64,000 bases of DNA from SAR202 cluster bacterium (GTDB lineage Bacteria; Chloroflexota; Dehalococcoidia; Lucifugimonadales; UBA826), in contig RQOP01000036.1 in the NCBI GenBank assembly GCA_008373095.1, forward strand, positions 12,725 through 76,724. Reading direction: 5' to 3'. Each line of letters starts with the position of its first letter. Positions within the stretch are counted from its first letter, which is position 1. A program made the position numbers and the translations under genes. The notes beneath the pieces were generated by a model, which did no database searches, had not been told where the DNA came from, and saw nothing but the letters and a program-made list of their open reading frames with translations. This document shows, piece after piece, positions 1 through 64,000 of the stretch.

Positions 1-959
1 GATATAACCACAGTGTCACCTCTTTGGATCTGCACGTCGTTATGCCGCATAGTAGAAATCAATCCCATTGCCGAGTTAACTTCTCCCTGGGCCCCAGTTG
101 TTATTAGTACAATTTCATCGTCATTCAAATTTGTCGATTCTTTCAAACTAATTACAGTGCTTTTTGGGTCAAGAACGTAACCTGCATCCAATGCAAAATT
201 AAGATTTCTTATCATGCTGCGACCTACCACAACTACTTTTCGATTTAATTTAGAGGAAATGTTTATAACCTGCTGGACTCGAGACAATAATGAAGAAAAT
301 GTTGCAATTAATACTCTACCTTGAGCATTTTTAATAATCACTTCTAGATTTGCGTTTAAAACGGATTCTGAATCCGTGTACCCTGGTTTTTCAGCGTAGG
401 TGGAATCTGAGCATAATATTAGATTCTTTTTGGAAGATAGGCTTGACAGATATTTTGTATTTATAGGATCCCCAATAGTTGGCTTATCGTCAAATTTAAA
501 ATCCCCCGTATGAACTAATGAAGCCACTTCTGTTTTAATTAAGATGCCTGCTGAATCTGGAATTGAATGACAGACTGGAAAGAATTGGAATTCAAATTCA
601 CCTAATTTATAGGACTCGTAAAAATTGACTCTAAATAAGTTATGCCTGTTTTTCCCCCCCAGTTTGAAATCTATAAAATTCTTCGTTAGAGGAGTCGAAT
701 ATACGGGTACTTGGAATTGATTTAAAAAATATGGAAGTCCTCCTATGTGATCCTCGTGGCCATGTGTGATCAAGACTGCTTGGATCATGTCTTTTTTGTC
801 TGACAAATATTTGGTGTCAGCTACTCCGAAACCAGGGGTTGTATTTATTTCAGAAGGGAAAGCGATTCCAGCATCAATTACCAAAATTTGATCGTTGTAT
901 TCAACAACCATCATGTTTTTGCCGATTTCGCCTAGGCCACCTAAAGGTATTATTTTCAT
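1..959 (-). CDS. rnj: Ribonuclease J (partial; N-terminal ~319 aa, C-terminus lies beyond the window edge)
   Basis: Absent from the ORF track because the frame runs off the window. Minus-strand translation from ATG 959..957 reads MKIIPLGGLGEIGKNMMVVEYNDQILVIDAGI... It contains the metallo-beta-lactamase motif ITHGHEDHIGG (about 745..780). The sequence is collinear with the RNase J N-terminal half. Confidence 0.85.
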   Translation of the reverse strand, partial: MKIIPLGGLGEIGKNMMVVEYNDQILVIDAGIAFPSEINTTPGFGVADTKYLSDKKDMIQAVLITHGHEDHIGGLPYFLNQFQVPVYSTPLTKNFIDFKLGGKNRHNLFRVNFYESYKLGEFEFQFFPVCHSIPDSAGILIKTEVASLVHTGDFKFDDKPTIGDPINTKYLSSLSSKKNLILCSDSTYAEKPGYTDSESVLNANLEVIIKNAQGRVLIATFSSLLSRVQQVINISSKLNRKVVVVGRSMIRNLNFALDAGYVLDPKSTVISLKESTNLNDDEIVLITTGAQGEVNSAMGLISTMRHNDVQIQRGDTVVI

Positions 960-978
960 TGGAAGGTTGTTCAATATG

Positions 979-1602
979 CTATTCAAATAAATTTAATTGG
1001 GTGTTTGGCTGCGTTTGAATGTTAGATAAACTTGTATTGTCTTTTTCCGCCAGCAGAGTAGTAATTTTCTGGAAATCTTGTATTAATTTTGGCTTTAAGC
1101 TTGGGTTGTATAAAGCTGCGGCCGGATGATAAACGGGAAGAATCTTAATACCTTTCCAATCTCTTACAATCCCTCTTGATTCACTTAGCGTTACTTGTGG
1201 AAAAAATTTGGCAAATGAAAATCGCCCTAAGGTAACTATTACCGATGGGTCAACTAGTGAGATTTGGAGATCGAGATATGGCTGGCACGCAGAAATCTCC
1301 GATAATTGAGGGTCTCTGTTACTAGGAGGTCTGCATTTGAGCATATTTGTGATGTATACCTTGGACCTTTCTATACCTGATCTCATTAATAGTTCATCTA
1401 AAAGGCTTCCTGCTCTTCCTGCAAATGGCTTTCCAGTTTTGTCTTCGTTAGAGCCGGGAGCTTCGCCTATTAGCATGATATTGGCATTGTAATTACCGTC
1501 GCCAGGGACTGTTAGATTCCTTGTTTTTGCCAAATCACATTTTGTACATTGGGAAATGTTAATTTCTAGTTCAGATATTGTGTTTGGTTCGAAATTAGGC
1601 AA
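979..1602 (-). CDS. Uracil-DNA glycosylase, family 4 (Fe-S type)
   Basis: 207-aa ORF. Carries CTKCDL...GEAPGSNEDKTGKPFAGRAGSLLDELL and HPAAALYNP motifs typical of family-4 UDG. Confidence 0.85.
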   Translation of the reverse strand: MPNFEPNTISELEINISQCTKCDLAKTRNLTVPGDGNYNANIMLIGEAPGSNEDKTGKPFAGRAGSLLDELLMRSGIERSKVYITNMLKCRPPSNRDPQLSEISACQPYLDLQISLVDPSVIVTLGRFSFAKFFPQVTLSESRGIVRDWKGIKILPVYHPAAALYNPSLKPKLIQDFQKITTLLAEKDNTSLSNIQTQPNTQLNLFE

Positions 1603-1724
1603 TTGAGTAATTCCATCCGTCGATATTTTGAAGCGCCTCTTATGTTAACTTATATATTAAATACATTGGTGTAGTTAAAGTCAGATTTGGAAAGTCGCCT
1701 CATTGCTTTACTAATTATATTCAT

Positions 1725-2576
1725 ATGAAAAAATCAGGAATACTTGGGTACCCGTTAGGCCATTCTATATCGCCTTATTTTCAAAACGCAGCTTTTATAA
1801 ATTTAGGAATAGAAGCTACATATGAAGCTTGGCCCGTTGATCCTGTTCAACTACCTAAAAGAATTCAAGCTCTAAGGGAACCAGATGTTATGGGTGCCAA
1901 TGTAACCATCCCATACAAAGAGTTAGTGATACCTCTGCTGGATGAAATAGATGATTGGGCACTAAAAATTGGTTCAGTGAACACCATAGTTAACCAATCT
2001 GGGATTTTGGTCGGCTACAACACTGATGCCACGGGATTTCTCAGAGCGATCTCAGAATATGGAAACTATGAGCCATCTGGGAAGGATGTTTTATTGATAG
2101 GTGCCGGAGGCGCTGCTAGAGCTGCGGCACACGCGTTTATGGAATCAAAGGTAAATACCCTGTGGATAGCTAATAGGACTTATGATAGAGCAAAGCGATT
2201 GGCTGACGAATTTTTGGAGAATGGAAAGGTTAAACCAATAGGGTTGGATGACCCAGAGTTTAGAAAATCTGCATCTTCAGTATCTTTAATTGTTAACTCT
2301 ACATCTTTAGGTATGAAACATACCTTGGATTCTCATATTGATCCGTTGGAAGGGTTTAGTATTGAAAACTCCACTTTGATCAACGATATGGTGTACAACC
2401 CACTTGATACTCCCATGTTGATAAATGCAAAAAACAGGGGAGTTAGGACATTAAGTGGGTTGCCTATGCTTGTTTTGCAAGGAGCTGCATCTTTTGAACT
2501 CTGGACTAGTAAGCAGGCTCCAGTTGACGTTATGTTTTCTTCCGCTCGGAAAGCATTGATAGCTCAATCTGACTGA
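1725..2576 (+). CDS. aroE: Shikimate 5-dehydrogenase
   Basis: 283-aa ORF. Motifs: GYPLGHSISP, NVTIPYKE, NTDATGF and NAD(P) loop GAGGAARAA. Ends in TGA 2574..2576 and overlaps the mutS 3' end by 13 nt (convergent). Confidence 0.9.
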   Translation: MKKSGILGYPLGHSISPYFQNAAFINLGIEATYEAWPVDPVQLPKRIQALREPDVMGANVTIPYKELVIPLLDEIDDWALKIGSVNTIVNQSGILVGYNTDATGFLRAISEYGNYEPSGKDVLLIGAGGAARAAAHAFMESKVNTLWIANRTYDRAKRLADEFLENGKVKPIGLDDPEFRKSASSVSLIVNSTSLGMKHTLDSHIDPLEGFSIENSTLINDMVYNPLDTPMLINAKNRGVRTLSGLPMLVLQGAASFELWTSKQAPVDVMFSSARKALIAQSD

Positions 2577-5155
2577 GCAGCTTGATCCTTTAAGGATTGT
2601 AGTTTTATCAATGCCTCCAAAGGAGTCATGTCATCCACATTGATATTCGCTAGTTCTTCATGAAGCCAACTTTTGTTTGAAAACATTTGAGTCTGGAATG
2701 ATTTCTCAACTTTTTCGCCCAATATGGAATTACGTGAGTATTTGTCATTTTCCAACATAGTAAGTATTTCCCGAGCTCTTGACACAATTTTAAGGGGGAG
2801 ACCAGCTAATTTGGCTACGTGTATTCCGTAACTTTTATCCGCCCCTCCTGGTATTAATTGCCTTAAGAAAGTCACTTCTCCATTTACATCAGAAATGGAT
2901 ACGTGCAAATTAGTTATCCTTTTTAAATAGTTAGATAATTCAGTCATTTCATGATAATGGGTGGCGAAAAGGGTTTTGCAACTTACAGAGTTTTCTTCAT
3001 GAATAAACTCTGCAACGGCTTGAGCAATTGCCAATCCATCATAGGTACTCGTACCGCGTCCTATCTCGTCTAATATGATCAAAGATTTACTTGTTGCCTG
3101 GTTCAATATGTATGCTGTTTCCAACATTTCGACCATAAAAGTTGACTGACCTTTAGTCAAATCGTCCTGAAGGCCAACTCTAGTAAATATCCTATCCACG
3201 ATCCCGATTGTGGCTGATTCAGCTGGGATAAAGCTACCAATCTGTGCTAGTAAGGTTAAGATTCCTACCTGTCTAAGATAGGTTGATTTACCAGACATAT
3301 TAGGACCCGTTATTAGTAATATTTGGTCTTTTGTATTCGACAGATTCGCGTCATTGGGTACAAATTCTCCAGGGCCAACAATTTGTTCTATAACAGGATG
3401 TCTGCCGGATTTGATGTCAATGGTGTCGGAATCATTAAGGTAAGGCTTGATATAGTTTCGTTCTGTGGCAACTTTTGCCATTGAATAAAAGACGTCCATT
3501 AAGGAGATAGCATAGGAAGTTTTTAGTAATGACTCTAGATGAGAAGATATATCTATACAAATTTGGTCAAACAGTTTTTTTTCGGTGTCTTCTATTTTGG
3601 AATTTGTGCTAAGTATGATCGATTCATACTCTTTGATTTCTGGTGTGACGTATCTTTCTCCACCAACCAGAGTCTGTCGCCGTATATAGTGTGGAGGTAC
3701 CTGGTCAATGTAGGATTTGCTAACCTCAATGTAATATCCAAAAACTCTGTTGTAACCAATTTTTAATGATTTGATGCCTGTTTTTTCCTTCTCACGGGAT
3801 TCTATGTTCGCCATTTTAATTTTGGCTTTAGATGATTCCGTTTTCAGAGAATCCAATGTCTTTGAAAAACCGGGTTTGATTGTTTTTCCTTCTCCCACTA
3901 ATGCTGGTGTTTGCAATTCGATGGAATTTTTTATCAATTCGTATGTTTCAGTGTTATCACTAAATTCGTCCATCACCCATGCAATGTCATGCACGTCATT
4001 ACTTTGTGAAGCTAGATTAATAAGATCAGGAACCATTTCTAAACTGTTTCCTAATCCTACCAAGTCCCTTGGCCCAGCAGTTCTCATTTTTATCTTGGTG
4101 GTCAAGCGTTCAATGTCAGAAATATTTTTTAGAAGCGCTGATATTTCACCTTGTCGTACTGATCCTCGCATGAACCATTCAACGGCCTTTTGTCTATTCT
4201 GGAGTAAGGCTAAATCTAATAACGGTTGACCCAACCATTTGCGGAGCAATCTTCCTCCCATTGGGGTCTCGGTTTTATCCAATATTGAAAACAGCGATGA
4301 CTCTTGAGATTCGTTTCTCCCAGTAGCAAAAATTTCCAGATTCCGACTTGTTTGATGGTCAAGGGCCATAAATGGTTTTGTGGAATAGGTCCTCAAAGTA
4401 GGAATGCTTTCTAGGGCTAAAATTTGATGTTTCTTTAAATATTCAATTATTTGGGCTGCAGCTTGAGTCGCTAAAGATAGGTCTTTGCAACCGAAGGCTT
4501 CTAGAGAAGCAACTTCAAAATTTTGTTTGATTATTTTTTCAGAATTGGATCTTGTGAAAAAACCTTTATCCAGCAAAGTCACATAAACATCAATGCGGCT
4601 CAGGAATTGTTCTGGCAATGGCTCCGATACTATTAATTCTGTGGGATTTATTCTATTTATTTCTGCTGCTAACTCATCAATTGGTAGTTCTGTGGTTAGG
4701 AACTCCGTAGTGGTTATATCGACATATGAAATTCCAGCATACTTATCCTGCATCACGACAGAAACCAAATAATTATTTAAGTTCCTCTCTAGAAGTTGAT
4801 CTTCCACAACGGTGCCGGGTGTCACGATTCGAACAACTTCTCTATCGACAATTCCTTTAGACTCACTTGGGTCGCTAGTTTGTTCACAAATAGCGATGCG
4901 GTGACCCTTTGAAATCAGCTTAGATAGATATCCATCAAGTGAATGATATGGGATGCCAGCCAGCGGTATTTTTTCTCCCTTTCCCATTTCTCGAGAGGTC
5001 AGAGCTATTTCAAGATCCTTTGCTACCACTTTGGCATCATCATCAAAAGTTTCGTAGAAATCGCCCATTCTGAACAGCAAAATATCGTTAGGGTGATTTG
5101 ATTTAATATCCAAATATTGTTGTCGAGCTGGGGTCGCCATTAAGCATAGGTCCAA
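2564..5155 (-). CDS. mutS: DNA mismatch repair protein MutS
   Basis: 863-aa ORF. Motifs: mismatch-binding FRMGDFYETF, Walker A GPNMSGKST and DEIGRGTSTYDG. Codon 5155..5153 is TTG. The first ATG is at 5140 (MATPARQQYL...) and is the more likely start. Confidence 0.95.
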   Translation of the reverse strand: MDLCLMATPARQQYLDIKSNHPNDILLFRMGDFYETFDDDAKVVAKDLEIALTSREMGKGEKIPLAGIPYHSLDGYLSKLISKGHRIAICEQTSDPSESKGIVDREVVRIVTPGTVVEDQLLERNLNNYLVSVVMQDKYAGISYVDITTTEFLTTELPIDELAAEINRINPTELIVSEPLPEQFLSRIDVYVTLLDKGFFTRSNSEKIIKQNFEVASLEAFGCKDLSLATQAAAQIIEYLKKHQILALESIPTLRTYSTKPFMALDHQTSRNLEIFATGRNESQESSLFSILDKTETPMGGRLLRKWLGQPLLDLALLQNRQKAVEWFMRGSVRQGEISALLKNISDIERLTTKIKMRTAGPRDLVGLGNSLEMVPDLINLASQSNDVHDIAWVMDEFSDNTETYELIKNSIELQTPALVGEGKTIKPGFSKTLDSLKTESSKAKIKMANIESREKEKTGIKSLKIGYNRVFGYYIEVSKSYIDQVPPHYIRRQTLVGGERYVTPEIKEYESIILSTNSKIEDTEKKLFDQICIDISSHLESLLKTSYAISLMDVFYSMAKVATERNYIKPYLNDSDTIDIKSGRHPVIEQIVGPGEFVPNDANLSNTKDQILLITGPNMSGKSTYLRQVGILTLLAQIGSFIPAESATIGIVDRIFTRVGLQDDLTKGQSTFMVEMLETAYILNQATSKSLIILDEIGRGTSTYDGLAIAQAVAEFIHEENSVSCKTLFATHYHEMTELSNYLKRITNLHVSISDVNGEVTFLRQLIPGGADKSYGIHVAKLAGLPLKIVSRAREILTMLENDKYSRNSILGEKVEKSFQTQMFSNKSWLHEELANINVDDMTPLEALIKLQSLKDQAAQSD

Positions 5156-5193
5156 AACGTGATTAATAGCATTGTAACCAAAATAGAAAAGTA

Positions 5194-5221
5194 ATTGTAT
5201 TTACATGTTTAAAAATACAAT
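5194..5221 (-). terminator. Weak AT-rich hairpin downstream of the Fpr-like gene (possible intrinsic terminator)
   Basis: 9-bp inverted repeat ATTGTATTT / AAATACAAT (5194..5202 and 5213..5221) with a 10-nt loop. On the minus strand it is followed by the U-rich tract UACUUUUCUAUUUU. The stem has almost no GC. Confidence 0.35.
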
Positions 5222-5244
5222 TTGATAATTGGTATTAAATAAAA

Positions 5245-5994
5245 TTAATCGTCTTTCCAGAATCGCTCTTCAAGAAATTCATATCCGTCGACAGTTACTT
5301 TTTCCTTTACGTCCTCAATCATGCCTGGATGCCCACATGCGTAGATCATAGTGTCTTCGTTGGTTAAATTGAACTCGTCAAGTTTATCTTTGACTATGTT
5401 ATTCACCCTACCGGTATCTCCAGACCAGGTAGAATTTTTGGCTTCACCAGGACGGCTGATCGTTGGTACAAAGGTGACGAGAGAAGGATTTTCCTCACTT
5501 AAGTTTTCAAATTCCTTATCGTAAACAAATTCATCTGTATAACTGGCTCCTTCTAGTACGTAGAAATGATGGCCACTTTTACCATGTTCAATATAATCCC
5601 TGAGGAAACTGACATAGGGAACGACTCCTGTTACCGTCGAAACTAGAAATTGATTTTTCATCTCATCCTTGAACGTGAATATTCCTTTAGCACGAGGACG
5701 TATTGTTACTTTGTCCCCTTCATGAAGGTCCCATAGCATTGGTGTAAGTACACCGCCTTCAGCAACGGGGACTAGCTCTATGAAAAGTTCTATTAGTTCT
5801 TCATGAGGTGCGGATGCTATTGAATAGGCTCTTTCAACACCGTCATGCCCTATCGTGCAATATTGACCTGGTTTGAAGGTGTAGTCTTCAGGTTTTTCAA
5901 GCCACATTAAAGATAAATCTTCAGTTTGATCTTCTCTCCGAACTATTTTAATTTCTTGTAATGGCGCTTTTTGAGGGAATTTTCTAGTTGTCAT
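5245..5994 (-). CDS. Ferredoxin/flavodoxin-NADP+ reductase-like flavoprotein (Fpr type)
   Basis: 249-aa ORF, collinear with E. coli Fpr-type FNR. Motifs: FAD-binding RAYSIAS, a TGVVP NAD(P) segment and C-terminal CGHPGM. Lies 32 nt downstream of the NuoG-like gene on the same strand. Confidence 0.75.
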   Translation of the reverse strand: MTTRKFPQKAPLQEIKIVRREDQTEDLSLMWLEKPEDYTFKPGQYCTIGHDGVERAYSIASAPHEELIELFIELVPVAEGGVLTPMLWDLHEGDKVTIRPRAKGIFTFKDEMKNQFLVSTVTGVVPYVSFLRDYIEHGKSGHHFYVLEGASYTDEFVYDKEFENLSEENPSLVTFVPTISRPGEAKNSTWSGDTGRVNNIVKDKLDEFNLTNEDTMIYACGHPGMIEDVKEKVTVDGYEFLEERFWKDD

Positions 5995-6026
5995 ATTTAC
6001 TCCTGTCTTTCTCTATAGGGTCTCAC

Positions 6027-8714
6027 TTAAACTTTTTCGACCCTCACTTTACAAAGTCTGAGATTTTCAATTTTAGACATAGGATCTGGCTCTGTACTTT
6101 TATTAAGAGATTCTATTAAGGAACCAAATAGAGTGGTGGTGGCCACCATTCCTGAATGTAGACCATTGAGATGAGCATTGCCGATTAGTTCAAAGTTTTC
6201 CCCCAATATTTTAACTGCATCGCCCTCTGAAATACCTGCTTGCTCAGCATCCCCACTATTCATTTCAATGACTTCAGTTCTTGTTATGCTGTTTTGATCA
6301 TTCTCAGTCACAATGCCTGCGTCTCTATCAGCGTCGAACAAAACTCTGCCCGGCGCAAAGATTAGGGGATATTGTTCATTGACCTCAATTCCCTCATTTT
6401 GGGTGAATTCAAGAGGTGACAAAAGGTAGTCTTTTTGGGGTTCAATTTTTCTCATCTGTCCTGCCGTTCCAAGTTTTTCAACCCGAATATTTTTGTAGGA
6501 CTCTACTTCTCCAGTTATCTCTGTCAGAATCTCGTCAGAGGAAGAATAGGAAAGTTCATTTGATCCCAATCTTCCTGCCAGTTGGGACAATATTCTCCAA
6601 TCTTCATCCTCATCTCCGGCAGGTCCTATAGCTGCTCTGAGCCTGTGAACTCTCCCTTCCATATTTGTGTAAGTGCCTTTTTTTTCTGCGAAGACGGCTG
6701 AAGGTAGGACAACATCTGCCATTTTTGTTATGTCGCTTTCGAAACTTTCATGAACGATTAAAAGCTCTAAGCTTTTTATATTTTCCAAAAACTCCTCTCG
6801 ATCTGGGTTGTTGTGGAAAAGTTCATCACCAATCAGGTGCAAAGCTTTTACCTTTCCAGACGAACAGGCGTTTGATATTTCGTCTAGGTTTAAACCTGCA
6901 GCGTCCACAGGTCTGTGCCCAGGTAAAAAGTCGGGGACGCAGCCCATATCTTTTGACCCCTGCTGATTGGCACCACCATAGAGAGGGTATATACCACTAG
7001 ATTTGTTTCCTATATTTCCGGTAACAAGAGCTAGATCTACAAGTGATTTAACGGTGCGATCTACATGCTCTTCAGAGACAGTTTCCAAACCATACAGTAT
7101 TGATGAGGATTCTGATTTCCCAAATAATTGGGCTAACTCAACTATTTCTTCTTGAGGGATTCCAGTTTCAGCACTCACTTTTACTAGGTCAAAGTTCCAG
7201 AGAGAATTGCGAAATTCATCATAGCCCTCACAATGTTCTGTAGCGAAGTCGTGGTCTTCTAACGATTGGTCTAGGATGCTTCGAAGCATCCCACCAATAA
7301 GGTTGGATTCTGAATTAACAAGAGGGCGAATCCATTTTGTAGCATACCGAGTAAGTTCAGTTTCTCTTTGGTCGATGACTATTAGCTTTGCCCCTTTTGC
7401 TATGGCCTGTTTTATGGGTACTGAAGCAACGTTTTGTTCTTCTGTGATGTTGGCTGATACGAGGAGTATCACTTCTGAGTTCAGTAGATTCCATATGGTG
7501 TTGGTAGCAGAGTCGTCACCGATGGAACTTTGTAGAGCTGACACTAACTTAGGTCTTGAATTCGATGAAACATTTATGTTGTTCGACTTCATTACTCTTC
7601 GTACAAATTTTTGAGCGGTATAGTTATCCTCATTAGTTCCTTTTGACGAACTAATTAAGGCATAATCATCGCTTGTATAGCCGCTGAGCTTTTCAGACAG
7701 AAAATCCAAAGCTTCAGGCCAAGTAACTTCTTCGAGGTCTGAATTTCTACGAATCATAGGTTTTTTTAGTTTGTTTTTTTTGTTAACAAAGTCCAACCCG
7801 AATTTTCCTTTGAAACAAGCCATACCCATATTCGCTTCAGCTTGGCGGTTTGGTATAGATCGAACCACCTTATTTCTTTTATTGACATCGAGATCCAATT
7901 GACATCCGACTGGGCAATGAGGGCAGGTGGTTGAGACTTGTTCTACCGCTTTGTCCCATTTATATTCTCTCTCCACAATTGCTCCTGTGGGACAGACATC
8001 TATGCACGCGCCGCAGAATTCGCACCCGGATTCGAGCAGGGAAGTACCTGCTGCTGTACCGATTATGCTTCTACCAGAACGGTCTTTAAGGGTAATGGCA
8101 CTGTCTCCTCTGACCTCGTCACATGCCCTAACACATCTGGAGCATACTATGCATAAGTTCATGTCCATATCCCAAAAAGGATCTTTTACTTCTAACGGGA
8201 GATGCCGATTGTTATATGTGAGAGGAGTGGTAAGCTCCATTTCCATATACCTTACCGTGTCTTTTAATTCGCACCTTTCATTTTTGGGGCAGGTTACACA
8301 TCGGTCGTTAACTGAAACATGACGGAGACAAACATCAGTTGGCCCACAAAGGTCTATTCTGTGACAATTAAGGCAACCATGAGGATGTTCAGATATGAGC
8401 AGTTCCATAATTCCTTTTCGAAGCCCAACGGTATCCTCTGAATTTGTTTCGACTCTCATGCCTTCAGATACTGGGGTTGTGCACGAGGCTGGACTGCCAG
8501 GCAGGGCTCGATAGGTGCCGTCTGGAGTAGGTGATTCTGCCTTTACCACGCACATTCTGCAAGCCCCATAAGGTTTCATTCCCGGGTAGTAGCATAGATA
8601 GGGTATGTACATTCCATTATCCATCGCAGCTTGTATTATCATGCTGCCTGGCTCTGCTTGGACTTCTACTCCGTCTATTGTGAGGTTAACCTTATCTGAC
8701 ATATTACTCTCCAA
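6027..8714 (-). CDS. NuoG/FdsA-like Fe-S + molybdopterin-oxidoreductase-fold subunit (catalytic Cys/Sec absent)
   Basis: 895-aa ORF. N-terminal 2Fe-2S (CYYPGMKPYGACRMC), His-ligated cluster (HPHGCLNCH) and two ferredoxin 4Fe-4S motifs (CIVCSRCVRAC, CEFCGACIDVCP). Also a MopB 4Fe-4S (CPHCPVGC) and GTNEDNYTAQKF. The segment aligned to the FdhF CARV(U/C)H active site reads NVSSNSRPKL (7545..7574). Confidence 0.8.
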   Translation of the reverse strand: MESNMSDKVNLTIDGVEVQAEPGSMIIQAAMDNGMYIPYLCYYPGMKPYGACRMCVVKAESPTPDGTYRALPGSPASCTTPVSEGMRVETNSEDTVGLRKGIMELLISEHPHGCLNCHRIDLCGPTDVCLRHVSVNDRCVTCPKNERCELKDTVRYMEMELTTPLTYNNRHLPLEVKDPFWDMDMNLCIVCSRCVRACDEVRGDSAITLKDRSGRSIIGTAAGTSLLESGCEFCGACIDVCPTGAIVEREYKWDKAVEQVSTTCPHCPVGCQLDLDVNKRNKVVRSIPNRQAEANMGMACFKGKFGLDFVNKKNKLKKPMIRRNSDLEEVTWPEALDFLSEKLSGYTSDDYALISSSKGTNEDNYTAQKFVRRVMKSNNINVSSNSRPKLVSALQSSIGDDSATNTIWNLLNSEVILLVSANITEEQNVASVPIKQAIAKGAKLIVIDQRETELTRYATKWIRPLVNSESNLIGGMLRSILDQSLEDHDFATEHCEGYDEFRNSLWNFDLVKVSAETGIPQEEIVELAQLFGKSESSSILYGLETVSEEHVDRTVKSLVDLALVTGNIGNKSSGIYPLYGGANQQGSKDMGCVPDFLPGHRPVDAAGLNLDEISNACSSGKVKALHLIGDELFHNNPDREEFLENIKSLELLIVHESFESDITKMADVVLPSAVFAEKKGTYTNMEGRVHRLRAAIGPAGDEDEDWRILSQLAGRLGSNELSYSSSDEILTEITGEVESYKNIRVEKLGTAGQMRKIEPQKDYLLSPLEFTQNEGIEVNEQYPLIFAPGRVLFDADRDAGIVTENDQNSITRTEVIEMNSGDAEQAGISEGDAVKILGENFELIGNAHLNGLHSGMVATTTLFGSLIESLNKSTEPDPMSKIENLRLCKVRVEKV

Positions 8715-10440
8715 TTACGTGGTCAGTAGCATACGGTCGGGTATTTTTGGGAACGATTTTTGAACGATCACAACTGCCTGTGGGGCATCTGTCTTCTTCG
8801 ATATGCAATCTGAAATCTTCTTCAAAATGAGTGATAGCAGATCGGATGGGCCCAAAACCTAATTGGCCATGTCCGCAAAGTGAACCAGCTTCCATCGTGC
8901 CACCGACGCTTTTCATTAGATCCATATCACCTGGTTTACTTTCGTAATTAGCTATCCTTTCTACAATTTCTAGTAAATGTTCCATCCCCAATCTGCATGG
9001 AAAGCATTTTCCACAAGATTCAAATTGGCAGAAGGCGACCAGTACCCTAGTCAAATCGACAGCACAAACCCTATCGCTTCCAACAATTATTCCTCCAGAT
9101 CCAAATATAGCCCCAGCGCTTCTCATCTCGTCGAAATCTATATGAATGTCTTTGCTATCTGGGCCTAAGACTCCCCCTAATGGACCTCCTGTCTGCAGGA
9201 GTTTTAGTTGGCCGTCGTTACTCACACCACCTCCCAAGTCATCTATAACTTCTCCAAGGGTCAATCCCATAGGGACTTCATAGAGACCAGGCCTATTTAC
9301 ATCTCCACTTAAACACACTATTGCGGTACCTGTGCTTTGGTTGACGCCGATGGAAGAAAACCAGTCTGCTCCCCTTGAAATTATTTCAGGAGCATATGAC
9401 AGAGACTTGACATTGTTAATATTACTTGGTTTCCCCCAGACTCCAAATGCTGCAGGAAATGGCGGCCTGTATCTGGGCATAGATCTTTTACCTTCTACGG
9501 CTTCCATTAGAGCTGTTTCTTCCCCAGCAACATAAGATTCACCAGTTAGAGCCACCTCTATGTCGAAGCTAAAATCTGTTCCTAAGATATTTTCCCCTAG
9601 AAGACCTGATTCATAAGCTTGTTCAATAGCTTTTTCAGTTCTATTAATTGGTCCATCATGTCCATGCCTGATAAAAACTACCCCATTGGAGGCTCCAGTG
9701 GCATATCCAGCAATAGCGAGCCCTTCCAACAAGGTGTGTGGATCGCTCTCTAATATTCCTTTGTCATTATAGGCACCAGGATCTCCTTCTTCGCAATTGC
9801 ATAGGATGTATTTGGTTGGGCCTGGAGATCCGACTAAGAAACTCCATTTAACACCTGTTGGGAATGCAGCTCCCCCTCTTCCTCTAAGGCCTGAGTTTTT
9901 TACCTCGTCGATAACATCTGTGGGAGACATATTGGACAGAGCCTTATTTAGCCCGCTATACCCACCATTCGCTATGTATTGGTTTATGTCATATGGTGAC
10001 GTGTGTCCGGCATTTCTTAGTGCTATTCTGTTTTGTAGCCTCATGCCTGGCATTGATTCAAGAGAAGCCTCATCGTCTTGCGGACCTTCTTCTCCTAAAT
10101 ACCCGAAAACTTTTTCTTTTGGATATCCATCAGAAACCAAATACTCGTCAATTATTTGGCTAATATCTTCAGGTCCTACATTGTTGAAGAAAAGTCTTGA
10201 TTTACCCGGCTTTTTTATGTCTACAAGGGGCTCTGCATAACAAAGGCCTAGGCATCCAACTTCCTGTACATTGGCTTCTATTCCCTTTGTTTCCATGTAT
10301 TCTTTGAGGGTTTCCAGTACCCTGAAAGCACCAGCTGCGTGTCCGCACATGGCTGTGCCGATTCTAATCAAAGGGACTCTGCCATTGGTCATTTCATCCC
10401 ATTCAGTTTTGGCTTTAGAGGCAATTTCTTGGTAATTCAT
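8704..10440 (-). CDS. NuoF/HoxF/FdsB-like NAD(H)-binding FMN Fe-S subunit with N-terminal thioredoxin-like domain
   Basis: 578-aa ORF. Motifs: GLRGRGGAAFPTGVKW (FMN/NADH site) and ESCGKCFPCRLG (N3-type 4Fe-4S). The N-terminal ~100 aa carry Cys pairs, as in HydB/HndC-type subunits. Overlaps the NuoG-like start by 11 nt. Confidence 0.85.
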   Translation of the reverse strand: MNYQEIASKAKTEWDEMTNGRVPLIRIGTAMCGHAAGAFRVLETLKEYMETKGIEANVQEVGCLGLCYAEPLVDIKKPGKSRLFFNNVGPEDISQIIDEYLVSDGYPKEKVFGYLGEEGPQDDEASLESMPGMRLQNRIALRNAGHTSPYDINQYIANGGYSGLNKALSNMSPTDVIDEVKNSGLRGRGGAAFPTGVKWSFLVGSPGPTKYILCNCEEGDPGAYNDKGILESDPHTLLEGLAIAGYATGASNGVVFIRHGHDGPINRTEKAIEQAYESGLLGENILGTDFSFDIEVALTGESYVAGEETALMEAVEGKRSMPRYRPPFPAAFGVWGKPSNINNVKSLSYAPEIISRGADWFSSIGVNQSTGTAIVCLSGDVNRPGLYEVPMGLTLGEVIDDLGGGVSNDGQLKLLQTGGPLGGVLGPDSKDIHIDFDEMRSAGAIFGSGGIIVGSDRVCAVDLTRVLVAFCQFESCGKCFPCRLGMEHLLEIVERIANYESKPGDMDLMKSVGGTMEAGSLCGHGQLGFGPIRSAITHFEEDFRLHIEEDRCPTGSCDRSKIVPKNTRPYATDHVIGE

Positions 10441-10456
10441 TAGCTACTCTGGCCTG

Positions 10457-10945
10457 TCAGTGGGTTGTTTTGTTTTGATCAAGATCGCCTAATAATTTCT
10501 CTGCCATGTCTGAATCAACGTTTCCGTATAATTCATGATCAAGACTCAAAACTGGAGCCTGTGAACAAGCCCCAAGGCATGTATTGAAACGGAATGAGAC
10601 TTTGCCATCTTCGGTGTCACCTTCTGAAACCAAACCTAGTTTGGCGAGAACTATCTCCAATATTTCAGTAGACCCTTTTAGGTGGCAGGTGGGTCCCCAG
10701 CAAACTTCGACTGAATGTTCTCCTGGCGGCGTGAATCTGAAATTAGGGTAGAAAGAGGCAACACCAAATACAGAATTAATTGAGGTGTTGGAGTGAACCG
10801 CGACCTCTTCTATTGCTTCTTCAGGGATGTAACCTATTGAGTCCTGAATTGCCAGCAAAGATGATAGTACAGTGACTGTAGGCCGTTTTTGAGAATCAAT
10901 GGCCTCTTTAATGCTAGTCCTGAGATTGTCTTTTTCAGTTGTCAA
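10457..10945 (-). CDS. NuoE/HoxE-like 2Fe-2S subunit
   Basis: 162-aa ORF (TTG start). Thioredoxin-like 2Fe-2S ligands CWGPTCHLKG ... CLGACSQAP. Confidence 0.85.
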   Translation of the reverse strand: MTTEKDNLRTSIKEAIDSQKRPTVTVLSSLLAIQDSIGYIPEEAIEEVAVHSNTSINSVFGVASFYPNFRFTPPGEHSVEVCWGPTCHLKGSTEILEIVLAKLGLVSEGDTEDGKVSFRFNTCLGACSQAPVLSLDHELYGNVDSDMAEKLLGDLDQNKTTH

Positions 10946-11010
10946 AGACGCCTATCCTGATCTTTGTAAAAATTGTCACAAGCATATCATAGGGGCCTTC
11001 CTAGGACAAT

Positions 11011-12330
11011 TCATTTGATTTTGAGATTTTGCAACGCTAAAGCGGCCATTTTCCTACCCATACCAACACTGTAATTTGTGCCTCTATCCTGAGGGTACAC
11101 CTGCGAGGTGTTTGCTAGGTAAAGATTTTGTATCCCAGTTTCATGTTCCGGTATATTTATGCTGTAGTTTGTATCTACCACCGGTTGGGCATTAGGTATT
11201 TTGTAATGGTGATATTCCTTTACCCATTCGCGTTTGAAATTCGGGTTTATTTTTTTTAAATGGGGAAGGTAGGTATTCAACAATTCCTCGCCACCCATTT
11301 TGTACATAAGGTCGGTTTCCGCCAAATAGTTTGATAAATAGACTATATGGTTGTCCCCATAGATTTCTGATCCTACCAAGTTGGTATGTTCAATTACTCC
11401 TATGAATGGAATAGATCTATCAGCTATGTTTAGCCAATACACATCGGACAGTGGACGATCCATTATAAGTATGATTAATACCGCAGCCATGTAGTTTACA
11501 TTTGCAAGCTTACTCCTATATTTTTCTGAAAGACCTTCCGTGATCGTGTTAAAAATGTGCGAAGGAGTGGACGATATGACAGCGTCGAAAACCTCTTCAG
11601 ATTCTTGTTGGCCGATTGACATTGAAATATGGCCAGAATCCAACCCTTTTATTCTGTTAATTCGGGTGGCCAAAAATATTTCAGTCGCGTTGTTCTCACA
11701 GGACTCAGCTAATTTTCGGAATAGCTGAGAGAAACTTCCTCTCGGGTAACCCAAGACCTCCTTTGCAAACAGATTTCTTCTAGATGCAAATCGTGTGGTC
11801 ATTTTCCCCCATATCCACGCCATACTTATTTTATCGTGGTTTTCTTCTCCAAACTTGCCCCGTAGCATTGGTTGCCAAAATGAATCATATATTTCCTGAT
11901 TAGTGTTTTGGATTAACCATTCTTTTGCAGATATGGACTCAAGTTTTTGCCAATCTTTTATGTACCTTATTTTCAATGATGATAGCCCCATTTTCACTCT
12001 ATTTAGCAAACTTAGTGGGCTAAACTTCATCAGGTCCAATGGGGTAAGAAAGCTATATATGTGACCGTCCTGATATGTTCCTACACTCGATGGGAACCAT
12101 TCGATAATTTCGTGCAGGCCCATCTCATTTATTAACGATAGGATGTCTTCGTCATTTGTGAACCAATGATGATATCCTTTTTCAAGTTCAGTTCCTGCAA
12201 CTTCAAAAGTAGAAGCATGTCCACCAATGAAATCAGAAGACTCAAAAATTTTAACTTCATGACCTTTACTTGAAAGATCATAGGCTGCTGCTAATCCCGT
12301 GGCTCCAGCTCCTATAATCCCAAATTTCAT
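11011..12330 (-). CDS. FAD/NAD(P)-binding oxidoreductase (amine oxidase / phytoene desaturase-like fold)
   Basis: 439-aa ORF. N-terminal dinucleotide fold MKFGIIGAGATGLAAAYDLSSKGHEVKIFESSDFIGGH. Confidence 0.7.
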   Translation of the reverse strand: MKFGIIGAGATGLAAAYDLSSKGHEVKIFESSDFIGGHASTFEVAGTELEKGYHHWFTNDEDILSLINEMGLHEIIEWFPSSVGTYQDGHIYSFLTPLDLMKFSPLSLLNRVKMGLSSLKIRYIKDWQKLESISAKEWLIQNTNQEIYDSFWQPMLRGKFGEENHDKISMAWIWGKMTTRFASRRNLFAKEVLGYPRGSFSQLFRKLAESCENNATEIFLATRINRIKGLDSGHISMSIGQQESEEVFDAVISSTPSHIFNTITEGLSEKYRSKLANVNYMAAVLIILIMDRPLSDVYWLNIADRSIPFIGVIEHTNLVGSEIYGDNHIVYLSNYLAETDLMYKMGGEELLNTYLPHLKKINPNFKREWVKEYHHYKIPNAQPVVDTNYSINIPEHETGIQNLYLANTSQVYPQDRGTNYSVGMGRKMAALALQNLKIK

Positions 12331-12359
12331 GTGTTCCCTTTTTGATTATTTGGTTTAGT

Positions 12360-13388
12360 TTATACCTGACGCCGAAGTTTTCTCATTGAGAGACCATCAT
12401 TCCATAGAAACAGCTGGCCTAACAAGACAATTGGAAGTATAAGGCACAAATGAGTGAGGGCGGCAAAGGCTGCAGCTTCGGATCTGGAAACTCGCACTGT
12501 TTCAATTACTATAAGACTTTCACGCGCTAATAACTCAAATAAACCAATTCCGCCTGGCAGTGATGGAATCGATGCTCCTATGTTAGTTATGGCGGTAATG
12601 CTTGCGGCTGAGGCAAATACATGGAAAACGCTAGTACCGTTTGGGATTATATTTAGACTGATCAAAACAGAGTGAAATAGGACTGCTTCAAGTATCCATA
12701 TAGGTAAGGATAAAATTAAAGCTCTGCATGTGATCTTCCAGCTAGTCAAAGAATTCAGTCCGCTGATTAAATCTTCAGTAAATTGATCAACCTTTGATGC
12801 CAGACTATTTGGTAGACGGGAAGTTAATTTGTTGAAGATAGCTAAGGCTTTTTGCGTATTTACTGCGATTGCTGTTAAAAGAAGGAATACTATTGCAAAT
12901 GGTAAAGTGAAAAGTGCAACCAAAATAGACCCGTTTATTTTGGTGATATCAGCCAATCTTGAGAAAATTTCGTCAAATGGCACAAATACAGAGGACCCAA
13001 TGAGGATTGCAATAAGAGCCAAACCATCCATGATTCGTTCGATAAATATTGTGCTCAGAGCGGTCGCTGTTGAAACTTCCTCTTTGTTTTTGAGGTAATA
13101 CCCTCTCACCAGTTCTCCCAACCGAAATGGAAGTATGTTGTTTGCCATATATCCTATTACCACGATCGGAAACAATGTTCCGACATTGATAATTTTTATC
13201 CGGCTTAGGAGCACCTGCCATCTCAATGTGCGGAACCAAACTCCGATAAAGTAGGCTACTATTCCGGGGACGAGGACCAGATAATTTGCACTGAGAAACG
13301 TGTGCCACATTTCTCTGAGATCAGTAGTAAATGCGAATATTAGTAGTAGTATTACTCCCGATATCAGCAATAATGAAGATCTTTTCAA
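12360..13388 (-). CDS. Polytopic membrane protein, lysylphosphatidylglycerol-synthase-TM / flippase-like (UPF0104-like)
   Basis: 342-aa ORF with about 8 hydrophobic segments. RWQVLL and LPFRLGELVR motifs resemble the flippase-like domain family. The assignment is from memory. Confidence 0.6.
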   Translation of the reverse strand: MKRSSLLLISGVILLLIFAFTTDLREMWHTFLSANYLVLVPGIVAYFIGVWFRTLRWQVLLSRIKIINVGTLFPIVVIGYMANNILPFRLGELVRGYYLKNKEEVSTATALSTIFIERIMDGLALIAILIGSSVFVPFDEIFSRLADITKINGSILVALFTLPFAIVFLLLTAIAVNTQKALAIFNKLTSRLPNSLASKVDQFTEDLISGLNSLTSWKITCRALILSLPIWILEAVLFHSVLISLNIIPNGTSVFHVFASAASITAITNIGASIPSLPGGIGLFELLARESLIVIETVRVSRSEAAAFAALTHLCLILPIVLLGQLFLWNDGLSMRKLRRQV

Positions 13389-13422
13389 ACCCCGTCCTTA
13401 TTGGTATTAGCTAGGATGAATA

Positions 13423-15603
13423 CTATTTTCTGTAAATATCTGCGCCAAAATTTATTTTTGGGAAATCTTTCTTAGTATAAAGATATGCATCTTCACTTCC
13501 GATGCTTTCGCCGACACCTTTTCGGAATAACCAGTATTCAAGGTAGGTATTCCAATGCCTTGTATCCACTAATTTATTGATAAGACTTAATGTATTAAGG
13601 TCCCTGTATGTGTGTTCGGGAAACCACCATCTGTGAGGTATTCTAATGGGAGCAGTGTAATCCTTGGATAAAGCCCTATCTGCCGCGAGATGATTTGATG
13701 AATGGACGATCACCATTGCTGCTTGATTATGTGGGTTATATGACTCAGGATTTAGTTTAGGATACAGCACATTTTTATGGTTTCTCAGGTACCAGGACCA
13801 CGGCCAAGTGAATCCATTAGTTTGATCTATAACAAATAAGTCGCTATCCCCAGATTTGTCTAAAGAGTAATTTTCTTGAATAGTGTTGTGTAATAGATGT
13901 ACATCCGGTGAGGTCTGAGTATAAACTAGCATTTCAACCGGTATATCCGAATGCACATAGTTTGTATAAATGGTTGTCCTTATTGTTAGTAATAGGAAAA
14001 GAGTGGCAGCGCCAGCAAACAAAAAAATAAGTGCTCCGTTTTTCCCTAAATTCTTGTAATTTTTCACCGCGCATATAGAAGTTGAAAGAATACATAAAAT
14101 CATTGCTAAGGCGATGGTAATTCTTAATCCTTGCTCTAGCCCAGAAGAGTACTTTGAAACAAACAAAATTAAAGCGAAAACCAAAGCAGGTATTATAAAT
14201 ATAATAAATTGATACATGGTAGGTTTGCCCATTAAAAGGATCCTACTAACTAAATCACCTATAAATTTTCCACCAAGCACTATCATCGGCAATGCTATAT
14301 TCACTAGAAGCCATGGCATTTTTTCACTAGCAACGGTGTATATAAATAGCGTTGTTATCATCCAATACAGAAGGAACAGATTGAATTTTTCCCGGGACTT
14401 TATGTAATAAAAGGTCGCAAGGGTGGTAAAGATAGCTGGTAAATATTCGTAGATTGGGATAAGAAATAGATAATATTGTGTTGGTTGTCCTCCTCTTCCC
14501 TCACCTTGCTGTACTATCCAGTACCCGAGCGATTGCCATATTCCCGACTGAACGCCTCCAGTAATGTTTGTAAACATAGTGGTGTAGGCCATTAGCCATA
14601 TTGCATAAAAAATTAACGCGCATTTAAACCAACTTTTCCAATGCCATTTGTATCCCATATAGGCCGAGGTCATCAGTAATCCGATCACAATTAAAAAAGC
14701 CAGTACTTTCCCACCGTGTGACGGCATACCAATGTTAGTAGTTCCTTCTCCCGATGCTAAAACCATATTCGACCATTCTAAGAATATGGTGTTTTGAAAA
14801 ATACTTGCGAAAGCAGACCATTGGGGTAGAGTCAGTGAAATTAGTATGATCAGGAGGGTAAAGGGTCTGCTATACGGCTGGGTGTAAAAACAATCTTTTA
14901 TTGTTCTCGATATCTTCACTGCATAAAACCATGCAAAGTTTGGATAGGATAGGGATTTTGCCTCAGAATCAGAAATTGAGTTTTTAAACGCATCATAGAT
15001 AGTTAATGCAGTCAAATATAACCCTAGTGTTCCTACGACTAAATAAGCACTTTCTTTTGTTGAAAAACTTAATGCAAGAAGGGCAGATATAACGTAAAGA
15101 TATCTTTTGTGCCCATACAACAAATATTTCCATATGGCTAAGACAAGTCCAAGAGTAAATACAGCCATAAGAATATCGTTTCTGGCAAACCTGCTGAAGT
15201 AAACCATCGTAGGGGATATGGTCAATAGAATCGATACAGAGATGGCTCCATATCTCCCCAATAAATCTTTTATGAAAATAGGCAATATGACTAAAATGCT
15301 TCCAGCAATGACATAGAGAAGTCGGGAAGTTGTGTCTGTGTCCCCAAAAATGAAAAAAATTAATGATGTTAATTCCATCTGTAGTGGGCCGTGGAGCATG
15401 GGATTGTGTATAAGTCCCGATCCTTGGAATAATTCCCACGAATAATAGGCATGCAGACTCTCATCATGATGCATGGCCCTGCTCGCCAAATCATAGGACC
15501 TCAGAAAAATAGCGACGACAACGATGCTGCTATATATAGCCCATTCTAATCGTAATGGGTTTGGAAAGTGCCTAGATCTAGCGGTTTTTAAAGAATGTTT
15601 CAA
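13423..15603 (-). CDS. GT-C-like integral membrane protein, TIGR03663-like (distant PMT/ArnT similarity)
   Basis: 726-aa highly hydrophobic ORF. The N-terminal region carries the DE dipeptide and HGP tripeptide (HHDESLHAYYSW...NPMLHGPLQ) that I recall as the invariants of TIGR03663. Overlaps the upstream YYY gene by 4 nt. Confidence 0.7.
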   Translation of the reverse strand: MKHSLKTARSRHFPNPLRLEWAIYSSIVVVAIFLRSYDLASRAMHHDESLHAYYSWELFQGSGLIHNPMLHGPLQMELTSLIFFIFGDTDTTSRLLYVIAGSILVILPIFIKDLLGRYGAISVSILLTISPTMVYFSRFARNDILMAVFTLGLVLAIWKYLLYGHKRYLYVISALLALSFSTKESAYLVVGTLGLYLTALTIYDAFKNSISDSEAKSLSYPNFAWFYAVKISRTIKDCFYTQPYSRPFTLLIILISLTLPQWSAFASIFQNTIFLEWSNMVLASGEGTTNIGMPSHGGKVLAFLIVIGLLMTSAYMGYKWHWKSWFKCALIFYAIWLMAYTTMFTNITGGVQSGIWQSLGYWIVQQGEGRGGQPTQYYLFLIPIYEYLPAIFTTLATFYYIKSREKFNLFLLYWMITTLFIYTVASEKMPWLLVNIALPMIVLGGKFIGDLVSRILLMGKPTMYQFIIFIIPALVFALILFVSKYSSGLEQGLRITIALAMILCILSTSICAVKNYKNLGKNGALIFLFAGAATLFLLLTIRTTIYTNYVHSDIPVEMLVYTQTSPDVHLLHNTIQENYSLDKSGDSDLFVIDQTNGFTWPWSWYLRNHKNVLYPKLNPESYNPHNQAAMVIVHSSNHLAADRALSKDYTAPIRIPHRWWFPEHTYRDLNTLSLINKLVDTRHWNTYLEYWLFRKGVGESIGSEDAYLYTKKDFPKINFGADIYRK

Positions 15604-17891
15604 TGCTCTATTTCAATAATCCTTATGTTGTCCATGCTGCCGAAGACCAAAGTTCCCATAGATCCGAATTTGACTAATTGATTATTGGTATATTGATTTA
15701 ATTCTTGTCTGCCAATGTAAACAAAATCTATTTCGTATTTATATAAAAGGGATTTTGCCTGGTCTATATTCGTTGTTGAGTAAATGATTTCTACGTCAGT
15801 GGCTCTTTGGTATATCTCAGGATTAGAATTTCTCCATTGGTTTTGGTGTCCTGGCCAGTTGACTATATTAGCGATTCCTGTATTTCTTGATATGAATCCT
15901 GATCCATCCCATTCTCCAACAGATTCTAAGATTCCTTGATTGATGTCTATATTGCTCTTTGCAAATTTGAGTGCTGACAACTCAGATTCTTTTAGACCTG
16001 AATCAGAGTCTCTGAAACCTGAAATATTAGATTCGCTAATTTTGGTCATGGCAGCAGCGGGGCTGTAGTAAAAGGCACATATGAGCATTAGGCAAGCTAT
16101 AAGAGTGTACAGATACTTGAAGAATTTGGGCGTGCGTATACTTCCTTTTGTCCACTGGTAAATGGAATAGGCTGAACATATTGATAAGAAAATCCATACT
16201 GGATAATGTAGTTTAAAGACCGTATTCATTCGATTTCCATATACGTCACCAATGTAAAAAAGTTCTGGTACCAATATCAAAAGCATAGATATAGAAAAAA
16301 TCGATAAAATTAGATTTCTGTGCGATAAGCCTTCTCGCCGGACTAAATTCAATAGAGTGAGATTAGATATAAGACAGAGAATTGTTACTGGTATGGCAAA
16401 GCTGAACATACTGTTAGCTTCCAAACCTATATTTGATGCAGGTATCAAGAATCGGATTAACCAAGGCATACCGGCTATAGCAAGTGAGAGGGCTATATCA
16501 GACTTCCAAGATTTGCCTATCGGGGTTGTCCCAAAATTCCATATTACTTGTGGTAGGGATAGGATCAGTAATGGGCCCCAAAGTACAATTCCATGTATCG
16601 TCGAAGTTTGGTATACAGTCCTTGATAACCCACTCACAGATGATTGAAAAGACCAAACATAAGGCAATAGGATTAATATCGATACTCCCAAGATGAGGGA
16701 CATAGATTTCACTAACGTGATTTTGGTGATAGGTTGTGGTGATAACCACTTTAGAAAGCAAACACCTAATAATACAGAGGCGCATATTGGCAACATCCAC
16801 ATGTTAATGAAGCAAACACAGCCAAAGGTACTTCCAACAAGCACAACTTTAGACCAGTAGGTTACATTAGGACGTTTGCTGACATCTCTCTTAAATAAAT
16901 CATAGACGAGGTAAAGGAAAACTAGAAAAAACGGTGTCACCATAACATGAGGATGTAAATCACCTAGAAGATAACTGAAAAAAGGGAATTCATTGATGGT
17001 GTAATCGAGGCCTTCATCTTCGCATGTGGGTCCAAAATAGTTGATAATTCTAGAGGTTTTGAACCACCACCAGAAGTCTGTAGGTCTCCAGCTGTCGACA
17101 GAAGTCATCACTGGATTTTGCATGCCATCGATGCAGACTTTTTTCCAAAATCCAACTGAGCCAACGGAGTTGATCCGGAAAAACTCCAGAATCCCTTGAA
17201 GATTCGCCATGAAAACTCCGCAGGCTGCTGCAATGAGACTGCAGGAAATTACCCTGAAATCAAATTTCTGACGTGATATTTTTAAAAATATGGCAGTTAG
17301 AGCGAATAGAATCGATCCTGTTATTGCAGGGATTGTAGCCAATGCTAAGTTATACGAGGCGAATGACGGGAGTTGTGAAATTTTTGTTAGTGTTCCAAAA
17401 ATCCAATATCCGAAATAGTAATAACTGATTACTTCCCCTTTGAACCATGGATCTAAGGGTTGCCCAGTAAGTGTATTTATCGATGCATTCAGAAAGGCGA
17501 AATCCATCGGTTGCTCAGTATGATCTATTCCTGGGTCTAAGTATCTTATTGTCAAGAAAACCAGGTAAATTAACAGGAATACTGCCTCTATCAGCAAGAT
17601 GATTCTATAATTGTGTTTAATTATTTGTTTTATAAAGCGCCATTTAATCGTACCGACTAATGCAGAACAGGCGGCCAGCCCGATTAAAAGCAATATGGCC
17701 GTTGTTTCAGTGACAGGGATTGTTTTTGAAGAAGAGATTAACCAGGTGACTAACGATAATAAAAGAATACCCAAAGGCTTGCTGATGGAATAACCCTTAT
17801 CAGGTATTGCTTTAAAGGGTTTCAGAAAAATAACAAAGGTGGAGATTCCTATCAATTCTATTAAGAGTAGCCAGACAATCCCATACAACAT
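15600..17891 (-). CDS. Chlor_Arch_YYY (TIGR03662/DUF2298-like) polytopic membrane protein
   Basis: 763-aa highly hydrophobic ORF with the family-defining YYYxG motif (EVISYYYFGYW; YYYFG = 17409..17423). Confidence 0.75.
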   Translation of the reverse strand: MLYGIVWLLLIELIGISTFVIFLKPFKAIPDKGYSISKPLGILLLSLVTWLISSSKTIPVTETTAILLLIGLAACSALVGTIKWRFIKQIIKHNYRIILLIEAVFLLIYLVFLTIRYLDPGIDHTEQPMDFAFLNASINTLTGQPLDPWFKGEVISYYYFGYWIFGTLTKISQLPSFASYNLALATIPAITGSILFALTAIFLKISRQKFDFRVISCSLIAAACGVFMANLQGILEFFRINSVGSVGFWKKVCIDGMQNPVMTSVDSWRPTDFWWWFKTSRIINYFGPTCEDEGLDYTINEFPFFSYLLGDLHPHVMVTPFFLVFLYLVYDLFKRDVSKRPNVTYWSKVVLVGSTFGCVCFINMWMLPICASVLLGVCFLKWLSPQPITKITLVKSMSLILGVSILILLPYVWSFQSSVSGLSRTVYQTSTIHGIVLWGPLLILSLPQVIWNFGTTPIGKSWKSDIALSLAIAGMPWLIRFLIPASNIGLEANSMFSFAIPVTILCLISNLTLLNLVRREGLSHRNLILSIFSISMLLILVPELFYIGDVYGNRMNTVFKLHYPVWIFLSICSAYSIYQWTKGSIRTPKFFKYLYTLIACLMLICAFYYSPAAAMTKISESNISGFRDSDSGLKESELSALKFAKSNIDINQGILESVGEWDGSGFISRNTGIANIVNWPGHQNQWRNSNPEIYQRATDVEIIYSTTNIDQAKSLLYKYEIDFVYIGRQELNQYTNNQLVKFGSMGTLVFGSMDNIRIIEIEH

Positions 17892-17912
17892 TTGCGAATT
17901 ATATAGAATGAG

Positions 17913-18836
17913 TTAATCGATTATGCCTGAAATGAATAATTCAGGATCAAAAACAGCAATGTCATCAAGTTGCTCCCCAGTACCTATAAACCAAATAGGT
18001 ATCTTTAATTGATCAGCAATTGCTACAGCTATCCCGCCTTTGGAAGTTCCGTCAAGCTTGCTAAGGAAAATCCCGTCTGGCTCTACAAATTTGGTAAATT
18101 CTGCAGCCTGCAATAATCCATTCTGCCCCGTTGTTCCATCTATAGTGAGAATGATTTTTACTGAAGATTCGACAGATTCTCTTTTAGCTATTTTTGATAT
18201 TTTTTTTAGTTCTTCCATCAGATTTGATTTACCTTGAAGTCTGCCAGCTGTATCTATGATAGCTACATCTATATCCCTACTTTTGGCAGCACCAATGGTG
18301 TCGAAGGCAACTGCTCCAGGATCTGAACCTGGAGCTTGGGCGATAACATTTATACCAAGTTTCTGACCCCATATTTGTATTTGGTCTATTGCGGCTGCCC
18401 TGAAGGTATCAGCAGCACCCAAAATTACTGTTAATTCCATATCTAATAGCAAACGTGCTAGTTTGGCTATTGAAGTGGTTTTGCCTACTCCGTTTACACC
18501 CACCATCACGAATACCGCCGGTTTTTCAATTTCCTCATCTAGATTTAGTTTATTGAGTTTAAGTATTTTTAATAATTCCTCCCGAAGTTCTTTTAGACAC
18601 TGCTGACTTGAGGATATTTTTTTTGTTCTTACAATTTCCTTTAAATTAGACACCACATTTTCGGCAACTGCTATTCCGGTATCTGCCGATATAAGGGTGT
18701 CTTCTAGATCTTCCCAGAAGTCGTCGTCTAATTCAGTGTTTCTGAATAAATCTCCCAATTGTCCGAAAAAAGAAGAGCGAGTTTTTTCAAGAGAATCAGT
18801 TAGCTGCTTTGGATTTTTTTTCTTGAAAATCTTCAT
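17913..18836 (-). CDS. ftsY: Signal recognition particle receptor FtsY
   Basis: 307-aa ORF. SRP GTPase motifs GVNGVGKTTSIAKLA, DTAGRL, and LSKLDGTSKGG in place of the TKLDG box. Confidence 0.95.
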   Translation of the reverse strand: MKIFKKKNPKQLTDSLEKTRSSFFGQLGDLFRNTELDDDFWEDLEDTLISADTGIAVAENVVSNLKEIVRTKKISSSQQCLKELREELLKILKLNKLNLDEEIEKPAVFVMVGVNGVGKTTSIAKLARLLLDMELTVILGAADTFRAAAIDQIQIWGQKLGINVIAQAPGSDPGAVAFDTIGAAKSRDIDVAIIDTAGRLQGKSNLMEELKKISKIAKRESVESSVKIILTIDGTTGQNGLLQAAEFTKFVEPDGIFLSKLDGTSKGGIAVAIADQLKIPIWFIGTGEQLDDIAVFDPELFISGIID

Positions 18837-18893
18837 TTTGTGGTCCTGCTAGGAGTGACTGTGTGGGGTATATACTAATTTAGTGAAGTCTGA

Positions 18894-18907
18894 GATCAAG
18901 CTTGATC
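18894..18907. promoter_or_regulatory. Perfect 14-bp palindrome in the ftsY / LysR-regulator divergent region (candidate operator)
   Basis: GATCAAGCTTGATC, read directly. It sits 58 nt upstream of ftsY and 81 nt upstream of the LysR gene. No binding factor can be assigned. Confidence 0.25.
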
Positions 18908-18987
18908 ATTTTGATATCTATATGGTTCCTACAAATAATGTACACTATTATGTATCAAGATTTCGAATAAGGTGATATTTTACCCCC

Positions 18988-19869
18988 ATGGAACTAAGAG
19001 AACTAAAAAGTTTTGTAACCGCCGCTAAATTGAGAAGTATTTCCAAAGCTGCTAAGGAATTAAACATAGGCCAGCCTACCGTTACTACCCACATTAAAAA
19101 ATTGGAGAGGGAGCTTTCGGTTCCTCTTTTTGATCGAGTAACAAGACCTATTAGGCTTACACTCACGGGTCAGACGATATACGAGCTTTCTAACCCACTG
19201 TTGGAAGGAATAGATTCGCTTTCCTCAATAATTTCCTTAGCTGAAGAAAGAGGCCCTGTAACAATCGCTTCTACCCCAGACATTATTCCGCACACTCTGT
19301 TGAATATTGTGCAGAAATTTAATGAATTATACCCGGCTGTGTACTTACGGATCCAATCTGCTAATCGAAATGAGGTCACTAACCTGGTACGAACAGGTGA
19401 AGTGGATATTGGGATAATCCAACATCCTGAAAGAGGGGATGATCTGAGTTTTGAACCCTTGTTCCTTTATGAGCGAGTTTTAATAGCACCGAAAGGTCAC
19501 GAACTTTTATCCATGGATATACAGTCTTTGGAGCCCATCGCCAGGTACCCTTTAATTTTAATGGCTAGAGGTACTTATACACGCACTATATTAGAGGAAC
19601 AATTGCAGAAAGATGCCCTCAAATACGAAGTTATTATGGAACTAGAAAGTATGGACATGATCAAGAAATATGTATCTCTTGGGATGGGAGTATCAATCGG
19701 ACCAAGACTGGCTATAGACGAAGATGACTTATCTAAACTGGGGATGGTTTCACTTGCCAATTTTCTACCAGTTGACCAAGCTGGGATTCTGACCCTTCCC
19801 GGAAAGAATATTTCTGATCCAGCAGAGAAATTCATGACCGTTATGAGGAAGATGCTGAATCATAAATAA
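18988..19869 (+). CDS. LysR-family transcriptional regulator
   Basis: 293-aa ORF. N-terminal wHTH LRELKSFVTAAKLRSISKAAKELNIGQPTVTTHIKKLERELSVPLFDR followed by a periplasmic-binding-like effector domain. Confidence 0.9.
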   Translation: MELRELKSFVTAAKLRSISKAAKELNIGQPTVTTHIKKLERELSVPLFDRVTRPIRLTLTGQTIYELSNPLLEGIDSLSSIISLAEERGPVTIASTPDIIPHTLLNIVQKFNELYPAVYLRIQSANRNEVTNLVRTGEVDIGIIQHPERGDDLSFEPLFLYERVLIAPKGHELLSMDIQSLEPIARYPLILMARGTYTRTILEEQLQKDALKYEVIMELESMDMIKKYVSLGMGVSIGPRLAIDEDDLSKLGMVSLANFLPVDQAGILTLPGKNISDPAEKFMTVMRKMLNHK

Positions 19870-20871
19870 TTATTGTATCTGACCTACCAAGGTGGCTGTG
19901 ACTAACTGCCTGTGGTCGTATAAAGGTCTGTTGGAGCAGGTTACCAATACAATTTTTTCATTCCCGGGGTCATAAAGTTTTAACTCTGACTCATGAACTA
20001 CCTCGGATTGTGTCGCTTGATATACAAGCTGTTTCCCTGATTTTTCCAGGGAAATCAACACTTTATTACCGTTCAGTAGGTGCTCAGCAATTTCGGGTAA
20101 GTCATGAAATACGTTTCCTTCTCCCTTTATAGGACTTTCAAGATGTCCGAAATACCAGCCTTTAAAGCTGTCAGATTCTTCAGGGGATGAAGGTATACGC
20201 CCAACTAAATTTTTTGGGGTTTCGTAAACTTTGCGTCCGTCTTTTTCAACAACCTCTAAATTTTCCACTGGAGCTGTCAAGCCCAAGATTGGGATAGAAA
20301 TTTTTTCTGGTAGGCCTGAGATTAACTCCACCGTAATATCTGATTTATCTATCAGGTCTAGATTAAAATCGTCAAAGTTATCTAATTGGTCATTAATGTC
20401 GTCAGGTAAGAGCCAATCATGGTCTGACCAGCTTTTTGGGGCTATATTTTTCAGGAAACTATCATTTCCGTAACCTTCCAGAAGTTTCGAGAAATTTTCT
20501 ACCTCAGTTTCTACCTCAGATTGTTCGTTTTCTAAAGTAATTTCTGGTTTTATTGGCGGAACAGATTCCTCAGAGGAAATAACTGTCACAGCCGTTTTAG
20601 AGGATTCCTTATCTATCACTTGGGGTGTCACATTATCATTCGGTGCGGCACTTAGTGGGAGTGGAATATTTATAGGGGGTTTTTTATATTCGACGTTTAG
20701 AGATTGAAGTTCGGTTGGTGTCGTTCTGATTGAGAACCAAACTATCGTAACGGTTACAATGATCAATATACCCGCCGATACTAATAAGATGCCGCTAAGT
20801 TTCCCAATATTCGGACCGTTATTTGGAGATGTATGAGATGAACTGGTCATGCTTAGTGTCCTGTTGTACAC
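19870..20871 (-). CDS. Membrane-anchored sortase-like transpeptidase
   Basis: 333-aa ORF with an N-terminal TM helix (ILLVSAGILIIVTVTIVWF) and an acidic linker. The C-terminal ~150 aa carry sortase-like His (YFGHLESP...VFHDL), VLVTCS (TLxTC-like) and a downstream Arg (HRQLV). 20871 is GTG; an ATG at 20850 preceded by AGGA is an alternative start. Confidence 0.55.
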   Translation of the reverse strand: MYNRTLSMTSSSHTSPNNGPNIGKLSGILLVSAGILIIVTVTIVWFSIRTTPTELQSLNVEYKKPPINIPLPLSAAPNDNVTPQVIDKESSKTAVTVISSEESVPPIKPEITLENEQSEVETEVENFSKLLEGYGNDSFLKNIAPKSWSDHDWLLPDDINDQLDNFDDFNLDLIDKSDITVELISGLPEKISIPILGLTAPVENLEVVEKDGRKVYETPKNLVGRIPSSPEESDSFKGWYFGHLESPIKGEGNVFHDLPEIAEHLLNGNKVLISLEKSGKQLVYQATQSEVVHESELKLYDPGNEKIVLVTCSNRPLYDHRQLVTATLVGQIQ

Positions 20872-20894
20872 CTTCTATGGTACAGCAGTGACAT

Positions 20895-20926
20895 AAAAAA
20901 AGCCCTCCAATTTGGAGGGCTTTTTT
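20895..20926 (-). terminator. Rho-independent terminator (bidirectional architecture)
   Basis: GC-rich 8-bp stem AGCCCTCC/GGAGGGCT (20901..20908 and 20914..20921) with a 5-nt loop. It is flanked by an A7 run and a T6 run and lies 22 nt downstream of the 71-aa gene. Confidence 0.85.
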
Positions 20927-20947
20927 CATTCGGTAGTTTTACCTTTG

Positions 20948-21163
20948 TTATCTCATTCTTGGCGAATGTGAGGCTCCACTAGCAATAGGTTCGTTCAAAT
21001 ATACATCACCGTTTCGGATTTTGATATTGAATCCGCAATCAGGGTCGCTACAGACCCATGCCTTGTAATGAATAGGTGCTCCTTGGCTACCAAAATCAGA
21101 TAGCGGCAGCAAGTTGCCATTACCATCACAAGCTTTACATTCAGGATACGAATACTCGGACAT
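20948..21163 (-). CDS. Small Cys-rich (zinc-ribbon-like) protein, function unknown
   Basis: 71-aa ORF with CKAC...(31 aa)...CSDPDC spacing. Preceded by a strong SD (GAAAAGAGGAGAAATA-ATG) and followed by a strong terminator. Confidence 0.5.
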   Translation of the reverse strand: MSEYSYPECKACDGNGNLLPLSDFGSQGAPIHYKAWVCSDPDCGFNIKIRNGDVYLNEPIASGASHSPRMR

Positions 21164-21264
21164 TATTTCTCCTCTTTTCCACCGCCCTTCGGTGTTTTAA
21201 TTGGGAAATTATAACAGGATTGTGACAAATTTAACAACCGCAAAATGCTTCTGGAATATTAATT

Positions 21265-22134
21265 TTATGACTGAAATATTTGTGAATTTGAGCCTATCAA
21301 ATTTTTAAAATTAGTTTCTAAAATAGACTTCATTTGGCTTTGGGTTAGCGAGTTTTTCTTTAAGTCTTGAAGAACTCTCTTTGGAGCTATGACTGGATAA
21401 TCGCTTCCAAATAATATTTTTTCAACGCCAACAAGATTTATCACATCTGAAAAAATTCCGGAACCGTACAAAAATGGAGAGGCTGCCGAGTCATAATATA
21501 CGTTTTTGAAAGCCGCTTTAATTTCAGGCATTAATTCGTAAAAGGGCAATCCTCCACCCCAATGAGCCAAGACTATTTTGTTGTTTGGAAAATTGTTGAC
21601 TAAGGTCTCAATCATCTTGATATTTGAATCACCTTTTCCGGGATACTGATGTCCGACAGGCTCTGAGCAATGTATAAATATAGGTAGGTCATTGAATTCA
21701 AGAAGGTTCATATATTCTGACATCAGCGCCTTGTCTCCCAAATCAAAATTTTGGAATGCGGCATGTACTTCACCAAATCCGTAGGCTCCCAGTTCGAGGC
21801 ATCTTTGGGCCTCCTGTAAGCCTAGTTTTTTGGAAGATGGATTTATACCTGTAAACGGATAAATTCGCTCCGGATATCTGAGTGAACTTTCTACAATGTA
21901 ATCATTCACATGTGAGTTTAGACCATTGTCTTTCCATCCCATCCCCAACACAGCAGCGCTTGATATTTCGTGTTGATCCATTGTGGTGATCAATGTTTCT
22001 GCAGTCGCCATGGTCGAATTCTTTGCTGTGAATAGAGTTTTGAAAGTTAAATCTTTATCGGCGTAGTGATCCTTTCTTTTAATGATATCGGGGGGGAGAA
22101 TATGAGTGTGGCTGTCTATTATCATGAAATACAC
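21265..22134 (-). CDS. Amidohydrolase-family metal-dependent hydrolase (TIM barrel, amidohydrolase_2-like)
   Basis: 289-aa ORF. N-terminal IIDSHTHILPP metal-binding HxH, internal FIHCSEP and LAHWGGG, and C-terminal FGSDYP. Confidence 0.75.
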   Translation of the reverse strand: MYFMIIDSHTHILPPDIIKRKDHYADKDLTFKTLFTAKNSTMATAETLITTMDQHEISSAAVLGMGWKDNGLNSHVNDYIVESSLRYPERIYPFTGINPSSKKLGLQEAQRCLELGAYGFGEVHAAFQNFDLGDKALMSEYMNLLEFNDLPIFIHCSEPVGHQYPGKGDSNIKMIETLVNNFPNNKIVLAHWGGGLPFYELMPEIKAAFKNVYYDSAASPFLYGSGIFSDVINLVGVEKILFGSDYPVIAPKRVLQDLKKNSLTQSQMKSILETNFKNLIGSNSQIFQS

Positions 22135-22279
22135 CGTTGATACTTAAAGTAAATGTTCTCTGTTCATTCGTAGCAAGTGTTTATTTGTAAGGATACAATG
22201 TGCTGCAGAATAGCAAAATTTCCAGCATTGGGAATGATCTTGAAATCTAAATACGGGAAATGTTTTAAAGGGGATTTAA

Positions 22280-23320
22280 ATGAAGGCAGTTTACTTTACT
22301 GAGCATGGCGGTCCTGAGGTACTGCAATATGGAGACTTACCAGAACCGATTCCCAGTGCAAATGAGGTTAAAATCAAGGTAAGAGCATGCGCACTTAATC
22401 GATTGGATGTATATACCAGAGCAGGTGTTCGTGGGACTAAGATGGATCTTAAGGAACCACATGTACTGGGTGCGGATGTCTCCGGTGAAATTGTAGAAGT
22501 TGGATCTGATGTGACTAAGGTCTCAGTAGGTGATCGGGTCGTAGTGAACCCGCGGATTACTTGTATGCAGTGTACTTATTGTCAGTCGAATCAAAGCGAA
22601 TACTGCGATAAGGCAGGTATGGTTGGATCAGGGAAGAGGGGAGGATACGCAGAATTTGCTGTAGTACCTGCCTCCAGTGCATTTCCGATACCAACTTCCT
22701 TGAGTTATGTTCAGGCAGCTTCGTTGCCAACTGTATTCATGCCAAGTTGGAATATTTTGATTCGGAGGTCAAACCTCAAGCCATGGGAAACAGCATTGGT
22801 GCCCTCCGCTTCTAGTGGAGTTGGTACTGCTGCTATACAAGTGGCCAAAAATGTAGCTAAATCGACGGTTATCACGACTACCAGTACCCCTGAAAAGGCA
22901 AATAAAGCATCTGCTTTGGGGGCAGATCATGTTATCAACTACAAATCAGAAGATGTATCAGCGCGATTGAAGGAGATAACTGGGGGAAAGGGAGTTGATG
23001 TTGTGATAGATCATGTTGGAACGGACATATGGAATGCCGCAAACAGACGACTTGCTAAGGGTGCACGATACGGCATTTGCGGTGTAACTTCTGGTTATAA
23101 GGCGGAGTTACAGATGGGGGCAATGTTTACAAGCCACTTAACAATGTTTGGAGTATTTATGGGACGGAGTGAAGATCTGGAACAAATTATTTACCATGCG
23201 GGGCAAGGGAACATAAAAGGGGTGGTGGACTCAGAATATTCTTTGGAGGATGCAAGAAGAGCTCATGAAGATATGGAGGGTTTAGATTTCTTCGGGAAAC
23301 TTGTTTTAACCGTCGATTAA
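22280..23320 (+). CDS. Zinc-type medium-chain dehydrogenase/reductase (alcohol dehydrogenase / quinone oxidoreductase family)
   Basis: 346-aa ORF. Motifs: GADVSGEIVEVGSDV, a structural-Zn Cys cluster CMQCTYCQSNQSEYC and a Rossmann segment SASSGVGTAAIQVAK. Confidence 0.85.
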   Translation: MKAVYFTEHGGPEVLQYGDLPEPIPSANEVKIKVRACALNRLDVYTRAGVRGTKMDLKEPHVLGADVSGEIVEVGSDVTKVSVGDRVVVNPRITCMQCTYCQSNQSEYCDKAGMVGSGKRGGYAEFAVVPASSAFPIPTSLSYVQAASLPTVFMPSWNILIRRSNLKPWETALVPSASSGVGTAAIQVAKNVAKSTVITTTSTPEKANKASALGADHVINYKSEDVSARLKEITGGKGVDVVIDHVGTDIWNAANRRLAKGARYGICGVTSGYKAELQMGAMFTSHLTMFGVFMGRSEDLEQIIYHAGQGNIKGVVDSEYSLEDARRAHEDMEGLDFFGKLVLTVD

Positions 23321-23398
23321 ATTGATAGTTTGGTCACCATATGGAAGTGGGAGGCTAGGTAGCCAGTCTCCACACTTGATGGCAGCCAAACTGTCAAT
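23321..23398. repeat. 78-nt intergenic element bounded by 13-nt terminal inverted repeats
   Basis: ATTGATAGTTTGG (23321..23333) pairs with CCAAACTGTCAAT (23386..23398) with 12 Watson-Crick pairs and one G-U. The arms abut the stop codons of both convergent genes. The interior contains further partial pairings (GTGGGAG/TCTCCAC). Confidence 0.4.
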
Positions 23399-24412
23399 TT
23401 AGTCTCTAGTTGCTAGAGACCGAATTTCAACACTAGACCTGACTTCCGGATTGACTAGCGACATAGGCCAAGATCCTTTCAGCAATCGAGCGGCCTCCTG
23501 ACCAACCTGTACTTGAGCCGCGACTATCGCCCTGTTTGAAGTCCCAGCTGAGTGTGGTGTGACCATGACATTGTCCATATGAAATAATGGATTGTCTGTC
23601 GTCGGCTCAATATCGAAAACATCGAGGCCGGCTCCTGCGAATTGTTTATTTTCTAGTGCCTTTATTAACGCTTCTTCATCAACGGTACTTCCTCTGCATG
23701 TATTGATGAAATAAGCGGTTGGTTTCATCGCGGAGAAGAAATCAGCACCTACTAAATGCCTAGTTTGATTGTTTAGTGGCGTATGCATGGAAACGAAATC
23801 AGATCTCGACGCAAGTTCTTTAAGAGAGCTGACCAATTCCACTCGATATTCTCGCGCTATCCAAGGCTGAACATAGGGGTCATATGCGATAACATCCATT
23901 CCGAGGGCCTGTGCTTTTCTGGCAACAGCTCTTCCTATATTACCTAATGATACAAGTCCAAGCGTTTGGTCTGTGACAGGCACCATATTAGCAATAACAA
24001 GGCCAGTTTCAGAGCCCCATTTACCAGCTTTCGTGAGATCATTCAGTACGGTTAGTTTTTTTGCACAAGATAATATGAACATTATCGCGTGGTTTGAAAC
24101 TTCTTCGGTGCAAAAACCCGCTGTATTTACTACCATAACGGAATTTTCAGTAGCTGATTCATGGTCAATATGGTTAAATCCATGACCAAAACTGACTATT
24201 GCTTGTGCGGAATCTATTTCATCTATCACTGTGTTAGGCATCGGGACGCCTTGATTGATTATTACATCAGCCCCTTTCACTGCCTCTATGGTTTCACCTT
24301 CACTTTGACATACATAAGTGTCAAATTCACAATCAATTCCTTCCAGTTGTTGTTCTACCAGGCTGGTCTCAGCTGTACTTCTGGATATCATAGCCACCTT
24401 TAATTTACTCAT
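23399..24412 (-). CDS. D-isomer-specific 2-hydroxyacid dehydrogenase family protein
   Basis: 337-aa ORF. NAD fold GLVSLGNIGRAVARKAQALGMDVIAYDP and catalytic-region motifs NTCRGSTVDE and TPHSAG. Confidence 0.85.
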   Translation of the reverse strand: MSKLKVAMISRSTAETSLVEQQLEGIDCEFDTYVCQSEGETIEAVKGADVIINQGVPMPNTVIDEIDSAQAIVSFGHGFNHIDHESATENSVMVVNTAGFCTEEVSNHAIMFILSCAKKLTVLNDLTKAGKWGSETGLVIANMVPVTDQTLGLVSLGNIGRAVARKAQALGMDVIAYDPYVQPWIAREYRVELVSSLKELASRSDFVSMHTPLNNQTRHLVGADFFSAMKPTAYFINTCRGSTVDEEALIKALENKQFAGAGLDVFDIEPTTDNPLFHMDNVMVTPHSAGTSNRAIVAAQVQVGQEAARLLKGSWPMSLVNPEVRSSVEIRSLATRD

Positions 24413-24469
24413 AGCTTCCTCCTGATTTTTTTGATTGACCCTTCTGTGAGTTTTTTAGATATCGAGCAA

Positions 24470-25927
24470 CTAATAAGTACTTGCGGACCTAGGCAATGTA
24501 GATGACCCCATCAAATACTGGTCTACTCCACGTGCGGCCTCCCGGCCTTCGGCCAGAGCCCAAACCACTAATGACTGACCTCTTGACATATCTCCGGCGG
24601 CGAAAACCCCTGGGGTGTTTGTCATTTTGTTTTCGTCGGTTACCACATTCCCACGTCCGTCCAATTCTATTCCAGCATCACTTAGCATTCCTTCATGTTC
24701 AGGATGTAGAAACCCCATGGCTAAAAGTACGAGATCAGCTTCTAGTTCGAATTCACTTCCTTCGGTTTCAATCATTTTTGGGCGACCACCTTCATCTGGT
24801 TCGCCCCACTCCAACCTGACTCCATGTAATTTTTTCAATTGGCCATTTTCACCAGTAAATTTCTTCGTAAGAATGTTGTAGTCTCTGAGCCCTCCTTCTT
24901 CATGAGATGAAGAAGTTCTTAGAGTCATTGGCCAATTGGGCCACATGTCCTCCTCTTGTCTCTCCGTTGGAGGTTGTGGTAATAATTCGAGTTGGTGGAC
25001 TATTTCGGCTCCTTGACGATGGGCGGTGCCAAGACAATCTGAACCGGTATCTCCCCCTCCTAGAATCACCACTCTTTTCCCTTCGGCTGATATTCTTTCT
25101 GATGGGTCGATACTACCGCCGCTGTTGATTTTATTTTGCTGGGTTAGAAAATCCATTGCAAAATGAACTCCATTCAGGTCTCTTCCATCCACTGGTAGAT
25201 TCCTTGGGATGGTTGATCCTCCGGTCAATACGACCGCGTCATTCTCGTCAATCAGATTTTTTATTGGAATATCTTTTCCAATGTAGGCATTGGTTATGAA
25301 GGTGATTCCTTCAGCTTCCATTTGATCTACCCGTCTTTGTACAACTTTCTTCTCTAATTTAAAGTCGGGGATTCCTAGTCTTAAAAGGCCGCCAACCCTA
25401 TCATTTTTTTCATAAACGATGACTTCGTGACCTGCCCTGTTTAGCTGTTGGGCCGAAGCCAAACCAGCTGGGCCAGATCCAACCACGGCTACCTTTTTGC
25501 CTGTGCGTGTTTCCGGTGGAGAGGGATTTATCCATCCCTCCCGCCAACCTCTATCTACGATTTCTTTTTCGATATATTCAATGGTTACAGGATCTTCGTT
25601 TATGTTAAGTACACATGATGCCTCGCAAGGAGCCGGGCATATTCTGCCAGTAAAGTCGGGAAAATTGTTTGTAGAATGCAGTTCTTTCAGTGCTTCTTCC
25701 CATTTGCCCTTATATACCAGGTCGTTAAAATCCGGGATAATGTTTCCCAGAGGGCACCCACCCATACAAAAGGGTACCGCGCAGTTCATGCATCTGCTTC
25801 CTTGGTCTTGAGCATCTTTTTCGTCCCATTCTTTATAAAATTCGTCATAGTTACCCAATCTAAGAGATATGGGGAACCTATCTGGTGTTGATCTCTTGAA
25901 TTCTTTGAAACCTGTTGGTTTACCCAT
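24470..25927 (-). CDS. gltD: Glutamate synthase (NADPH) small subunit
   Basis: 485-aa ORF. N-terminal Fe-S Cys motifs (CMNCAVPFCMGGCP, CPAPCEASC) and an FAD/NAD fold VAVVGSGPAGLASAQQL. Lies 3 nt downstream of gltB. Confidence 0.9.
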   Translation of the reverse strand: MGKPTGFKEFKRSTPDRFPISLRLGNYDEFYKEWDEKDAQDQGSRCMNCAVPFCMGGCPLGNIIPDFNDLVYKGKWEEALKELHSTNNFPDFTGRICPAPCEASCVLNINEDPVTIEYIEKEIVDRGWREGWINPSPPETRTGKKVAVVGSGPAGLASAQQLNRAGHEVIVYEKNDRVGGLLRLGIPDFKLEKKVVQRRVDQMEAEGITFITNAYIGKDIPIKNLIDENDAVVLTGGSTIPRNLPVDGRDLNGVHFAMDFLTQQNKINSGGSIDPSERISAEGKRVVILGGGDTGSDCLGTAHRQGAEIVHQLELLPQPPTERQEEDMWPNWPMTLRTSSSHEEGGLRDYNILTKKFTGENGQLKKLHGVRLEWGEPDEGGRPKMIETEGSEFELEADLVLLAMGFLHPEHEGMLSDAGIELDGRGNVVTDENKMTNTPGVFAAGDMSRGQSLVVWALAEGREAARGVDQYLMGSSTLPRSASTY

Positions 25928-25930
25928 TAA

Positions 25931-28900
25931 CTAATATCGCCCTGTTTCTAATTTATTTTTTTTCTGCGAGAAGCGTTTGTAGTCTCGTGGCATTACTTTC
26001 ACGAATTTGCCCAAGCTATCGTCCCAGTTTTCTAGTATACGCGCAGCATTTTGGCTACCAGTTTGAGTTTTATGTTTTTCTATGAGCCTTTTCAAATTGG
26101 CTATGTCGTCATCTGCTGTTACTGGGTCTAAATCTACCAACCCTTTATTGCAGAGAGATTCAAAATCTCCCAACTCATCTAGAACATAAGCCTCTCCCCC
26201 GCTCATTCCAGCTGCAAAATTTCTTCCGGTAGGTCCTAAAACTACTACCTTGCCTCTTGTCATATATTCGCATCCGTGGTCGCCTACTCCTTCTACAACT
26301 GTTTCCGCCCCACTATTTCTGACAGCAAATCTTTCACCGGCTATTCCTCTTATGAAAACTTGCCCTCCAGTAGCGCCATACAACGCTACATTCCCAATAA
26401 TTATGTTTTCTTCAGGAATAAACTTTGATTTAATCGGAGGCTCTATTGTTACGTGTCCCCCAGAAAGCCCTTTACAAAAGTAGTCGTTTGCATCTCCCTT
26501 TAGGTGTATGGATATACCTTTGCTGAGGAAAGCCGCAAAACTCTGCCCCCCTGAACCTTCAAAATCTAATTTTATGGTTTCATTAGGCAGCCCATTTTCA
26601 CCATATGCTTTCGCGATTTTATGACTTAAAGTAGTCCCTACGGTTCTATGCGAATTGTTAATGTTTTTGCTTATCGTGACTTTGGATGAATTTTTTAAAG
26701 CTTCGTCAGCTTCTTTTATTAAAATGTTGTCTAATGCCTTTTCTAATCCATGGTCTTGGCTTGTAACGCAATACCTAGCTACCCCTTCTGGAACCTCAGG
26801 CATGTGGAGGAGATGAGACAACTCTAATCCGTTAGTCTTCCAATGATCAATTGCTGCTCTGGAATCCAGTAGATCTACCCTTCCAATCATCTCATTGACT
26901 GTTTTTAATCCTAGATCCGCCATTATTTGTCTTAAGTGTTCAGCTATGAAGAAAAAGTAGTTGATCACGTGTTCTGGTTGACCCGCGAATTTCTTGCGAA
27001 GTTCTGGGTCCTGAGTGGCAATTCCAACTGAACAAGTATTCAGATGGCATTTTCGTAACATTATGCATCCCATCGATATTAGAGGTCCTGTTGCAAGGCC
27101 AAATTCTTCAGCACCTAGTAGGCAGGCTATAGCCACATCTCGTCCCGTCTTTATTTGACCATCCGTTTGAACAACTATTCTTCCTCTCAGATCGTTCATT
27201 ACTAGGACTTGTTGTGTTTCTGCGACTCCTAACTCCCATGGCAACCCTGCGTGCTTAATAGAGGATTCTGGAGAGGCTCCTGTGCCACCGCTGTGTCCAC
27301 TTATTAGAACTACATCACCATGTCCTTTTGAAACTCCGGCTGCAATCGTTCCGACTCCTGACTCAGCGACAAGTTTTACATGGATGCGAGCTTCCGGGTT
27401 AGAACTCTTGAGATCATGGATAAGTTGGGCAAGATCTTCTATAGAGTAAATATCATGATGCGGGGGAGGTGATATAAGCTCCACGCCTGGTGTGGAATTT
27501 CTTACTCCACCGATATAATCGTCAACTTTGTGTCCAGGTAACTGTCCACCTTCACCTGGTTTTGCACCTTGGGCCATTTTTATTTGTAGATCTTTTGCAT
27601 TGGATAAATAATTTATCGTTACTCCGAATCGGCCTGAGGCCACCTGTTTTACCGCACTATTTCTAGAGTCGCCGTTATCGTCAAGTACATACCTAGCGGA
27701 GTCTTCTCCACCTTCACCTGTATTGCTTCTTGCTTGAATACGATTCATCGCAATAGCCATGGTTTCGTGGGCTTCCCGACTTATAGAACCCAATGAAATT
27801 GCGCCTGTAGCAAACCGTTTTACTATTTCTGAAGCAGCTTCCACCTCATCTATAGATATGGGGTTGTGTGTATATTTGAAATCTAACAGACCCCTAATGG
27901 TACTTAGTCTCTTACTCTCATCATCTACGTGTTTAGCAAATTCTTCATATGAATGCCAACTGTTGGTTTTAACAGCGTGCTGTAATGAGGATATTGTGGT
28001 TGGATTCCACATATGAAATTCCCCATCCCGCCTCCACTGATACTGCCCGCCTGGGTCTATCTCTAAGGCGGCTTCAAGGTTCCTTTCTGACTTGGTATTT
28101 CCGAACCCTGCTGTATGTCGATTTACAGCTTCCATTTGGAGTTCCTGGAGCCCTATTCCCCCAACTCTAGAAGGGGTTCCCGTGAAGTATTCGTCAACTG
28201 TCTCTTGGTCTAATCCAACAGCCTCAAAAATTTGAGCGCCTCTGTAACTTTGAATAGTAGAAATGCCCATTTTAGACATTATTTTTAACACACCCTTTTG
28301 AGAGGCGATAAGAAAATTTTCGACTGCTTTTTCAGGGGTTATATCAATTAGGTATTCTTCCTTATTGATCTGGTCGGATATAGTTTCAAATGCAAGATAT
28401 GGGTTAATGGCTCCTGCCCCAAACCCAATAAGTAATCCGAAATGTGTGACTTCTCTGGCCTCTCCCGTCTCGACAACAAGGCCAACTTTGCTACGCATTC
28501 CTTTTTTTATCAGATGGTGATGAACGCCTGATGTTGCCAAAAGACTTGGTATTGGTGCTTTGTCTTCGTTAATTCCTCTGTCTGACAAAATGATGATATT
28601 GGCACCATTTTGAATAGCTACAGAAGATTGCGTTTGTATTTCCTCCATTGCCTTTTTTAGGCCGTTTGCATCAAATGGGTCAAAAACTATGTCTATGGTG
28701 ACAGAGCGTAGCCCATCTAGTGCACAAGCCCGTATTTTGGAGAGTTCTTCGTTGTTTATAACTGGTGTTTTTAGAGTTATTTGTCGGCAATGTTCTGGAG
28801 TTTCGGTGAATAGATTTCTCTCTTCACCGATGGTTGCTCTAAGCGAGGTGACCAATTCTTCCCTGATTGCATCTAAAGGAGGGTTACTAACTTGCGCAAA

Positions 28901-30490
28901 AAGTTGTTTGAAATAATTGAATAAGACAGGACTTTTATCGGAAAGAAATGCCAGTGGGACATCATTGCCCATCGAACCTGTAGGTTCATAGGCATTACTA
29001 GCCATTGGTTCCATAATAATGCGGAAATCTTCCAAGGTATACCCGAAAGCGTTTTGCCTGTTTTTAAGGGTTTCATCATCATGAGGAGACAGAGTTGCGC
29101 CGGTGGGTAAATCTTCTAGAAACACTCTATTGTTTTTTAACCATGTCCCATAAGGTTTTTGTTCCGACAAGTTCTTCTTCAGCTCTGAGTCATTAATTAT
29201 TTCCCCCTTTTCTGTGTCTAATAGGAACATTCTTCCGGGGTAGATTCTTTCTTTGAATAGCACTTTTTCTGGAGGTATATCAATTATGCCTGTCTCAGAC
29301 CCCATCACCAATAAATCATCACTCGTAACTAGGTATCGGCAGGGCCTAAGGCCATTTCTGTCCAGTACGGCACATACCTTTTTACCATCCGTGCCAATGA
29401 CAAGGGCAGGGCCATCCCAGGGTTCCATCATACTGGCATGGTACTCATAGAAATCTTTTTTGGTTTGTTCCATTGGGATGTGGTCACCCCATGCTTCTGG
29501 TATTAACATCATCATTGAATGTTCTATTGATCTACCAGTCGACAGTAATAGCTCCAAAGCATTGTCTAGAGATGCAGTATCACTCTGATCTGGCCTAATT
29601 ACGGGGACAATTTTTTCTATGCTGTTTTCTAAACCATCGGATTGAAAAACTTTTTCTCTAGAAGACATCCAATTGACGTTTCCTCTATGGGTATTTATTT
29701 CGCCATTGTGGATTACGAATCTATATGGATGTGCGAGTTTCCAAGTACCCAGAGTATTTGTACTAAATCTTGAGTGGACCAATGAAAAGGAAGTCTTGAA
29801 GTTGGCATCAACTAAATCAGGATAAAATCCTTCCAGTTGATGGGTCATTACAAGACCTTTGTATACTATTTTGTTGCATGACAGCGAACATATGTAGAAA
29901 TCTTCCTCGGAGTCAGAGGATATGGTTTTAGCTACGGCCTTCTCAATAGAGCGCCTAAGGACGAATAATTTTATTTCAAAATCTTGTTCGTCAATTTGAT
30001 TTTTTGGCTGGATAAAGAACTGTTCAATTATAGGTCTGGATTGATTAGCTAAGACTCCAATTTTGGTGCTGTCGACAGGAACTGTTCTCCATTGCAACAA
30101 CTCCATATTTTCTTCAGAGACACATTTTTCTATTATTTGTTTACATTTATTAGATACGTCAAGGTCCATCGGTAGGAAGGTCATTCCTACCCCATATTTT
30201 CCTTTTTCTGGAAGGGGAGTATTCCAGGTTTCAGATTGTGATCTAAAAAATTCATCCGGCATTTGAACAAGGATTCCAGCCCCATCTCCTGTTTCAGGAT
30301 CAGCTCCAGCAGCCCCTCTGTGATCTAGGTTGGTTAATGCCTCAAGACCTTGCTTTACGATTTGGTGTGATTTTACGCCTTTTATATTGGCTACCATCGC
30401 TACTCCACAGGCATCGTGTTCGAATGTGGGGTCGTAAAGACCTTGTCTCGTAGGTCGCGGTAAATCTGGGTGTTGATACGGTCTTTTCAT
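25931..30490 (-). CDS. gltB: Glutamate synthase large subunit
   Basis: 1519-aa ORF. It has an Ntn amidotransferase start (HDACGVAMVAN), an FMN / 3Fe-4S central domain and a C-terminal GXGXG beta-helix domain. Confidence 0.95.
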   Translation of the reverse strand: MKRPYQHPDLPRPTRQGLYDPTFEHDACGVAMVANIKGVKSHQIVKQGLEALTNLDHRGAAGADPETGDGAGILVQMPDEFFRSQSETWNTPLPEKGKYGVGMTFLPMDLDVSNKCKQIIEKCVSEENMELLQWRTVPVDSTKIGVLANQSRPIIEQFFIQPKNQIDEQDFEIKLFVLRRSIEKAVAKTISSDSEEDFYICSLSCNKIVYKGLVMTHQLEGFYPDLVDANFKTSFSLVHSRFSTNTLGTWKLAHPYRFVIHNGEINTHRGNVNWMSSREKVFQSDGLENSIEKIVPVIRPDQSDTASLDNALELLLSTGRSIEHSMMMLIPEAWGDHIPMEQTKKDFYEYHASMMEPWDGPALVIGTDGKKVCAVLDRNGLRPCRYLVTSDDLLVMGSETGIIDIPPEKVLFKERIYPGRMFLLDTEKGEIINDSELKKNLSEQKPYGTWLKNNRVFLEDLPTGATLSPHDDETLKNRQNAFGYTLEDFRIIMEPMASNAYEPTGSMGNDVPLAFLSDKSPVLFNYFKQLFAQVSNPPLDAIREELVTSLRATIGEERNLFTETPEHCRQITLKTPVINNEELSKIRACALDGLRSVTIDIVFDPFDANGLKKAMEEIQTQSSVAIQNGANIIILSDRGINEDKAPIPSLLATSGVHHHLIKKGMRSKVGLVVETGEAREVTHFGLLIGFGAGAINPYLAFETISDQINKEEYLIDITPEKAVENFLIASQKGVLKIMSKMGISTIQSYRGAQIFEAVGLDQETVDEYFTGTPSRVGGIGLQELQMEAVNRHTAGFGNTKSERNLEAALEIDPGGQYQWRRDGEFHMWNPTTISSLQHAVKTNSWHSYEEFAKHVDDESKRLSTIRGLLDFKYTHNPISIDEVEAASEIVKRFATGAISLGSISREAHETMAIAMNRIQARSNTGEGGEDSARYVLDDNGDSRNSAVKQVASGRFGVTINYLSNAKDLQIKMAQGAKPGEGGQLPGHKVDDYIGGVRNSTPGVELISPPPHHDIYSIEDLAQLIHDLKSSNPEARIHVKLVAESGVGTIAAGVSKGHGDVVLISGHSGGTGASPESSIKHAGLPWELGVAETQQVLVMNDLRGRIVVQTDGQIKTGRDVAIACLLGAEEFGLATGPLISMGCIMLRKCHLNTCSVGIATQDPELRKKFAGQPEHVINYFFFIAEHLRQIMADLGLKTVNEMIGRVDLLDSRAAIDHWKTNGLELSHLLHMPEVPEGVARYCVTSQDHGLEKALDNILIKEADEALKNSSKVTISKNINNSHRTVGTTLSHKIAKAYGENGLPNETIKLDFEGSGGQSFAAFLSKGISIHLKGDANDYFCKGLSGGHVTIEPPIKSKFIPEENIIIGNVALYGATGGQVFIRGIAGERFAVRNSGAETVVEGVGDHGCEYMTRGKVVVLGPTGRNFAAGMSGGEAYVLDELGDFESLCNKGLVDLDPVTADDDIANLKRLIEKHKTQTGSQNAARILENWDDSLGKFVKVMPRDYKRFSQKKNKLETGRY

Positions 30491-30512
30491 TTGGATTTTA
30501 TTTCAAACTCCG

Positions 30513-31850
30513 TTATAGGGTGGGTAAATACCTGTCTAATTCATACTGGGAAATTTGTCCACTATATCTATCCCATTCAATTTTTTTATTTTCTATGAAA
30601 CTGTTGAAGACATCTCGTCCAAGGGCTTTTTTTACCAGGTCACTTTGTTCCGTGACCTGAATAGCCTCCCAAAGATTTCCTGGTAACGATTCTATTCCTA
30701 GCTTCTCAAGTTCAAAACTTGTCATATCATGAGCACTTTTTTCTAAAGACTCAGGCAATTCGTATTTCTTTTCTATTCCTTCCAATCCGGCGGATAGCAT
30801 AACGCTGAATGCAAGATACGGGTTGCAGGCAGGATCAGGTGCTCTGTATTCAATTCTCCGTGAGGATTCTCTTCCAGGTTTATACGATGGGATTCTGATT
30901 AAGTCTGACCTGTTAACTTCGGCCCAAGTGACGTATGTAGGCGCTTCGTAGCTGGGAACCAGGCGTTTATATGAATTCACCCATTGGTTCGTAACCAATG
31001 TTATTTCTCTTGCGTGCCTTAACAAACCTGCGCAAAATTGGCGCCCCGTGTCCGAGAGGCGATGTTTATCATTTTCTCCATAAAAAATGTTTTCGTCTCC
31101 TTTGGACAGAGACATTTGTGTGTGCATCCCGTTTCCATTAATCCCTGATGCAGGTTTCGGCATGAATGAGGCGAAATATCCATGACTGGAAGCGATCTCT
31201 TTTACAACTAATTTATAAGTCATGACAGTATCAGCCATGGTTAAGGCGTCTGTATGCCTTAAGTCTATTTCGTGCTGGCTTGGTGCTGCTTCATGATGAC
31301 TTGATTCAACAGGTATCCCCAATTCTTCCAGAGTGAGAACCGTCTCTCTTCTGAGGTCAGTTCCTGGATTAGGAGTTATTTGGTCGAAGTATTCGCTGGA
31401 ATCTAGAAAATCCGTACTTTTTTCATCTTTGAAATAAAAATACTCAATCTCGGGAGCCACATAGTAGGTATAACCTTTGTCTGAAGCTCTTTCCAGATTT
31501 CTCCTCAGCACGTTTCTGGGATCGCCTTCGAATGGCTTTTCATCAGGTGTAACAATGTCACAGAACATTCTCGCGACTGCGTTAGTTTTGGGCCGCCAAG
31601 GTAATATGTTAAAGGTTGTAGGGTCGGGGAGGGCGTATAGATCTCTTTCATCCTCCCTCGCGTACCCTTCAATAGCAGACCCGTCAAAGCCCATCCCTCT
31701 AGTAAGGGCGTTTTCCAGTTCTTCAACGGTAATGGCGAAGCCTTTGATATTGCCTAGAATATCGGTGAACCAAAGACGGATGAATTTTACGTCATTTTCC
31801 CGCGCTTCTCTAAGAGCGTATTCAACTGCTTCACCGTTTCTTTCCAGCAT
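30513..31850 (-). CDS. glnA: Glutamine synthetase, type I
   Basis: 445-aa ORF. Motifs: FIRLWFTDILG, MPKPASGINGNGMHTQMSL and NPYLAFS. Confidence 0.95.
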   Translation of the reverse strand: MLERNGEAVEYALREARENDVKFIRLWFTDILGNIKGFAITVEELENALTRGMGFDGSAIEGYAREDERDLYALPDPTTFNILPWRPKTNAVARMFCDIVTPDEKPFEGDPRNVLRRNLERASDKGYTYYVAPEIEYFYFKDEKSTDFLDSSEYFDQITPNPGTDLRRETVLTLEELGIPVESSHHEAAPSQHEIDLRHTDALTMADTVMTYKLVVKEIASSHGYFASFMPKPASGINGNGMHTQMSLSKGDENIFYGENDKHRLSDTGRQFCAGLLRHAREITLVTNQWVNSYKRLVPSYEAPTYVTWAEVNRSDLIRIPSYKPGRESSRRIEYRAPDPACNPYLAFSVMLSAGLEGIEKKYELPESLEKSAHDMTSFELEKLGIESLPGNLWEAIQVTEQSDLVKKALGRDVFNSFIENKKIEWDRYSGQISQYELDRYLPTL

Positions 31851-31978
31851 ACAGAAATCCTTTCGAGAGGGTTCTGGTGTGTTGTATTTGCTTCGTTTAT
31901 AGTCAAAATATAGGCATTAAAGAGTAATCATTTGTGAAAAAAGTGTCAAACAAATTGTACCTTCCAAATCGCTATAAA

Positions 31979-32016
31979 TGAAATATGCTGCACCTCAGGG
32001 AAGGCAGCATATTTTA
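31979..32016. other. Long perfect hairpin / inverted repeat in the glnA - dsbA-like divergent region
   Basis: 11-bp perfect arms AAATATGCTGC (31981..31991) and GCAGCATATTT (32004..32014) with a 12-nt loop, extendable by a G-U and a U-A pair. Neither flanking gene terminates here. Confidence 0.3.
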
Positions 32017-32115
32017 CGGGCGATTACATCAACCTATTTTATATAGGACGGCTTATCCTCATTTATATTTTACGGTAAACTAAGTTAACTGTACTTATAA
32101 TGACGGGAGATTCAC

Positions 32116-32745
32116 ATGGATAAGATGGAATTTGACGTATTTTTCGATTTTGCTTGACCTTTTGTCTACAATGCGGCCGTGTGGCTGGATAAAGTGAAAG
32201 AACATTACGGTGAAGATCTTCAACTTAATTGGAGAAACTTTTCGCTGCAGCAAATAAATGCAAAAGATCCTGGAGATTGGCGTGTCTGGCAGGAAGAGGA
32301 CTATAGCACGACTAGGTCGCTAATGGCCTCAATAGCAGGGGAGGCAGCGAAAAGACAGGGCCCCGAGTCATTTAATAAATTCTTCTTGGCTCTTCTTACA
32401 GCGAGACATGGCGGGGATAGGGCACCATTGAATGATGAATCTTTGTTTGTTCAAATAGCGGAAGAATGTGGATTGGATGTCGAGAAATTTAAATCTGATA
32501 TGAAAGATACTGAACTTGTTGACATAATTGCAAAGGATCACACCGAGGCTACTGAGGTTCATGGAGCCTTTGGAACGCCCACCTTTATTTTTGACAATGG
32601 TCAGTCCGCCTATTTGAAAACATTTATTCCTCCTGAAGAGGAATCGGTTGATGCATTTAAATATTTTCTAGGCTTGTTTGAAAATAGGTCTTACATAGGC
32701 GAGGTAAAGCGACCTCAGCCACCATGGCCTAAAGGCGCAGTATAA
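32116..32745 (+). CDS. DsbA-like thiol:disulfide oxidoreductase; candidate selenoprotein with in-frame TGA at 32155..32157 (conservative call: 32179..32745 from GTG)
   Basis: ATG 32116 with GGGAGA SD (32105..32110) is in frame with the 188-aa ORF. Translation reads MDKMEFDVFFDFA-TGA-PFVYNAAVWLDKV... The TGA occupies the position of the nucleophilic Cys of the DsbA/FrnE-type FDFxCPFxY motif. The downstream part has the cis-Pro loop FGTPTFIF. Confidence 0.55.
32174..32187 (+). promoter_or_regulatory. Candidate bacterial SECIS apical hairpin
   Basis: CGGCC-GUGU-GGCUG forms a 5-bp stem (one G-U pair) with a 4-nt G/U loop beginning 22 nt after the UGA. A possible lower stem is CUUUU (32159..32163) / GAAAG (32196..32200). 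Confidence 0.35.
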
Positions 32746-32765
32746 ACTCTCGGTTGCAGTCCTGA

Positions 32766-33431
32766 ATGTTTCTAAATATTGAAAATAGGTTTGATGATCA
32801 AAGTCTATTCAGGCTGAGCATGACTCATTCCTCATGGGTTAATGAAGCTAAGGATTTGGCTATTCAATCCAATGAGCGACTTGAGTTTTTGGGAGATGCA
32901 GTTCTGGACGCCGTGGTAGGGCAATATTTGTATACTCAATATCCTAATCACTCTGAAGGGGATTTGACGAAATTTAGATCGCATATTGTCAGTGGATCCG
33001 CGCTATCAGAGGTAGGGAGAATGTTGGGCATAGGTCAATATCTCGTATTGGGAAAAGGTGAAGAAGCTTCTGGGGGGCGGGATAAGGATTCAAATTTGGC
33101 TAACGCCTATGAGGCTGTGGTAGGAGCTTTATTTATTGATGGTGGGTTTGATGTCGCAAAAGATTTTATCTTTGAAAGTATGGATATAAAAAGCAAAAGT
33201 GCAGTATTAGTTAGCGGCGAGAACGATTCAAAAACGCAATTGCAAATGGCTGTCCAGGCCAAATGTGCCGTGGCACCGCATTATAGGGTTATTTCTAAAG
33301 ATGGCCCCGATCATAAACCGACGTTTGTAGTTGAAGTTTTGATCGGCGAAAAGGTTATAACGACCGGAAAGGGAACTAGTAGAAATAGAGCCGAAATGGA
33401 AGCAGCATCAAGAGCTTTGGAGATGTTGTGA
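32766..33431 (+). CDS. rnc: Ribonuclease III
   Basis: 221-aa ORF. RNase III signature ERLEFLGDAVLD and a C-terminal dsRBD (KTQLQ...GPDHKPTFVVEV...GKGTSRNRAEMEAA). Ends in TGA. Confidence 0.95.
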   Translation: MFLNIENRFDDQSLFRLSMTHSSWVNEAKDLAIQSNERLEFLGDAVLDAVVGQYLYTQYPNHSEGDLTKFRSHIVSGSALSEVGRMLGIGQYLVLGKGEEASGGRDKDSNLANAYEAVVGALFIDGGFDVAKDFIFESMDIKSKSAVLVSGENDSKTQLQMAVQAKCAVAPHYRVISKDGPDHKPTFVVEVLIGEKVITTGKGTSRNRAEMEAASRALEML

Positions 33432-33437
33432 ATTCTT

Positions 33438-33467
33438 ACTGACCTGTCAGTTTTGTAGCTTTTTTTG
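33438..33467 (+). terminator. Possible weak intrinsic terminator after rnc
   Basis: Short hairpin ACTGA-CCTG-TCAGT (33438..33451) followed by TTT, then a T7 run at 33461..33467. Confidence 0.4.
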
Positions 33468-33526
33468 GGTCTATGATAACCTTGCCCCTGTTAATCCATT
33501 TAATTATGACTTTCAGGAGATTTTGA

Positions 33527-35170
33527 ATGGCAAAAGTAAGCGGTAATTATCTTATTGCTAGGACCTTAAAGGAAGAAGGAGTTGATACTCTTTTCTATCT
33601 GATGGGAGGGCCAAATTTTGACACTATAATGGAATGTCAGGATGTGGGCATTAAGACCATAGATTTCAGGCATGAACAGGCGGCTGCCATGGCGGCACAC
33701 GCATACTCTCGAGTTACTGGAAAGCCCAGTGTGGTTATGGCCGCCTCTGGGCCTGGTACTTTGAATCTATTAACGGGCGTTTATACTGCCTCGATTGATT
33801 GTGCTCCTATGATTGTTTTGGGGGGAGCGAGTGCTGTCCACGAAATAGGCAGAGATACGTTCCAAGAGGTGGATCAGGTAGGCATAATGCAACCATTGTG
33901 TAAGTATTGGCATAGGCCAACTATGGCTTCTCGGTTCCCAGAAATTATCAGCACTGCTTATCGGCAATCTCAGAGTGGCAGGCCAGGACCTGTATACATT
34001 GATTGTGGTGGTGACGTACTTTATGAAGAGGTAGAGGAAGAATCAGTGCCTGCACCTTCTCGGGCTGTAGAACGAACTAGGCCGGTTGCTACCTCTGGAG
34101 ATATTGAAAAAGCTATTTCCCTCATAGCAGATGCGGACAAGCCGATGCTATTTGCTGGAGGAGGAGCATTTTTCTCAGGAGCTGCACCTGAATTGGAGAG
34201 TTTTGTGGATATCACAAACATCCCTTTTTATACGGCTCCAATGTCTAGAGGACTGATTCCAGAGGATCATGCTGTTTCTTTCCAGGGGGCTAGGTCAACT
34301 GCTATGAGAGAGTCAGACGTAATTTTAGTCGTCGGCACTAGAATGAACTGGATGATGAATTATGGGCAACGCTTTTCTCCAAATGCAAAGATCATTCAGA
34401 TAGATATAAATGAAGGTGAACTTGGACATAACCGAGATATAGAAATGGGAATTTTCGGCGATGCAAAAGCTGTTATGGGTCAGTTGCTGGAGGCAGCACA
34501 GCAAAGAAGCCCGGACTTTGCTGGGGCTTTAGAATCTCCATGGATAGTTGGCTTGCGTGAAGCAGACGAAAAAAGAATGGCTCAGACTGCCCCGCTTTTG
34601 AACTCTGACCAAACACCCATTCACCCCTTGAGACTTTGTAAAGAAATAGACGAATTTTTGGATAGAGATGCAATTATATCTGTTGATGGAAATGAGATTT
34701 TGCATTTCGGTAGACAGTCAATATCTACGTATGTGCCAGGTCATCGCTTGAACTCCGGAGTGACTGGTACGATGGGAGTTGGGTTACCGTATGGGATCGG
34801 GGCCCAAGTTGCTAAACCAGATAAGCAAGTTCTTGTTCTACATGGTGATGGGTCAATGGGAATGAATGCAATGGAAATAGATACTGCAGTGCGTCATAAC
34901 CTCCCAGTGGTGACTGTTATAAGCAATAACGAAGGATGGACTGCTCGAACACCCGGGAAAAGGAAACCGGGTAGAGAATTAGGTTTTACAGAGTTCGACC
35001 GCATGGCTGAGGCCTTACACGGCTATGGAGAAAAAGTTGAGGACCCCGCTGAAATAAAACCTGCTCTTGACAGAGCTTTTTCTAGCGGAAAGGCAGCGGT
35101 TGTAAATGTGAAGGTAGAGCCAACAGCAGCTGGTGTGTCTAGGTCATGGGGTGGTTCGAGAATGGAATGA
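33527..35170 (+). CDS. Thiamine-diphosphate-dependent enzyme (acetolactate synthase large subunit / oxalyl-CoA decarboxylase-like family)
   Basis: 547-aa ORF with the three-domain ThDP layout. Motifs: N-terminal catalytic Glu in FRHEQAAAMAAHAY, and the ThDP-binding motif GDGSMGMNAMEIDTAVRHNLPVVTVISNNEGW. Confidence 0.85.
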   Translation: MAKVSGNYLIARTLKEEGVDTLFYLMGGPNFDTIMECQDVGIKTIDFRHEQAAAMAAHAYSRVTGKPSVVMAASGPGTLNLLTGVYTASIDCAPMIVLGGASAVHEIGRDTFQEVDQVGIMQPLCKYWHRPTMASRFPEIISTAYRQSQSGRPGPVYIDCGGDVLYEEVEEESVPAPSRAVERTRPVATSGDIEKAISLIADADKPMLFAGGGAFFSGAAPELESFVDITNIPFYTAPMSRGLIPEDHAVSFQGARSTAMRESDVILVVGTRMNWMMNYGQRFSPNAKIIQIDINEGELGHNRDIEMGIFGDAKAVMGQLLEAAQQRSPDFAGALESPWIVGLREADEKRMAQTAPLLNSDQTPIHPLRLCKEIDEFLDRDAIISVDGNEILHFGRQSISTYVPGHRLNSGVTGTMGVGLPYGIGAQVAKPDKQVLVLHGDGSMGMNAMEIDTAVRHNLPVVTVISNNEGWTARTPGKRKPGRELGFTEFDRMAEALHGYGEKVEDPAEIKPALDRAFSSGKAAVVNVKVEPTAAGVSRSWGGSRME

Positions 35171-35322
35171 TGGCGAAGATTATGGATTGCCTTAGCAGTG
35201 CTAGCTCACGGGTCCTTTTTTTGTTTAGTCGGCTATGAAAATTAGACCTGTGGCGAATCTGGAAGTGGTCTTTCCTTAAACTCGCCAAAAACGAAGAAAG
35301 TTTACTAAAAAGAGGTGTTTAG

Positions 35323-36690
35323 ATGATTGATTTACTATCTATTGCTCGAACAGAGGCGGGCGGAGGTGATTTACTTGGCCTACTTTCCAGTATGTTCGAA
35401 TCTTCGGATGTAAGACCTGAAGGCTATTCCGACGCAGTAGTTTGGCAAGGGGGAAATCACAACGGCAATCTGAATCCAGTGGCGCATTCTTTGACTGACG
35501 CCTATGCGTTATTAGGAACTATAGCAGCAGCAGATATATTGGGACTTCCTTTTTATGCAGTTCCGATGTGGTCACAATACAGGCATGATACCAAACTAGA
35601 GTCTTTGGCTTGGTTCGGTAATATGCCATGTACGTCTATCAAATGGTCTACTGCGGGAGATGCCTATGTAAATGATGGCAGCGGCGGTCGGGTTGTTGTA
35701 ATGGGGAAATCAGGTAATGCTCCTTTGAGAACCCAAGCAGGAGTTTACTGCAACGTAAGGCCATACGGACCTATTACTGTAGTGAGATGTATGCCCTGTC
35801 TTCCTTACTCTCAAGACAAAGATAAGTTTGAAGTGAATGAATTGGGTATTGTACATTCAGAAATGAATACTCCGGGAGTTCAAATGGCCTACGCTAATAG
35901 GTTATTCCTTAAGATGGTAAATGATAGCGGGCAGTTAGGTCGTGTTGCTATGAAACCTACTCAGGCTATGGAAGATGGAATCAATGCCGGACTACATTCA
36001 TGGTTATTAAAAGGCACCAAATTTGAGGTTGGTAGACGGTATGCGGTAGATCCGTACGAAGAACACAAAGATCGTATAGATAAGATAGCTTCACTTCTGC
36101 CGTCCGATTTTAAGGACGGAATGGAAAATTGGGGAGGCCGAATTGAACAACACATTTCAGATACCAACTATGGATTACTAATTTGGGATCTTATCGAGCA
36201 AAGGGATACGATAGTCCTTGCAACCGATCTGGATGGCGACAGATTAACAGACTTATTAGCTGATATTTCCGACCCTTTGCGTGCTTTCGGTGACAAAGTG
36301 GTTCAGCACGTAGGTAAAGATGTAAGCATGTGGGATGCGTGGTCTGAAATGGGGTACACCACCGGCAATGGAAGGGATATGACATCAGTTATGCATAGGA
36401 TGGATGGCCCCCCAATACATGAACAGACTCTCGGGTCGGCAGATGCTATGTTGCTACGATTGCTGGATGGGGACGAATCTATGGGAGGAACCAAGAGACC
36501 ATACGATCCACGAATACACTTTGTGTTGATACGTGATGCATATTTAGATGCCAATCCGGGTAATACGGAACTGAAGGAGTGGTTAGATAATGCGCTTGAA
36601 ATTTTCGACGGTATTTATGGAGAGAACAGACCTGGATTCCTTGAAGGTTATAAAGCCTTAAAGGAAGGGATTACCCCTTGGGGGTCCTAA
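35323..36690 (+). CDS. Hypothetical protein (455 aa), no family recognised
   Basis: Long uninterrupted ORF with SD AAAGAGG 8 nt upstream of the ATG. No TM segments or signal peptide are apparent, and I recognise no motif. Confidence 0.6.
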   Translation: MIDLLSIARTEAGGGDLLGLLSSMFESSDVRPEGYSDAVVWQGGNHNGNLNPVAHSLTDAYALLGTIAAADILGLPFYAVPMWSQYRHDTKLESLAWFGNMPCTSIKWSTAGDAYVNDGSGGRVVVMGKSGNAPLRTQAGVYCNVRPYGPITVVRCMPCLPYSQDKDKFEVNELGIVHSEMNTPGVQMAYANRLFLKMVNDSGQLGRVAMKPTQAMEDGINAGLHSWLLKGTKFEVGRRYAVDPYEEHKDRIDKIASLLPSDFKDGMENWGGRIEQHISDTNYGLLIWDLIEQRDTIVLATDLDGDRLTDLLADISDPLRAFGDKVVQHVGKDVSMWDAWSEMGYTTGNGRDMTSVMHRMDGPPIHEQTLGSADAMLLRLLDGDESMGGTKRPYDPRIHFVLIRDAYLDANPGNTELKEWLDNALEIFDGIYGENRPGFLEGYKALKEGITPWGS

Positions 36691-36726
36691 GTGGGATTTT
36701 ATGATTGCCAGTTAGCCCTTCATGCG

Positions 36727-37968
36727 CTAGCTGGCAATTCCTGGGACAGGGAAACGACTAGTTAAAGACAAAACTTCTTCTTGCACTTCTTTCTCGACTT
36801 TGGAGTCCTCGATATTTTGCAGTACTTTTAAGATTAAAGTAGCTATAGCTTTAGCCTCTTGGATTTTCATACCTCTGGTTGTTATTGCTGGGGTCCCAAG
36901 TCTGATACCGCTCGCCTGCCTCGGAGGTTTTTCGTCGAAAGGTATGGCATTTCTATTTATTACAATGTTTGCTCTGCCCAGAGACTCTTCCGCTTGCTTG
37001 CCTGATAATCCCATCGGGGTAACGTCCACGAGGGCCATATGATTATCCGTGCCGCCTGAAACCAAACGTAATCCTCCTTCATGCAGTGTTCCGGCTAGCG
37101 CTTTTGCGTTATCAATCACCTGAGTTTGATATTGGATAAAACTATCGGATTCGGCCTCTCTAAAAGCGACGGCTTTAGCTGCGATAGTGTGTTCCAGTGG
37201 TCCGCCCTGCATATTAGGAAATACTGCGCTGTTCAATTTTTTTCCGAGTTCAGATTTACCTAAAATTATTCCGCCCCTCGGTCCTCTTAGCGTTTTGTGA
37301 GTGGTGGATGTCACGATGTCAGCACTCTCCACAGGTGATGGATGAACTCCAGCCGCCACCAGACCTGAAATATGAGCCATATCAACCATAAGTTTTGCGT
37401 TTACTAAGTCGCATATTTCTTGGAATGATTGGAAATCTATCGTTCTTGTGTAGGCTGATGCTCCAGCTACTATCAGTTTTGGTTTGTTTTCTTCAGCTAT
37501 TTTTTTTACTTCTCTGAAGTCGATGGTTTCGAGTTCACGATCTACTCCATATGTCACAAAATTGTAGAGTTTGGCCGAAAAATTCACTTGGCTTCCGTGG
37601 GTTAAATGACCGCCGTGGTCCAATCCCATACCCATTACGGTGTCTCCTGGTTGTAGTGACGCAAAATATGCAGCCATATTTGCCTGGGCACCGCTGTGTG
37701 GTTGTACATTTGCAAAGTCTGCATTAAAAAGGGATTTTGCTCTATCGATGGCAAGCTGTTCTACTATGTCAACGAATTCGCACCCTCCATAGTATCTTCG
37801 ACCTGGGTATCCTTCAGCATATTTATTGGTGAATACTGATCCTTGAGCTTCCAGTACTGCAGGGCTGGCGTAATTTTCAGAAGCTATTAGGTTTATATTA
37901 TCTTTTTGGCGTCTTTTTTCATTTTCTATTGCATCAGATATTTCAGAATCGATATACTGCAAATTCAT
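36727..37968 (-). CDS. glyA: Serine hydroxymethyltransferase
   Basis: 413-aa ORF. Motifs: [18 protein letters not shown] and the PLP-Lys segment [15 protein letters not shown]. Confidence 0.95.
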
Positions 37969-38194
37969 TTGATATTCCTTTACAAGTCTTTAAAAACCTC
38001 TTCACTTAATATTAATCCATCAGGACTTCATGGTGGGTAAAATTAAACATATACAATTCAGTGCCTAAATAAAAACTCTTGGAGGAAGTTGTCTTGCCTA
38101 GCTACTATAGCTACTGTAGAGTATTTGAAGGTATTTATCATGCCTCTGGCATGTAAAAGCAAGTCGGAACAAAAGGAAATGGCGGCCTTTCAAA

Positions 38195-39250
38195 ATGGGC
38201 AAAGGTATTCTCGAAACTTATAAAAAATTCCTTCCCATTACCTCTGAAACCCCAATTTTCACCCTGGGTGAAGGGAACACTCCGTTAGTTGAATCGAGGA
38301 ATATTGCGAAGGAAGTCGGATGTAAGTCCTTGTTCTTTAAGCTAGAAGGATGTAACCCAACTGGTTCATTCAAGGATCGAGGAATGGTTGTAGCTGTTGC
38401 CAAGGCTGTTGAAAAAGGGATTACTTCAATAGCGTGTGCTTCCACAGGTAACACAAGTGCTTCTGCAGCTGCATATGGAGCCCATCTCGGTTTGAGGACT
38501 ACCTTGATCGTACCTAAAGGCAACGTAGCCAGAGGCAAGCTAACTCAGGCTGTGGCATATGGTGCCCATATAGCGCTAATTGACGGTAATTTCGACCGAG
38601 CTCTAGAAATCACCCGAGAGTTGTGTGAACGGCATCCTGTTGAATTGGTAAATTCACTAAATCCCAATCGGATCGAGGGTCAAAAGACTGCGTCTTTTGA
38701 AATCATTGGGGAACTGGGCAAAGCACCGGATCACCTTTTTATTCCAGTTGGTAATGCCGGTAACATCACCGCATATTGGAAAGGTTTTGTTGAAGCTCAT
38801 CAAGAGGGACTTTCCGACACTCTACCGGTGATGAACGGATATCAGGCATCTGGAGCCTCGCCAATAGTTGACGGACATGTCGTAGAAGAACCTCGCACTG
38901 TAGCTTCTGCCATACGTATCGGGAATCCTGCCAGTTGGGAATCGGCTTTAAAAGCCCAAAACGAGTCAAATGGTGTCATCGATAAAGTCGATGATGATGA
39001 GATACTAATGGCCTACCGTAGATTGGCTGCTGAGGAAGGTGTTTTTTGTGAACCTGCATCTGCGGCTTCCTTGGCAGGGTTACTTAAAAGAGTTAACGCT
39101 GGGGAATCTTTTAAAAATAAGGATGTTGTATGTGTAATTACAGGCAATGGTCTTAAGGATCCTGATATCGCTAATGGAATAGAACCGGTTTCTTTAGATG
39201 AATATGAGGCTAATGTAGACTCAGTGGAAGATGCGCTTTCATTGCCATGA
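38195..39250 (+). CDS. thrC: Threonine synthase
   Basis: 351-aa ORF. Motifs: PLP-Lys GCNPTGSFKDRG, ASTGNTSAS and GNAGN. Confidence 0.9.
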   Translation: MGKGILETYKKFLPITSETPIFTLGEGNTPLVESRNIAKEVGCKSLFFKLEGCNPTGSFKDRGMVVAVAKAVEKGITSIACASTGNTSASAAAYGAHLGLRTTLIVPKGNVARGKLTQAVAYGAHIALIDGNFDRALEITRELCERHPVELVNSLNPNRIEGQKTASFEIIGELGKAPDHLFIPVGNAGNITAYWKGFVEAHQEGLSDTLPVMNGYQASGASPIVDGHVVEEPRTVASAIRIGNPASWESALKAQNESNGVIDKVDDDEILMAYRRLAAEEGVFCEPASAASLAGLLKRVNAGESFKNKDVVCVITGNGLKDPDIANGIEPVSLDEYEANVDSVEDALSLP

Positions 39251-39840
39251 ATAAAGATCAGGTAAATGGCAGTTCCAAGGATGCATGTTTTGATTACTCC
39301 AAAATCAGTATGGCAGTTAGGGACATTTTGCAGTCGATAGGAGATGATCCGGATAGGGAGGGGCTCCGCAACACTCCTGATCGAGTAGCAGAGTTGTATC
39401 AGGATTTGTTTTCTGGGATGAGATGTGATCCAGCTGAGATATTAAGCGTATTTTTTGAAGAGAACCATACAGATCCTGTAGCTTTCACTGATATTTCATT
39501 CAATTCAATATGTGAACATCATCTTCTTCCTTTTTATGGCCATGCACATGTTGGCTACATTCCAAAGGGTAAGATAGTTGGTGCAAGTAAGGTCGCTCGA
39601 CTAGTAGATGGTTTATCTAAAAGACCTCAAATTCAGGAAAGGCTGACCACTCAAATTGCTGATGCAATCTATCGTTGCCTTGGTGCGACTTCTGTCTATG
39701 TGTTTGTCTCTGCTGAACATATGTGCATGACTTTGCGAGGAGTAAAGAAAACTGAAAGTAGAATAATCACTTCTGCTCAGAGAGGAGAAGCGAATGAAGT
39801 ACAGCAACTTATAAAAATTATAGATTTATCAAAATCATAA
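39247..39840 (+). CDS. folE: GTP cyclohydrolase I
   Basis: 197-aa ORF. Motifs: SICEHHLLPFYGHAHVGYIP, RPQIQERLT and HMCMTLRGV. Overlaps the thrC stop by 4 nt. Confidence 0.9.
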   Translation: MNKDQVNGSSKDACFDYSKISMAVRDILQSIGDDPDREGLRNTPDRVAELYQDLFSGMRCDPAEILSVFFEENHTDPVAFTDISFNSICEHHLLPFYGHAHVGYIPKGKIVGASKVARLVDGLSKRPQIQERLTTQIADAIYRCLGATSVYVFVSAEHMCMTLRGVKKTESRIITSAQRGEANEVQQLIKIIDLSKS

Positions 39841-39848
39841 GAGGCGAA

Positions 39849-40820
39849 ATGAGCTATTTTGAGAATAGTGATCAAGTTGAGTCAACCTGGTCAAAAATAA
39901 TGACTGAATGCTACGTGAACACAATATTTATTACTCCTCAATGGCAAGGCACTTGGTGGAATAGGTTCAAGAGTGACATTAAGCCTTCGATACAGGTTTT
40001 GACGTCGGGTGGCAATGCAATAGGTGTACTCCCATTGCTATTGGAGAATAAAGAGGCAACATTTATCGGAGATTCTGACGTCTACGATTATATGGATTTT
40101 CCAATTGTCCAAGGTTATGGGGAACAATTTTTTTCAATGGCATGGGATTACCTATCTGAGATGGGGTGGGATACGCTTCGCTTAGAATCTATACCTGAAA
40201 ATTCTCCTACTTTGGAATACCTACCAGAGGTGGCAAGAAACAATGGATTTAATGTTGAACTGCATAATTCGGATACTACCCCTTGTATGGATTTGCCCGG
40301 TTCTTGGGAAGACTATTTATCTGGGTTGAGAAAGAAGGATCGTCATGAATTGAGACGGAAACTGCGTCGGTTGGAATCCAATAGTGAATTTAAACAATAT
40401 GCTGTTGAAATTAAGGACGAATCAGTGAGAGAAGACATGGACGAATTTTTTCGTCTCATGGCTTTAAGTAGGGATGACAAAAGCGACTTTTTAACACAGG
40501 AAAACAAGGAGTTTTTCGTTGACCTGGCTTTAAATTTTTCGGAATCAGGAAAATATAAATTGTTTTTTATGGAGATAGATGGGGTTAGAGTCGCCAGCTG
40601 CATTTGCTTTGACTATGACGGAACATACTTGCTGTATAACAGTGGTTATGATCCGGAAAAATCTTCATTGAGCGTTGGACTGCTTAATAAGGCCCTAACA
40701 ATTCAAGAAGCTATATCACAAGACATTAAAGAATATAATTTTCTCAGAGGCACAGAGCGATACAAATATCATTTAGGAGCAAGTGACCGCGCGGTTTTTG
40801 ACTTAATAATAACTCGTTAA
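39849..40820 (+). CDS. GNAT-fold protein of the CelD/BioF2-like (Acetyltransf_6) type
   Basis: 323-aa ORF. The C-terminal segment LLYNSGYDPEKSSLSVGLLNKALTIQEAI...YNFLRGTERYKYHLGA resembles the CelD-like family signature (from memory). Confidence 0.65.
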   Translation: MSYFENSDQVESTWSKIMTECYVNTIFITPQWQGTWWNRFKSDIKPSIQVLTSGGNAIGVLPLLLENKEATFIGDSDVYDYMDFPIVQGYGEQFFSMAWDYLSEMGWDTLRLESIPENSPTLEYLPEVARNNGFNVELHNSDTTPCMDLPGSWEDYLSGLRKKDRHELRRKLRRLESNSEFKQYAVEIKDESVREDMDEFFRLMALSRDDKSDFLTQENKEFFVDLALNFSESGKYKLFFMEIDGVRVASCICFDYDGTYLLYNSGYDPEKSSLSVGLLNKALTIQEAISQDIKEYNFLRGTERYKYHLGASDRAVFDLIITR

Positions 40821-40832
40821 CGTGATGGGGCT

Positions 40833-42053
40833 ATGATAATAGGATTAGTGAGTTTTCATACTTGCCCAAAGGCTAATCTTGGTGAAAAAGATGCCGGCGG
40901 GATGAATGTATACCTTGATAATCTTGCGAGAAGCTTAGATTTGATGGGTCATACTGTTTATGTTTTTACGCGCAAACACGACTTTGAAGAATCGGTTGAA
41001 TTTAGCATTGGAACCAGATCAAAACTTGTACATATAAATGCCGGGAACCAGGAAGTTTTGAAAAAAGATCTGATTGATCTGATCTCTGAGTTTTCTAGTA
41101 ACGTTCAGACGTATATGGTCGATGAAGGTATCGAGTTAGAAATACTACATACCCATTATTGGCTTTCGGGCTTGATCGGAGATTTATTGTCGGAAACATG
41201 GGGGATTCCTCATGTAATTACATTCCACACCTTGGCAAAGACCAAATTGAGAGCGCTTGCAGATGGGGAAGAACATTTCTCGAGGACTGACTCTGAATAC
41301 AAGTTGATGGATAGTGTCGATGGGATTCTAGTTTTAACGCAAAAAGAAATTCAAGACATACGAGAATTGTATGGAGAATTTTCAAATAAAATTGCGGTCG
41401 TGCCCCCTGGCATAGATCTAAAAATGTTTTATGACTGTGGAATTTACACAGCAAGAAATGAATTAAATATACCTAGAGAAAGTAAGATGATTCTTTTCGT
41501 AGGTCGGATTGACCCTATTAAAGGGCTTGAGCTTTTAGTCCGAGCAGTGTCGTTGATAGCTTCAGAAAAAGATGTTTTGCTCTATATTGTTGGAGGTGGT
41601 GATGAAGGAGATAAATATTTAAGTTTCATCAAATCTTTAGTAGAAAAGACTGGGTTGGTGGAAAAGGTTATTTTTACAGGACCGATCGCCCACGACGAGC
41701 TAAGGACTTATTACAATGCTGCAGATGTATTTGTTCTTCCTTCGCATTACGAAAGTTTAGGCTTTGTGGCCATAGAAGCGATGGCGTGTGGCACCCCGGT
41801 AGTCGCCTCAAGGGTAGGTGGAATACCTTCAGTTGTCGACCATGGATCGACCGGGTATCTTATTCCTTGGCGCTGCCCAGAAGCCTTTGCTGGTCAGATC
41901 GAAGTCCTACTGAAAAATGAAGATTTAAGCGGTTTTATGTCTCAGCAAGCTCTAAAGAGGTCATATTCCCTAAGTTGGGATTCTACTGCAAAAACAGTAT
42001 CCCATTACTATGCTGAAATCATCTCCGATGTTGCAAACATTCAATTCGTTTAG
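40833..42053 (+). CDS. GT4 glycosyltransferase of the MshA (D-inositol-3-phosphate glycosyltransferase) family
   Basis: 406-aa ORF, collinear with actinobacterial MshA as I remember it. Shared segments: SFHTCP...DAGGMNVY, HTHYWLSGLIGDLL..WGIPHVITFHTLA, FVGRIDPIKG and ESLGFVAIEAMACGTPVVASRVGGIP. Confidence 0.8.
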   Translation: MIIGLVSFHTCPKANLGEKDAGGMNVYLDNLARSLDLMGHTVYVFTRKHDFEESVEFSIGTRSKLVHINAGNQEVLKKDLIDLISEFSSNVQTYMVDEGIELEILHTHYWLSGLIGDLLSETWGIPHVITFHTLAKTKLRALADGEEHFSRTDSEYKLMDSVDGILVLTQKEIQDIRELYGEFSNKIAVVPPGIDLKMFYDCGIYTARNELNIPRESKMILFVGRIDPIKGLELLVRAVSLIASEKDVLLYIVGGGDEGDKYLSFIKSLVEKTGLVEKVIFTGPIAHDELRTYYNAADVFVLPSHYESLGFVAIEAMACGTPVVASRVGGIPSVVDHGSTGYLIPWRCPEAFAGQIEVLLKNEDLSGFMSQQALKRSYSLSWDSTAKTVSHYYAEIISDVANIQFV

Positions 42054-42055
42054 CC

Positions 42056-42961
42056 TTATAGGTCTTTTTGGTACCAGTAGGTCTGGTCTACTTTTTTGAA
42101 TCCGATACTTTCATATAAATTGGTTGCAGGGATATTTTCAGAATCGACTTCAAGCTCTATGTTGGGGATATTTTGGGATATTAGATAGTGCATTCCAGCA
42201 AGTACAACAGCCCTTCCTAATCGCAACCCTCGGTATTTAGGGTGGACTCCAGTCATGGCGACCCAGCCTATGGCCGAGTCGTCACTTCGAGATTCCATTG
42301 TCCAGTTATACCCGGCTATTTCTCCATCTTTTTCTATAAATATTATTCCTTGTTCGCTAGTTCGTTCCATCTGTGTTCTGTATTCGATCTGTTTTATGTC
42401 GTTAGGCGAAAATCCCCAGTGAGTTCCAAAAGACTGATTTTGAAGCTCCATTAGTGTTTTTACATCTTTTTTATAATCAAAATGGCGTAAAGAATATCCT
42501 TGGGGTAGTACCAAATCTTCGATTTCTGGGTTTGTAAATCGTAGATTCCAGTATGTTTTTATTTTCGTCCAAGCATTGTTTTCAAAAATTTGCGGTGAGT
42601 TTTTATCGTATTGTGAGATTTGGAAATTGATTACTTTCGCTTTTATTTTGGAACCTTTTTCTACGGCAAGGTCAATAAATTTTTGTAGTACATCTCCAAA
42701 TTCTGGGCCGCGTTTGATAGTTTGAAGGCCAACCAACCTTCCTATGGGGGGTTCATCAATGAGTTGAAGGAATCCAATTATTTCATTTTCAGATAGAGCT
42801 ATGTAACAGTCATTTTCAGGGTTTGAAGGAGGTATATTGATGCTCTGACTAAAGAAAATTTGAGATAATTCCTTGGGTGAATTCAAAGACCCGTTAACTG
42901 AATTGATGAATTCTACGAGTTTTATTTGATAAGGGGCTGAAAAATTGATGATTCTAATCAT
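42056..42961 (-). CDS. Tandem-GNAT acetyltransferase, MshD (mycothiol synthase)-like architecture
   Basis: 301-aa ORF with two GNAT halves. The C-terminal half (GWVAMTGVHPKYRGLRLGRAVVLAG...LEVDSENIPATNLYESIGFKKV) resembles the MshD acetyl-CoA-binding domain. Confidence 0.55.
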   Translation of the reverse strand: MIRIINFSAPYQIKLVEFINSVNGSLNSPKELSQIFFSQSINIPPSNPENDCYIALSENEIIGFLQLIDEPPIGRLVGLQTIKRGPEFGDVLQKFIDLAVEKGSKIKAKVINFQISQYDKNSPQIFENNAWTKIKTYWNLRFTNPEIEDLVLPQGYSLRHFDYKKDVKTLMELQNQSFGTHWGFSPNDIKQIEYRTQMERTSEQGIIFIEKDGEIAGYNWTMESRSDDSAIGWVAMTGVHPKYRGLRLGRAVVLAGMHYLISQNIPNIELEVDSENIPATNLYESIGFKKVDQTYWYQKDL

Positions 42962-43036
42962 TTGATATTAAAAAATTGTTTGAACTGTGATTCTATCAGA
43001 GTAGCCAGAATTATTTCAGAAGTGTAGTTTAGAACT

Positions 43037-43765
43037 ATGATCGATATTTATGACATCCACAATCATCTTTTGCCAGGCGTTGATGACGGTCCCCAGGAGT
43101 TATCTGAAGCAATCAAAATATGCAAAATTGCCGAGAGTCAGAATACAAAAGCCGTGATTGTAACCCCTCATCGTAAAGATGTTAATGAGAATCTTTCAGT
43201 GCAGATAGTCAAAGACCTTGTTTTGGAAATAAATCAAACTCTGAAGGAAGATAAATCAGATATTGAAATCAAATTAGGAATGGAAAATCATATTGATTTG
43301 GCTTTGCTTAGAGACGTAGAGGAAGGGAAAGCACTAACATTAAATGATAGTGGATACATACTAGTTGAAATGCCATGGGAAGGACGCCCTCCATATATAG
43401 AAGATATTATTGCCAATTTGTTGAGTTATGGTCTCACTCCAGTGTTGGCACATCCTGAAAGGATGAATGTATTTGAAGAGGAACCAAAATTGTTATTTGA
43501 TTTCGTCCAAATGGGCTGCATATCACAACTGACGGCAAGCAGTTTATACGGCAAATTCGGTAATAATGCTTTGAATAATTCGATTGATATTATGAAGCAT
43601 GGATTAGCACATGTAATTGCCTCTGATACTCATATGGCTGCGGGACAAAGATGCTATGACATGGAACTAGGTTTCACTCATGCAAAACGCATAGTGGGAT
43701 TAGATATGGCTACGAGGATGTGCTCTATAAACCCTTTGGCCGTATTACAAAATCAGAGAATCTGA
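43037..43765 (+). CDS. PHP-family Mn-dependent protein-tyrosine phosphatase (CpsB/YwqE-like)
   Basis: 242-aa ORF. Motifs: N-terminal IYDIHNHLLPGVDDGP, TPH, AHPER and SDTH metal-ligand motifs. Confidence 0.8.
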   Translation: MIDIYDIHNHLLPGVDDGPQELSEAIKICKIAESQNTKAVIVTPHRKDVNENLSVQIVKDLVLEINQTLKEDKSDIEIKLGMENHIDLALLRDVEEGKALTLNDSGYILVEMPWEGRPPYIEDIIANLLSYGLTPVLAHPERMNVFEEEPKLLFDFVQMGCISQLTASSLYGKFGNNALNNSIDIMKHGLAHVIASDTHMAAGQRCYDMELGFTHAKRIVGLDMATRMCSINPLAVLQNQRI

Positions 43766-43766
43766 T

Positions 43767-44384
43767 TTATCGAATACTCTCCGAAACCTTTTGCCAAATT
43801 ATTTCTCTGATCTCTTCGGATGATTTTTGACCGTCTATGATATTCCACACTTCCGGATTTGATTTTGCGAGGCTCAAATAGCCTTTTCTTACTTGATTGT
43901 GGAATTCCATAGATTCTTTTTCAAACCTATCCTTAGGGTCTGATTTTTTCCTTTTAAAGGATATTTCGGGTTCTATGTCTAGCAAAAATACTAAATCTGG
44001 ATGTAATTGGGATGTGGTGATGGAATTAATCTCAGATATAACATTTAGATCCAATCCTTTAGCATGTCCTTGGTAGGCAATTGAGGAATATATATACCTG
44101 TCACATACGACCACTGAATTGGCATTAAGAGCTGGTAAAATTTCGTTTTGGATTAGTTCGGATCTTGCTGCAGAAAATAGAAATAGTTCAGATAATGGGT
44201 TTAGTTCTGTGCCTTGCAAAATGAGGTTTCTTATCTTTTCACCCGTATTTGTACTACCTGGTTCCCTAACCAGTAAATTAGATTTACCTTCCAAGGTGAG
44301 TCTTTCAGAAAGAAGAAGGGACTGGGTACTTTTCCCGCTTCCTTCGACCCCTTCAAGCACTATGAAAGTTTTCTTACTAGACAT
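43767..44384 (-). CDS. tmk: Thymidylate kinase
   Basis: 205-aa ORF. P-loop LEGVEGSGKSTQ, DRYIYSSIAYQG and a lid region. Confidence 0.9.
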   Translation of the reverse strand: MSSKKTFIVLEGVEGSGKSTQSLLLSERLTLEGKSNLLVREPGSTNTGEKIRNLILQGTELNPLSELFLFSAARSELIQNEILPALNANSVVVCDRYIYSSIAYQGHAKGLDLNVISEINSITTSQLHPDLVFLLDIEPEISFKRKKSDPKDRFEKESMEFHNQVRKGYLSLAKSNPEVWNIIDGQKSSEEIREIIWQKVSESIR

Positions 44385-45945
44385 CGACTTTATGTATCAA
44401 AACTGATCTATGAGGCTCTTTCCCTTCGCTGCTGGATTCAAGACCGTATTCATTAGCTATTTGATGTTGCAGTCTCCTGACGTAGGAATTCTGAGCCCTA
44501 AGAGTGATTTCTGATTCCCCATTAGATATTTTTTGAGCTGCTTGTTCAGCTTCTAATAAAGCTAATGATCTTTCTGATTCTGAACCCATATAGGATTGTT
44601 CATTTTTCGTAACAGCTCTTATAAATTGCTCAATTTGGTGGACTGTATTTTTTCGCAGTACAAATACCGGTTTACCCATTTTCTCGGCACTTTTCAAAGC
44701 TTGGGTTCCTCTGCGGTGGTAATTTTTGGTTGTTACCAGCATTTCTGCTTTTTTGATATCTCCTACCAGAGTTATTGGAGCATTTAGCGATCTGATTACT
44801 TGGTCAAACCTGCCTTTATTAACACCGTAAGGCATAATGGGAGTTAGTTTTGCTGGTTCAGTTGGCAATTGGTCACTACCATTTAACGTCTCAAAATTTG
44901 TCTCTTGTGAATCGGGGCTTCGATTTACTTCATTGGAATTAAATGAACTCATATGCTTTCTAATTGTGCCGTCGTCTTCTACCGATCTCACCTCTGAATT
45001 AACCGTCTGTTTTCTCAACATTCTATCGACAGTTGAGGCCACGTCTGAATGGACTGTTACTAGGTTCCAGCCTTGTATTTCAACTAGTTTTTCAAAAGTG
45101 GGAGGGGCATTTCTCTCTAAGACAGTTTTTTGGGTTCTTCTTCTTCTGGCCTCAATATCTCCCAGGGTAACTGTCTGGATACCCCCCACTAAATCGGATA
45201 ATGTAGGATTCATAATCAGGTTTTCAAGGGTGTTTCCGTGAGCTGTGGCGACCAACTGAACACCTCTTTCGGCGATTGTTCTAGCTGCATTTGCTTCTAG
45301 TTCGGTTCCGATTTCGTCTATGACGATTACTTCTGGCATATGGTTTTCCACAGCCTCGATCATTACATCGTGTTGTTTTGTGGGGGACGGAACTTGCATT
45401 CTTCGAGCTCTACCGATAGCTTTGTGGGGTATGTCTCCATCACCGGCTATTTCATTAGATGTATCTACTACGATCACTCGTTTCCCCGCGTCTTCTGCCA
45501 GTACTCTCGCTACCTCTCTCAGCATTGTTGTCTTTCCTACCCCTGGTTTTCCTAGTAGTAATACACTTTCCCCTGAAAGGATTAAGTCTTCTATGATTTT
45601 TATAGTGCCATAGACGGCCCTTCCAACTCTAAAGGTAATGCCAACTATTTTCCCAGCACGGTTTCTAATTGCGGAAATCCTATGAAGAGTTCGTTCGATA
45701 CCAGCCCTATTATCAGCTCCAAAAAGACCGATTCTGCTAGTAGCATACTCAAGGTCATCATTGGTAACCTCGTCAGTCTCCAGAAGTTTGTTTTCTCCTA
45801 GGAAACGGGCTTCAGGTTGTCTACCTAAATCTAAGACGACCTCCAATAATTCTCCTATATTTTTTTGGGATAGAAGAGGGGCCCGTAATCTTTCAGGGAT
45901 CACATCCACTAGAACATTGAGATCTATATCTGTTTCTTGGATCAC
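44377..45945 (-). CDS. AAA ATPase with C-terminal R3H nucleic-acid-binding domain (SpoIIIAA/Ycf45-like)
   Basis: 522-aa ORF. Walker A GKPGVGKTT, Walker B VIVIDEIG, and C-terminal R3H (YVRRLQHQIANEYGL). Overlaps the tmk start by 8 nt. Confidence 0.75.
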   Translation of the reverse strand: MIQETDIDLNVLVDVIPERLRAPLLSQKNIGELLEVVLDLGRQPEARFLGENKLLETDEVTNDDLEYATSRIGLFGADNRAGIERTLHRISAIRNRAGKIVGITFRVGRAVYGTIKIIEDLILSGESVLLLGKPGVGKTTMLREVARVLAEDAGKRVIVVDTSNEIAGDGDIPHKAIGRARRMQVPSPTKQHDVMIEAVENHMPEVIVIDEIGTELEANAARTIAERGVQLVATAHGNTLENLIMNPTLSDLVGGIQTVTLGDIEARRRRTQKTVLERNAPPTFEKLVEIQGWNLVTVHSDVASTVDRMLRKQTVNSEVRSVEDDGTIRKHMSSFNSNEVNRSPDSQETNFETLNGSDQLPTEPAKLTPIMPYGVNKGRFDQVIRSLNAPITLVGDIKKAEMLVTTKNYHRRGTQALKSAEKMGKPVFVLRKNTVHQIEQFIRAVTKNEQSYMGSESERSLALLEAEQAAQKISNGESEITLRAQNSYVRRLQHQIANEYGLESSSEGKEPHRSVLIHKVDV

Positions 45946-45968
45946 CGCTGTCGAGGTCCTCCCAAGCT

Positions 45969-46550
45969 TTATGGTGTTGAATGCGCTATATCTACGAACA
46001 TTGAGTGCATTCGTGAATCTGCTGTTAATTCAGGATGAAATGAAGTGGCAAGGAGTCGGTTCTGTTTCACAGCTACTGGTTTACCTTCACCCACCTCAGC
46101 TAGTATTTCTACCCCACTTCCAATCTGAGTTACAAGAGGTGCTCTTATGAAAATGGCGTGCATTGGAGGACCATCAATTCCATGGATATCTAAATCAGTT
46201 TCGAAACTGTCTATTTGTCTCCCAAAAGCGTTGCGACTGACCTCAATATCCATCAACCCCAGCGGGTTAGGTCTCTTGTCGTTAAGATTCTTCGCGATGA
46301 CTATCATCCCTGCACAAGTTCCCCAAACAGCAAGACCTTCATTCACTTTGTCCACAAGAGGTGTCCGCAGTTCATATATGTCAATCAATTGGACGATTGT
46401 TGTACTTTCACCGCCCGGTATGATCAAGCCGTCCAGATCGTCTAGGTGTTCTGGCAATCGGACTTCGCTTGACTCTATACCAATCGAATCAAGCATTTTC
46501 CTGTGTTCTAGAACGTCGCCTTGTATAGCCAAGACGCCTATTGATGCCAA
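45969..46550 (-). CDS. pdxT: Pyridoxal 5'-phosphate synthase glutaminase subunit
   Basis: 193-aa ORF. Motifs: IGVLAIQGDVLEH, catalytic Cys GTCAGMI and FHPEL. Confidence 0.9.
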   Translation of the reverse strand: MASIGVLAIQGDVLEHRKMLDSIGIESSEVRLPEHLDDLDGLIIPGGESTTIVQLIDIYELRTPLVDKVNEGLAVWGTCAGMIVIAKNLNDKRPNPLGLMDIEVSRNAFGRQIDSFETDLDIHGIDGPPMHAIFIRAPLVTQIGSGVEILAEVGEGKPVAVKQNRLLATSFHPELTADSRMHSMFVDIAHSTP

Positions 46551-46552
46551 CT

Positions 46553-47452
46553 TTACCAGCCTCTAGTGGCGAATTGCTCTGATTCAGGCATATTCCTGAC
46601 ATCAAGTCCTGGCATGGATGCTCCTAATCCTTTGGAAACAGAAGCCAGCATTTCAGGATCCTTGTAATGAGTAGTGGCTTTGACAATAGCATCGGCCATA
46701 ATTTGAGGGTTCTCAGATTTAAATATTCCAGAACCTACGAATACTCCGTCAACACCAATTTGCATCATCAATGCTGCGTCAGATGGTGTTGAAATCCCTC
46801 CGGCAGCGAAGTTCACAACGGGTAGGGAACCGGTCTCGTGTATTTCTTTTACCAACTCATATGGAGCTTTTAGGTCGCGAGCAGTAGCCATTAATTCATC
46901 TATTTCCATGCCCTTGATGTGGTTAATCTGACCAAGCACCTTCCTAGCGTGTCGAACGGCTTCCACAATGTTTCCAGAACCTGCTTCTCCTTTGGTTCGT
47001 ATCATAGCTGCCCCTTCCCCGATTCTTCGAAGCGCCTCCCCTAAATCTCTGGCACCACACACAAACGGTACCGAAAAGTCGTGTTTGTTAATGTGGTTGT
47101 TTTCATCGGCCGGTGTTAGTACTTCAGATTCGTCAATGTAATCGGTTCCAAGTGCTTCCAAAACTTGGGCTTCCACGAAATGACCAATTCTTGCCTTGGC
47201 CATAACGGGAATAGTAACCGACTCAATTATCTCGGCAATCATCTGTGGGTCTGACATCCTAGCTACTCCACCCGCAGCCCTGATATCAGAAGGGACTCTC
47301 TCAAGTGCCATTACAGCAACAGCACCAGCGTTTTCTGCAATTTTCGCCTGGTCTGGTGTGACCACATCCATAATAACGCCACCTTTCAGCATTTGAGCTA
47401 AACCTGATTTTACAGCCCAAGTTCCTGTGTTAGGTTTTATTTCCGTTGCCAT
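46553..47452 (-). CDS. pdxS: Pyridoxal 5'-phosphate synthase lyase subunit
   Basis: 299-aa ORF. Motifs: [29 protein letters not shown] and [18 protein letters not shown]. Confidence 0.95.
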
Positions 47453-47551
47453 CTATAAGCCTCCGTAGTCAATTTTGCAATATCAAAGCACTTGGATAAA
47501 TTATAACGCCACTTACTGTCTAGCTTCAATTATGAGTCTTAAACTTACCTT

Positions 47552-48565
47552 TTATATGCCAGCGTCAGCAACAAGTTTTGCCAGTTCCACCGTTCTGCAG
47601 CTGTATCCCCATTCATTGTCGTACCACCCTACCACTTTTGCCATATTATCTTCCAAAGTTATGGTGGATAGTCCGTCAATGGTGCAGCTAAAGCGACTTT
47701 CACGATAGTCAGAACTGACTAGTGGTTCATCAGAATAGTCGAGGATGCCATTAAGTTTGTTTTGGGCAACTTCCATATATGCTTCATTAATATCTTCAGC
47801 AGTTACCTTGGTTTTAAGAGTCGAAACAAAATCCGTTACTGATACAGTGGCGGTGGGTACTCTAAAAGCCATACCGTGCACTTTCCCATATAAATTTGGC
47901 AGGACTTCGCCTACTGCCTTGGCAGCACCAGTGGTAGTTGGAATGATATTCATAGCCGCCGCACGAGCTCGGCGCATGTCTTTATGTCTTTTATCAAGTA
48001 CTTGTTGGTCATTTGTGTAAGCATGGATCGTTGTCATCATTCCTTGTTGCACACCAAAATAATCGTCTAATACTTTCACTAAAGGTGCAACACAATTAGT
48101 AGTACATGAAGCGTTGGATAATATGTGATGTTTGTCTTTGTCATATTGATGCTCGTTGACTCCTATCACTATGGTGATATCTTCATTTTTTGCCGGAGCT
48201 GAAATAATGACTTTCTTTGCGCCTCCTTCCAAATGTCCAGACGCCTGGGCTGAGTTAGTAAATTTTCCTGTGCATTCAATTACGATATCTACACCATGTT
48301 GGCCCCACGGTAATTGCGAAGGGTCCTCAGAATTCAAGCATGCGATAGAGTTGCCATCTATTACTATTGAATCTTCTGTCCAGGAAACATCGCCTTTGTA
48401 GGTACCGTAGGTTGTGTCGTATTTGAACATATGGGCATTATTTTCAGGGTCCGCAAAACTGTTTATCGCTCCTACCTCCACATTTTCGTATCCTTCCTGA
48501 GTAACAGCCCTTAGTACCAACCTACCTATTCTCCCAAATCCGTTAATGCCGATCCGTGTTTTCAT
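47552..48565 (-). CDS. gap: Glyceraldehyde-3-phosphate dehydrogenase
   Basis: 337-aa ORF. Motifs: INGFGRIGR, active site SNASCTTNC and WYDNEWGYS. Confidence 0.95.
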   Translation of the reverse strand: MKTRIGINGFGRIGRLVLRAVTQEGYENVEVGAINSFADPENNAHMFKYDTTYGTYKGDVSWTEDSIVIDGNSIACLNSEDPSQLPWGQHGVDIVIECTGKFTNSAQASGHLEGGAKKVIISAPAKNEDITIVIGVNEHQYDKDKHHILSNASCTTNCVAPLVKVLDDYFGVQQGMMTTIHAYTNDQQVLDKRHKDMRRARAAAMNIIPTTTGAAKAVGEVLPNLYGKVHGMAFRVPTATVSVTDFVSTLKTKVTAEDINEAYMEVAQNKLNGILDYSDEPLVSSDYRESRFSCTIDGLSTITLEDNMAKVVGWYDNEWGYSCRTVELAKLVADAGI

Positions 48566-48612
48566 TTAATTTAAGCCCTTCTAATCTACTAAGTATCTCT
48601 TTGCATATTTAA

Positions 48613-49905
48613 CTAGTTTATGTACCGAGAGTAAACATCACTTCCACCAAAGGTACAACTCGCTCCCAATTTCTCTTCGATTCTTATAAGGCGGTTGTAT
48701 TTCGCAGTTCTTTCACCTCTTGCAGGGGCACCAGATTTTATTTGCCCCGTGTTTGTGGCTACAGCTAAGTCAGAGATCAAAGTGTCTTCGGTTTCTCCTG
48801 ATCTATGGCTCATGACAGTTCCCCATCCGACAGACTGAGCTAATTTAATAGCCTCCATTGTCTCTGTCAGAGTGCCAATTTGATTTGGTTTAACAAGCAA
48901 GGCATTAGCTGCTTTTGATTTAATCCCCTTTTCTATTCTGGATGGATTTGTGGTGAGTAAGTCATCTCCCACCAGCTGTATTTCATTGCCAAGTCTATGG
49001 GTCATTTCTTTCCAGTCATCCCATTCATCATCGGCCAGACCGTCTTCAATGCTAACGATCGGATATTTAGCAGCCCATTTTTGGTAGGTGCTGGTTAGGG
49101 CAGTTCCCGAAATAGTTATACCGTCACAGTCCAGTTTATATATCTTCTCGTTAGGGTCAAAGAGCTCTGCAGCAGCGGTGTCAAGAGCGATGAAAAAGTG
49201 AACACCACATTCATACCCTGAGTCGGATATTGCGTCGACGAGCAGTTCCAGGGCCGCCTCGTTTGATGGAAGGCTAGGAGCAAATCCACCTTCATCCCCT
49301 ACGGTTGTACTGAGATTTTTTCCACTCAGGATTTTTTGGAGCGATTGATAGACTTCTGATCCAGCCCTTATGGCCTGTGCGAAAGTTTTAAATCCAGCAG
49401 GTACGATCATGAATTCTTGAATATCGCTGGAATGTTCTGCATGTTTACCACCATTAATCACATTTAACATAGGAACAGGAATAATGTAATTCTCTGACCT
49501 TGAAATGTGAGAATATAATTCCTGCTTAGAAGATTTTGCTGCTGCTTTTGCTGCACCCAGGGAAACAGCTAATATTGAGTTTGCCCCCAAATTGCTTTTA
49601 TTTTCTGTTCCATCTAATTCAATCAGTTTTGCATCTAATTCCTCTTGATCGTAGGCATTCATACCTTTTATGTGTGGAAATATTATTTCAGTAATATTGT
49701 GGAGTGCTTTAAGTACCCCTTTACCGTGGTATCTATTTCCATCTCCATCCCTTAGTTCAACCGCCTCATATTGACCGGTACTTGCACCTGAAGGTACTGC
49801 AGAGGTCCCTACTGATCCGTCTTTCAGTACAATATCTACCTCCACCGTTGGATTCCCTCTGGAGTCTAGGATTTCTCGTGCATTTACATTGTCAATTGTT
49901 GTCAT
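48613..49905 (-). CDS. eno: Enolase
   Basis: 430-aa ORF. Motifs: AREILDSRGNPTVEV, SGASTG, LLVKPNQIGTLTET and SHRSGETED. Confidence 0.95.
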   Translation of the reverse strand: MTTIDNVNAREILDSRGNPTVEVDIVLKDGSVGTSAVPSGASTGQYEAVELRDGDGNRYHGKGVLKALHNITEIIFPHIKGMNAYDQEELDAKLIELDGTENKSNLGANSILAVSLGAAKAAAKSSKQELYSHISRSENYIIPVPMLNVINGGKHAEHSSDIQEFMIVPAGFKTFAQAIRAGSEVYQSLQKILSGKNLSTTVGDEGGFAPSLPSNEAALELLVDAISDSGYECGVHFFIALDTAAAELFDPNEKIYKLDCDGITISGTALTSTYQKWAAKYPIVSIEDGLADDEWDDWKEMTHRLGNEIQLVGDDLLTTNPSRIEKGIKSKAANALLVKPNQIGTLTETMEAIKLAQSVGWGTVMSHRSGETEDTLISDLAVATNTGQIKSGAPARGERTAKYNRLIRIEEKLGASCTFGGSDVYSRYIN

Positions 49906-49918
49906 TGTAAGGTTGACC

Positions 49919-50389
49919 TTAATTTTTTATGGCTTGAGAAATGGCAATTTCGACGGCTTGTTCAGGGCTATCTGCCACTATTATTCCACAATCCACTTTT
50001 TCATTTCTTGCTAAGCTCCATGTGTTTAAACCAATTACCGGCTTTGATTCAGAAAGAGCTAACCCGATTTCAGATAAGGTTCCATATGCACCACCAATCG
50101 CAATAATGGCCTCGCCAGCCCTGATTACTAACAAGTTTCGACCATTTCCGAGCCCCGTGCATATGGGAATGTCTACATATTGATTGGAATCAAGAGAGTC
50201 TAAGCCCGGTAATATACCGATGGTGGTCCCACCGTTTTCTTTTGCACCTTTGCATACAGATTCCATGACACCGCCTTGCCCACCGCAGACTACAGTTGCA
50301 TTAGCCTTTGCTAGGAGCCGGCCCACCTTTTCAGCAAGTATGGCATTTTCGGAAGATGCAGTGCTTTCACCTATAACAGTAATGATCAA
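49919..50389 (-). CDS. TIGR00725-family / LOG-like (SLOG) protein
   Basis: 156-aa ORF. Motifs: VVCGGQGGVMESVCKGA and AIIAIGGAYGTLSE, typical of the small LOG/DprA-like Rossmann family. Confidence 0.7.
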   Translation of the reverse strand: MIITVIGESTASSENAILAEKVGRLLAKANATVVCGGQGGVMESVCKGAKENGGTTIGILPGLDSLDSNQYVDIPICTGLGNGRNLLVIRAGEAIIAIGGAYGTLSEIGLALSESKPVIGLNTWSLARNEKVDCGIIVADSPEQAVEIAISQAIKN

Positions 50390-50422
50390 GTGTCACCTTA
50401 TTAGAAATGCCACGCGTTAAAT

Positions 50423-51355
50423 CTATTGTGCTCCAGCCATAACATCTATTAATTCTTGAACAGCGTCCGCTGATTTTTTTAGAGCAATGAGTTCGTCGTT
50501 ATTCAAGTTTAATTCCACAACTTCTTCAACGCCGCTGGCGCCCAGTTTCACTGGGACCCCTACATATAGATCATTAATGCCGTATTGCCCTTGCAAATAT
50601 GCTGTGCAGGGAAGTATTTCCTTTTTGTCAAAAAGAATAGCTTCAACCATTTGTACTATTGAGGCCGACGGAGCATAAAAGGCACTGCCTGTCTTAAGAT
50701 AGTTAACTATCTCCGCCCCACCGTCTCGGGCTCTTTGTACAATTTCTTCTAACCGTTTGGGGTCAATTAACTTTGATACAGGGGTTCCTGCTACATTGGT
50801 GCTTTCAACTACAGGTACCATTGTGTCGCCGTGGCCGCCAAGTACATAGGCAGACACTGAATTCACTGATACTCCTAGTTCTTCAGCAAGGAAAGTTCTG
50901 TATCTTGCTGTATCTAATATTCCCGCCATGCCGACGACTTTATTAGAGGGGAACCCAGTGACTTTTAGGGCCTGTTGAGCCATGGCATCTAGAGGGTTTG
51001 TGACTATCAAGTGGACACTGTCTGGGGAAAATTTGGCTGTTTGTTCAACTACACTGGTAACTATTTTCATGTTGGTGAGTAGTAAATCATCTCTGCTCAT
51101 ACCTGGTTTGCGGGCTATTCCAGATGTGACAACAACTACATCAGACCCAGCTGTTTCTTCGTATCCGTTGGTTCCTACTATTGTTGCATCTGTGCCTAAA
51201 ATTGGTCCGGATTCCAGCATGTCTAATGCCTTTCCTTGCGGCAATCCATCGACTATATCGACTAACACTACATCAGAATATCCCTTGTCAAAAATTCTTT
51301 GTGCTGTTGTGGCACCGACATTTCCTGCTCCAACAACAGTTACTTTGTTTCTCAT
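50423..51355 (-). CDS. mdh: Malate dehydrogenase (LDH-like, NAD-dependent)
   Basis: 310-aa ORF. Motifs: [25 protein letters not shown] and GGHGDTMVP. Confidence 0.9.
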
Positions 51356-51419
51356 TTGATCCCTCTTTGTTTTAATTTCAAATAGTCTTTTTCACTTAAT
51401 TATGCGCAATCATGCATTG

Positions 51420-53261
51420 CTAGGTGATTATAGCTAGTAGGTCTCCCTTCACAACAGTTTGACCTGGTTCTACTGGCAATGATTGGATGCTGCCATCTCT
51501 AGGTGCGGGTAAGGTGTTTTCCATTTTCATGGCTTCTAAAACTGCCACCGGGTCACCTTGTTTGACCTCCTGTCCCACTTCTACTAAATACCTCAAAATT
51601 ACACCAGGCATAGGGGATTCTAACTGACCCTCAGAATTTTCTGTATGCCCATTAACTGACGGTTTTGTTTCACTACCTTTTTGGGTTTTTATGCCATCAG
51701 ATATCGATATTAAGTTTTGGTCGGTAGGGTCAACTTCTACTTTGAACAAAATGTCATCTATGTATACGTTGAATGAGCGGATGTTTGAGCTTTTTGTTGG
51801 GGCTTGTTCCGTTGCTTTGGAGCTAGTATCTACACTCAATGGTTGCTTGCTTTCAGCATCCCTATCTTCTTCTGAGGCGTCTATTCCATGTTTTATCCGG
51901 AGGAATTTCATTCCTGTAGTGGGATATAAGGCATAAATTAATACATCATCAATATCGGAAGTTATGTCTTTCAGGTCATCTTCTGCTTTATTGAGTTCAG
52001 GTTCTAAAATATTTCCAGGCCTCTCAGTGATGGTGGTGATTTCCGTTTCATCTTCAGATTCGAAGACGGTCGCTTTGACTGACACATCAACTTTTCCTGG
52101 CGGTCTTCCATACATGCCACTTATATATTCTTTAACCTCGTTGGATACCATTTTGTATCTGCCAAAGATCACATTGCTAACCGCCTGTGATCCTACCATT
52201 TGACTCATTGGGGTTACGAGTGGAGGGTAACCGAGTTCTTTTCTAGTAACGGGTATATCCTCAAGCACATCCTCTAGTTTATCCAGTGAACCTATATCTC
52301 TAAGTTGTGAAATTAAATTGCTTGCCATTCCGCCTGGTATCTGGTGACTCAAAACCTTAGCGTCTATCACGGCAGCTCTCGGTGTTTCCATGTACTCTCT
52401 GTACTTGGGCAAAATTGATTCCATGTAATCCCCTAGTCCTATAAGAGTATCCAGATTGAATTTCGGGTCGTACTCTGTTCCTCGCAGGGTTACTACCAGG
52501 GGTTCTACAGCGGGTTGAGAGGTCCTTAAAGCTAGCGGTGCCAAGCATGTATCTACTACGTCAACCCCTGCTTCTATGGCCTTCAGAACTGTCATGGACG
52601 CCATACCGCTCGTGTAATGAGTATGCAATTGAATTGGGACATTTATTACTTTTTTCAACTCTGAAACCAACTCAAATGCATCGTATGGGGATAGCAGTCC
52701 GGCCATGTCTTTTATACAGATGCTATCTGCACCCATATTCTGGAAGGATTTGGCTCTATCTAGGTAGTAATCCAAATTATAAATTGGACCTTCCATTTTC
52801 CCACTTTCTGTGACTGAATAGCAGATAGTCATCTGTAGGTGCTTTTGGTTGTTTTTCACTGCAGCAGCAGCTCTTTCTAGGTTCCATTCATCATTTAAGG
52901 CATCAAATACTCTAAAAATATCTATTCCGTTCACCGCAGCTCTTTCCACAAAGGCATCCACTACATCATCAGAATATGCCTTGTACCCCACTAGTGACTG
53001 TCCCCTCAGCAACATAGACAGCGGTGTTTGGGTTATGAGTTTTTTAAATCTTCTCAAACGTTCCCATGGGTCTTCGGATAAATATCTGGTCGTAGCGTCA
53101 AATGTAGCTCCTCCCCAGACTTCCATTGATGCGAAACCAATCTGATCCATTTCAGAGGCAATGGGCTCCATATCTTCCATTCTTAATCTGGTGGCAAGAA
53201 GACTTTGATGAGCGTCGCGGAATGTAGTGTCAGTTATCCCGAAAGACTTAAGTGTAATCAT
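51420..53261 (-). CDS. Oxaloacetate decarboxylase alpha / pyruvate carboxylase subunit B / transcarboxylase 5S-like carboxyltransferase fused to a biotinyl domain
   Basis: The core begins [20 protein letters not shown] (ATG 53261). The ORF-track extension to 53315 uses a TTG that directly abuts its SD and would overlap the upstream small ORF. TIM-barrel CT motifs are present, and the C-terminal biotinyl-Lys motif is LEAMKMEN. Confidence 0.85.
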
Positions 53262-53287
53262 ATAATCAGGTGAATCCTTGCAATTAT

Positions 53288-53479
53288 TTATAAGTACTGA
53301 TGCTTCCCAGTCCAACCTCTTATTTGGCGGTTATGAGAATATGGGATTTGATCCAAGATTGCATGTCTCCAAGGAGTTATCAGGTTCTTGTTATTTTGCT
53401 TAGAACGTTTTATACCGTCATTCAGATACATGTGAATGGCCGCTGATATGGCTGCTATGTGCTTTTGGGTTGGTTTCAT
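53288..53479 (-). CDS. Small protein with OadG-like C-terminal-type motif, no TM helix
   Basis: 63-aa ORF between the two carboxyltransferase genes. [13 protein letters not shown] resembles the (V/I)AAAIHHH segment of OadG / decarboxylase small subunits (from memory). The coding status is uncertain. Confidence 0.4.
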
Positions 53480-53484
53480 ACAGT

Positions 53485-55047
53485 CTATAAAGGGATGCTT
53501 CCGTGTTTTTTCGGTGGCATGTTGTCTCTTTTATTTGCTAGCATCTTAAGTGCCTTAATAACTTTTGTGCGCGTTTCACCGGGTTCTATAACATCATCTA
53601 TCATACCTCTGCTAGCCGCTATATAAGGGTTCATCAAGTTTCCCTCATATTCGGACACCAGTTCAGCAGTTAACTTTTTGGGATTATCCGAATCCATAAT
53701 TTTTGACCGGTGAATTATGTTTACAGCTCCTTCAGCGCCCATAACAGCAACTTGTCCGGTTGGCCACGAATAGTTGATGTCGCCCTTAAGATTTTTGCTA
53801 CTCATCACAATATAAGCTCCACCATAGGCCTTTCTTGTCAAAATGCTTATTTTAGGAACTGTGGCTTCAGCGTATGCGAATATCAGTTTTGCTCCGTGTC
53901 TAATTATGCCGCCATATTCTTGGGAGCTCCCCGGCAAAAATCCAGGTACGTCAATAAAAGTCACCAACGGAATGTTAAAAGCATCACAAAATCTTACAAA
54001 CCTCGCTGCTTTCACTGAGGCATCTATATCTAAAACGCCTGCGTGGTGGTCAGGCTGCTGGGCTACTATTCCTACAGGGTTCCCTTCGAATCTTGCTAGG
54101 CCGACTAAAATATTAGGGGCAAAATTTTGATGTACCTGTAAAAAGTCTTGGCTGTCAACAACTGTATGAATAACGTCCAACATGTTGTAGGGCTGGTTAG
54201 GGTTGTCAGGGATGATTTTATTTAATGACTCTGCATATCTATCTGAAGGGTCGGCTGCTGATGCGGGGGGTGGATTTTCCATATTGTTTTGGGGGAGAAA
54301 ACTTAGTAGCTTTTGGACTTTAGAGATGCAAGATTCTTCAGTCTCCTCAGCGAAATGAGCGACGCCACTTTTTACTGTGTGGGCTTCACTTCCTCCTAAA
54401 TCTTCATGGGAAATTTCTTCCCCAGTTACGGCTTTAATAACGTCAGGCCCGGTTATATACATCTGTCCTAATCCTTCCACCATAAAAATGAAATCTGTTA
54501 GGGCAGGTGAATAGGTTGCACCTCCTGCGGCGGGTCCCATCATTACTGATATTTGAGGAATTACACCTGAGGCCATCACGTTCCTTTGGAAAATAGCTCC
54601 ATACCCAGACAGACTGTCCACACCTTCTTGGATTCTGGCTCCACCTGAATCTATTAGACCAACAATTGGAGCACCGTTGTCCATGGCTCTGTCCATCACT
54701 TTGCATATTTTGTTTGCCACTGCCTCTGACAGCGACCCACCCAGAACGGTAAAATCCTGAGCATACACAAACGTGAGTCTTCCGTTTACTTCTCCATATC
54801 CGGTCACAACAGCGTCACCGAGGTACTGTTGGTTTTCTAAACCAAAATCAGTAGATCGGTGCAACACCAAAGGGTCCAATTCTTCAAATGTTCCAACATC
54901 TAAAAGCAGAGAAATTCTTTCTCTAGCGGTTAATTTGCCTCTTTTGTGTTGGGCGTCTACCCGTTTGTCTCCACCGCCCTTTAGGCTTAGGGCTTTCTTA
55001 TCAAGTAATTCTGCGTGCTTCTTAGATGTTGAGTTTTCTAGTGACAT
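53485..55047 (-). CDS. Acyl-CoA carboxyltransferase (propionyl-CoA carboxylase beta / methylmalonyl-CoA decarboxylase alpha / transcarboxylase 12S family)
   Basis: 520-aa ORF. It has a duplicated crotonase-like CT domain, with DSGGARIQEG, GPAAGGATYSPALTD and SYPTGQVAVMG-type (SWPTGQVAVMGAEGAVNI) motifs. Confidence 0.9.
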   Translation of the reverse strand: MSLENSTSKKHAELLDKKALSLKGGGDKRVDAQHKRGKLTARERISLLLDVGTFEELDPLVLHRSTDFGLENQQYLGDAVVTGYGEVNGRLTFVYAQDFTVLGGSLSEAVANKICKVMDRAMDNGAPIVGLIDSGGARIQEGVDSLSGYGAIFQRNVMASGVIPQISVMMGPAAGGATYSPALTDFIFMVEGLGQMYITGPDVIKAVTGEEISHEDLGGSEAHTVKSGVAHFAEETEESCISKVQKLLSFLPQNNMENPPPASAADPSDRYAESLNKIIPDNPNQPYNMLDVIHTVVDSQDFLQVHQNFAPNILVGLARFEGNPVGIVAQQPDHHAGVLDIDASVKAARFVRFCDAFNIPLVTFIDVPGFLPGSSQEYGGIIRHGAKLIFAYAEATVPKISILTRKAYGGAYIVMSSKNLKGDINYSWPTGQVAVMGAEGAVNIIHRSKIMDSDNPKKLTAELVSEYEGNLMNPYIAASRGMIDDVIEPGETRTKVIKALKMLANKRDNMPPKKHGSIPL

Positions 55048-55204
55048 GTACCTAGATTAAAATGTTAGATGATTAAAGGTAATATTTGGAATGTTAGTAT
55101 GCTTCCTCGGGAAACAATTATATCTCACCTAAAAAAGTATGTCAGGGGTAGTGGGGATGTGAGTATTTTTAGCGAGTCATCAATGCTTATTTGGATCATG
55201 CTAA

Positions 55205-56044
55205 ATGCGGCATTTAAGGATTAGTTTGGAGTTAATCTTGTTTGATTGGGGATCGAAAACTTATGTGATGGGAATTTTGAATACCACTCCGGATTCTTTT
55301 TCTAATGATGGTATCTATGCGGACGTCGATTCGGCGATTGCTAGAGGGATTGAAATGTTGTCCAACGGTGCAGACATATTAGATATTGGAGGAGAATCAT
55401 CGAGGCCTCCTGCGGTCTATGGAGAAGTGAATGAAATATCGCTGACGGAAGAATTGGATAGAGTTATTCCAACTATATCTGGGTTGGCAGATAAAGCTAA
55501 ATGCTTAATCAGTGTTGATACATACAAATCAAAGGTGGCAGAAGCAGCGATTGCAGCCGGGGCCCATGTTATAAACGACATATGGGGGCTTTCTAGAGAT
55601 CCAGAAATGGCTCCCCTTATTGCTGATACGGGAGTTTCTGTTGTGTTAATGCATAACGCAGAGGAACCGAAATATTGTGATGTGGTGTTAGATACTTTTG
55701 ACTTCTTGAAAGCTCAAGTGGAATTTGCGGTGGACAATGGCATAGGCGAGGATAAAATCATTATAGACCCGGGGATAGGGTTTTCTAAAAGAACTGACGA
55801 GAACCTTGAGATTTTAAATCGACTGGAAGAATATAAAAAAATAGGGATGCCTTTACTTGTCGGCACATCTAGAAAAGCCACCATTGGACAGATTTTAGGT
55901 TTGCCAGTGGATGACCGGATTGAAGGTACTGCAGCCACCATAGCAGTAGCTATTTCACGGGGAGCGGATATGGTTCGGGTTCATGATGTAAAAGAGATGA
56001 ACAGAGTATCTAAGATGACCGATGCGATTGTGAGGAGGCGATAG
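55205..56044 (+). CDS. folP: Dihydropteroate synthase
   Basis: 279-aa ORF. Motifs: VMGILNTTPDSFSNDG, DIGGESSRP, INDIWG and RVHDV. Confidence 0.9.
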   Translation: MRHLRISLELILFDWGSKTYVMGILNTTPDSFSNDGIYADVDSAIARGIEMLSNGADILDIGGESSRPPAVYGEVNEISLTEELDRVIPTISGLADKAKCLISVDTYKSKVAEAAIAAGAHVINDIWGLSRDPEMAPLIADTGVSVVLMHNAEEPKYCDVVLDTFDFLKAQVEFAVDNGIGEDKIIIDPGIGFSKRTDENLEILNRLEEYKKIGMPLLVGTSRKATIGQILGLPVDDRIEGTAATIAVAISRGADMVRVHDVKEMNRVSKMTDAIVRRR

Positions 56045-56064
56045 ATATTAGTAATTCAACTGAT

Positions 56065-56556
56065 GTGTATGTAGGCTTAGGAAGTAATTTGGGTGATAAA
56101 AAAGATAATATTTCCCAGGCTACTACCATGCTTACTGACATCTGTAATGAATTGAAATCTTCAAAAGTATATGAATCAACTCCAAAAGGATTTTCTAACC
56201 AGCCAAACTTTTTGAATTCTGTATGCAAGGTGTCAACGAATTTGAGTCCTTGGCTTTTCCTTCACCAGTTAAAGGAGATCGAGGCACATTTGCATAGACA
56301 CAGAGTGTTTCCTAACTCGCCCAGATCTATTGATTTGGACATTTTGTTTTGGGGGAATTTTATTGTTCAAAGTAAAATTTTGACTCTTCCGCATCCGCGG
56401 ATTGAAGAAAGGTTATTTGCCTTGCAACCATTATCTGAATTAGCACCTGATTTAATCCATCCGGTATTGAAGTTGACAGTTAGCCAGATGATTCGTGAAT
56501 TAAAAAGGGATCAACCATTGGATAAATGTATACCCCTGGGCCATCTAATTAGGTAG
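56065..56556 (+). CDS. folK: 2-amino-4-hydroxy-6-hydroxymethyldihydropteridine diphosphokinase
   Basis: 163-aa ORF (GTG start). Motifs: VYVGLGSNLGD, RSIDLDIL, LTLPHPRIEERLFAL. Confidence 0.85.
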   Translation: MYVGLGSNLGDKKDNISQATTMLTDICNELKSSKVYESTPKGFSNQPNFLNSVCKVSTNLSPWLFLHQLKEIEAHLHRHRVFPNSPRSIDLDILFWGNFIVQSKILTLPHPRIEERLFALQPLSELAPDLIHPVLKLTVSQMIRELKRDQPLDKCIPLGHLIR

Positions 56557-56563
56557 TTTGTTA

Positions 56564-56749
56564 TCACTTGCTGCGCAATTCTGGAGGGAGTAGGTTCGGG
56601 ATTGAGTTATCGATTGGAAATTTTTCTCCACACCCAATACAAATTAGATTACCCTGAATTATGTCATCTTCCCTTTCTACATCCGCATGGATATCAAAGT
56701 TAGATTTGCATAGAGGACATCTAATGATTTCCAAAAATGACTTTTTCAC
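56564..56749 (-). CDS. Trm112/UPF0434-family zinc-ribbon protein
   Basis: 61-aa ORF. CPLCK...CIGCGEKFPIDNSIPNLL. Confidence 0.7.
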   Translation of the reverse strand: MKKSFLEIIRCPLCKSNFDIHADVEREDDIIQGNLICIGCGEKFPIDNSIPNLLPPELRSK

Positions 56750-56776
56750 GAATTAACCCCTATGAGTAAGATCATT

Positions 56777-57277
56777 TTAATTTGATACAGTTGCCATGTA
56801 TATCATGTTCAATAGGTCTGATAACAGATACACCAACAGACCTAGAATTAGGACCAAATTATAGTTACTTGCAATTTTTGTAAACTGTCTTAGTCCGCCT
56901 TTTGGATTGTTGTTGGAATTTGTCTTAACACGAGGTGTTTTTGATTGGCGCTTGGCCCTTATCAAATAGAACATGGCTGCCACGAAAACGATTTTCAGGC
57001 CTAGAATTAACGCATATTGGTAGCCTATATTGCCAGGTGTAAGTCTGTTAAATGTCATTATCGCGCCGGTTGTGAGAAGAACGAATATACATGTGTCAAC
57101 TAATCCCCGGAATTCGATGGAAATTTGCCCTTCTAATTGGCTGATAAAATCCGAGTTAAATTGTCGTGTCGAAGGGTTTAAGACAAGAATCCAGAAAATA
57201 CTACCCCCCACCCATGCACCAGCAGATACAAGATGAGTCCACCTGACAAATAGATGGAACAAGTCAGTTATATCCAA
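56777..57277 (-). CDS. Integral membrane protein (CopD-like four-helix family?)
   Basis: 166-aa ORF with 4 predicted TM helices. The N-terminal RWTHLVSAGAWVGGSIF resembles CopD-domain proteins. This is a weak assignment. Confidence 0.45.
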   Translation of the reverse strand: MDITDLFHLFVRWTHLVSAGAWVGGSIFWILVLNPSTRQFNSDFISQLEGQISIEFRGLVDTCIFVLLTTGAIMTFNRLTPGNIGYQYALILGLKIVFVAAMFYLIRAKRQSKTPRVKTNSNNNPKGGLRQFTKIASNYNLVLILGLLVYLLSDLLNMIYMATVSN

Positions 57278-57280
57278 AAT

Positions 57281-57829
57281 TTAATCCTTGGATCTTTGTA
57301 GATTTGTAAGTTTTTGTTCAAGTTCTTCGGCATTTATCTCTCCCTGCCAATATTCCGCTATGTTCCCCTCTGAGTCTACAAATATGGTGGTTGGATATAC
57401 ACTGATTTGATAATCGACTGAGACTTTTCCGGTTGTGTCAGGGCCTACCGCAAAATCTATACTTTTATCATCTACGAACTTTTGCCCATCTTCCATAGAG
57501 TCGAGTCCGATAAGTTGAACAGCTACAACATTTACGTCATTTTTATTTTGCATATAGAACTTGTTAAATTGTGGCATTTCCGCGACACATGGGGGGCAAG
57601 AAGGGAACCAAAAATTTATAAATGTAGGTGACCCTTGTTGCTGTTCTAAGTTGAATATGTCGCCTTCAGCATGATCAGTCGTACTGTATAACTCTATTGT
57701 GAACGACGGGGCTACCTGAGGACGGTCGATCAGTGAACACCCCGCGATCATCAACAATATGGTTGCCACCGATAATAGGGGTTTCATAGGATGAATCTTG
57801 GAATTGTGTTCTTGGTTTAGAGTCAGCAT
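57281..57829 (-). CDS. TlpA/ResA-like thiol-disulfide oxidoreductase lipoprotein
   Basis: 182-aa ORF. Lipobox LMIAGC and thioredoxin active site FWFPSCPPCVAEMP. Confidence 0.8.
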   Translation of the reverse strand: MLTLNQEHNSKIHPMKPLLSVATILLMIAGCSLIDRPQVAPSFTIELYSTTDHAEGDIFNLEQQQGSPTFINFWFPSCPPCVAEMPQFNKFYMQNKNDVNVVAVQLIGLDSMEDGQKFVDDKSIDFAVGPDTTGKVSVDYQISVYPTTIFVDSEGNIAEYWQGEINAEELEQKLTNLQRSKD

Positions 57830-59064
57830 TATTGGGGCGGGTTTTCAGATATAAGATTCTGACCTTTCTCTAGTAAGAGACGTATTTTTTCCTCTCCTAT
57901 ATTTCGTTCTTTTAAATAGGTTTCTAGGGCTTCTATTGCGGGAATTGATTCGTGTAACTCTTTTCCTAGTCTATTTTTACTTTCGGTAATGACATTCTTC
58001 CTAATCGCAGCTACAAAATTTGCTTCAGACAAACTGTCTCTGATTTTTCTGTCAGATATTTCGCTGTATCTGGATGAGCTAACTTCAATTATTACTTGTG
58101 CAATCGTCTCGTAGATGTCGTGCTTTTCTATCTCGGCTACAATTTTCTCGTTAGGAGACCCATCATTTTCCTCTATTTTTATTTGAATAGTTTTGAATCT
58201 TCTTGCATTTACCTCAACAAATTTATATGAATTCAACCTATTTTTTTTGTCTGTGCTAGTCGAAATGTCTATTACACAAAAACCTTTGGAATCTTTCTCT
58301 TCTCCAAAATCTATTCTTTCCAAACTACCTGAGTAAACTACCGGTGGATCGTCGTTTAATATCTGATGCCTGTGGATATGCCCAAGTGCTACGTAGTCTA
58401 ATTTTGGATTAGCCAAAAAGTTAGTTGGTAAAAGGTAATCTTTCCCAAGGGTCATAGATTTTTCTGAGCTAGTTTTAGCCAAGTCTACTGATACATGAGA
58501 GGCTAATATGCTGGGCATTGAGGAGTCTAAGTTTGCTATTTCTTTATCTAGGTCTTCAATTAATTTTTCCTCAATAGCACTATTAAATTTTTCATTTGAT
58601 AATTGGTTATATTTCTCAAGGGACATGAAGTCGCCTTTTCTTATCCACGGTAAAGATATTATCTGGATGGACCCATTGCGGGTCTGAACTATTTGTGTGT
58701 TTAGTTCGTTTGCGATCTGGACATTCTCTATGTCTAATGTAGGGAATATGTCCAGTGTGGTGGCTGGACCCGGGACGTTTGGGGAATCATGGTTGCCGGC
58801 CAGTAGAAAAACCTTGATTCCTTCTCTGGCAAGTCTAGAAATTCTTTTTACAAATTCCCTTTGATGGGTTTGTGTTGGGTTTCTACTTTTGTAGACGTCT
58901 CCGCATATCAGTACTAAATCTGCTTCATTATCTATGGAATAATCAACCAGTTCGTCTAATGACCTTAAAAAATCTTGAAGTCGTGATGATGTTCTAGTTT
59001 TTGGATCCGGCCTGCTGTAATTTTCGACCCCTATGTGTATGTCAGCGGTATGAATTATTAGCAT
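57829..59064 (-). CDS. sbcD: SbcD/Mre11-family nuclease
   Basis: 411-aa ORF. Calcineurin-like motifs HTADIHIG, CGDVYKS, AGNHDSP and GHIH. Confidence 0.8.
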   Translation of the reverse strand: MLIIHTADIHIGVENYSRPDPKTRTSSRLQDFLRSLDELVDYSIDNEADLVLICGDVYKSRNPTQTHQREFVKRISRLAREGIKVFLLAGNHDSPNVPGPATTLDIFPTLDIENVQIANELNTQIVQTRNGSIQIISLPWIRKGDFMSLEKYNQLSNEKFNSAIEEKLIEDLDKEIANLDSSMPSILASHVSVDLAKTSSEKSMTLGKDYLLPTNFLANPKLDYVALGHIHRHQILNDDPPVVYSGSLERIDFGEEKDSKGFCVIDISTSTDKKNRLNSYKFVEVNARRFKTIQIKIEENDGSPNEKIVAEIEKHDIYETIAQVIIEVSSSRYSEISDRKIRDSLSEANFVAAIRKNVITESKNRLGKELHESIPAIEALETYLKERNIGEEKIRLLLEKGQNLISENPPQ

Positions 59065-59125
59065 TTAAACCACTTTTTTGCCGTTTACGATTATCTGCTG
59101 ATCGTATGGAAATGTAAAAGCAAAA

Positions 59126-60526
59126 CTAACTTTTTAATTTCAATGCGAGCTCTGATTCTAAAGTTTCCAAACTAACTCTAGTCTGCTCCATCGTGTCTCT
59201 CTCTCGGATGGTAACAGCATTATCATCAAGGGAATCAAAATCTACCGTCACGCATAAAGGAGTTCCTATTTCATCTTGCCTACGGTATCTCCTCCCTATA
59301 CTTTGGGCATCGTCGTATTGGATATGCCCTCCAATCAAATTGGATTTACGAAGAGTGTCGAAGACCGATTTGGCTAGGGGGGTCAACTTTTCATTTCTGC
59401 TCAAAGGTAGTACGGCAACTTTAACTGGTGAGATAGAAGGATCTAATTTGAGTAATACTCGTGTCTCAGTCTTTCCAGATGCAGAAGTGATTTCTTCTTC
59501 ATTGTAAGCATCAACCAATAGGGCCATTACGGCTCTGTCTACACCGGATGATGGTTCTATAACATATGGAATGATATGTTGGCCTGAAGCATCATCAAAA
59601 TAAGTGAGTTTTTCCCCGCTCATTTCCATGTGTGATTTCAAATCGTAGTCTGTGCGGTTGGCGATCCCTTGAATTTCACCCCAGCCCCATGGAAATCTAT
59701 ATTCAATATCATAGGTGGCTTTTGCATAGTGAGACAGTTCGTCTTCATCGTGAGGCCTAACTCGTAAATTTTCTGGGTCCAATCCGATGTCGCGGTACCA
59801 TGAAAGACAATCTTGAATCCATTTATCATGAATCTCTTCATCTTCCCCAGGCATCACAAAATATTCAATTTCCATCATTTCAAATTCTCTGGTTCTGAAA
59901 ATGAAATTGCCCGTGGTTATTTCGTTTCGGAAAGACTTGCCAATTTGTGCTATGCCAAACGGAAGTTTTTTTCTGGTTGAGTTGATCACATTATTAAAAT
60001 TTACGAAAATCCCTTGAGCGGTTTCTGGCCTTAGGTAAACAATAGAGGCATCTTCTTCGACTGGTCCCATAAAAGTTTTAAACATGAGGTGAAAAAGACG
60101 AGGTTCGGTCAATTCTCCTGAGCATTCGGGACAGACTTCAGTATCAATATGGTCTTCCCTGTATCGCCGGTTACAATCGTTGCACTCAACTAGTGGGTCA
60201 GTGAAACTTTCCAAGTGTCCGCTTGCACGCCAAGTATCCGGATGCATCAATATGGAAGCATCTAAACCAACCATGTCATCGCGTTCCCAAACCATGGCGT
60301 TCCACCAGTGCTCTTTTACGTTTCTTTTTAGTTCCACACCTAATGGGCCATAATCCCAAGTACTGGCTAATCCGCCATAAATCTCACTGCTCTGAAAAAT
60401 GAATCCTCTCCGCTTGCAAAGTGAGCTTATTTTATCTATGTCTAAAGGTGAATTATTTTCGGCCAATTTTACGCTTCCTATGTACGAATTATGGGACCCC
60501 AAGTATATCAGAGGTAACTTATGCAA
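59126..60526 (-). CDS. glyQS: Glycine--tRNA ligase (class II, alpha2 type)
   Basis: 466-aa maximal ORF. Motifs: CKRRGFIFQSSEIYGG, WDYGPLG and class II motifs. Homologues usually start about 10 aa before KRRGF. A TTG at 60466 preceded by AGGAAG (7-nt spacer) is a plausible true start. Confidence 0.95.
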   Translation of the reverse strand: MHKLPLIYLGSHNSYIGSVKLAENNSPLDIDKISSLCKRRGFIFQSSEIYGGLASTWDYGPLGVELKRNVKEHWWNAMVWERDDMVGLDASILMHPDTWRASGHLESFTDPLVECNDCNRRYREDHIDTEVCPECSGELTEPRLFHLMFKTFMGPVEEDASIVYLRPETAQGIFVNFNNVINSTRKKLPFGIAQIGKSFRNEITTGNFIFRTREFEMMEIEYFVMPGEDEEIHDKWIQDCLSWYRDIGLDPENLRVRPHDEDELSHYAKATYDIEYRFPWGWGEIQGIANRTDYDLKSHMEMSGEKLTYFDDASGQHIIPYVIEPSSGVDRAVMALLVDAYNEEEITSASGKTETRVLLKLDPSISPVKVAVLPLSRNEKLTPLAKSVFDTLRKSNLIGGHIQYDDAQSIGRRYRRQDEIGTPLCVTVDFDSLDDNAVTIRERDTMEQTRVSLETLESELALKLKS

Positions 60527-60646
60527 TAGCTATGAATTTATGTATATCGGTTGTCAAAACTTTGTTCTATAGAACTTATCACAGCTATACAAATCTAAAG
60601 CTATATGTAAATATCCACTAAATATTAGGAAAAATGCTTAAGGACT

Positions 60647-61342
60647 ATGACGATGAAAATAATACTTGCTGGTATCGAATACGTTGGAACCACCACAATT
60701 TCTAGAATGCTCAACGATTGGAAATTAAATGTGATGGGTGAACCGTTTTATATGGGGTTGATACACGATCATTCGAAACTGCCACATACCTCTGGCCACC
60801 CCGATGACACCACATTAGAGGAACAGGAGCAGATACTTAACTTATCACCCAAATTAAAGGAAATGTACCACCGGTATGGGATGTATTATCACCTGCATCA
60901 CTACGTTCAAGAGGATGACCTAACTGTCGGGTTTCACATAGAAGAAGCTGTATACGCCCGGCGATATTACGGGTACGGCTTGGATGGGGAGCAATTTGAT
61001 AGAAACAATGTGTTTGTCAGTATTGAAAATCGGATTAAACAAATAACAGCAGACCCAATTATAACTGTGCATATGGTAGCTTCTGCTGAGGTGATTGAAG
61101 GTAGAATGTCTGACTTGAAAGATCATGCAGAACATACCAACAGCCCTCTTATTGCTGCCGACATCGAAAACGTAATGGCGGAATACGAATATTTCATTAA
61201 CAAGAGTGATATAGGTCCCGTGGTGAAAGTCGATACCTCTGCCGATAGTCCTGACGAAACCCTTTTAAAAATTGTGAATTCTATTGAGCCACATTTGACC
61301 AAAGTGGATTTGGACCGTATAGCAAATCATGGAAAAAGTTAA
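60647..61342 (+). CDS. Hypothetical protein with P-loop-kinase-like N-terminus lacking the Walker A lysine
   Basis: 231-aa ORF. After a beta-strand-like KIILA comes GIEYVGTTT (60671..60697) where GxxxxGK(S/T) is expected. No other motif is recognised. Confidence 0.5.
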   Translation: MTMKIILAGIEYVGTTTISRMLNDWKLNVMGEPFYMGLIHDHSKLPHTSGHPDDTTLEEQEQILNLSPKLKEMYHRYGMYYHLHHYVQEDDLTVGFHIEEAVYARRYYGYGLDGEQFDRNNVFVSIENRIKQITADPIITVHMVASAEVIEGRMSDLKDHAEHTNSPLIAADIENVMAEYEYFINKSDIGPVVKVDTSADSPDETLLKIVNSIEPHLTKVDLDRIANHGKS

Positions 61343-61366
61343 GAATATGAGGGTTTATATACTGCT

Positions 61367-62128
61367 ATGAGATTGAAGGGCAAAAGAGCGATTGTCACAG
61401 GCGGCGGGTCAGGTATTGGGAATGCCATTTGTAATAGGTTTTTAAGAGAAGGGGCTGATGTGCTTGTGGCTGATATTAGCCAACAGTCCAATGATTCCTC
61501 TTTAGGAGAGTATTTTTATAATACTGATGTTTCTGATGAAGCAAATGTAGAAGCAATGGTCCATTATGCAATTGACCGTATGGGAGGTGTCGACATTGTG
61601 GTAAACAGTGCTGCATCTTTCACTTTTGGAGGAGTGGCGGAATTGGAAGAGGGTGAATGGATGAAGGCAATATCTGTAAACGTTATTGGCCCGGCAAATG
61701 TATGTAAGGCCACTTTGGACTACCTAAAAGATAGTGAAACTTCTTCGGTGATTAATATTGCTTCAATAAGTAGCTTTATCGCTCAGCCAAATTCTTTACC
61801 ATATAATTCCTCGAAAGGGGCTCTGACCCAATTAACTAGATGCCTGGCTATGGATTTGGGTGAGTATGGGATAAGGGTGAACTGTATTTGCCCTGGCGAC
61901 ATAAACACAAACAATTGGTATCAGAGGGGCACTGAACGACAGAAAAAGATAGACCCATTAGATAAGGAAGGATTCATTCGCGACGCATCGGCCAATTCAT
62001 TGCTAAACAGGGTAGGCAAACCTGAAGAGGTCGCAAATTTGGCGCTGTTCCTAGCTTCAGATGAGGCGGCATATATAACAGGGGCATCAATTGTAATTGA
62101 TGGCGGTGCAACTGTTAGTTTAGGCTAG
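61367..62128 (+). CDS. Short-chain dehydrogenase/reductase (FabG-like)
   Basis: 253-aa ORF. Motifs: TGGGSGIG, NSAA and catalytic YNSSKGA. Confidence 0.9.
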   Translation: MRLKGKRAIVTGGGSGIGNAICNRFLREGADVLVADISQQSNDSSLGEYFYNTDVSDEANVEAMVHYAIDRMGGVDIVVNSAASFTFGGVAELEEGEWMKAISVNVIGPANVCKATLDYLKDSETSSVINIASISSFIAQPNSLPYNSSKGALTQLTRCLAMDLGEYGIRVNCICPGDINTNNWYQRGTERQKKIDPLDKEGFIRDASANSLLNRVGKPEEVANLALFLASDEAAYITGASIVIDGGATVSLG

Positions 62129-62847
62129 GACTTAAGGTACCACTGTTTATGTAATGCACCTTTATTGGTATCTAAATCCACCAAGCTTACGGAACCTGGT
62201 TCATTTCTATTTCCAACTACCATTGGACATCCGGAGTAAACGGCGGAAGTGTTGCCTTGTGAGACGTCTGTATAGAGGTCCCAATGCCCAAGGGCAATGT
62301 AATCAAAATGTGAGTCAGCTATCTCTTTAGGGAATATTAAGGAAGACCTGCCTGAGCTAGTGTCACTTTCCTCAAAGTGGCCATGGGCCATACCTATGAA
62401 CCAGGTGTCTTTGATTCGTTCTGGGGTAGGTGAGAGCGGATGAAAGAGAGGGCTATGTTCGTACATAGCTTTGCCCCAAAATTTTATTCCTTTATCTTTG
62501 AAATCAATTATTTCTCCTTGTTCTTCTTTGAAGATATGAAGATTGCTGGGAGCATCCTCAAAAATTGATCTTCGGTAAATGGATGTTTGGTGCATTAAAT
62601 CATGATTGCCTGGTAATAAAATTACCGGGATGTCTAGTCTCGATATTTGGGTTAGGAAAAATTTTATAGAATCGTTTGAGATCCTTTCGTTATCAAAAAC
62701 GTCGCCCGCGATCAGAAGGAAGTCGGCTCTCAATAGCAGTGTTTCTGAGACAACTTTAGTCAGAGCGTCATTCGAAGCAGGATGACCCAATTCGTCACCA
62801 AGATGGGTATCCGAAGTATGTATCAGTCGCAGATTATGCAGCGGCAT
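62125..62847 (-). CDS. Calcineurin-like metallophosphoesterase
   Basis: 240-aa ORF. Motifs: HTSDTHLG, AGDVFD, PGNHD and GHWD. Confidence 0.8.
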   Translation of the reverse strand: MPLHNLRLIHTSDTHLGDELGHPASNDALTKVVSETLLLRADFLLIAGDVFDNERISNDSIKFFLTQISRLDIPVILLPGNHDLMHQTSIYRRSIFEDAPSNLHIFKEEQGEIIDFKDKGIKFWGKAMYEHSPLFHPLSPTPERIKDTWFIGMAHGHFEESDTSSGRSSLIFPKEIADSHFDYIALGHWDLYTDVSQGNTSAVYSGCPMVVGNRNEPGSVSLVDLDTNKGALHKQWYLKS

Positions 62848-62873
62848 TTATTTACAGTGTAGTGATAGGGGGA

Positions 62874-63680
62874 CTATAAATTTTGCTCGGAGCAAAGGTC
62901 TTGATCAAACAATATATGTCCAGTGTAAGTTGTTGGCTGCTCGCAGATCCAAACACCAGCCTTACCCATTTCGTCAGCAGCCTCAAACTCAAGTGAGGGA
63001 TTTTCAGGATCGTTTTCAGCCCATATGTTGCCCGGAGTTTTGATCCTCCCTTGGGGAGACAAAACGTTAACTTTGATGTTGTCTGCTTGTAATTCTTTAG
63101 CAAGGCCTTGTGAAAATCTTTCAAGGCCAGACTTAATCATGCCGTAAAAGCTTCCATCTCGCCTAGAAGGAGTTTCTTCGTATGGTCCAGGACCTGGGAA
63201 AACGCCAGCTCGAGAAGAGATATTAATAAAATCTCCTCCTCCAGCGGATTTCAAATGTGGAAGAGCTCTTTTCATTAGTATTAAAGGCCCTCTCAGATCA
63301 ATTTGCCATATCAGATCTATATGCCTGTCTTGTACTGTTTCTAGTGACCCGGGGACAAGTATGGCGGCGTTATTAACGACTATATCTACTCCACCTAGTT
63401 TTTCTACAGTTTCTTCTACTCCAGCGGTAATACTTTCGTTGTCCCTCATATTCATCTGGACCCCTATGGCCTCTCCACCTTCCTTATTGATCGCTTCTGC
63501 TACGGAATAGATAGTGCCAGGTAGCCTCTTATCTGTGACTTCCGTAGTGCGAGCTGCGATAGCCACTTTAGCTCCAGCTTTTGCGAAATGAACCGCCATG
63601 TACTCTCCGATACCGCGACTTGCTCCGGTTACCAAAGCTACTCTGCCATCTAAAGTTCCCATCATTAAGCTCCTTTTCAT
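62874..63680 (-). CDS. Short-chain dehydrogenase/reductase
   Basis: 268-aa ORF. Motifs: VTGASRGIG, NNAA and YGMIKSG (YxxxK). Confidence 0.9.
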   Translation of the reverse strand: MKRSLMMGTLDGRVALVTGASRGIGEYMAVHFAKAGAKVAIAARTTEVTDKRLPGTIYSVAEAINKEGGEAIGVQMNMRDNESITAGVEETVEKLGGVDIVVNNAAILVPGSLETVQDRHIDLIWQIDLRGPLILMKRALPHLKSAGGGDFINISSRAGVFPGPGPYEETPSRRDGSFYGMIKSGLERFSQGLAKELQADNIKVNVLSPQGRIKTPGNIWAENDPENPSLEFEAADEMGKAGVWICEQPTTYTGHILFDQDLCSEQNL

Positions 63681-63712
63681 TTTTATAAGACAATTGAAGT
63701 AGAGTTAAATTA

Positions 63713-63762
63713 AAACTGCTCATGTCGCTCACAAAAAAAGATGAGCAACATGAGCAGTTTTG
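63713..63762 (-). terminator. Rho-independent terminator (long hairpin) downstream of the rhodanese gene
   Basis: 13-bp perfect arms AAAACTGCTCATG / CATGAGCAGTTTT (63713..63725 and 63750..63762) plus an inner 5-bp stem GCTCA/TGAGC. A/T runs are built into both ends, and on the minus strand UUUUAAUUU follows. Confidence 0.7.
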
Positions 63763-63788
63763 TACTCTTGTCCTAGCCAGCTTGTTGT

Positions 63789-64000
63789 CTAGGAGTCAAT
63801 TGGTGTGTCCTCTTTGTTACCCCATTCAGTCCATGACCCATCATAAACTGATACATTATCAAATCCAAGTAGGTCAGCCAGTACGAACCAACTGTGGGTC
63901 GCTCTGACAGCTGTCTGACACAACGTGTAAATGTCTCCGAGATCATCCGTTACGTCCGCAGTCCCATATAATTTTTTAAGGTCTGCAGCTGGTAAAAATC
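63789..64000 (-). CDS. Rhodanese-domain sulfurtransferase (partial; C-terminal ~70 aa, N-terminus beyond window)
   Basis: Minus-strand translation ends ...CQTAVRATHSWFVLADLLGFDNVSVYDGSWTEWGNKEDTPIDS-TAG (stop 63789..63791). The active-site loop is CxxxxR(A/S), followed by the YDGSWxEW motif of thiosulfate/3-mercaptopyruvate sulfurtransferases. Confidence 0.8.
   Translation of the reverse strand, partial: FLPAADLKKLYGTADVTDDLGDIYTLCQTAVRATHSWFVLADLLGFDNVSVYDGSWTEWGNKEDTPIDS

Follow-up and report, generated by a model that had tools for sequence, protein, structure and literature searches.

The window, by which we mean the whole 64-kb stretch of SAR202 DNA that was analysed, contains a DsbA-like gene of 209 codons at 32116..32745, followed after 20 nt by rnc (RNase III; 32766..33431; Pfam Ribonucleas_3_3, Ribonuclease_3 and dsrm), with which it is probably co-transcribed. 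These genes and all features described below lie on the forward strand. The DsbA-like gene opens with ATG at 32116-32118, preceded at a distance of 5 nt by a Shine-Dalgarno-like GGGAGA (32105..32110), and ends with TAA at 32743-45. Conceptual translation between these points meets a single stop, a TGA at codon 14 (32155..32157), whose next base is C (a UGA-C context). The original prediction had placed the start, the Shine-Dalgarno motif and the lone interruption at exactly these positions, and reading the sequence base by base and translating it to the TAA bore this out. It had also stated that the ORF track starts the gene at GTG 32179, which the ORF list confirms. This GTG (32179..32181) is Val22 of the long frame, a spurious start picked by ORF finders, and lies inside the loop of the hairpin described below. 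When the whole window was scanned for ORFs interrupted by TGA, this gene alone came up, the rest being noise.

Restoring the 21 residues upstream of Val22, with Cys in place of the TGA, raised the Pfam DSBA (PF01323) score from 39.4 to 62.0 bits, against a gathering cut-off of 25.6 bits, and extended the match from profile positions 94-175 to positions 3-175 of 191. The resulting N-terminus reads MDKMEFDVFFDFAU. By inspection it has no signal peptide, and the signal peptide and periplasmic location that characterise DsbA proper are not found here, which suggests that the protein is cytoplasmic.

Orthologues were collected by tblastn with the 209-residue query read across the TGA, and the best 80 of at least 471 genome matches were retained. 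All of these 80 loci belong to Dehalococcoidia, SAR202 or other Chloroflexota and nearly all come from MAGs; most matched over residues 1-209, across the TGA, and identities ranged from 50 to 94%. The TGA form is the norm, being present in 77 of the 80 genome loci. Counting a second copy in locus L043 and the window itself, there are 79 Dehalococcoidia/SAR202 copies with TGA at codon 14 (78 in the fetched loci plus the window). Seven copies have another codon at this site, and it is Cys every time, never Trp or Gly (TGT in L038, L040 and L042; TGC in L081, L082, L083 and L087). An alignment of orthologues at the TGA had been proposed as a check, and it returned these 79 TGA and seven Cys codons at the aligned position. 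L081 (TGC) and L054 (TGA) share 95.7% nucleotide identity, and the first difference between them is the third base of codon 14. The Cys forms in L082 and L087 have only 64-67% protein identity to the closest Sec form among the sequences compared.

The frame upstream of the TGA, whose conservation had been proposed as a further check, is conserved in the orthologues. Its 13 codons evolve as coding sequence: Asp at position -3 is invariant with GAC and GAT alternating, and positions -2/-1 are Tyr-Ala in most copies and Phe-Ala in the window. A start codon lies 10-16 codons before the TGA, with a GGAG, GAGG, AGGA or GGGA motif upstream, in 75/79 TGA copies, and the upstream codons, start and Shine-Dalgarno-like motif are conserved down to orthologues of about 50% identity. 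Downstream of the UGA, P+1, V+3 (79/79 TGA copies) and the motif NAAVWLD are conserved while synonymous sites vary. Two of the features by which a selenoprotein is recognised, an in-frame UGA aligned with the Cys of homologues and protein conservation on either side of it, are therefore present.

The SECIS-type hairpin (32171..32190) has a core stem of CGGCC (32174-78) and GGCUG (32183-87) around an apical GUGU loop (32179-82); the outer pairs A32171-U32190 and U32172-A32189 lie beside a G.G mismatch. The loop lies 22-25 nt after the UGA (UGA-loop spacing 21 nt), where the original prediction had located it. The published model of a bacterial SECIS specifies an apical loop of 3-9 nt, an upper stem of 4-16 bp, a G in the first two loop positions, a UGA-loop distance of 16-37 nt and an energy of -7.5 kcal/mol or lower (PMC13188914). 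Here the loop is 4 nt and begins with G-U, the stem is 5 bp plus the two outer pairs, and the distance is 21 nt; the energy is -9.1 kcal/mol for 24 nt (32170-32193) and -11.8 for 48 nt. Folding of the single 66-nt sequence 32150-32215, which had also been suggested as a check, gave a z-score of only -0.94, which is not significant, and comparative and codon-level controls were used in its place. The hairpin thus gained its support from agreement with the SECIS model and from these controls. Of 1536 synonymous recodings of N-A-A-V-W-L-D, only 0.44%, weighted by codon usage, are as stable as -9.1 kcal/mol (mean -3.0 kcal/mol), and the window, part of an AT-rich genome, uses the rare GC-rich codons here. 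Among the TGA forms, synonymous-site entropy is 0.1-0.8 bit at codons +5..+11 compared with 0.7-2.4 elsewhere. These codons read AAT GCA/GCG GCC GTG TGG CTG GAT in about 70-76 of the 79 TGA forms, and the neighbouring codons vary freely at synonymous sites. The hairpin is under nucleotide-level selection.

The Cys forms bear on the same point, with a mean hairpin energy of -4.8 kcal/mol against -9.3 for the Sec forms. In four of them (L038, L040, L042 and L083) the hairpin has been lost through stem-breaking codons and the peptide motif kept, as NAAVWLD or NTAVWLD (NAAIWLD in L040). It is retained in L081, L082 and L087, which fits a remnant SECIS left after Sec-to-Cys conversion; such remnants are documented in Cys homologues (PMC1794560). 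Moreover, L073 and L078, in which the peptide is altered, form a different 6-bp hairpin at the same site, and in L064, L076 and L080 a U-A pair of the outer stem has been replaced by G-C, a compensatory change. RNAalifold and pair counting over the 79 sequences confirmed the stem. Classical covariation is weak (one double-changed pair, in 3 sequences) because the stem is nearly invariant. An outer pairing of CUUUU with GAAAG had been proposed to lengthen the stem; it does occur in the minimum-energy fold of the window, but no lower stem, this one included, is common to the orthologues, and individual sequences form lower stems of their own. Nowhere in the loci did a copy of the hairpin sequence follow an in-frame TGA of another gene at the spacing expected of a SECIS. 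When all loci were compared with one another for Sec/Cys pairs, the DsbA-like gene was again the only one to emerge from the noise of off-frame conservation.

The active-site motif is D-F-A-U-P-F-V in the window and U-P-[FWY]-V across the orthologues. In alignments, residue 14 falls on Cys24 of DR2335 and on the first of the two CPWC cysteines in SCO1869, which places the TGA at the nucleophilic Cys as had been predicted. Val17 aligns with the second Cys of that CPWC; the C-x-x-C or U-x-x-C of DsbA and FrnE is absent, and the expected single-Sec centre without a resolving Cys is what the alignment shows. For structure we used an AlphaFold2 model of P0027, a Cys orthologue 57% identical to the window protein (pLDDT 90.6). 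The model has the thioredoxin fold, including a cis-Pro loop and an inserted helical region, and its elements run beta1-alpha1-beta2, helical insert, T-P-beta3-beta4-alpha. In the window protein strand beta-1 begins at about residue 5, in agreement with the earlier assignment of the residues before the TGA to this strand. The cis-Pro loop that had been noted downstream, FGTPTFIF, occupies residues 152-159 (32569..32592), with Thr154-Pro155 as the predicted Thr-cis-Pro pair; G150, F152, G153, P155 and T156 are invariant in A1/A3, and the Thr-Pro equivalent in the P0027 model stands directly before strand E155-158. The gene ends in a nearly invariant tail, KRPQPPWPKGAV (32707..32742), in which K198, P200, Q201, P202, P203, W204, P205 and G207 of KRPQPPWPKGA are invariant in 54 sequences. 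The pLDDT of the tail is low in the P0027 model (62 for residues 191-200 and 51 for 201-208).

All top PDB matches of the P0027 model are DsbA-like. The best is DR2335 of Deinococcus radiodurans (PDB 7DK9; C24S variant 7DKA), with a TM-score of 0.79, and this protein is also the best match by sequence (E = 7.5e-16, residues 3-202). DR2335 is cytoplasmic, is similar over its full length, has its one Cys (Cys24, in CPYA) aligned to U14, and shares the FGTPTF and R-R-P-x-P elements; it differs in having Cys rather than Sec, in being only about 25% identical and in carrying extra insertions. It has no known function (PMC8945050). A DsbA-like fold with helical insertion is also found in the mycothiol-dependent reductase Rv2466c, GST kappa and HCCA isomerase, all of them enzymes of the cytoplasm that use a low-molecular-weight thiol. 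Normalised to the query, the TM-scores of the P0027 model are 0.65-0.72 with Rv2466c and 0.60-0.65 with the other two. The Pfam Rv2466c-like match is weak, at 25.5 bits under a cut-off of 27, and does not amount to membership at the sequence level. The active site of Rv2466c is CPWC, and GST kappa has Ser at the equivalent position.

Marine DsbA-like selenoproteins, which the original prediction had mentioned, are indeed on record. The Sargasso Sea survey of 2005 described DsbA-like selenoprotein form 1, or FrnE-type (COG2761), with the motif UxxC (PMC1088965). The window protein resembles it in superfamily, in fold, in having Sec for the N-terminal nucleophilic Cys and in a SECIS just downstream within the coding sequence; however, UxxC keeps the resolving Cys, whereas the window protein has Val there, and an intramolecular selenenyl-sulfide is therefore impossible. 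Closer is the 'DsbA 3' of the GOS survey (Zhang & Gladyshev 2008, Table 2; pfam01323, UxxV, 5 Sec sequences and 72 Cys homologues; PMC2398784), which shares marine origin, PF01323 and U-x-x-V (here U-P-F-V). That family was represented by 5 reads, compared with a Sec form in 77/80 SAR202/Dehalococcoidia genome loci here, and by domain and motif alone we infer that the two are the same. A 2026 prokaryotic selenoprotein catalogue lists 'DsbA-like protein form 2' (PF01323, DxxUP, MDP6049977.1; PMC13188914), which by domain and motif is alike in D-x-x-U-P (here D-F-A-U-P) and in having no UxxC. The window protein, with PF01323 and D-F-A-U-P-F-V, is thus of the UxxV type already catalogued from ocean metagenomes, whose N-terminus is routinely lost in gene calls. 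Supplementary material published with Peng 2016 and BSepDB gave no sequence-level information on DsbA-like forms.

Taken together, these sequence comparisons make it almost certain that this marine SAR202/Dehalococcoidia bacterium has a cytoplasmic redox protein of DsbA type in which the TGA encodes an active-site Sec. We put at roughly 0.9 the probability that the 209-residue product of 32116..32745 belongs to the DsbA superfamily, adopts a thioredoxin fold in the cytoplasm and relies on Sec as its sole active-site nucleophile.

Several other explanations deserve consideration. The true start might be GTG 32179, in which case the DsbA-like product would have 188 residues and no redox centre, and the upstream sequence would be untranslated or encode a 13-residue peptide; mechanical ORF calling picks this codon, and GenBank and JGI orthologues are annotated as a 188-191-aa 'DsbA family protein'. 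However, no Shine-Dalgarno precedes the GTG, which is a conserved Val codon in the hairpin loop, and the truncated product would lack beta-1 and the start of helix alpha-1 and match Pfam DSBA only from position 94. Orthologues also preserve the 13 codons ahead of the TGA, together with the start codon and the Shine-Dalgarno-like motif, and those of the Cys form are annotated at full length. We regard this start as very unlikely. The comparative data refute the idea of a pseudogene, or of a TGA created by sequencing or assembly error, to which we attach next to no probability: a lone in-frame stop is what a fresh pseudogene or a base-calling error would produce in a single sequence, but the same TGA recurs in 78 further copies from independent assemblies, including long-read chromosome-level MAGs. 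At 50-94% identity these loci are not copies of one sequence, and they show no other disruptions and purifying selection on both flanks.

The conservation of the 21-nt block could have a reason other than Sec, for instance a regulatory or RNase III-related structure serving rnc. An rnc homologue lies about 1 kb or less 3' of the TGA, on the same strand, in 58/60 loci with an rnc match, and it also adjoins the Cys forms of L081, L082 and L087, the three that retain the hairpin. A stem of 5-7 bp is, though, too short for a typical RNase III substrate. Moreover, the distance between UGA and hairpin and the G-U at the start of the loop are both canonical for a SECIS, the hairpin is missing from four Cys forms, and its retention in the others has the documented precedent of remnant SECIS elements (PMC1794560), all of which makes such a role improbable. 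There is also only a slight chance that the UGA is read as something other than Sec, whether a changed code or near-cognate read-through yields Trp or Gly, or a tRNA-Sec-like tRNA(Cys) with a SelB-like factor yields Cys. Cys-recoding systems exist, and SelB-dependent Cys insertion would need the hairpin too; in addition, P0011 and P0012 were called with code 4 and have Trp at the site, which in the DNA is TGA. Against this, TGA terminates 8 of the 42 window ORFs of at least 200 aa (TAA 19, TAG 15), and the code is therefore not reassigned, as the original prediction had argued for the genome as a whole. Non-TGA orthologues all have Cys, never Trp or Gly, at a site that is the redox nucleophile, and Dehalococcoidia MAGs are recorded, at class level, among species with a Sec biosynthetic pathway and large selenoproteomes. 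Neither the 64-kb window nor the 1.57 Mb of related loci contains selA, selB, selD or tRNA-Sec. Rfam and ARAGORN gave no matches on the window, and tblastn with E. coli SelA, SelB and SelD sequences as probes gave a single SelA-like match across window and loci. That match, in L016, belongs to the DgaE family (NCBIfam), at 47.9 bits against a selA cut-off of 267.9.

With Sec at codon 14, translation would begin at ATG 32116, and at UGA 32155 the hairpin, 16-35 nt downstream, would recruit a SelB-type factor carrying Sec-tRNA(Sec), such that Sec is inserted in place of termination. Sec14 would then lie at the N-terminus of helix alpha-1, facing the Thr154-cis-Pro155 loop. U-P-F-V has no resolving Cys because Val holds that position, and therefore the selenol most likely attacks a disulfide, thiolated or oxidised substrate to form a selenenyl-sulfide. 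This could be resolved by an external thiol, either a low-molecular-weight thiol or a glutaredoxin/thioredoxin-type partner, so that the protein would work as a reductase or thiol-transferase of the monothiol type and not as a disulfide donor like DsbA. In marine SAR202/Dehalococcoidia the Sec form, beside rnc and with the invariant KRPQPPWPKGA tail, comes close to being a core gene. It is conceivable, though doubtful, that instead of generic thiol-disulfide exchange it catalyses a reaction as yet unassigned to any enzyme with the DsbA fold, for example a reduction or isomerisation that depends on the selenol and uses some low-molecular-weight thiol.

Lastly, most existing records of this family are affected by the miscalled start. 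About 110 of the best 120 database homologues are N-terminally truncated, being 185-195 aa long and starting at Val22 or a nearby internal codon; they include the GenBank 'DsbA family proteins' MDC0035679.1 and MCH8185924.1. In two more clusters (P0011 and P0012) the Sec position is rendered as Trp. Anyone inferring function or structure in SAR202 genomes from such records will miss the active site. The use of Sec also flags residue 14 as catalytic in the DR2335-like family, for which no activity has been reported. Moreover, this clean and highly conserved example adds to the evidence for heavy Sec use by marine Dehalococcoidia, and the tight SECIS, CAGCC-GUGU-GGCUG at 21 nt after the UGA, may serve as a seed for finding further SAR202 selenoproteins. 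The family also has several Sec-to-Cys switches on view, some with a remnant SECIS.

The DsbA-like gene opens on the forward strand with an ATG at 32116, preceded by a Shine-Dalgarno-like GGGAGA (32105-32110), and runs for 209 codons to a TAA stop (32743-45), with a single in-frame TGA (32155-32157) at codon 14. The mechanical ORF list begins the gene at a GTG at 32179, giving 188 aa. Checked against the sequence, the motif, start codons, TGA and hairpin all lie exactly where the original prediction placed them. Translation from the ATG gives the conceptual N-terminus MDKMEFDVFFDFA-[TGA]-PFVYNAAVWLD. When this extension was added, with Cys replacing the TGA, the score against Pfam DSBA (PF01323) rose from 39.4 to 62.0 bits and the start of the profile match moved from position 94 to position 3. 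Therefore, the 21 added residues are the N-terminal portion of the DSBA domain that is otherwise missing, as had been proposed for the ATG extension. TGA is also an ordinary stop codon in the source genome, as predicted from neighbouring genes, with the 42 window ORFs of at least 200 aa ending in TAA (19), TAG (15) or TGA (8).

A protein search returned 356 homologues. Only nine among the 120 best cover the whole query, and approximately 110 of these 120 are 185-195 aa long, starting where Val22 lies ('MWLD...') or at an internal codon close by. In the TGA column, seven of the nine full-length homologues carry Cys (e.g. FDFACPFVYNAAVWLD) and two, the database proteins P0011 and P0012, carry Trp. 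At the Trp position, the DNA behind P0012 (L086:132-758) reads TGA, therefore the Trp in these records is an artefact of gene calling with genetic code 4. With each GTDB species represented by one genome, a scan recovered at least 471 relatives, from which the best 80 loci were analysed. All are from Dehalococcoidia, SAR202 or other Chloroflexota, nearly all are MAGs and many are chromosome-level. Codon 14 is TGA in 77/80 loci and TGT in the rest (loci L038, L040 and L042). A TGC codon was read from contigs at L081, L082 and L087, which have SAR202-like synteny, and at L083, a Krumholzibacteria MAG. One Chloroflexota MAG (L043) carries a tandem gene pair (L043:7634 and L043:8593, ~960 nt apart) with the TGA and the same hairpin in both copies.

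The frame preceding the TGA is also conserved. Counting codons from the TGA, Asp at -3 is invariant among TGA forms and its codon switches between GAC and GAT, whilst positions -2 and -1 are mostly Tyr-Ala (Phe-Ala in the window) with synonymous variation. An ATG lies 10-16 codons 5′ of the TGA in 74/79 copies, most commonly at a spacing of 13, and a Shine-Dalgarno-like motif precedes the upstream start in 75/79; the pre-TGA frame evolves as coding sequence. L081 (TGC) and L054 (TGA) share 95.7% identity across 633 nt and first diverge at codon 14, in its third base. An interrupted frame could denote a pseudogene or a sequencing error at the TGA, and translation could start at GTG 32179, as in the ORF list. 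However, the TGA or Cys codons of the orthologues, the conserved upstream frame and the L081/L054 pair together exclude all of these. The original prediction had named the aligned codon and the upstream frame as tests, and both speak in its favour. The gene spans 32116 to 32745, and these comparisons show that selection maintains the UGA at the catalytic position.

The hairpin following the TGA consists of CGGCC (32174-78), a GUGU loop (32179-82) and GGCUG (32183-87) on the forward strand. Across 79 TGA forms, most degenerate positions from codon -12 to codon +24 have a synonymous-codon entropy of 0.7-2.4 bits, and the value drops to 0.11-0.80 at codons +5 to +11 (AAT GCA/GCG GCC GTG TGG CTG GAT). 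This block is exactly the hairpin plus the outer A-U and U-A pairs flanking a G.G mismatch. The 24-nt energy of Sec forms averages -9.3 kcal/mol, the weakest being -5.9. In the window, the codons used are GC-rich ones that are rare in this AT-rich genome (GCG makes up 11% of Ala codons, GTG 19% of Val and CTG 12% of Leu), and only 0.44% of the synonymous ways to encode the heptapeptide match the stability of the observed -9.1 kcal/mol. A published bacterial SECIS model (PMC13188914) accommodates the window hairpin throughout: the apical loop is 4 nt (model 3-9 nt) and opens with G then U (G, then G or U), the upper stem is 5 bp (4-16 bp), the UGA-to-loop spacing is 21 nt (16-37 nt) and the energy is -9.1 over 24 nt or -11.8 over 48 nt (≤-7.5 kcal/mol). 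Lineage-specific variants also support the structure. Two Sec forms (L073:10040 and L078:10040) replace AAVWLDxVK with AAVLLEAAK; a different, perfect 6-bp stem, CGCCGC/GCGGCG, is spaced identically relative to their UGA and seems to serve as an alternative SECIS. Where Asn/Asp become Gln/Ser (L064, L076 and L080), the outer U-A becomes G-C and the G.G mismatch G-U, and in L079 the mismatch is closed by G-C. Covariation is otherwise weak by pair counting and alignment fold because the stem barely varies, and the single-sequence fold z-score is unremarkable. Taken together, these data show a hairpin under selection, with the SECIS geometry that the original prediction had suggested. Its additional outer CUUUU/GAAAG pairing occurs in the window's own fold, but is not conserved among orthologues.

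The Cys forms show what follows once the codon constraint is lifted. In L038, L040, L042 and L083 the peptide is still NAAVWLD, NAAIWLD or NTAVWLD, but its codons abolish the stem; 24-nt energies of the stemless forms are -0.3 to -2.6 kcal/mol, whilst L083 adopts a different, shifted fold (-7.6). The TGC forms L081:916, L082:2040 and L087:3040 retain the exact CAGCC-GUGU-GGCUG hairpin. Remnant SECIS structures following Sec-to-Cys conversion have been described (PMC1794560), and L081 is clearly a recent conversion. For L082 and L087, the closest Sec form among those compared is just 64-67% identical in protein, so their conversions need not be recent.

The window's 46 long ORFs include no selenium-related gene, nor did the window show any further convincing gene interrupted by TGA. 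Two Dehalococcoidia MAGs (49 and 46 genes) rank in the top ten for selenoprotein gene number in one published analysis (PMC13326102); one of them bears a UBA-style name and the other a UUID-style name, like loci recovered here. In the sole SAR202 single-cell genome examined in 2016, no Sec trait was seen (PMC5029168 supplement). At L010, L015, L016 (14053-15198, minus strand) and L056, a 381-aa SelA-related PLP enzyme is encoded 4-5 kb from the selenoprotein gene. We rejected it as a selenocysteine synthase, as by NCBIfam it belongs to the DgaE family.

The protein is assigned to PF01323 and PF13743, with a match slightly under the cut-off to the Rv2466c-like Pfam family. The closest solved structure by sequence is Deinococcus radiodurans DR2335 (7DK9; C24S mutant 7DKA; E = 7.5e-16, residues 3-202). 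This DsbA-like protein is predicted to be cytoplasmic and has just one conserved Cys; according to a review (PMC8945050), functional data on it are nonexistent. DR2335 is also closest by fold (TM-score 0.79) to an AlphaFold2 model of the Cys orthologue P0027 (pLDDT 90.6), followed by FrnE, SCO1869, Rv2466c, GST kappa and HCCA isomerase. In SCO1869 (DIACPWCY) the first Cys aligns with Sec14 and the second with Val17, consistent with the predicted nucleophile position and the predicted lack of a resolving Cys. Val at +3 is present in 79/79 Sec forms. The protein therefore has a single redox nucleophile, and an intramolecular selenenyl-sulfide is impossible. Thr154-Pro155 of the cis-Pro loop, His142 and the C-terminal tail KRPQPPWPKGA (32707-32742) are invariant or nearly so, the tail among 54 homologues of about 50-90% identity. 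The tail has low confidence in the structure model, and DR2335 has only R-R-P-x-P there. A signal peptide is probably absent, since strand beta-1 of the model begins near residue 5, and the protein is probably cytoplasmic.

Following established bacterial Sec insertion, SelB-GTP with Sec-tRNA(Sec) would bind the hairpin's apical portion and deliver Sec at the UGA. Judging by the lone active-site nucleophile and by the relatives in fold, the selenol may form a mixed selenenyl-sulfide with substrate, to be resolved by an external thiol or partner redoxin. Such chemistry would resemble that of monothiol glutaredoxins, Cys-type glutathione transferases and Rv2466c, rather than DsbA-type oxidation. 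Glutaredoxin and AhpC/Prx genes adjoin the Krumholzibacteria Cys homologue (L083), which fits a thiol-redox role.

The finding is real and the selenoprotein interpretation holds, but the kind is already known. A 2005 Sargasso Sea survey described DsbA-like selenoproteins carrying UxxC, and the 2008 GOS analysis lists 'DsbA 3, pfam01323, UxxV' (5 Sec sequences, 72 Cys homologues), confirming the marine representatives mentioned in the original prediction. A 2026 catalogue lists 'DsbA-like protein form 2, PF01323, DxxUP'. The window's D-F-A-U-P-F-V fits both UxxV and DxxUP, and, compared by domain and motif, the gene probably belongs to the same family as both entries. The Sec form is the rule among the retrieved SAR202/Dehalococcoidia genomes, the SECIS hardly varies in nucleotide sequence, and public records nearly always truncate the gene; the NCBI pipeline does so because NCBIfam has no specific model for the protein. 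The literature examined does not mention this prevalence, the near-invariant SECIS, the record truncation or the tight linkage to rnc.

The rnc gene lies 20 nt 3′ on the same strand, and this pairing is kept in 58/60 loci with an rnc match and also beside Cys forms. It is followed by a ThDP enzyme, an unassigned 455-aa ORF, SHMT (opposite strand), a PLP enzyme and folE. The 455-aa ORF (35323-36690, plus strand) and a 726-aa ORF (13423-15603, minus strand) have no Pfam match at thresholds of 1e-5 and 1e-8; the former also has no NCBIfam match, and homologues in only 4 related loci. On the minus strand, 5245-10440 holds an NAD-dependent formate-dehydrogenase-like cluster encoding a 578-aa NuoF-like protein, an 895-aa Fer2/NuoG-like plus molybdopterin subunit (TIGR01591 Fdh-alpha, 417 bits, under the 666 cut-off) and a 249-aa NAD-binding protein. 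An uninterrupted ORF encodes the alpha subunit, which is therefore no Sec form. Upstream of the selenoprotein gene, on the opposite strand, are the nitrogen assimilation genes glnA, gltB and gltD. The divergent intergenic stretch between glnA and the selenoprotein gene contains a perfect 11-bp inverted repeat, AAATATGCTGC / GCAGCATATTT (31981-32014), whose arms are 12 nt apart and which is followed by a T-rich run; this repeat has no match in Rfam and could be a terminator-like or operator-like element.
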